A stretch of DNA of 24,557 bases, from positions 1 to 24,557 of IMG/VR virus record IMGVR_UViG_3300021133_000034; one strand, written 5' to 3'. The stretch comes from a virus. Taxonomy: Duplodnaviria; Caudoviricetes. Of this stretch, positions 1 to 24,557 are shown in pieces. The notes beneath the pieces were generated by a model. The model was given only the letters and a program-made list of their open reading frames with translations. It did no database searches and had not been told where the DNA came from. Made by a program: the position numbers and the translations under genes. Position 1 is the first letter of the stretch. Each line of letters starts with the position of its first letter.

Positions 1-29
1 TACTATACTTTTTGATAAAACAAACAATT

Positions 30-200
30 TTAAAGATATTTGTTTACATAATTTGTAATCCTTAGTTTTTCAATGAGTTCCGCCTCGGATTTCGTCAATG
101 ATTTTGAAACGTTTTTAGCATTTTCTAACGGTTTTCGCCCTGCACCGGGACGCGCACCGCCTGAACCTTGCTTTCGTTTTTTTACTTTCTGTTTTTTCAT
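30..200 (-). CDS. Small basic protein (56 aa) with GGxRxGAGRK motif, putative DNA-binding protein; not in ORF track
   Basis: Manual translation MKKQKVKKRKQGSGGARPGAGRKPLENAKNVSKSLTKSEAELIEKLRITNYVNKYL*; A-rich upstream; same strand as neighbours. Confidence 0.75.
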   Translation of the reverse strand: MKKQKVKKRKQGSGGARPGAGRKPLENAKNVSKSLTKSEAELIEKLRITNYVNKYL

Positions 201-204
201 GTTA

Positions 205-272
205 TTTTTTGTCTTGAGTGAAATTTTGAAAGATGATTTTCGTAGAAAATTAGATTGAAAAATGAAACATAT
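205..272. repeat. 68-bp perfect direct repeat, copy 1 (copy 2 at 1316-1383)
   Basis: TTTTTTGTCTTGAGTGAAATTTTGAAAGATGATTTTCGTAGAAAATTAGATTGAAAAATGAAACATAT occurs identically at both positions (offset 1111). Confidence 0.97.
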
Positions 273-526
273 TATTTGTTATAAATAGCAAGTGTATTTA
301 TTTTTTCGAGTTTCCTCCGGTAATAATCACGTAACCACCTCTCACAGCGGGCGTATTTACGGGCTTGTTTCAAAGCATATCTGTACCGGTTCCAATCCTT
401 GTACATATTATTTTCTATTTTTCGGAGTGTTGTAATCTGCTCTCGTTTCCGTAGGTCTGCTTTTTGCAGTAATTCGAGCGCGTTACTCGCTTTCTCGTGA
501 TTTTCTTTAAGCGTGGTTGTTCTCAT
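272..526 (-). CDS. Hypothetical helical protein, paralog A (paralog of 1383-1622)
   Basis: Shares MRTTxL..H.KA..ALE and KY..C..WL..YYRRKL.KI with 1383-1622. Confidence 0.85.
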   Translation of the reverse strand: MRTTTLKENHEKASNALELLQKADLRKREQITTLRKIENNMYKDWNRYRYALKQARKYARCERWLRDYYRRKLEKINTLAIYNK

Positions 527-538
527 TGGTTATGTATT
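516..538. repeat. 23-bp direct repeat covering leader and start of paralog A (second copy 1612-1634)
   Basis: GTTGTTCTCATTGGTTATGTATT at both positions. Confidence 0.9.
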
Positions 539-543
539 ATGTT

Positions 544-556
544 TTAAAGGGGGTGG
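544..556. repeat. Short near-identical repeat TTAAAGGGG(G)TGG bracketing the RadC gene (second copy 1018-1029)
   Basis: TTAAAGGGGGTGG at 544-556 and TTAAAGGGGTGG at 1018-1029, in otherwise AT-rich spacers. Confidence 0.7.
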
Positions 557-563
557 TGAATAA

Positions 564-1007
564 TTAAATTTCTCCGTTATCAGCGAATGAATAATAACTA
601 TCGGGAGTAATAATAACGTGGTCGAGTAATCTAATTTCTAAGAGTGCCAAAGCCTTTTTAAGTCGGTCTGTTACCGCTTCATCTGCTTTGCTTGGTGTTG
701 TATTGCCTGACGGGTGGTTATGCGCTACAATGACATTTACGGCGCAAGTTTGCAAAGCTACTGTACATATTACACGGGTGTCGGCTATTGCTACGGTCAT
801 GCCGCCCGAACTTACTTTGTAGTAGCCTATTACCTTGTTAGACTGACCGAGACAAACCATTATAAATTCCTCTGTCCACTCAATTTTGCCGGGATCAAAT
901 AATAGTCGCAGTACGTCTGCTGCGTCCTGGCTCTTGTTTATCTTTTTCAGTTCAGATTTCAATGCGCCTTTGAATTTGACACTTATTTCTATTTCGGGGA
1001 TTTTCAT
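564..1007 (-). CDS. radC: RadC-family JAB/MPN domain protein
   Basis: JAMM motif HNHPSG...PSxAD, upstream catalytic Glu (TEEFIMV), and the LLDHVII..SYYSFAD C-terminus typical of RadC. Confidence 0.93.
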   Translation of the reverse strand: MKIPEIEISVKFKGALKSELKKINKSQDAADVLRLLFDPGKIEWTEEFIMVCLGQSNKVIGYYKVSSGGMTVAIADTRVICTVALQTCAVNVIVAHNHPSGNTTPSKADEAVTDRLKKALALLEIRLLDHVIITPDSYYSFADNGEI

Positions 1008-1038
1008 AATGTGGTTGTTAAAGGGGTGGGACTAATGA

Positions 1039-1308
1039 TTAATTTATTGGATCAATATAGGCGGTTACTGCATTAATAGTCAGGTAGTCAAGTAGCCGAA
1101 TGTCTTTTAATGCTTCCTGTAATTCGGTTGAGTTTCCAAAATACATTTGCGCACGTTCTCTGAGAAATGCGCGGGCTTCCTTTTTTGTTTCAAATTTGGC
1201 GATACCTGAATAACTGCCATTGCCATTGTTGTTACATCCTATTCCAAAATGCCGGAGGCTATTATATTGATAAGATGTCGTTGCGGTTGCTGTGATTGCT
1301 ACTTTCAT
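1039..1308 (-). CDS. Hypothetical protein (89 aa; start reassigned to ATG at 1308)
   Basis: MKVAITATAT... starts just downstream of the 68-bp repeat with an A-rich context. The longer track ORF reads through the repeat and overlaps paralog B. Confidence 0.75.
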   Translation of the reverse strand: MKVAITATATTSYQYNSLRHFGIGCNNNGNGSYSGIAKFETKKEARAFLRERAQMYFGNSTELQEALKDIRLLDYLTINAVTAYIDPIN

Positions 1309-1315
1309 AAAAATG

Positions 1316-1383
1316 TTTTTTGTCTTGAGTGAAATTTTGAAAGATGATTTTCGTAGAAAATTAGATTGAAAAATGAAACATAT
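1316..1383. repeat. 68-bp perfect direct repeat, copy 2
   Basis: Identical to 205-272; directly follows the stop of paralog B. Confidence 0.97.
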
Positions 1384-1622
1384 CAGGCTAATAGTGCCAT
1401 GCGGGTAATCTTGTCCAATTTCCGGCGATAATAACATTCCAGCCATATCCCACAGGCAATGTATTTATCTATCTTCTTTTGCTCCCAAATTCGCACATGG
1501 TCGAATATTAGCGGCTCGGCAATGTTGGTGCGGGCGTATTCAATCCTTTTGTATGCCGTCTCTATCATTTCGAGGGCGGCAAGGGCTTTGTTATGTTCTG
1601 CCTGTAAAATAGTTGTTCTCAT
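1383..1622 (-). CDS. Hypothetical helical protein, paralog B
   Basis: Roughly one third identical to 272-526 by eye, with identity concentrated at both ends. Confidence 0.85.
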   Translation of the reverse strand: MRTTILQAEHNKALAALEMIETAYKRIEYARTNIAEPLIFDHVRIWEQKKIDKYIACGIWLECYYRRKLDKITRMALLA

Positions 1623-1642
1623 TGGTTATGTATTTTAATTGG

Positions 1643-2110
1643 TTAAAAAAGTAGTTGTATTACTCCTGCATTTCTATTTGCAAATGTCCTTCTTAATAGT
1701 TCTGTTACTCCTTTGGCCGTCTGGGCGGTTGGTTCGGCGACCTTTGCGCTCTTACCTTTAAAAGTGTAGGGCTTTTCAAAAGTACCGATACCCATATCAA
1801 CGTAAAAGCCAACATGGAAATAGTCGCTTTGTCTGTCTGACTTGTCGAAGTTGCCGGCATTGATAATAGCGAACATCTTTAGAAGTGCCTCGCGTTGTTC
1901 GCCCTGGTAGCTATTTGATATGTAGTAATGATTGATCGCCTTGTATTTTTCACCGTTTAAAGCCTCGGTGAAATCAACATCTATGCTCTCAATAATATCA
2001 ACGCAGATAGATGAATGATGTCTTTTTGTTACGCTCAATTTCCAACCTGGGAAAGCCTTTTTAAGGTTAGCGCGAATCTCGGCGGCGTGTTCTGTGCTCA
2101 TGTAAGCCAT
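1643..2110 (-). CDS. LPD29-like (large polyvalent protein-associated domain) phage early protein
   Basis: Motifs A.EIR..LKK.FPG.K.SV..RHHSSI.V and SD.QSDYFHVGFY recalled from the LPD29 family and related small phage proteins. Confidence 0.7.
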   Translation of the reverse strand: MAYMSTEHAAEIRANLKKAFPGWKLSVTKRHHSSICVDIIESIDVDFTEALNGEKYKAINHYYISNSYQGEQREALLKMFAIINAGNFDKSDRQSDYFHVGFYVDMGIGTFEKPYTFKGKSAKVAEPTAQTAKGVTELLRRTFANRNAGVIQLLF

Positions 2111-2161
2111 AATATTTAATTTTTATAAGAGTGATTAAAATGAAAATTAAAGGTGATTTAA

Positions 2162-2317
2162 TTAGTTTTTTACTTCTATTACACTTATCATTTGAGACGG
2201 GGGAACAACAATTATTGTACGTTCGTCTAACAGTTGAAATGTGTTAAACTGGTCTGTGGATGTGGCGTAAAAACCTGCTTGAGAAAAAGTAGTCTTCACG
2301 AGATATATTGTTTTCAT
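2162..2317 (-). CDS. Small hypothetical protein (51 aa); not in ORF track
   Basis: Manual translation MKTIYLVKTTFSQAGFYATSTDQFNTFQLLDERTIIVVPPSQMISVIEVKN*; preceded by AAACTAAAATG; fills a gap in the operon. Confidence 0.55.
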   Translation of the reverse strand: MKTIYLVKTTFSQAGFYATSTDQFNTFQLLDERTIIVVPPSQMISVIEVKN

Positions 2318-2332
2318 TTTAGTTTGATTTTT

Positions 2333-2354
2333 AAAAGAGCTTCATTGCCCTTTT
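2333..2354 (-). terminator. Weak stem-loop, possible attenuator or terminator
   Basis: Minus strand AAAAGGGC-AATGAA-GCTCTTTT; the G.U pair forms only on the minus strand; the U tract is short. Confidence 0.3.
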
Positions 2355-2393
2355 GTTGCACATGTTTTGAATTTTTGTAAGTCAATCATAAAA

Positions 2394-2612
2394 TTATACG
2401 TAATATGCTGTATATAAACTAAAACTACTTCTACTTATTGATGCGTCTTTTTCGCCATTTTTGAAATATATAATCCCATCATCGTATCCACGTTTTTGCA
2501 TCCCGGTTTGATAACGCTTATATCCTTTCTTTTCAAGGAAATCAATAGCCTTCTGCATCCCGTTTGAATGAACTGTAAAATCTTTCTGTAATACTTTCTT
2601 TGACGTTGCCAT
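2394..2612 (-). CDS. Hypothetical protein
   Basis: 72-aa ORF, A-rich start context, tightly packed in the minus-strand cluster. Confidence 0.75.
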   Translation of the reverse strand: MATSKKVLQKDFTVHSNGMQKAIDFLEKKGYKRYQTGMQKRGYDDGIIYFKNGEKDASISRSSFSLYTAYYV

Positions 2613-2628
2613 GTTGTTTGGTTTTTAT

Positions 2629-2931
2629 TTAGTTAAGAATATTGGTTAATTTTTCTACAAATTCTTCATCCATTATTGAAGTGGCATATTCGGTAACTAT
2701 CACCATTTCTTCATTAGTAATAAATAGCTTGCGGGTGATTGCATCTAATGTTTGGAAAAGTGCGCTGTCTTTCTGTGGTGTTTCAAGTTCAAACATCAAC
2801 TGAACTTTGATAGCCATGATAGCGTTAAAGCCGTTGTTTAATTGTTTCTGCGTAATGCTCATGCGGTTGTTAATAAACTTTATCTTAGATAATGTTGCTG
2901 TGAGTGCGTTTACGTTGATTGTGTTTTTCAT
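2629..2931 (-). CDS. Hypothetical protein, first gene of the leftward operon
   Basis: 100-aa ORF starting about 20 nt downstream of a leftward promoter. Confidence 0.75.
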   Translation of the reverse strand: MKNTINVNALTATLSKIKFINNRMSITQKQLNNGFNAIMAIKVQLMFELETPQKDSALFQTLDAITRKLFITNEEMVIVTEYATSIMDEEFVEKLTNILN

Positions 2932-2952
2932 TTCTTTATCGTTTTGATGATG

Positions 2953-2985
2953 TAAAGATACGTTTATTCTTTTTTGATTTCCAAA
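2953..2985 (-). promoter_or_regulatory. Leftward Bacteroidota-type primary-sigma promoter
   Basis: Minus strand TTTG-N21-TATCTTTA, one mismatch to the -33 TTTG / -7 TAnnTTTG consensus. Confidence 0.7.
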
Positions 2986-3073
2986 TCTTTTTCAAAAATA
3001 AATCAAAAATAGGCTGAAAGCCTTTATAGTAAGGCATAGAAATATTTTTGTAATTCGATGTTTTATAAAAAAA

Positions 3074-3105
3074 TAGGCTCTTTCGCGAAACATTCACTAC
3101 CTTGC
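3074..3105 (+). promoter_or_regulatory. Possible rightward promoter just upstream of the structured RNA
   Basis: TAGG-N20-TACCTTGC, a degenerate match to TTTG/TAnnTTTG, ending 5 nt before the GC-rich structured segment. Confidence 0.35.
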
Positions 3106-3110
3106 ATCCG

Positions 3111-3327
3111 CGGGGCGTGACTGATGGGCGGACAGGGTAAACACCTGCGATGTGTTGCGCCAACAAGCGTAACGCTATGAAATAAACAATAATAATGGTT
3201 GCCCGAATGCCAATAACGATAATACATTTTGCTCTTTTTGCACAAAAAAATCAGTACGATATCCATACATTTCCGAGTATTCGGTGCACTGGATATTAAC
3301 GGTTTGGTGAGATTCCGTATACCCCGA
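3111..3327 (+). ncRNA. Candidate structured RNA with tRNA-like termini
   Basis: 5' CGGGGCG can pair with 3' TACCCCG+A; D-arm-like CTG-ATGGGCGGA-CAG; T-arm-like GG-TGAGATT-CC; several internal hairpins; no convincing ORF. Confidence 0.35.
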
Positions 3328-3347
3328 TAGGGGAGATTGAGATATAT

Positions 3348-3378
3348 TTTGTCGGAATCGAAAAAGATTCTATATTTG
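3348..3378 (+). promoter_or_regulatory. Rightward Bacteroidota-type promoter for the packaging operon
   Basis: TTTG(3348-3351)-N19-TATATTTG(3371-3378), an exact consensus match. Confidence 0.8.
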
Positions 3379-3473
3379 TATCCGATATGCCAACACAGTA
3401 TATATTTACCATTAACGATATTTAGAAAAAGGATATAATACCGCGCGCACGTGCGCATTAAAATACATTCCGA

Positions 3474-3866
3474 ATGCGTAACCCGATTTACACTACTGAA
3501 TTAGCATCTGCACTTTGCGATGAGATAGCGACAACAACTAAAGGATTAAAAGCTATCTGCTCTATGCCAGGTATGCCTGCATTGACAACTGTTGTTAGAT
3601 GGTTGCGATCAAATGATGAATTTAAACAGCTCTACGCACAGGCGAAGGTAATGCAGCAAGAACTCGAGATTGAAGACCTAAAAGATATCTCGGATGGCAG
3701 CACAGATGACGATATGGTTAAGGTGAATAGGGACAAGCTTAAAATCCATGCGCGTATGTGGTTGGCTTCTAAGCTAGCCCCAAAAAAATACGGGGACAAA
3801 TTAGACGTGAATCATGGCGGACAGGCTGATAACCCGATAATTACAGGTATAACATTTAATAAGTAA
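3474..3866 (+). CDS. terS: Terminase small subunit (Sf6 gp1-like)
   Basis: YT.ELA..LCD.IA...L..IC...GMP...TV.RWL HTH region and KL.I.AR.W.ASKLAPKKYGDK motif; upstream of TerL. Confidence 0.9.
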   Translation: MRNPIYTTELASALCDEIATTTKGLKAICSMPGMPALTTVVRWLRSNDEFKQLYAQAKVMQQELEIEDLKDISDGSTDDDMVKVNRDKLKIHARMWLASKLAPKKYGDKLDVNHGGQADNPIITGITFNK

Positions 3867-3870
3867 TAAT

Positions 3871-4161
3871 ATGAAAAATACGCTTATTTCCTGCGTCATT
3901 GCTACCATTATCATATCGGGCTGCATTAAGCCTTCCACAGTTGATAATATAGCTGCTACATCGTGCTATCAATGCACCACATACACGCGCTGCAATATAC
4001 ATACTCCGGGCAATGTTAGTTACTCGGAAATGCTGCTGCAATGTGGCTTAACAGCCTCTGATGTGGCAAAGATAAACACAGATACCGCCTACGACTACGC
4101 CTATTATTATGGGTCAGCAATAGGTGAGGTCCTGGATACCGTATTTGTCAACTGCAAGTAA
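3871..4161 (+). CDS. Putative Cys-rich lipoprotein
   Basis: MKNTLISCVIATIIISGC: basic N-terminus, hydrophobic stretch and lipobox ISG-C; further Cys including CYQC. Confidence 0.7.
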   Translation: MKNTLISCVIATIIISGCIKPSTVDNIAATSCYQCTTYTRCNIHTPGNVSYSEMLLQCGLTASDVAKINTDTAYDYAYYYGSAIGEVLDTVFVNCK

Positions 4162-4219
4162 AATGGCATGCGTGTATGGCAATAAATCATTCCATATGTA
4201 CGAAAAAATAAGAAAAAAC

Positions 4220-4483
4220 ATGGCAAAGCAGATAGCACCCATCACAGTAGCACAGATAAGCGCGTTCAAAAAGGAAAATCCAAATGATAAAACAGATTTC
4301 AGCACCGTAATACCTATCATTACAACGGGTAAGGGGTTGTTTCCTTGCCCCTGCTGCACCGACGGCAAGGTGAGTAACGGGATATTACTTGATGGCTCCG
4401 AATGCCACATATGCGATGGATATGGTTTGGTATCAGACCTGTCTAAGATCGCGAAAACAACCATTTTTAGCAAAAAAAAGTAG
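4220..4483 (+). CDS. Small protein with DnaJ-type zinc-finger motifs (start probably ATG 4220)
   Basis: CPCC.DG...ECHICDGYG; ATG preceded by AGAAAAAAC. Confidence 0.7.
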   Translation: MAKQIAPITVAQISAFKKENPNDKTDFSTVIPIITTGKGLFPCPCCTDGKVSNGILLDGSECHICDGYGLVSDLSKIAKTTIFSKKK

Positions 4484-4525
4484 CCATGCTAATCATGGGT
4501 AAGTGAGCCACTACCCTAAGATACG

Positions 4526-5941
4526 ATGAACATTAGATTTGACTGTCGAGGAAATGAAAAGCAGTTCGAGTGTTTCGAGCAATGGCACGACCAAGAACAT
4601 ATACGAATAGGCTATGGTGGGGGTGTCGGTGGTGCTAAGTCGTTTACCGGTGTCGGCTGCATATTCGGCGATGCGCTCACCTACCCTAATACTTCATATG
4701 CCATTGGCAGGTCTGCGCTCAATGATCTGCGCAAGTACACGCGCCCGTCAATAGATAAGGTTTTCCGCGAAGTTTATCGCCTAAATATAGAATATTACGC
4801 ACCATTCAATGGGCAGGATAACGTGTATAATCTGTACAATGGTTCTAAGGTGTACTTAGTGCCAATGGAAGAAACACCCACCGACATTGCTGATAATTAT
4901 CAGCGTTTCGGGTCAATGGAACTAACCCGGGCATGGGTAGAGGAAGCGGGGGAACATGGTGTTACGGAGAAGGGTGTCAATGCTTTATTTGCCCGCTGCG
5001 GAAGGCAGAATAATGATAAGTATGGTTTACGCGCGAAGGGGCTGATTACATTTAACCCCTCAAAAAACTTTCTGTATCACACCTATTATTTACCATATCG
5101 CAACGGCACTTTACCGCCTCATATGTCGTTCATTATGGCAAGCGCGAAGGATAACAAGTGCCTCCCGCCCAACTACATTCCCGACCTGTTATTAACTATT
5201 TCTGAAAATGAAAAGCAACGATTAATATTCAACAATTGGGAATATGACGATGACCCCGCAACACTATGCGACTATCAGGCTATTCAAGACTTATTCCTTA
5301 ACGAGCATATTCAGCCCACAGGCAAGAGGTATATATCCGCTGACTTAGCTATGCAAGGGCGTGATTTATTCGTGGCTTCATGCTGGGACGGGCTTATTGG
5401 CAGGTTCCCGATTATACAAGGCAAGTCATCAGGCAAGACCATTGAAGATGATTTGCGCGCGCTTATGATACACGAACAAGTCCCTAATAGTAATATAGTA
5501 GCGGATAGTGATGGCATGGGCAACTACTTAGAATCGTACCTACAAGGTATCAAGCCATTTCACGGCAATGCGTCATCTGATAGCGTTGAATTTCGGAACT
5601 ACAAGGACAGGTGTGGTTATAAGTTGGCGGAGTTAATAAATGCTCGCAAAATGCGTATTATATGCAGTCAGGAGGTGAAGGTCGAGATAGCGAAGGAATT
5701 GGGCTATTTGAAGACTGGTTCTATGGTGGCAGATACATCTAAGAAAACTTTGATGAGTAAAAAAGACATCATATCACAACTTGGACATTCACCCAACTAT
5801 TTGGATAATCTAATCATGCGGATGGCATTTGAACTGAACCAGTCTGATGGAAGTTTTGTACTCCGAGAAAATAATATACCTTTGCCTATGAATACGGCAG
5901 AAATTTATTATAAAGGTCGTAAAATCACTAAACTAAACTAA
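4526..5941 (+). CDS. terL: Terminase large subunit
   Basis: Walker A YGGGVGGAKS, Walker B AWVEEA, coupling motif TFNP, RNase H-like nuclease motifs ADLA, DSDGMG, SPNYLD. Confidence 0.95.
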   Translation: MNIRFDCRGNEKQFECFEQWHDQEHIRIGYGGGVGGAKSFTGVGCIFGDALTYPNTSYAIGRSALNDLRKYTRPSIDKVFREVYRLNIEYYAPFNGQDNVYNLYNGSKVYLVPMEETPTDIADNYQRFGSMELTRAWVEEAGEHGVTEKGVNALFARCGRQNNDKYGLRAKGLITFNPSKNFLYHTYYLPYRNGTLPPHMSFIMASAKDNKCLPPNYIPDLLLTISENEKQRLIFNNWEYDDDPATLCDYQAIQDLFLNEHIQPTGKRYISADLAMQGRDLFVASCWDGLIGRFPIIQGKSSGKTIEDDLRALMIHEQVPNSNIVADSDGMGNYLESYLQGIKPFHGNASSDSVEFRNYKDRCGYKLAELINARKMRIICSQEVKVEIAKELGYLKTGSMVADTSKKTLMSKKDIISQLGHSPNYLDNLIMRMAFELNQSDGSFVLRENNIPLPMNTAEIYYKGRKITKLN

Positions 5942-5947
5942 ACATAT

Positions 5948-6496
5948 ATGAATGTTGAAATAACAGAACAGCAGAGGCAGCAGATATTAAACTCCCAACA
6001 GTTTAATGACCTCATGGGCGAATCATTGAAAGGGTTGAAGGTCCCATTCGATAAAATACGTGATGGCTATCTGCGCGGTGTTTTGGACAAAATCATGGAC
6101 AAATGCCCGTTTTATGCACTCAAAATAAACGAGGAAGCATATATAAAGTTATATACGCAGGATTTCAGTTATATGGAGGCTACTATACAACAGAAAGCGA
6201 TTGAATTGCTTTTGTCATCACGCCCATGCGACTTGTTTGATTTGGTTATATTGGATGATATATTGCCCAATGAACAGCATGCAACCGTCCCTGTTAAGGC
6301 GCAATACCTTGAACTGGTCAATGCGATGATGGAACACAACAAAGCCATCAATGATGTGATTGAACCGATACAGGTGGAACACTTCGAAACAGTTTATAAC
6401 CTGTTTGTTTCCGCATCAGAAAAACAGCAAAAGGAACAGATTGAACGCGCAAGCAAGCAAATGTCTTTAGCTGCAACTGCAAAAGCACAGGCATAA
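5948..6496 (+). CDS. Hypothetical protein between TerL and portal
   Basis: 182-aa ORF tightly packed in the operon; no motif recognised. Confidence 0.8.
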   Translation: MNVEITEQQRQQILNSQQFNDLMGESLKGLKVPFDKIRDGYLRGVLDKIMDKCPFYALKINEEAYIKLYTQDFSYMEATIQQKAIELLLSSRPCDLFDLVILDDILPNEQHATVPVKAQYLELVNAMMEHNKAINDVIEPIQVEHFETVYNLFVSASEKQQKEQIERASKQMSLAATAKAQA

Positions 6497-6509
6497 AACA
6501 TACTTTACT

Positions 6510-8459
6510 ATGATATTGGACAATGAACTGATTTACAAGATTTGGGCTACGAACGCTAATAAGCAATCGTTGGATTTCAAAAAGGAAAAGTCTAAACTAT
6601 TAAGACTGCAGGTAACGGGGATCGGTGCTAAAGACCTTATCAAAGAATTGAAGGATATGGAGCGTAAAGGCATACATAGACTTCGAAAGGAAATGGCAAT
6701 TACCAATGTTGATTTGGTGCATCGTGTTTTATTGCCGAGAAAAAAGATATATACCGCTAAAGGCGGCATCGAAGAATATAATCTGAAAACACCCGCACTT
6801 GTTGATGAATTTAAAGAGTTCTTAGCCAATGTTACAGGTTCATCGTCACTAAAGGCGTATATACGCGATGTGCTGCAAAAGCGGTTAGACTATGACCCCG
6901 AAGGTTTGAAATGGGTGGAAGTGAATAAGGACGGTGAACCATACCCATGCTTTAAATCCATCAATTCTGTTTTCGAATGGCATCTAAATGGCCGTAAGCC
7001 TGAATATGTGTTTTTCAGGTTATCGAAGCAGGAGATAAAGTTCTATTTACTCAATGGCGATTTGCCCGATTCAGCGAAGGAATTGGATATTTACCGTGTC
7101 GTTGATGACGCATTTGACAGGCTTATTTCATTCGATGGTGGTGGGGGATCTATTAATATCATTACAGAGGTTGATAATCCGTTTGGGTTCGTACCTGGCG
7201 AAATACTATCCGACATACCAGGTGAGGAGGGTAGCGAGGATTCTGATTCCTTCAATTGCTATATGTCACCATTGCAGCCAATTCACGAACTACTTAGTAA
7301 GTATATGTTTAATCGTTCCGTGTTTGATGTGGCTTATGCCCGTACAGCATATCCAAAGGAATGGATGAACAAATTTAAATGCCCTACCTGTGACGGTCAG
7401 AAGACGGTAGATAGCCAACCATGCCCCGAATGTAATGGGACCGGTGCGTTACCGCATCAGAAAAACAGCGATACCCTTGTTGTCGAGTTCATGAATGACG
7501 TTAATAAGAATGTGCCTGTGCCACCGATGGGGGTAATTGATTCGCCTATTGATGGATTGCAGTTCATGAAGGATAATAATCTGACATTAGAGGAGATGAT
7601 TTATTACACTCTTTACGGCACATTTAAGCCAAGCCCCGGCACATCACAAAAGGTATCGGGCAATCGTGAAGGCCATGGCGGCAACGTGTCAAATACGGCA
7701 TTCGAGGCGAACATGAACGACCAATCTAAACGCGATGTGTTGCGGGACTGGGGTAATTGGACAGCATCCACTATTCAATGGTTTGTTGATATTTTTGGTT
7801 CATTTAAATACGAGGACTCCTATATTTCATGTGCTATCCTTATGGGTGATATGTACATGGAAGAATCCTCCGATGCTACATTTGATAGGTTGGATAAGGC
7901 GCGTATGGGGAATGCCCCGAAATCACAACTTAACTCATTGCAAATTGAATACCTGAATAATAAATATCAGAACAATCCACTCGACTGGTGGAAATATTAT
8001 GTAGCATATATTGCCGAGCCATTTATGTGGGATAAGACATCGGATGTTCTTTCGTGGGATATACCTATGTCCGACAAATTGAAAAAGATTTACTTCGATG
8101 AATGGTTTGATAGCAAATCTGATGATTACTTTGCAGCATTGCCTCGTAATGGCGTTGAGGAGGTCGTAAAAGCAGACTTAGAGGCTTATATGATGGATAG
8201 GTACAAAAAAGGTACTGAAACCGATAATCTGATGTTCACGTCAATGGGTAATAGTCTTTTTGTTGGCGGTAATGCTACCGTAATAAAAGGTAAGGAATTA
8301 AGCCCTACTCATACAGGCAAGACATTCAAGATAAGCAAGATGGATTCCAAATATGTTACCTTTGTTGATGATACGGGTAACACTATTGACGGTTATACGC
8401 GCGGGGATGTAGAAAACAAATCAGGAATCAGAGGTGGCGAACCATTAGGTATAAATTAA
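6510..8459 (+). CDS. Portal protein (with CxxCxG zinc-finger insertion and C-terminal extension)
   Basis: 649 aa, downstream of TerL; portal-like segments (DYDPEG..WVE, NPFGFVP, SPLQPI.EL); internal CPTCDG...CPECNGTG. Confidence 0.8.
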   Translation: MILDNELIYKIWATNANKQSLDFKKEKSKLLRLQVTGIGAKDLIKELKDMERKGIHRLRKEMAITNVDLVHRVLLPRKKIYTAKGGIEEYNLKTPALVDEFKEFLANVTGSSSLKAYIRDVLQKRLDYDPEGLKWVEVNKDGEPYPCFKSINSVFEWHLNGRKPEYVFFRLSKQEIKFYLLNGDLPDSAKELDIYRVVDDAFDRLISFDGGGGSINIITEVDNPFGFVPGEILSDIPGEEGSEDSDSFNCYMSPLQPIHELLSKYMFNRSVFDVAYARTAYPKEWMNKFKCPTCDGQKTVDSQPCPECNGTGALPHQKNSDTLVVEFMNDVNKNVPVPPMGVIDSPIDGLQFMKDNNLTLEEMIYYTLYGTFKPSPGTSQKVSGNREGHGGNVSNTAFEANMNDQSKRDVLRDWGNWTASTIQWFVDIFGSFKYEDSYISCAILMGDMYMEESSDATFDRLDKARMGNAPKSQLNSLQIEYLNNKYQNNPLDWWKYYVAYIAEPFMWDKTSDVLSWDIPMSDKLKKIYFDEWFDSKSDDYFAALPRNGVEEVVKADLEAYMMDRYKKGTETDNLMFTSMGNSLFVGGNATVIKGKELSPTHTGKTFKISKMDSKYVTFVDDTGNTIDGYTRGDVENKSGIRGGEPLGIN

Positions 8460-8473
8460 AAAAACACAATAAT

Positions 8474-8962
8474 ATGGCAAAGATTTATTCACTCAAACCT
8501 GAATCTGTAAAGATTTATAATGACCTAATAGCCGCATACCGTGGCGAGGAGCAATTCTACAAAGCAGCCTCTATTTGGTGCGATAATGAAGGCTATAAAA
8601 TTCCGTTTTTTGTGGACCTCATGCACTATATGCACCACAGGGCGCACAGAATAGAACGCAAATTAACGGATACGGGTACTTTACCTGTATTGCCCGACAT
8701 TAAAGCGATTCAGCCAAAAGCAGCGGGGTTAATATCGCTCATTAACGAAGGATATGAACGCGCGTATAAACTTTGTGAAATGCTGAATGATGACGTGAAG
8801 ATGGCAGGAGATGATGTAAAGACAGTAAACCATCTTTGCAAATATGTTGCGAAGCAGGAGGATATTGTCAACAAGTTTGCCGAAATGCTGAAAAGACTAA
8901 AGGGCGTTGATGAATCAAATCGCGGAATGTTGATGATGCTAATTAAAAAGATATTTTCATAA
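8474..8962 (+). CDS. Ferritin-like protein with degenerate ferroxidase centre
   Basis: Colinear with prokaryotic Ftn over about 160 aa (FY..ASIWCD.EG, A.RI...L.D.G....LP.I, D..T.N.L..YV..Q, L.RLK.V). Confidence 0.75.
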   Translation: MAKIYSLKPESVKIYNDLIAAYRGEEQFYKAASIWCDNEGYKIPFFVDLMHYMHHRAHRIERKLTDTGTLPVLPDIKAIQPKAAGLISLINEGYERAYKLCEMLNDDVKMAGDDVKTVNHLCKYVAKQEDIVNKFAEMLKRLKGVDESNRGMLMMLIKKIFS

Positions 8963-8978
8963 TTTAAAACCAAAACAA

Positions 8979-9524
8979 ATGGCAAGACCAACAAACACAT
9001 CGAAAGAGGCAGTTACGCCTGAATCCCCACTTGACAATCGTTATGTGTTCGGGATCAAAGGTAAACAACAGACGCGGGATGGTAAGTACCTAACCGATGA
9101 CGAAGGCAAGGTGCGCCACTACAAAGGCGATATATCCGAACTTTGCGGTACAGGCGTGGGTTTGGAAGACTATGAATATCGTATTCTAAGGCTCACCATG
9201 CAGAGTAGGCGTTATTCCGGTCCACCATCGCCACAACAGACCGAAGGTTATGTCACTAAAATCAAAGTGATGGAGAAATTTGGTCATAACGTGAAAATAT
9301 TTGAGGAAACAGCCGACTACCAAAACCATTGCATTGATTGGCAACTACCCGGTACGCCACGTGATATTATGTGGTTATTCAAAGTCGGAGAAGTAAAAGA
9401 CGGCGATGAATTTACGGAAGAAAACGGACAACTCCAATGCAAATGGGTTACTTCCAAAGCAAATGGTACGGAGATTGTCAATTATAGGCTTTTAATCACC
9501 CCAAAAACTAAAAACGATGCTTAG
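8979..9524 (+). CDS. Hypothetical protein in head module
   Basis: 181-aa ORF with A-rich start, overlapping the next gene by 8 nt. Confidence 0.8.
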   Translation: MARPTNTSKEAVTPESPLDNRYVFGIKGKQQTRDGKYLTDDEGKVRHYKGDISELCGTGVGLEDYEYRILRLTMQSRRYSGPPSPQQTEGYVTKIKVMEKFGHNVKIFEETADYQNHCIDWQLPGTPRDIMWLFKVGEVKDGDEFTEENGQLQCKWVTSKANGTEIVNYRLLITPKTKNDA

Positions 9525-10329
9525 TATAGCTGCACAAACGAAATTGCTCAAATCGCTTAAATTCAGCGACGAAAATATTGCCGAACTCATGAAAGTTGGC
9601 GAATATGATGTTGATGTACCGATATTGCATATCCTTTCTGACGAAGAACTCAACACCCTTAAAACCAATATAAAGTCAGGGCATGAAAATGCTTATCCTG
9701 AAATATGGGGCAAGAAAATGAACGAGAAACACAAACTTGGATTGTCAACTACGGATGCAAAGGACGAGGAAAAGGTTATTACGGCTATGCAAGCTAAGGC
9801 GGTAAAAGATGCAGGAATATCGAAAGATAGTCAGGTATCCGCGCTTGAATCCGATATGCAGAAACTCCGTGACGTTATAGCCGAAAAAGAAGGCGCATTA
9901 ACGCAATTCCAGACCAAACTGAAGGAGCGAGATGAATTTGATACCTATGTATCCATGCTGCCATCAGAACGCCTTAAAAACCTAGATAACGACATTCATG
10001 TGTCAATGGCAAAAAAGCATGTTGTCATCGGTGAAAAGGGTGTTGCAATTAACCCACAGACGGGTGAACCATATAAAGATACTTTAATGAACCCGCGACT
10101 TGCCAAAGATGTTATTCCTGAAATATACAAGCAAAACAATTGGTTGGAAGCAGAATCCGCCGCAGGGGCGGGAAAACGCACATTAGGAACTCCATCTAAC
10201 ATGGTGCAAGGTAAAAATACCGCCGCACAAAACGATTTGGTTGCTAAGGCTCAGGCGATGTTCCCCGATGATGCACGGCAACAGGCATCATACATTACCA
10301 CACAAAGACTGGCAGAAGCTAATAGTTAG
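9517..10329 (+). CDS. Putative capsid scaffolding protein
   Basis: Charged, coiled-coil-like middle region and flexible Gly/Ala C-terminal linker; immediately upstream of the capsid gene. Confidence 0.65.
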   Translation: MLSIAAQTKLLKSLKFSDENIAELMKVGEYDVDVPILHILSDEELNTLKTNIKSGHENAYPEIWGKKMNEKHKLGLSTTDAKDEEKVITAMQAKAVKDAGISKDSQVSALESDMQKLRDVIAEKEGALTQFQTKLKERDEFDTYVSMLPSERLKNLDNDIHVSMAKKHVVIGEKGVAINPQTGEPYKDTLMNPRLAKDVIPEIYKQNNWLEAESAAGAGKRTLGTPSNMVQGKNTAAQNDLVAKAQAMFPDDARQQASYITTQRLAEANS

Positions 10330-10358
10330 GAATAAGAATTTTCATTTGTGGTTAGTTT

Positions 10359-10389
10359 GGGCGGGTGTTTCTACACCTGCCTTTTTTTT
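10359..10389 (+). terminator. Rho-independent terminator
   Basis: GGCGGGTGT-TTCT-ACACCTGCC stem followed by T8. Confidence 0.9.
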
Positions 10390-10404
10390 GTTTTAAAAAT
10401 AAAT

Positions 10405-10432
10405 TTTGCAATTCAAAAAATGTATATCTTTG
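10405..10432 (+). promoter_or_regulatory. Promoter for the capsid/tail operon
   Basis: Exact -7 box TATCTTTG at 10425-10432; TTTG at 10405-10408 with a 16-nt spacer, shorter than consensus. Confidence 0.6.
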
Positions 10433-10477
10433 TATCGCATTTGGCAATCAGCATCCTTCCAAATAGCTTCCTTCCTT

Positions 10478-10558
10478 GCGGTTGTACCGCCTGAAAAGTG
10501 AATGAGTTGTACTCCATGCTTCGGTGATGTTCACCACTCATAGTATCACTTCACTTTT
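10478..10558 (+). promoter_or_regulatory. Structured 5' leader of the capsid gene with three TGT-loop hairpins
   Basis: GCGGT-TGT-ACCGC, GAGT-TGT-ACTC, GGTGA-TGT-TCACC; enclosing stem AAAAGTGAA/TTCACTTTT. Confidence 0.6.
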
Positions 10559-10571
10559 TATTTACCTAACA

Positions 10572-11648
10572 ATGGCAAATTACGTAGAATCAAACCTACT
10601 CGCATTTCAGGGTGAAATGCTCAAAGGTCTCGCAAGTCACGAAGTACGTGAACTTGTAACAATGGCATTACCTTATGCCCTCAAAAATCAGCAGTTCTAT
10701 CAGAATCTGTATGATATTCGCTCAATCAAAGAATCCGTACAACGTCCTGTTTATGGCTATCAGTTCAACCGTATTGCTTCAACAGGCGGCACAGGTATGA
10801 CTACTTTCCCAACGGGTACACTCGGTAGCGCAACACAGATACCGCTTACTTTCGTGTCATTCACAGAAACATTCGCCACCTACAACGTATCGGGTTTGGA
10901 CAACGTGTTTGATTTCATCAGGATCGCAGGCAATGAGTTCAGTCAGGCAATGCGTAATATTCGTACAAGGCTCTCTACGTTTATCGTACAGTCCCTTTAT
11001 ACGAACCGTACCGCTTATGGTCTGCCCGGTCTTAAAGGCGCAAACTTCAACCCTGCCACAAACGCATTTGAAATTACCAATGCAACTCCGTGGAGTACGA
11101 TTACTTCCATTATGAGGCAAAACTCCTATGGCGGCAATATGTATGATGTGTTGGCAGACCCTATTATGTTCCAGTCGTTTGAGTTCTCTCAGGCACAGGG
11201 TACAGAAAATGCTACCAACCTCGCATATGCCTTCGTTAAGCAAGGCGTACCGGGACCGGGCAAAGGTCGTTTCTCAAATGTTTGGGAAGAAAACAACCTC
11301 GGTACTACCGTTCCGATTGAAGTCGCTTACACCAATGGCACAGCCCTTGTAATGCCAGAAAACGCATTTGCCTTTGTTCCGTGGATGCCAGCGAACTATT
11401 ACAAGCCCGGATTCTCTAAGCGTTTCGACGGCTACGAAGGTGGTTATGGGACAATCGGTGATGACCGTATCCCTGAATTGCAGTATCAGCTATTTGGTTG
11501 GAACACACAGACCGACACATCGGGTTCTAACGGTTACGCACAGGGTCAGACACAGTCATGGCAGATTGGTATAACAGTAGCGTGGTTGACAGCCTATTTG
11601 TCCAATGCAGGTGAAACGCCTATCTATCAATTCGCACTTGTTCCTTAA
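10572..11648 (+). CDS. Major capsid protein (start reassigned to ATG 10572)
   Basis: 358 aa; MANY..SNL..Q N-terminus and RPV.GY and DNVF motifs resemble Bacteroidota phage capsid proteins; follows the scaffold and has its own promoter. Confidence 0.8.
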   Translation: MANYVESNLLAFQGEMLKGLASHEVRELVTMALPYALKNQQFYQNLYDIRSIKESVQRPVYGYQFNRIASTGGTGMTTFPTGTLGSATQIPLTFVSFTETFATYNVSGLDNVFDFIRIAGNEFSQAMRNIRTRLSTFIVQSLYTNRTAYGLPGLKGANFNPATNAFEITNATPWSTITSIMRQNSYGGNMYDVLADPIMFQSFEFSQAQGTENATNLAYAFVKQGVPGPGKGRFSNVWEENNLGTTVPIEVAYTNGTALVMPENAFAFVPWMPANYYKPGFSKRFDGYEGGYGTIGDDRIPELQYQLFGWNTQTDTSGSNGYAQGQTQSWQIGITVAWLTAYLSNAGETPIYQFALVP

Positions 11649-11672
11649 TCTTTAAAATCTAAACAGATAAAT

Positions 11673-12170
11673 ATGAAAAACATAATAATCTTTTTGGTTT
11701 TAGTAACCATCGGGACAGGCGCATTTGCGCAGAACAAAAGGGGTATATACGGCACAAACACACAGTTTACCGCTTTACCCGCAACAATGACCAATAGGTC
11801 GGGTACGGCAAATCCTTCGGGTAGCGATACTTTGCGGGGTGTTGATACAGCCTATGCATATTGGCATATGGGTAATACTTATTTTACCAATTTTGACCTT
11901 TCGATTACCCCCTATTCGTATGATAGTACCACAGGTGCAGCCATATTGCAGGGTAGTAACGATAATGTGCATTGGCAGTCCATCACAGGTTATTCTACAT
12001 TGTGTACTACCTGTATTGGCGCATCGGCAACCATTACTAACGCAAAGGGCAACAATCATTACATTTGGGAAGTGTCACAAACACCGTTTAGTTATTGGAG
12101 AAGTCGTCTTGTGGGTTCACGTAGCACCGATACAACAGTAGTAACCGCATCAGCGTACATAAGCTATTAA
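11673..12170 (+). CDS. Signal-peptide-bearing beta-sandwich protein next to the capsid gene
   Basis: MKNIIIFLVLVTIGTGAFA-Q Sec signal with AxA site; LQGSND..HW and YWR.R motifs typical of jelly-roll/discoidin-like folds. Confidence 0.75.
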   Translation: MKNIIIFLVLVTIGTGAFAQNKRGIYGTNTQFTALPATMTNRSGTANPSGSDTLRGVDTAYAYWHMGNTYFTNFDLSITPYSYDSTTGAAILQGSNDNVHWQSITGYSTLCTTCIGASATITNAKGNNHYIWEVSQTPFSYWRSRLVGSRSTDTTVVTASAYISY

Positions 12171-12172
12171 AT

Positions 12173-13453
12173 ATGCCATTGACAACGCCCATACTTGGAA
12201 TAACCAATCTCATTGTAGGTTCTACTACGACTTTGACCAATGCAACACCTGCGGGTACTTGGTCAAGTAGTGATACTTCTATTTGTACGGTTGTTTCAAG
12301 TACGGGCGTTGTTACTACTATTTCGGTTGGTTCGTGCGCAATAATCTATACCGTTGGCGGGGATTCCATTTCTGTAACATTCACTGTGTCATCCGCATTA
12401 CCCGTAACAAATGGGTTTAACTACAATAATGTTTTCCCATCGCTACAAAATCGGGTATTGTGGAAGTCACAGGGCGCAATCAGCGATTCGCAGCGGTACT
12501 ATGAGGATTTCCATGCGTTGAACAACACTCAAATACTTGATGCAGTACGTCCGCAAAATGGGGATACGTTAACGCAGTACCTTGCCAACAAACAAAGGTC
12601 TGTCATAATGGAGTGTCTTAATGCGGTTTATAATGCGCCACAGGTGATTGACTCGGCTCGTTTGTGTTTCTACCGCGCTGATGTGATGTTGTACCCACAA
12701 CCCGTTAATAATGTGGGTGCATTTGTAGGGATAAAGATGTTAATGTCGAGGGGGGATTACAGCGTTATTTATAATAGCGTTGAGTTATATTTCAACAATG
12801 CGATAACATTCAATCTTTATTTGTACAACGACTTTACAACACCTCCGATTGCAGTTATCCCCGTTACTACTTTAGCTAATCAGCAAACGATTATCCCGCT
12901 CAATCAGACTGTAATCAGCGCGTATCTGACTGCAGCGAATAAAGGCGGTATCATTTACTTTGGTTACTTTCAGGATGACATCGCGGCACAGGGCGCACAG
13001 GCTATCTATTACCCAATTAATATGCAGATGTACCACCCAATCAAGTTATGGTCTTATTCAGCCCCTACAAACATCGTGGATGGTCAGCGTAACTTCGTTA
13101 GGAATAACATCGGGTCTAACAACCTGACTTATGGCATGAATCTTGAAGTTAGCACATATGTAGATGCGACAAATAACATCATACAAAACAACTTTCTTTT
13201 TGATGAACTATTTGGGCTTAAAATGACTCAAAAGAATGTTCAGGACATCATCTTCGACTACCGCTCAAACAACATTCAGCGAATATTAGGCGCGAAGGTT
13301 GAATTATCGCAACTGTATGCCGAATTGAATGGGTTTAAAGCCGACGATGAAATCCCGTATATCATGGGATTAAAAGACCAAATCAGCCGAGAAATCAAGA
13401 GAGTAAAAGAAGGGTTCCAAAAGCATGAAACATCATTAGTAGGTTATCAATAA
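12173..13453 (+). CDS. Virion structural protein (probable head-tail connector) with N-terminal Big_2 Ig-like domain
   Basis: VGSTTTL...GTWSSSD.SI.TV..TGVVT.ISVGS..I.YT is a Big_2 signature; located between capsid and tail genes. Confidence 0.7.
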   Translation: MPLTTPILGITNLIVGSTTTLTNATPAGTWSSSDTSICTVVSSTGVVTTISVGSCAIIYTVGGDSISVTFTVSSALPVTNGFNYNNVFPSLQNRVLWKSQGAISDSQRYYEDFHALNNTQILDAVRPQNGDTLTQYLANKQRSVIMECLNAVYNAPQVIDSARLCFYRADVMLYPQPVNNVGAFVGIKMLMSRGDYSVIYNSVELYFNNAITFNLYLYNDFTTPPIAVIPVTTLANQQTIIPLNQTVISAYLTAANKGGIIYFGYFQDDIAAQGAQAIYYPINMQMYHPIKLWSYSAPTNIVDGQRNFVRNNIGSNNLTYGMNLEVSTYVDATNNIIQNNFLFDELFGLKMTQKNVQDIIFDYRSNNIQRILGAKVELSQLYAELNGFKADDEIPYIMGLKDQISREIKRVKEGFQKHETSLVGYQ

Positions 13454-14043
13454 TGAACAACACATTAACCATAGCGAAAGGGCAAGACTATTGGATTCAG
13501 AATCTCCAAACAAGGTTCTACAATATAATGTCTGCCAAGTGGAATCTAACAGATAACACATGGAATAGTTATGGGCGCGTGTATGTCAACAGGTACAAAG
13601 GCAACCAGGACGAAGGATATATTCCTGAATGGTTTACCAATAGCGGGAATGAATACTCCAAAGACTTGTTCTTTAATGATACCGTTACCGCAAATTCATT
13701 TTTTGTAAGCCTCGATCCTGTAAAAGTTTCTCATGGTGAATCTCTGGTGAATGTTCAATGGTTGTTTTTCGTCAATCTTGCGCAAATGACGGTAGGGGGT
13801 GTTTCTTTGAATAAACAAGCAGGGCAGCGATTAGACGAATTGTTCGTTAATGATGTTGAAAATTTTATCCGCGTAAACGGCACAGGTAATTTCACCATTA
13901 AATCAATACTCAAACGTGTCGACAAGGTGTTAGACCAATTTAGCGGGAAAATAAAAAAGGATGCACTTACCTATGATATGCAGCCTCTTTTTTGTTGCAG
14001 GTTTGACCTGACATTTATTTATAATTCTTTTCTTAACCAATAA
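13453..14043 (+). CDS. Putative head-tail joining / tail terminator protein
   Basis: TAATG coupling to the previous gene; directly before the tail tube; C-terminal DMQP.FC.RFD motif. Confidence 0.6.
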   Translation: MNNTLTIAKGQDYWIQNLQTRFYNIMSAKWNLTDNTWNSYGRVYVNRYKGNQDEGYIPEWFTNSGNEYSKDLFFNDTVTANSFFVSLDPVKVSHGESLVNVQWLFFVNLAQMTVGGVSLNKQAGQRLDELFVNDVENFIRVNGTGNFTIKSILKRVDKVLDQFSGKIKKDALTYDMQPLFCCRFDLTFIYNSFLNQ

Positions 14044-14057
14044 AAAATCGAAATAAA

Positions 14058-15089
14058 ATGGAATTACAAAATTCATTCTCAAACGTCAATACCAATCTCA
14101 TTACCAACACAGGTAATACGGGTACGACTACTTACTACAACAACCCTGCCATCATCACGGCGGCGGTTCTTGTTCCGCGCGGGACTATTATCCCCGCATC
14201 CGCATTGGTGTCACAGGATGCTTTTGCGACTTATGTGAATACCGCAATTAAAACTAACAGTCATTCAGCGCGTTGGTTCATGTTTACGCCTCTTGACAAG
14301 TTCGAGGACAAAACCAAAGCCGCAAGTTCCGAAGACACAGGGCTGTATAGCAAGATGATTACCAAGTTCAATACCCTGTACAATTTCAGGTATATGGCGA
14401 ACATGGGTAATTACCTCGAAGCCGTAAAAAGTTTCAACAACTGTCAGGACTTCTTTGACTTGTATTACATTGATGCAGACGGCAATTGGCAAGGTACTAT
14501 TGATGCCACAGGATCGGGTGGTTTGCAGGCGTATCGTTTATTTCAGTTCTTCGTTGAAGACCGCAAGGCTATCACCCCGACAACTGATAATGCCTACACC
14601 CTGTCTATCAACCTTGCAGACCGTAGGCAGATAAACGAAAACTTTGCGCAGTTCATCGCGGGTACAGACATCGAAGCATTGAGTAACCTCATGCCTCAGT
14701 CGGTTTGGCTTTCCGATGTTACAGCCATTGTTTCTACTCCGTTGTTGCTGACACCGCATCAGATTGCCGTTGTTGGTACATTCAGCGAAGGTGCGGCCGA
14801 TTTGGGTCGGTATTTCGGTACAGCCATTGCAGCACCAGGAGTATCTGCAACAGCCGTTTTTGCGGTATATGACCAAACGGCGGGGGCGGCAAATGCTATC
14901 ACAGCTATTGCTTATAGCCCTGTAACGGTTGCCGGTCAGTTGTACAATTGCTTACTTCTGACGGTTACGACAAATACCGCGACACACGTAAATCAGATTT
15001 CTATGATTTCCGTGAGTGCCACAGAATCAGTATTGCCCGGCACTTATTTGGCTAACGAATCAAATGGCTACGCTTATCATACTTTCTAA
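14058..15089 (+). CDS. Major tail tube protein
   Basis: 343 aa, Thr/Ala-rich; NTG...P..I..A.LVP.G and YYID.DGN motifs recalled from Bacteroidota siphophage tail proteins; position. Confidence 0.65.
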   Translation: MELQNSFSNVNTNLITNTGNTGTTTYYNNPAIITAAVLVPRGTIIPASALVSQDAFATYVNTAIKTNSHSARWFMFTPLDKFEDKTKAASSEDTGLYSKMITKFNTLYNFRYMANMGNYLEAVKSFNNCQDFFDLYYIDADGNWQGTIDATGSGGLQAYRLFQFFVEDRKAITPTTDNAYTLSINLADRRQINENFAQFIAGTDIEALSNLMPQSVWLSDVTAIVSTPLLLTPHQIAVVGTFSEGAADLGRYFGTAIAAPGVSATAVFAVYDQTAGAANAITAIAYSPVTVAGQLYNCLLLTVTTNTATHVNQISMISVSATESVLPGTYLANESNGYAYHTF

Positions 15090-15099
15090 TATCAAAGCC

Positions 15100-15372
15100 A
15101 TGGTCATAGGAAGCACAAATTACAGCGACGATTTTATTAAGTCGTTCCCGAATGAGGCGGAATTTATGAAAGTAGCAGTACCGATGTTTGGTAAATCAAA
15201 AGAGGAATTACATGGTGTTTATCAATCGGTTGTTCCGACTGTTATCGCACCTAAGATTGCAGAACCTGTAATTGAAGTTCGTCAGATGAAAGCCGATATT
15301 GCGCCTACGCCACCGCCCATTGAGCCGGAAACAGAAGAAGCAAGCGAGCAATCGCACGAAATGCACGAATAA
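15100..15372 (+). CDS. Small hypothetical protein with acidic/Pro-rich tail (start probably ATG 15100)
   Basis: ATG 11 nt after the tail tube stop; TAATG coupling to the next gene. Confidence 0.7.
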   Translation: MVIGSTNYSDDFIKSFPNEAEFMKVAVPMFGKSKEELHGVYQSVVPTVIAPKIAEPVIEVRQMKADIAPTPPPIEPETEEASEQSHEMHE

Positions 15373-15830
15373 TGTGTACGATATCCGAAATGAAAGCACG
15401 GGTTGAGGGTGTCCTTGACACCGTGCTTTCGCTTGCGGGGGAGTGTATGATGCAGAACAATGAGCAAATAGTCGCATTGTTAGTGCATCAGCAATATGAT
15501 GAAGGGGTAGATAGCTTCGGTAATCCATTACCCCAATACAGACCGAGTTATTCCGTAATGAAATATAAATTGACGGGTAGAGGTCAAAAAGCTGACTTAA
15601 ATTTGACAGGTGAATTTCAAGCAGGAATTGAATTGCGTGTTGATGAAGAAAGCAATATATACCAATTGGACAGCCCCGCACAGACCGAAGACGGGGAATT
15701 AAAATCAGAATGGTTGGCTAAATGGGCAGATGCGCCGATCATGGATTTAACGGATGAAAACAAAAAAGAAGCGTGGTTGATTATTTTGCCCGATTTTGTT
15801 GATAAGGTAAAAGAACTTTTAGAAGCATGA
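15372..15830 (+). CDS. Putative neck / tail-completion (virion morphogenesis) protein
   Basis: G.D..G..L..Y..SY...K.....L..TG.F motif typical of phage virion-morphogenesis proteins. Confidence 0.6.
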   Translation: MCTISEMKARVEGVLDTVLSLAGECMMQNNEQIVALLVHQQYDEGVDSFGNPLPQYRPSYSVMKYKLTGRGQKADLNLTGEFQAGIELRVDEESNIYQLDSPAQTEDGELKSEWLAKWADAPIMDLTDENKKEAWLIILPDFVDKVKELLEA

Positions 15831-16417
15831 TAACGTCCATTAAAACACTAATCCTTAAAGACTTCATAGATATTTCTATTTCTAAAGACTTGTCTATTTT
15901 GGGTGATGGCGCGGACGAAGAAAGACATGCGGCATGGATGAACATCATGTCTGAATATTATGAGGCATGTGAGCAAACAGATTTTATTGTACGCCTTAAA
16001 TTGGTGCGCGAAATTGAATTACTGAATTTGCATTTTAAAATTATTGAAGTAATCGGTTCAATAATGCAAGACCATTATTATTCCGAAGGAGCAAAACTAC
16101 TTCGTGATTTATACCCTCAATACCAATTTACTAAAGAAAGCACGTTAATGGACTTACAAGGCGTTTCTACTAGGGAAATAGCCAATAAGGTAAAGTATGA
16201 CCGCATAGTAAACCAACTATCTAAAATTGACAGCAAAACGGCAAATAACAAAGTTCAGACCGACACGCAAAAGTACATGCAGTTTACTAAGCGTATCGCC
16301 AATATAAATAAGCACAACGGGGTTAGATATGATTTGACAATGACGGTTTTGGAATTTGCCGTTTTGGAGCATCAATTAATGGAGCATATAGAACACATGA
16401 ACGAACATGGCAGATAA
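15827..16417 (+). CDS. Putative tail assembly chaperone
   Basis: Helical protein directly upstream of and overlapping the tape measure gene; C-terminal D..MTV.EF motif. Confidence 0.55.
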   Translation: MITSIKTLILKDFIDISISKDLSILGDGADEERHAAWMNIMSEYYEACEQTDFIVRLKLVREIELLNLHFKIIEVIGSIMQDHYYSEGAKLLRDLYPQYQFTKESTLMDLQGVSTREIANKVKYDRIVNQLSKIDSKTANNKVQTDTQKYMQFTKRIANINKHNGVRYDLTMTVLEFAVLEHQLMEHIEHMNEHGR

Positions 16418-19400
16418 TATCAGTAATATAGTTGACCCATCGGCGTTTTCGCAGTTACAGCAGTTGATTGATTTGCTTGTGAAGACCGAATCCGCTATTT
16501 CATCGGCAGCAGAGGAGGCGAAAAACATAAAAATTAATATTCAGGGTGCTGATAATTTAGCCGCTATTTCGGCGCAGATTGATAAAATGGCTGCGGCTAT
16601 TGATAATCTTACCGAAATACAAAATCAAAATAGGAGTGTATCGGCGGGTATGATTGATACTAATTTGAAATTTGGTCAATCTACGGGTACGATGGTTGAA
16701 CAAATGGCTAAATTCCAGAGAGAAATTAAGTCAAACAATGCGAATATAAACCAACTAAATAAAAGCATTACCACATTAGAGAATGACATAAAATTTTTTA
16801 GCGAAACCACTGGCAAATCAGCCGCTTTCATAGAAAATTCAAAAAATATAGTAGTAAGACTTACGGAATCTATAAATGAAAATAAAAAACAACTTGAAGT
16901 ATTAATACCTCGTACTGTCGAACTTGAAACCATTTACAAGTCAATGACCACAAATATCAAGTTGCAGGTACAGGCACAAAATGAGGAATTGGAGGCTACA
17001 AATGCCATTATTGCCGCTAAAAATAAAGAGAGTTTGACTATTGCAACGGGCGTTACGGCAAGGAAAGAGGCTATAAAAACAGCTAAAGAGGAATCCGAGG
17101 CAAGAGGGAGAGAACAAAAAGATATTGATGCGGAAATAGCGGCATTATTGAAATTAAATGCTACGAGGGTATCCGAATTGGATGGCATAGAAAAAATATC
17201 ACTACTCGAACAAGCCGCAAATGATAAGGTAGCGAAAAATGTTATAGATAATGAAGTAAAAAAACGCGATGCACAACAAAAATCTATCGACCAAGCTACT
17301 ATTTTAGAAGAAAAACAAGTGGCAGATGCTGTTTTGGCGGCCCAAAAGGCAAATGTTCAGATAGGTCGTGTTGGTCAATTACGAATAGCTTTACAAGGGC
17401 TGATTCAGGAATACGATATGCTTTTGCTTACCGAGGAAAAAGATAGCACAGCATTAAAAAATAAAGCGAACCAAATCAGACTTGTAAAAGAGGAAATGAC
17501 TTTACTCGGTAGAGAGATACAAGACACAACTAATAAATTATCAATATCTGATAGGATTAGTCAGCAATTTGGGCGTACTATGATTCGTACATTGGCTATG
17601 GTGCCTGAACTATTAGCTATGGCAGCACTTTTCGAGGGTATAAATTTAGCTACCGAATATTTCACAAAATTATCCGATGCTGAAGAATTGGCAAAAGACA
17701 GGCTCGATGCGTTTATTGATGCAACCAAAGAATTAAAACAGTTGGAAGCGGGGATGCCAACCAATATATTGAGCAAGGAAATGCAAAACACTACCGATTT
17801 TATACCACTCATTAAATACTATAATGATACAAATGTGGCATTAGAAAAAAGAGTAGCGGTTTATCAGAAAATACAAGCACTTTATCCGGGCTTTTTACTC
17901 AACCTGCAAAAAGAACAGGAATCGGGTAAATCACCTTTGCCAACTATTGACATCAACAAGGCTGAACAGTTCAATAAAGTAAAAACGGAGGCGGAGGAAG
18001 CGCAAAAAGATAAAGACCAAAGTCTTAAAAACGAGGCTGATGGGTATAAGGTTTTATTGGACCTGCAAAAAAAGCGGAATGATCTTATTGCTGAAGGGGA
18101 AATAATACGAACAAGTATAGGTTCTAAGGCTATTTTGGGTTTACAATTGCATTCGGTTGATAATGAAATAGAACAACAGAAAGCAGAATATGACAGATTA
18201 CAGAAAACAAGGGAGGTAAAACTGAATGACTATAACGCTAAACAAAAAGCCCTGTTAGATGCGCAAGTTTTTGAAAAAGGAAGCGAAAAAGAAAGCAAAG
18301 AAGAAAGCAAAACAATAGGATTACCCCCTTTATCCAAAAACGATACTGGCGCGAAAAAAGAAATTGACGCATTACATAAACTCATAAAAGACCAATTGGA
18401 AATAGAACGCGATGCAAATAAAGCCATCGTGAATGACACAAATAAGTCTTTGCAGGAACGATTAAACGCAAACATTGCCTATTTCAATGCGCTGAATAAA
18501 CTTGTCCAAAATGAAACTGAAAAACAAATTGAAGACCAAGCAACTGTAATCAAAAATGCCCAGGCGCGGGAAGCAAGTTTACAGGGGCAATTGTCGGGTT
18601 TAGAGGCGGGATATGGTGGTAAAACAAAGCAATTCTACAAAGATGCCAATGTTCAGAATCTCGTTAAAGGTATTGATACCCAAAAGGACATTATCAAATC
18701 CGCTGAAATTGCAATGATTGATGCACAGTCACAGGCATCCGTTAAAATGCAGAAAAATGAAACCGAAACACAAAAGAATATTTTTGACATATTCGATTCA
18801 AACGGTAAGAATATATTAGAAAATCAGGATAAGGTTGATACGCAACGTCAATCGCGCGATGCTTTGAGTGCTGCAATGGAGATTAAAACCCTGAATGATA
18901 AACTACAAGCCAAAGAAATATCGCAACAGGAATACCACGAAAGGGCTGAAAAGATTAATCAGGATTTCCGTAAAAAACAGCTTGAAGACGAAGTAAAGCA
19001 ATATCAGGAATTGCTAGATGCTACGGGCGATAAACGACTTGTAGGCGATAACCGTACAAAATTAATCGGCAAACAAGGGGCTGCGCAATCGGAACTGAAT
19101 GATATAAACGCGGGTAAGGGTGGCAAAGGTTCTAATAGCGATATGTCGCCTTTGGGTAAGTTATTCATGGGTGCTTTTGGGGATTCATCGGGAACGGGGG
19201 ATGACTTAAAAAAGCAGCAGCAAGCGGCGGAACAAGCGGCAGCAGTAACCATTGGATTGGCACAAAAAACAGCCGATGCGGTGAAAACGATAAAGGATAA
19301 TGAATTTGCGCACGAACAGGATTTGCTAACCAAGCAAGCCCAACAGGTGCAATTCGAAGCAGAACAGCGCATTAATGCCATCAATGCAAGTGTGGGCTAT

Positions 19401-20084
19401 AACATATCAAAGCAGAATCAACTTGCCATAGTTAATGCACAAACAGCGGCGCAAGAAAATATGCTGAAACAAAAACAGCAGGATTTAGACATTAAAAAGG
19501 CGCGTTTTGATAGGTCGGCAGCAGAGGCAAATGTCATTATGAGTACCGCACAAGCGGAAGCATCGGCATTAACATTATTGGGTAATCCATTGCTCGCGCC
19601 TTTCTATCCCGCCATTGCAGCGTTGATTGCAGTAACAGGTGCAGCAGAATTTGCAGCGGCATCGTCTGCGCCAATTCCGACATACAGATTTGGTACAACA
19701 GCGACACATACACATACGTTCATAGCAGGTGAGGCGGCAGAAAATGAATTGATTGCGCCACCAAACAAACCAGCCTATTGGTCGGGTACTTCCGCTAAAT
19801 TATTCCATGAGCCTTTAGGAACATCGGTTACGCCTATAAGTAAACTCCGTAAATTTGCAGAGGATAATTTAACTAACTCCATAGGTATCGAAAATGATAA
19901 AATAACGTATATCTTGAATGAGAAACCCAATGATGACAGCTATTCTATATTGGCAGATGTATTTAATGATAAAATTGATACTTTAGTGACGGCTATTGAA
20001 AGAAACCGGCCCTTGCCATTACCCGACCTGAATGACGCAATAAGAATGACCATTAAACAAGAACAACTTAGGGGGAGAAACTAA
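16407..20084 (+). CDS. Tail tape measure protein
   Basis: 1225 aa, Ala/Gln/Lys/Glu-rich and helical, with hydrophobic segments and a C-terminal P.Y..GT...AGEA..E motif. Confidence 0.9.
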   Translation: MADNISNIVDPSAFSQLQQLIDLLVKTESAISSAAEEAKNIKINIQGADNLAAISAQIDKMAAAIDNLTEIQNQNRSVSAGMIDTNLKFGQSTGTMVEQMAKFQREIKSNNANINQLNKSITTLENDIKFFSETTGKSAAFIENSKNIVVRLTESINENKKQLEVLIPRTVELETIYKSMTTNIKLQVQAQNEELEATNAIIAAKNKESLTIATGVTARKEAIKTAKEESEARGREQKDIDAEIAALLKLNATRVSELDGIEKISLLEQAANDKVAKNVIDNEVKKRDAQQKSIDQATILEEKQVADAVLAAQKANVQIGRVGQLRIALQGLIQEYDMLLLTEEKDSTALKNKANQIRLVKEEMTLLGREIQDTTNKLSISDRISQQFGRTMIRTLAMVPELLAMAALFEGINLATEYFTKLSDAEELAKDRLDAFIDATKELKQLEAGMPTNILSKEMQNTTDFIPLIKYYNDTNVALEKRVAVYQKIQALYPGFLLNLQKEQESGKSPLPTIDINKAEQFNKVKTEAEEAQKDKDQSLKNEADGYKVLLDLQKKRNDLIAEGEIIRTSIGSKAILGLQLHSVDNEIEQQKAEYDRLQKTREVKLNDYNAKQKALLDAQVFEKGSEKESKEESKTIGLPPLSKNDTGAKKEIDALHKLIKDQLEIERDANKAIVNDTNKSLQERLNANIAYFNALNKLVQNETEKQIEDQATVIKNAQAREASLQGQLSGLEAGYGGKTKQFYKDANVQNLVKGIDTQKDIIKSAEIAMIDAQSQASVKMQKNETETQKNIFDIFDSNGKNILENQDKVDTQRQSRDALSAAMEIKTLNDKLQAKEISQQEYHERAEKINQDFRKKQLEDEVKQYQELLDATGDKRLVGDNRTKLIGKQGAAQSELNDINAGKGGKGSNSDMSPLGKLFMGAFGDSSGTGDDLKKQQQAAEQAAAVTIGLAQKTADAVKTIKDNEFAHEQDLLTKQAQQVQFEAEQRINAINASVGYNISKQNQLAIVNAQTAAQENMLKQKQQDLDIKKARFDRSAAEANVIMSTAQAEASALTLLGNPLLAPFYPAIAALIAVTGAAEFAAASSAPIPTYRFGTTATHTHTFIAGEAAENELIAPPNKPAYWSGTSAKLFHEPLGTSVTPISKLRKFAEDNLTNSIGIENDKITYILNEKPNDDSYSILADVFNDKIDTLVTAIERNRPLPLPDLNDAIRMTIKQEQLRGRN

Positions 20085-22822
20085 TGCAACCTACTTTTCA
20101 ATATTATTTGCAGGACGGTAACGGTAATTATTTCACCGCTGTTTTGGATGGATCTTCACCCGAAAGCTATACCATATCATCGTCATCTACCCGAACTCCA
20201 TTAGCGTCATTGCCAAAAGGGTGGGATACGCTGACTTTGCAATGGACACGTAACAATATGTGGATGGGTGTTTTCAGAACACAAACATCATCATTCGGTT
20301 TTGTAAAAGATGGCAGGGCTATACTCAAAGCGTTGTTGTTTAATGGCATCGTAAACGGTTCACCCTATGACGCATTCAATGTAACGGGGATTCAGGCTTA
20401 TTGTGTTCTTGAAATTGACATGATAAGCCAAGTAGATTTAACCTACTCAACCGTTTATACTTCTAATATCAATTTTCAACAGGCAAGCGATAACCAACAG
20501 GAATTGATATTTACCGTACCTACGTTAGATAGCAATTTAAGGGAGAAATTAGACGCTTATGCCAGCACACAGTACAATGTGCCGCTTTGGATTTTCAAAA
20601 GTGGGGAATGGTTTTTAAATGACCTTGATTACGGCTCATCTACTCCTGTATCACCCGTTGTTGTCAATAATCGGGGCATCAAACTACTTTACAATCAAAG
20701 ATTCACGACAGGGGCAACATCAACTGTCCCGCTGTGGTTTCCCGTAGCAGATGATAGTAGCGGATGTCATAATGAATTTTCATTACAGCAATTAAATTTG
20801 ATTCAAGCCAATGGTTCATCTACAATTGTGGGCAATCACCTGTTAGAAAATCAATTTATTTTAGGGACGCAATCTTTCAGGTCTTTGCCAAATAATCACG
20901 ATTTTGAACCATTTGTTAGAAATTCCTATTGCTTTTGGAACTTATTAGGCGTGGATACATCATTGGTTTTTTCACCTCAATTTATATTTGATATAGAATA
21001 CAACAATCCCCCTGCCGCTTTGGCAACATACCCATTAGGAAGTCCCTTTGTAGCTAACTTTCAAGTTTACGGGGTGATGCATGACGGAGACCCTGCTTTT
21101 ACGGATAATATTGGTACAATTTTAATTTGGAATGACCCGTCACAACCTGATGGGACATTGATTTTATTATCGGAGGCTGATTACAACCCTTCGGGTAAAT
21201 TATTGACTTTCGAAAACCAAAATAAAACAGACATACCAAATAGTATAATCAATTTTTATGACGACATGGGTAATCCAATTGTCACTTATACGCCACATAA
21301 TTATCCCGTTACATTACATCAAAACGGTATGACGGTTATCGGTATGAATTGCGATACGGCATGTGGTGGTCCTTCGACTGCGGGTACTATTAATATTTAT
21401 GCAAATGACCTTGATTTTTATGCTTTCGATATTCCCGCTTATTCGGGCAATGCCGTACCATCATCTGATGCCCCAAGATTACCCGATTCAACGGCAATAG
21501 GATTCAGACCTTTGGATTTACTCAAAGCGTTGACAATGTCGATGTTTACGACACAAACAGATCCGAATGGTATGCCTGACCTTAGTTCGGTAATTGATTA
21601 TAACGGGGAATATGGCGCAAGCAAATTTTTAAACGATGACACATTGGACCCGACACTTAATTTTGATTCAATACCTTTCAGAACACTATTTACATGCGGT
21701 AACAGCCTTCGTAATATTCAAGGCATAGAGTATTTATCTACATCGCTACAAACTTTTTTTAACACGCTTTCTCATATTTATTCCGTTGGGTTAGGTATTG
21801 AAACTATTAGCGGTGTGGACGTTTTGAAAATAGAAACTTTGCATTATTTCTTTGATAATACTACTCTTTTGCTTGATTTAGGAGAGGCTGTATTTGGGCT
21901 TACCATAAAGCCTACAACGACATTCATAGGTAATAATATCAAAACGGGATTCCAACAACGCGCACCTAATCAGGATTACGGACAAGATAGTTTTTGCGTG
22001 GAGCAAGATTATCAAACAGCCATTACCCGCGTAAAAGCGGATATAGACCAAACCATTGCCGATAACTGCGATATGTACCAAATAGAGCTGGCACGGGCGG
22101 AACAAAACAGTAAAGACCAATCAAGCGCAAACAGCGACAATCAGACTTACCTTATTCAGATTAATGATACCGTAGAAGGCACAACAACTATTTATGCGCC
22201 CGACCTTACACCGATAGTAGAAAATTATTACAATAACTTCATGCCTATTGATATTACAGGCACGGTTCAAAATACGGATAACACAGCAGCAACAGACCCT
22301 TATGTTTTCGGGCTTTTATTTCCCGATACAGCCGTTAATTTGGGATTATCACCCGCGAGGTGCGTAAATAGAAATGGAGCTTTCTTTCGGTCTATATTGG
22401 ATGGCATGGACGAAACATATTTGACATTCCGCAAACAATACCAATTATTATTCAATCAAGGTTCGCTATCGGGTGGTTCTTATGTATCAAATCTTTATCC
22501 TTCCGTCACTTCCAATTTACAGGTAGGTTTGGGTAGTGCGCCGATTAATGAAGCGGCTGATATACAAGTCGTTTATCTTTCAAGCTATTGGGGTGCAGAT
22601 AGCGACGGTGTAACAAAAATATTCCGACCATACCTGATGACCATTTCTACCCGTCAGCCATTGAATATGTATAGTATCATGGCTTCCGCGCCTTATGGGT
22701 ATATCCAATTTACCGTAAATGGGAATATATATCAAGGGTTCATTTGGGACGTATCCCAAAAATTAGGTAATGACGCGTCCACAACTTTCACTTTATTAGC
22801 TCACCCCGACCAAACTTTCTAA
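20084..22822 (+). CDS. Large tail tip / baseplate hub-like structural protein
   Basis: 912 aa, acidic, appears beta-rich; TAATG-coupled to the tape measure; P.GWD, L.IE..YFF and N..LSP.R motifs. Confidence 0.7.
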   Translation: MQPTFQYYLQDGNGNYFTAVLDGSSPESYTISSSSTRTPLASLPKGWDTLTLQWTRNNMWMGVFRTQTSSFGFVKDGRAILKALLFNGIVNGSPYDAFNVTGIQAYCVLEIDMISQVDLTYSTVYTSNINFQQASDNQQELIFTVPTLDSNLREKLDAYASTQYNVPLWIFKSGEWFLNDLDYGSSTPVSPVVVNNRGIKLLYNQRFTTGATSTVPLWFPVADDSSGCHNEFSLQQLNLIQANGSSTIVGNHLLENQFILGTQSFRSLPNNHDFEPFVRNSYCFWNLLGVDTSLVFSPQFIFDIEYNNPPAALATYPLGSPFVANFQVYGVMHDGDPAFTDNIGTILIWNDPSQPDGTLILLSEADYNPSGKLLTFENQNKTDIPNSIINFYDDMGNPIVTYTPHNYPVTLHQNGMTVIGMNCDTACGGPSTAGTINIYANDLDFYAFDIPAYSGNAVPSSDAPRLPDSTAIGFRPLDLLKALTMSMFTTQTDPNGMPDLSSVIDYNGEYGASKFLNDDTLDPTLNFDSIPFRTLFTCGNSLRNIQGIEYLSTSLQTFFNTLSHIYSVGLGIETISGVDVLKIETLHYFFDNTTLLLDLGEAVFGLTIKPTTTFIGNNIKTGFQQRAPNQDYGQDSFCVEQDYQTAITRVKADIDQTIADNCDMYQIELARAEQNSKDQSSANSDNQTYLIQINDTVEGTTTIYAPDLTPIVENYYNNFMPIDITGTVQNTDNTAATDPYVFGLLFPDTAVNLGLSPARCVNRNGAFFRSILDGMDETYLTFRKQYQLLFNQGSLSGGSYVSNLYPSVTSNLQVGLGSAPINEAADIQVVYLSSYWGADSDGVTKIFRPYLMTISTRQPLNMYSIMASAPYGYIQFTVNGNIYQGFIWDVSQKLGNDASTTFTLLAHPDQTF

Positions 22823-22823
22823 T

Positions 22824-24557
22824 ATGCCTGAAATAATAATTGTTCAACCGAAAAGCAACACAGTCAAATTCTACGAGGCGCAACCGGTTAATCCCGTACC
22901 TGAATTGGCGGTAAGTTCCTACGAACAGACAAACCAAATTTGGCAATTCCCTATACCATATGTTCAAAAGGTAGAATTTACAGATGATATTGTTTTGCAG
23001 TTTGGTGTATATAACAGTAGCAGTGCTCCTATTTTCTTTTACATATGCGATTCCAATAAAAATATCATCACCACAATTGGCGGCAGCGGCGGTAATTTTT
23101 ATGACATATATCCTGTTTATAAAGGCCATCTAGATATAGGGGTTTATGTCGATCCCGTTTCAGGTACGCCATACGGTTTGAGGGTTTATATGTTTTCTTT
23201 CAAGTTTGGAGATTTCTCGGCTTATTTGCCCGAAGGCGTTTATTACATACAGATAGCATTTCAGGCAACGCCCGGCTTTAATGGTGGCGTTTATTTTAGT
23301 GAACCCATGCAGGTATTATTAGACCATCCTTTCACCGAACTGATACAATTTTCTTACAACAGCAACAATAGCGAAAAAAATATTGTTCAAACAGGTTGGT
23401 ATTATGATTCCCTGCATACATCACCCTACAATCCCGTTTGGGCTATTCGGGCAGAAATGTACAAGGTTTATGCTGAACCGAGAGCTATAAATATCGGCTA
23501 TCTTCAATCCAACTATGAACAATTACAAAACAAAACCATGCAACGCCCCTTTTGGAAGTTGGCGGTGGGGGAAAATTGTCTTGGGATACCATTTCCATTA
23601 CTCGAAACATTAACAGAGGCGGTTTTGGCTGATAACTTTTGGTTTGCGGGTTATCCCTATATCGTGGACAATCCCGACAGCAAAAGCACATTGGCCGGCG
23701 TTTGGAAGGTCAAAACAATGGATACTATACAACTTTGCAAAGCCGAATGTTCAATTACAGAAAGATATGATGCTCAACGGGCTTTGACAAATACGGGTTT
23801 TGTCCCTATGTGGTCTGACCCTATAAGCGGATTTCCTTATGCAACGGGTGGTGCAACAATAACGGACGGGGTAAATGTTTATACATTCCCCATTGCAATA
23901 TTTTATACCGAATCAGACTCGGACACATACCTTAGTAATCTAAATTCTTATTACTTAGACCTTTATTCCTTGCAAGGTATTTTCTTGCATGAGGGTGGTA
24001 ATTGGTATTACCAAAACGGGGACAACGAATATTTTTATTCAGATAGCGATCCATTGGTATTAACCCATTATTTCACCGTGGTAAAAAAAATTATAACTCC
24101 CTTTATCGCTGGATTTAAATTTGAAAGCCATATTTCTAACAATGAGATTATTGATTGGGGGGATGGTAGTCCGTTAGATACTTTTGAGGCGTTAGACGGC
24201 ATATACCATTATGTGACACATTCCTATGCAAATTTTGGAACTTACACAGTAAATGTGTTTCATGATGACCGCTTGCAAGGGATTGAAATGGGAGATCATT
24301 TTTTCTTCCCCGAAAGCAACATAAGCATATCGGGTGAATTGCCGACTTCACTAACGCAACTTACCATACAGAATAATAACTTCACAACTACAACTCCCGA
24401 AATAGATTTATCTCGATGTGCGGAAAGTCTTGTCAATTTAGTAATAGTACAATGTGGCTTAACCGGTTTTGCAAATACTATTTTCAACACACCATTCCCG
24501 AATTTATTGCTTATTAGCTTTAACAATAATGCACTCACGCAGGGCGAAGTTGATAAG
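22824..24557 (+). CDS. Tail protein with PKD-like domain and LRR-like repeats, 3'-truncated by the window; not in ORF track
   Basis: Manual translation is open for 578 codons from ATG 22824 (MPEIIIVQPK...) to the end; IDWGDGS...THSYANFGTYTV, then LPTSLTQLTIQNNNF and FPNLLLISFNNNAL. Confidence 0.85.
   Translation, partial: MPEIIIVQPKSNTVKFYEAQPVNPVPELAVSSYEQTNQIWQFPIPYVQKVEFTDDIVLQFGVYNSSSAPIFFYICDSNKNIITTIGGSGGNFYDIYPVYKGHLDIGVYVDPVSGTPYGLRVYMFSFKFGDFSAYLPEGVYYIQIAFQATPGFNGGVYFSEPMQVLLDHPFTELIQFSYNSNNSEKNIVQTGWYYDSLHTSPYNPVWAIRAEMYKVYAEPRAINIGYLQSNYEQLQNKTMQRPFWKLAVGENCLGIPFPLLETLTEAVLADNFWFAGYPYIVDNPDSKSTLAGVWKVKTMDTIQLCKAECSITERYDAQRALTNTGFVPMWSDPISGFPYATGGATITDGVNVYTFPIAIFYTESDSDTYLSNLNSYYLDLYSLQGIFLHEGGNWYYQNGDNEYFYSDSDPLVLTHYFTVVKKIITPFIAGFKFESHISNNEIIDWGDGSPLDTFEALDGIYHYVTHSYANFGTYTVNVFHDDRLQGIEMGDHFFFPESNISISGELPTSLTQLTIQNNNFTTTTPEIDLSRCAESLVNLVIVQCGLTGFANTIFNTPFPNLLLISFNNNALTQGEVDK

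Follow-up and report, generated by a model that had tools for sequence, protein, structure and literature searches.

The window analyzed here, the whole stretch of DNA under study (24,557 nucleotides), is a 24.6-kb phage fragment with a GC content of 40% overall. Its rightward arm begins at 3474 and carries an Sf6-like terS, terL, portal and structural genes, while the leftward arm begins at 2931 and carries small early genes, an LPD29 protein and RadC. On a near-identical contig the left arm is longer and includes probable HTH, recombination, replication-initiator and primase-helicase genes, named from their translations. The nearest cultured terL relatives are from Bacteroides, Flavobacterium, Polaribacter and Cellulophaga phages, the best matches to RadC lie on Bacteroidota plasmids, and the region is present in 20 runs, all of which (20/20) are lake or freshwater metagenomes. 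Therefore, the host of this phage is probably a member of the freshwater Bacteroidota.

Several features elsewhere in the window are recorded for completeness. A ferritin-like domain protein (8474-8962; PF00210, E = 9e-7) is encoded directly 3' of the portal gene. The terL gene (4526-5941) groups with five relatives (P0002-P0006) in a small clade whose Walker A region is altered and which carries short inserts relative to the wider family. The early arm contains an exact 68-nt direct repeat (205-272 and 1316-1383), and a sister strain encodes a 485-aa LPD29-type protein (L348:6193-8190) where the window encodes a 155-aa one plus RadC, a difference that makes the early cassette a mosaic. There is also a hint of a repeated promoter-side module at 2343 and 2954. 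At 10355-10523, a strong terminator (z = -4.8) is followed by a sigma-A-type promoter (10425) and then by a leader, in which two hairpins have the loop TTGTA in common, before a 374-aa structural gene.

The leftward and rightward arms diverge across a 540-nt gap at the early/late junction, and within this gap lies a candidate small structured RNA. Its parts and flanking features are as follows.

3098..3105, plus strand: promoter box TACCTTGC, an exact match to TAnnTTGY (the flavobacterial SM5 motif), identified from sequence, with motif and spacing from PMC9723704
3110..3333, plus strand: candidate small structured RNA, whole unit, 45% GC, with no Rfam or ARAGORN family
3111..3117, plus strand: 5' G-run, potential partner of 3320-3326 in the terminal helix; both G and A occur at 3112 in the population
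3116..3125, plus strand: 5' strand of a long-range helix with 3250-3258, in place of the proposed D-arm (pair probability 0.66-0.75)
3126..3131, plus strand: inner helix strand with 3199-3204 (probability 0.37-0.44); alternative partners 3135-3139 and 3208-3211
3133..3147, plus strand: hairpin CAGG-GTAAACA-CCTG
3152..3175, plus strand: 9-bp hairpin (3152-3160:3167-3175) with a CAACAA loop, the most certain helix (probability 0.99)
3176..3249, plus strand: A-rich tracts, mostly unpaired (3176-3198 and 3205-3249), overlapped by a weak tmRNA-tag-like scrap (3206-3259)
3195..3299, plus strand: 34-codon ORF with an A-rich start context (a rival reading)
3258..3297, plus strand: stem interrupted by an internal loop and ending in a CCGA-GTAT-TCGG tip; a second fold competes with it
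3299..3319, plus strand: T-arm-like hairpin with TGAGA in the loop
3322..3333, plus strand: CCCC-GATA-GGGG hairpin, a competitor of the terminal helix
3348..3378, plus strand: second promoter, sigma-A type, before terS: TTTG (3348-3351), which we take to be its upstream element, 19 nt, then TATATTTG (3371-3378)
3474..3866, plus strand: terminase small subunit gene terS, Sf6-like, the first late gene

SM5 promoters, as described in PMC9723704, carry the TAnnTTGY box at -12 to -5. At that spacing, TACCTTGC places the predicted +1 at G3110, 5 nt after the box and one base before the start (3111) given in the original prediction; the box is unchanged in relatives. The -7 box of the sigma-A-type promoter likewise follows PMC9723704. 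By themselves such boxes are not rare (TAnnTTTG has 32 matches in comparison to 30 expected). Both flanking promoters fit Bacteroidota-type boxes and belong to two different promoter classes, in line with the earlier placement of the element between a candidate promoter and the terminase promoter. The element between them has a GC content of 45%, compared to 28% and 33% in the flanks. As the phage coding DNA is also ~40% GC, this GC island may be what is left of a gene. The 3' end of the element showed no terminator-like site, and no U-tract follows CCCC-GATA-GGGG.

The letters quoted in the original prediction were all found at their positions, but the structure drawn from them was largely replaced upon folding. 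The best fold had a free energy of -58.9 kcal/mol, compared to -24.8 kcal/mol (34 kcal/mol higher) for the drawn structure. Two adjacent short hairpins (3153-3165 and 3166-3176) gave way to the single 9-bp hairpin at 0.99 probability, and the bases assigned to a D-arm paired with 3250-3258 instead. The proposed stem at 3258-3297 forms at a probability of 0.38, about equal in share to an alternative at 0.54, while the A-rich single-stranded tract persisted as two mostly unpaired segments. Folding was modestly better than in shuffled sequences (z = -1.47, with 17/200 as good; in a second run z = -1.74, 16/300), and the opposite strand folded less well (z = -0.73 compared to -1.74). A single-stranded DNA fold was rejected, as both strands were equal (z = -1.6). 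Pairing of the two ends had been set in advance against the local CCCC-GATA-GGGG hairpin, and the outcome depended on where the RNA stops: the terminal helix had a probability of 1.00 if it stops at 3327, 0.17 if it extends to 3345 and 0.00 in longer contexts, whereas the local hairpin reached 0.82-0.98 with the 3' flank present. Forcing the acceptor and T-loop closing pairs cost ~4 kcal/mol in the trimmed RNA (-55.1 kcal/mol). A tRNA-like end is therefore feasible only after trimming. The 5' part of the element (3125-3148) and the terminator at 10358-10381 have TGGGCGG and ACACCTGC in common at similar spacing, a candidate likeness, and a start-Lys-stop minigene with a poor start context lies inside the element at 3177-3185.

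The ends can be drawn, as originally proposed, as a 7-pair acceptor after a 5-7-5 T-arm with the loop TGAGATT, but only with C.A and T.T mismatches. A descriptor fitted afterwards to exactly these features found only this place in the window; when the intergenic stretch was shuffled 2000 times, 0.3% of the shuffles matched it. In 30 shuffled windows the same descriptor averaged 0.47 hits per strand, and 1.25 Mb of related phage DNA contained 21 hits (~0.8 per window). The pattern is common per window and is notable here only for being noncoding and for starting at the predicted +1. Like tRNA-Pro, the element has a terminal C-G pair and an A discriminator in the originally proposed register; unlike tRNA-Pro, its predicted fold has neither a D-arm nor an anticodon arm, pair 2 is broken in the common allele, and ARAGORN is negative. 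The register is weakened both by the uncompensated G3112A and by CCCC-GATA-GGGG winning in context. When the ends were compared with 57 tRNAs, three tRNA-Pro genes agreed at 20/34 letters and one tRNA-Gln at 21/34. The ARAGORN search suggested with the original prediction (introns, relaxed) returned nothing by default and nothing with introns at 95, 90 or 85% of threshold; at 80% with introns it called 3133-3327, plus another on the opposite strand. The suggestion of an interrupted tRNA fares poorly, as the element has no U33 and no intron ends, and a group I intron insert was rejected (~150 nt, with no Rfam intron match). Rfam covariance models, including those for Y RNA, 6S, riboswitches and C4, gave 0 matches at E ≤ 5 in positions 1-8000. 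The tRNA reading is weak, and membership of the tRNA family fails.

Alanyl-tRNA synthetase recognizes tmRNA by a 7-bp acceptor stem with G3.U70 and A73. In the element, pair 3 is G-C, pair 6 is a C.A mismatch and pair 2 is A.C in the common allele, which does not match this stem. In line with the earlier statement that G3.U70 and a clean stop-terminated tag are missing, the candidate tag frame reads ANNDNTFCSFCTKK.. to a stop inside the T-loop, with no Ala-stop ending. Neither a GGAC linker nor a TTCRA-loop T-arm is present (the loop is TGAGATT, with a T.T mismatch), and there was no HMM match to the 3' end. In the Rfam search recommended with the original prediction, the only match in 3060-3400 at E ≤ 10 was a tmRNA tag-region scrap (6.2 bits, E = 1.6, cut-off 47), whereas 8/8 real phage permuted tmRNAs tested scored 55 to 70 bits. 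The scrap is discounted because the same part of the model scored 16.4 bits in genome G001 at a place other than its tmRNA gene. Against tmRNA 3' ends, the 3' end of the element ranked 49 of 6,354 scored positions. For the tmRNA 5' motif (GGGG.. GAC after a stem-less D-loop), the 5' end of the element ranked 7 of 9,036 by pairwise score against 19 phage and Bacteroidota tmRNA 5' ends, again with no HMM match and with a biased reference set, which was chosen with a pattern sharing GACAG with the element. The two candidate resume codons ranked 1265 and 1347 of 49,068 on a matrix built from 79 sequences, and the element did not stand out with HMMs built for the two ends and the tag start (63 tmRNAs) or for full-length tmRNA (35 viral). 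Aligned globally to 29 tmRNAs, it scored better than 150/150 dinucleotide shuffles, mostly owing to the ends that had selected the element; with the ends held fixed, the mean tmRNA score was reached by 27 to 107 of 300 shuffles and the best score by 4 to 12 of 300. Likeness of the interior to tmRNA is weak once the ends are fixed.

In outline, the element resembles tmRNAs (RF00023 and RF04321, phage-borne members included) in its G-rich 5' start followed by GACTG and GACAG, its A-rich single strand near position 90 to 130, its T-loop-like hairpin and its C-rich 3' strand, and it resembles phage-borne tmRNAs in having its own promoter in a phage intergenic region. It differs from them in the absence of G3.U70, the GGAC linker, the TTCRA loop (TGAGATT instead) and the Ala-stop tag, and has no P2 joining the ends in tmRNA fashion. 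By the features tested, the element is neither a tRNA nor a tmRNA and cannot act as either. Of the origins first suggested, a degenerate tmRNA fails as a matter of membership, but the rank of the 5' end leaves room for very degenerate ancestry, and the element may descend from a phage tmRNA gene. Genes for tmRNA occur on other phage contigs with Bacteroidota-like signals, and a motif scan recovered 120 viral stretches that include many true tmRNAs. Eight viral contigs of 19 to 70 kb (L193, L202, L209, L215, L223, L224, L265 and L271) carry circularly permuted two-piece tmRNA genes; they belong to small phages with Bacteroidota-like promoter boxes and presumed Bacteroidota hosts. Their coding pieces are very short (~110 to 130 nt), several are followed by a terminator-like hairpin, and they encode tags such as GKVISLNNAPLRAVA; 8/8 tested pass Rfam RF04321 at 55 to 70 bits. 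Their neighbors vary and include integrase, anti-repressor, endolysin and terS genes.

Variation among strains is limited. G3112A occurs in two of three near-identical contigs (L004 and L005, not L313) and in four of seven DNA runs (X2, X3, X19 and X17); X15 and X18 carry G, and X6 has no coverage there. With the partner C of 3112 constant, this allele loses pair 2 of the tRNA-Pro register, while a shifted register with a bulge survives. Within 3113-3397, the only changes are C3133T, which keeps a U.G pair, and A3141G, in a loop, both on one contig at a depth of 2.4 and perhaps errors. The near-identical strains thus hold one pair-keeping change at low depth and one common pair-breaking change. 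Flanks at 3079-3112 and 3398-3752 are polymorphic. However, 2500-3078 is as invariant as the element and the flanking blocks recombine independently, making the argument from conservation weak.

In the collections searched, no homologue was found beyond near-identical strains of the same phage population, which are too alike to show covariation in the predicted helices. Searches with blastn in cultured phages and in plasmids found no homologue. Three motif scans of viral contigs (44, 20 and 28 stretches) each returned two known near-identical contigs, the rest being chance. No homologue was recovered by nhmmer and a covariance model of the element over terL/terS loci or over 100 tmRNA/tRNA loci, and in 49 + 49 whole virus records only the near-identical control matched. 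A terL-clade pattern gave one viral match, a known contig; one match in an Acholeplasmataceae genome was provisionally taken as chance. Searching metagenomes for terS yielded five loci with no new homologue. The terL clade has members at 60 to 78% identity, whose upstream DNA lay outside the homologue search. No comparable element stood out in the gaps upstream of terL/terS in 37 related loci. One such relative carries, upstream of its terL and beside a tRNA-Met, a tRNA with intact D- and T-arms and no anticodon arm (L131:1442-1504; 36.7 bits, RF00005), a candidate for a clearer tRNA mimic than the element at 3110-3333, and in another the gap before terL contains the 3' portion of a tRNA, resembling an attachment site (L113:752-1005). 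The one RNA run with any share of the region gave one 189-nt contig, which covers terS, and no contig across the element, although contigs cannot show absence. No description of this RNA was found in the full-text literature searched, subscription papers being outside its scope, and six short words had no match in three of the six supplementary files of PMC10690425, sequence archives being likewise outside scope. Two further candidates were rejected: a 131-aa antisense ORF (3063-3458), in which strain differences change residues and which has no family and no relative but itself, and antisense regulation, for which no target was outstanding (the best duplex, 3205-3250 with the early arm, was reached by 2/40 shuffles).

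An alternative hypothesis, unlikely but credible, is that the element acts in cis, as the 5' leader of the late operon, in which a switch or a hairpin-bound phage protein gates read-through into terS. In such a switch, CCCC at 3322-3325 would choose between the 5' G-run, GGG at 3135-3137 and GGGG at 3330-3333. That the same C-run has three possible partners, that several folds are near-equal and that no intrinsic terminator separates the element from the packaging operon at whose head it sits would all fit a leader; the downstream promoter that belongs to terS itself, the lack of an identified antiterminator gene and the absence of anything like it upstream of terL/terS in the 37 related loci inspected would not. 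The lambda pR' 6S leader and the P1 C4 and P4 CI phage RNAs are short structured RNAs whose promoter heads an operon. The element resembles them in these respects, but lacks a U-tract terminator, an outstanding antisense target and an Rfam match, and no antiterminator gene was found. It is rather unlikely that the function resides in the DNA itself, with the early/late junction serving as a packaging start, an operator array or an origin. The dyads would then be protein sites and the tRNA-like ends chance, consistent with perfect short dyads separated by 3- to 4-nt spacers, the position between divergent arms adjoining an Sf6-like terS, an 18/21 look-alike of 3116-3136 within terS (3806-3825, E = 2.8) and the chance frequency of the tRNA pattern. 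The strand asymmetry of folding and a promoter box exactly at the start of the element argue against a DNA element, as does, with contigs being a poor test, the lack of a pile-up of contig ends.

It is likewise unlikely that the element is a decayed remnant of a tmRNA, tRNA or small gene in which nothing specific is left. Decay would account for the faint collinear likeness to tmRNA (the 5' end, the tag-region scrap and GTTTGG before the T-loop), the loss of G3.U70, TTC loop and tag stop, the uncompensated G3112A and the tRNA pieces upstream of terL in two relatives. However, the HMMs and resume-codon matrix failed to single out the element, its own model found no match to tmRNAs, and free decay is hard to square with the near invariance of the element and its intact promoter. 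An improbable reading is that the transcript is a structured mRNA for the 34-aa peptide (3195-3299), with a start opened or hidden by pairing of 3197-3204 in the manner of type I toxin-like mRNAs. Its ATG lies beside a helix, and of the 985 other ATGs in the window only 2.3% have so A-rich a context, but the codon score of the ORF (-0.10) falls below those of eight real genes (0.05 to 0.32), and the peptide has no Pfam family or full membrane segment, is absent from the protein collection and has Atlas matches all below 0.9.

The best explanation, to which we assign a probability of roughly 0.3, is that the element is a small RNA which the phage makes as a separate transcript and which serves, uncharged, as a decoy for proteins; that it is a transcribed structured RNA of any kind we would put slightly above even. 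In the proposed mechanism, an RNA of ~220 bases would start at G3110 from its own promoter and end near 3327-3333. It would adopt a four-way fold comprising a short terminal helix, a long arm (3116-3258), an arm at 3258-3297 and the TGAGA-loop arm, displaying two A-rich single strands and a T-loop-like elbow. The RNA could then bind a host RNA-binding protein, uncharged and not as a tRNA or tmRNA; our guess at the partner is SmpB, a tRNA-elbow-reading nuclease or an A-rich RNA binder. A stand-alone RNA is suggested by its own promoter class, the separate terS promoter, the GC island and the strand-biased fold; with a sigma-A-type promoter in front of it, terS does not depend on the upstream unit for its transcription. 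Promoter distance, GC island and near invariance likewise make plausible the discrete structured RNA of the original prediction, even as tRNA and tmRNA membership fails.

In favor of a decoy, we count the exact TAnnTTGY box that puts the +1 one base before the folded region, the near invariance of 3113-3397 compared to polymorphic flanks, the rank of the 5' end against tmRNA 5' ends, the tmRNA genes of other phage contigs and the tRNA without an anticodon arm upstream of a relative's terL. Against it, we count the lack of homologues beyond near-identical strains, the borderline fold (16/300), a terminal helix that needs trimming at ~3327 with no U-tract terminator, the removal of a terminal pair by G3112A, a tRNA-end pattern that arises ~0.8 times per window by chance, and a weakly tmRNA-like interior. 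The decoy reading draws on analogy with the TLD-only tmRNA of mycobacteriophage DS6A, which PMC4131195 and PMC11915505 describe as inhibitory, perhaps by titrating SmpB. The likeness lies in the proposed action, in which an RNA made by the phage, with no functional tag, may titrate a factor of the host; as described there, the DS6A RNA keeps a recognizable tRNA-like domain and little else, whereas in the element the tRNA-like domain is poor and the interior spans 150 nt.

Both tRNAs and tmRNAs are known from phages, and one TLD-only tmRNA may inhibit that of the host. We speculate, as a long shot, that the element represents a new class of phage RNA derived from tmRNA that has lost alanine identity and the tag stop. 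Transcribed from its own promoter, trimmed at A3327 and with CCA added, it might imitate the tRNA elbow and in this way sequester SmpB, or a host defense nuclease that cuts tRNA or tmRNA, during infection of Bacteroidota. The element is at present a single-lineage orphan candidate RNA, a member of neither the tRNA nor the tmRNA family. If true, an RNA keeping only the outline of a tmRNA would widen the set of RNA-based tools for counter-defense or translation control, and such outline-only RNAs would be missed by current finders.

Follow-up and report, generated by a model that had tools for sequence, protein, structure and literature searches.

The locus raises the question of what a leader RNA with several like hairpins does in front of a phage capsid gene. 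In tailed phages, the matching of capsid to scaffold and portal and the silence of late genes behind a host-type promoter are usually ascribed to transcription. If true, a conserved gate on the translation of the capsid gene would represent a new layer of control, in hosts without Shine-Dalgarno pairing. An earlier note on this DNA had proposed a cis-regulatory switch that controls either capsid synthesis or late-operon antitermination.

The window (the whole stretch of 24,557 nucleotides analyzed here) is a tailed-phage head-tail module in which the terminase subunits, portal, a ferritin-like gene, a 181-amino-acid (aa) gene, and a putative scaffold are followed by a terminator, a promoter, the leader, and a 358-aa gene. 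The features surrounding the leader are as follows.

8979 to 9524, + strand: small conserved protein of 181 aa, encoded between the portal and scaffold genes of the near clade of relatives (see below)
9517 to 10329, + strand: putative scaffolding protein
10359 to 10392, + strand: intrinsic terminator-like hairpin with U tract, ending the terminase-portal-scaffold operon
10405 to 10432, + strand: promoter of the Bacteroidota housekeeping type, with TTTG (10405) and TATCTTTG (10425-10432)
10559 to 10574, + strand: Shine-Dalgarno-less initiation region and AUG, with A at -12 and -3 (determinants from the accessible part of PMC6847099)
10572 to 11648, + strand: major capsid protein, 358 aa

The 358-aa product shares 36% identity over its whole length with the protein annotated as major capsid protein in phage Pan5, the gene order also matches, and the product hits the virion structural protein family phrog_7231 (E = 1.6e-8). 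The scaffold is assigned by its position before the capsid gene (present in 12/12 genomes compared) and had no named database match. The ferritin-like gene (8474-8962; PF00210, E = 9e-7) lies inside the head module and is also found in L005, L006, L007, L022, and L023, where its place around the scaffold varies. Within the portal gene (6510-8459), residues 287 to 312 or so form a short CxxC-repeat stretch resembling the DnaJ central domain, below the cutoff. Two relatives carry tRNA genes between the scaffold and the capsid promoter (L014, 3653-3726; L405, 2767-2836) and others carry unrelated open reading frames (ORFs) there, which points to an insertion hot spot upstream of a conserved capsid promoter.

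Bacteroidota promoters have a -33/-7 consensus with a spacing of 4 to 5 nt to the +1 position, and initiation in such hosts does not use Shine-Dalgarno pairing but has adenine determinants of the translation start (both from the accessible part of PMC6847099). The predicted +1 is 10437 (10437-10438), giving a leader of 135 nt; the element had earlier been placed from 10441, a start that we correct to about 10437. The host is probably a member of the Bacteroidota, judging from a relative that lies within a genome labeled Chitinophagaceae, the fit of the promoter to the -33/-7 form, and an A at -13 or -12 in 20/20 leaders. The capsid promoter shares its form with the promoter of the leftward early genes and so would need no phage factor. 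That early cluster (272-2985, - strand) contains RadC-like JAB and LPD29 genes, and two of its ORFs, 272-526 and 1383-1622, are alike at both ends.

Three hairpins with different stems and one loop lie in the leader.

10478 to 10490, + strand: hairpin 1, UGU triloop, GCGGT-TGT-ACCGC
10504 to 10514, + strand: hairpin 2, UGU triloop, GAGT-TGT-ACTC, predicted to be melted in free RNA
10523 to 10535, + strand: hairpin 3, UGU triloop, GGTGA-TGT-TCACC

All three had been described in the earlier note, and a check against the sequence bore out their positions. The same check upheld the two alternative pairings proposed there, namely, AAAAGTGAA (10494-10502) with TTCACTTTT (10550-10558), a helix that stops 13 nt short of the ATG at 10572, and ATGAGT (10502-10507) with ACTCAT (10536-10541). 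The motif TCCTTCC does occur twice, as claimed (10454 and 10469), but the first copy belongs to a 5' hairpin that had been overlooked. The triplet is not what chance would yield at this composition: three hairpins with one loop appeared in 0 of 100,000 dinucleotide shuffles and two in 161. They are the sole Watson-Crick triloop hairpins with a stem of at least 4 bp in the leader, and they account for three of the four TGT-loop hairpins on the + strand of the window. The folding energy of the leader is modest (z = -1.94; 8/200 shuffles were as good). Since the energy barely beats that of shuffled sequences, the signal lies in the repeated loops rather than in stability.

We then looked at relatives. 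Capsid homologues at 35 loci, after the removal of duplicates, copies of the window, and two loci lacking upstream DNA, gave 21 distinct near-clade leaders including the window (42 to 65% capsid identity). By manual reading, all 21 keep at least two short hairpins with an NGY loop center; in some of them, an inner mismatch enlarges the loop to 5 to 7 nt. Among 60 hand-centered loops from 20 leaders (including Pan5 and L407), 56 had the NGY center, and 29 of these were UGU. An alignment of 18 leaders contained two-sided (compensatory) changes in 21/22 modeled pairs, and 88% of its cells paired, compared to 38 to 49% when the partners were slid by 1 to 3 columns; this alignment was fitted to the model, and the leaders, being related, are not fully independent. 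RNAalifold independently recovered the 5' hairpin (P1), hairpin 1, and hairpin 2, with 14/14 pairs compensated; on its own it did not recover hairpin 3. The element is confined to one place. The model matched once per record in 5/5 records, always at the capsid gene. When both strands of 12 genomes were scanned, runs of at least three NGY hairpins were found in five, every one in the capsid leader, although scattered pairs of NGY hairpins also occurred elsewhere.

The comparison extended the leader beyond the three hairpins, adding a hairpin at its 5' end, a pseudoknot, and a weak helix.

10437 to 10467, + strand: P1, the 5'-terminal hairpin from the predicted +1 (core, 10439-10444/10459-10464; conserved 14-nt loop, 10445-10458)
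10450 to 10454, + strand: 5' strand of the pseudoknot, in the P1 loop, pairing with 10516-10520
10516 to 10520, + strand: 3' strand of the pseudoknot, pairing with 10450-10454
10468 to 10477, + strand: upstream pyrimidine tract, which forms the weak helix under hairpin 1 with 10494-10502 when the leader is open

The arms of P1 covary freely (two-sided change in 7/8 pairs, 95% of cells paired; arm swap test, 0/20,000 permutations), and its loop is conserved. In 16/17 near-clade leaders the first base of P1 lies 4 to 5 nt after a -7-like element; in the window, the -7 element is 6 nt before the P1 core. The P1 loop can pair over 4 to 7 bp with a stretch 0 to 3 nt after hairpin 2 in 18/18 of the near-clade leaders listed, with positions set by hand (swap test, 175/20,000). 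Four different compensated versions of this pseudoknot exist (L006/L007/L023, L026, L014, and L011). The capsid tree does not place L006 and L023 as sisters, but as their leaders are alike, they were counted once. In L011 the entire P1 loop differs, and a 7-bp complement is present at the same site. The weak helix under hairpin 1 gave 153/20,000 in its swap test, with 9/14 residuals negative. A variant layout, in which a same-loop hairpin caps P1, was seen in L005 (3840-3927), L024 (259-346), and L407 (1352-1385); in L005 and L024 the pseudoknot pairing has turned into an ordinary nested helix.

A promoter lies just upstream, and each hairpin also reads as an interrupted inverted repeat, as would be expected if the repeats were palindromic operators read as DNA. 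However, the arms vary freely while the unpaired center is kept, the orientation is always that of the coding strand, and the G-U pairs, internal mismatches, and long-range covariation of the pseudoknot make sense only for single-stranded RNA. We thus regard DNA operators as very improbable. That the structure of the leader RNA is real and under selection is, in our view, highly likely.

Next, we focused on the alternative, closed fold, in which the middle of the leader pairs with the spacer before the start codon.

10494 to 10502, + strand: purine-rich switching strand, able to pair with either 10468-10473 (open) or 10550-10558 (closed)
10536 to 10558, + strand: spacer, which folds back onto the leader's middle part when the leader is closed (from cognate versus noncognate pairing)

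We swapped the partners of this pairing, the middle of the leader and the pre-AUG spacer, among 15 of the 21 leaders (close relatives L007, L009, and L037, variants L005 and L024, and the partial L034 were omitted). Cognate duplexes had a mean energy of -13.7 kcal/mol, compared to -9.8 kcal/mol for permuted ones (0/20,000; 15/15 residuals negative), and the result was reproduced with 17 leaders. Cognate spacers also outperformed their own shuffled versions (mean z = -1.63; 14/15 negative). Lengthening the upstream segment weakened this comparison with shuffles (mean z = -0.94; P ≤ 0.05 in 4/19 leaders). Control segments were null in 9 of 10 cases, the remaining one giving a P value of 0.015. 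Because the register varies among leaders, what is conserved is the ability to close and not the exact helix of 10494-10502 with 10550-10558. The alternative fold of the earlier note is therefore real in kind, while its ATGAGT/ACTCAT helix represents one local register within a broader, conserved pairing between middle and spacer. As read from sequence comparison, the capsid leader is a conserved structured RNA with repeated loops, a 5' hairpin, and a competing helix.

Folding predictions suggest that the free leader tends to be closed. The joint formation of all sites has a probability of <0.01 in 11/19 leaders, and the pair probability of hairpin 2 is 0.0 in the window and at most 0.1 in 7/19 leaders. 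In L008, L009, L037, and Pan5, all loops are predicted to be displayed even in free RNA (0.32 to 0.47). When P1 and the three hairpins were forced in the window, the 10494-10502/10550-10558 helix persisted, and the unpaired probability at -20 to +3 rose only from 0.40 to 0.42; across 19 leaders, forcing the hairpins raised this probability by at least 0.1 in 8 and lowered it as much in none, in a program that handles neither the pseudoknot nor a bound protein. The pseudoknot should favor the open fold. The closed helix mostly ends 10 to 25 nt upstream of the AUG and not on it.

We give an even chance to the model that the leader is a translational ON switch, closed when free and opened by multivalent binding, that ties capsid synthesis to the products of the upstream operon. 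Because a host-type promoter would be active without help from the phage, the capsid message would need a brake. In the free RNA, the middle strand and the hairpin 2 sequence would pair with the spacer up to a point 13 nt short of the AUG. A protein binding several loops at once would stabilize the open fold, with its three hairpins, pseudoknot, and helix under hairpin 1, and this would leave the Shine-Dalgarno-less initiation region free for capsid translation. Capsid protein would then be made only once portal and scaffold exist. As for the cis-regulatory switch suggested earlier, the part that stands is a structured element that appears selected, has repeated loops and an alternative fold (from covariation and cognate pairing), and would control the capsid gene; its anatomy is larger than described.

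The position of the element at the extreme 5' end of a long late transcript, and the 7-of-8 U tract that follows the closed helix in the window, would also suit transcriptional control, either as attenuation in the leader or as processive antitermination of the head-tail operon (nut, put, or ANTAR-like). Yet only 3/20 leaders have a helix whose end is no more than 3 nt from the best U tract, a crude scan from the leader to the end of the window found no strong intrinsic terminator, and the motif is not repeated at other promoters. Control at this level seems quite unlikely, and the late-operon antitermination put forward in the earlier note is not borne out.

If the leader is an ON switch, its partner may be sought through the loops. 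Within a genome, 7-mer loops are identical at 5.16 of 7 positions on average, compared to 4.05 when permuted (0/20,000; 17 genomes, comprising the near clade, Pan5, and L407). Local duplication of hairpins could add to this likeness. As loops covary within a genome and differ between lineages, we infer a partner that travels with the phage. This pattern bears on another reading, in which no phage partner is involved: the open fold could be a 5' stabilizer or a translation enhancer read by host factors (the ribosome, bS1, or an RNA chaperone), or the two folds could respond to temperature or folding kinetics. P1 begins at the predicted +1, a position at which a hairpin would protect the end of the transcript, capsid protein is needed in high output, and the hosts initiate without Shine-Dalgarno pairing (accessible part of PMC6847099), all of which fits such a role; a conserved host ligand, however, poorly explains lineage-specific loops that change together, and we judge this reading improbable.

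Genes common to at least 7 of the 12 genomes (BLASTP) belong to the head-tail module only. The 181-aa protein (8979-9524) is the sole shared head-tail gene without an assignable virion role, and it is a candidate partner by exclusion only. A homologue occupies the same position in a more distant clade (hhalign E = 2.5e-4), and the small protein had no Pfam, PHROG, or fold match; two AlphaFold models (pLDDT, 75 and 78) consist of a long beta-hairpin, a helix, and one or more strands. L008 (6928-7212) and L009 (6936-7187) carry a second, distant-clade-like copy of the small protein gene after the adaptor gene. When the other genes are controlled for, no candidate gene has a similarity that convincingly tracks the loop sequence (partial correlations of -0.34 for the small protein, 0.18 for the scaffold, and 0.27 for the capsid; the last has P = 0.047, uncorrected, in one of four tests).

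This capsid value, the only nominal correlation, would be expected under negative feedback, with unassembled capsid protein or scaffold binding the loops and repressing capsid translation; repeated loops suit an oligomeric ligand, and P22 scaffold autoregulation offers a loose precedent. Against this, the loops lie 37 to 82 nt upstream of the AUG, and since the fold that displays them competes with the spacer helix, binding should open the leader and not close it. Negative feedback is, in our view, unlikely. The partner is the least certain part of the explanation; we take it to be a product of the upstream portal-scaffold operon. Given the ON-switch mechanism, the small protein is the first, tentative candidate, followed closely by the scaffold, and capsid or host proteins would account for the rest.

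The plan of the leader recurs beyond the near clade. In a distant clade around L016 (capsid 28% identical), the 17 leaders listed consist of a promoter, two to four like-loop hairpins, and the AUG, with different loops and, as a rule, without the P1 pseudoknot. In 7 of 12 leaders examined in this clade, the last same-loop hairpin overlaps a helix that ends 8 to 15 nt before the AUG; two of the clade's records are proviruses. Pan5, a sequenced and named phage, carries a version of the leader (L280, 4709-4874) with P1, four GGU triloops, and a Shine-Dalgarno-less, A-rich start region like that of Bacteroidota-type phages. Its pseudoknot pairing comes after the fourth hairpin, and no matching -7 element was found. 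Pan5 is labeled as a Pseudanabaena phage, a host label that may deserve a check. In its widest form, our proposal is a family of capsid-gene riboregulators in tailed phages of Bacteroidota, in which a pseudoknotted leader would use its three or four like loops to count a protein encoded in the portal-scaffold operon upstream, and only then license capsid translation, while loop code and protein diverge together between lineages into orthogonal RNA-protein pairs. We consider the whole of this doubtful but possible. Lineage-specific loop codes could supply orthogonal RNA-protein parts.

No Rfam family covers the leader. Against Rfam 15, the window at E ≤ 1 gave only a subthreshold L20_leader match on the upstream terminator (31.7 bits versus the required 58.7), and 15 relative loci at the gathering score gave only two tRNAs. 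We found no description of such a capsid leader in the literature, with most subscription papers and the supplement of PMC5737381 outside the scope of the search; the accessible main text of that survey of 224 motifs does not mention capsid. The leader is apparently undescribed in print.

Four known systems invite comparison. The nut/boxB sites of lambda and the put sites of HK022 occur at more than one promoter and serve terminator read-through. Their likeness to the capsid leader is that a long phage transcript opens with hairpins; the leader, however, is present in a single copy per genome, with no strong intrinsic terminator downstream in the crude scan. In P22, the scaffold represses its own gene posttranscriptionally. 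The likeness is that of posttranscriptional control linked to procapsid assembly, but the element described here belongs to a separate transcript, lies before the capsid gene, and suggests activation.

ANTAR targets are dual hairpins with hexanucleotide loops bearing A1 and G4, usually overlapping a terminator (accessible part of PMC3369931). As in the capsid leader, several short like-loop hairpins are present, one of which competes with an inhibitory structure (same source). The capsid leader differs in having NGY triloops, or 5- to 7-nt loops centered on NGY, at three or more sites. The leader departs from the ANTAR definition, as the loops are not hexanucleotides of that kind and the helix is within 3 nt of a U tract, as terminator overlap would imply, in only 3/20 leaders. 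The ANTAR domain (PF03861) was found in 0/5 complete phage records, and control genomes gave no match either.

In the Com-mom system of phage Mu, a phage protein binds a hairpin loop motif beside a translation inhibition structure and exposes the start signals (accessible part of PMC6483171). The proposed opening of the capsid leader would be translational activation of this type. The Com loop motif, CC(N)2-3GAG, is absent from the UGU loops of the capsid leader, and the small protein (8979-9524) lacks a CCCC finger. Com itself is a CCCC zinc finger acting on a DNA modification gene through about one hairpin (same part of PMC6483171), in contrast to the three or four loops, the 5' hairpin with a pseudoknot, the capsid gene, and the Shine-Dalgarno-less host seen here. 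The likeness lies in the predicted structure, in which the hairpins compete with or adjoin a putative translation inhibition structure.
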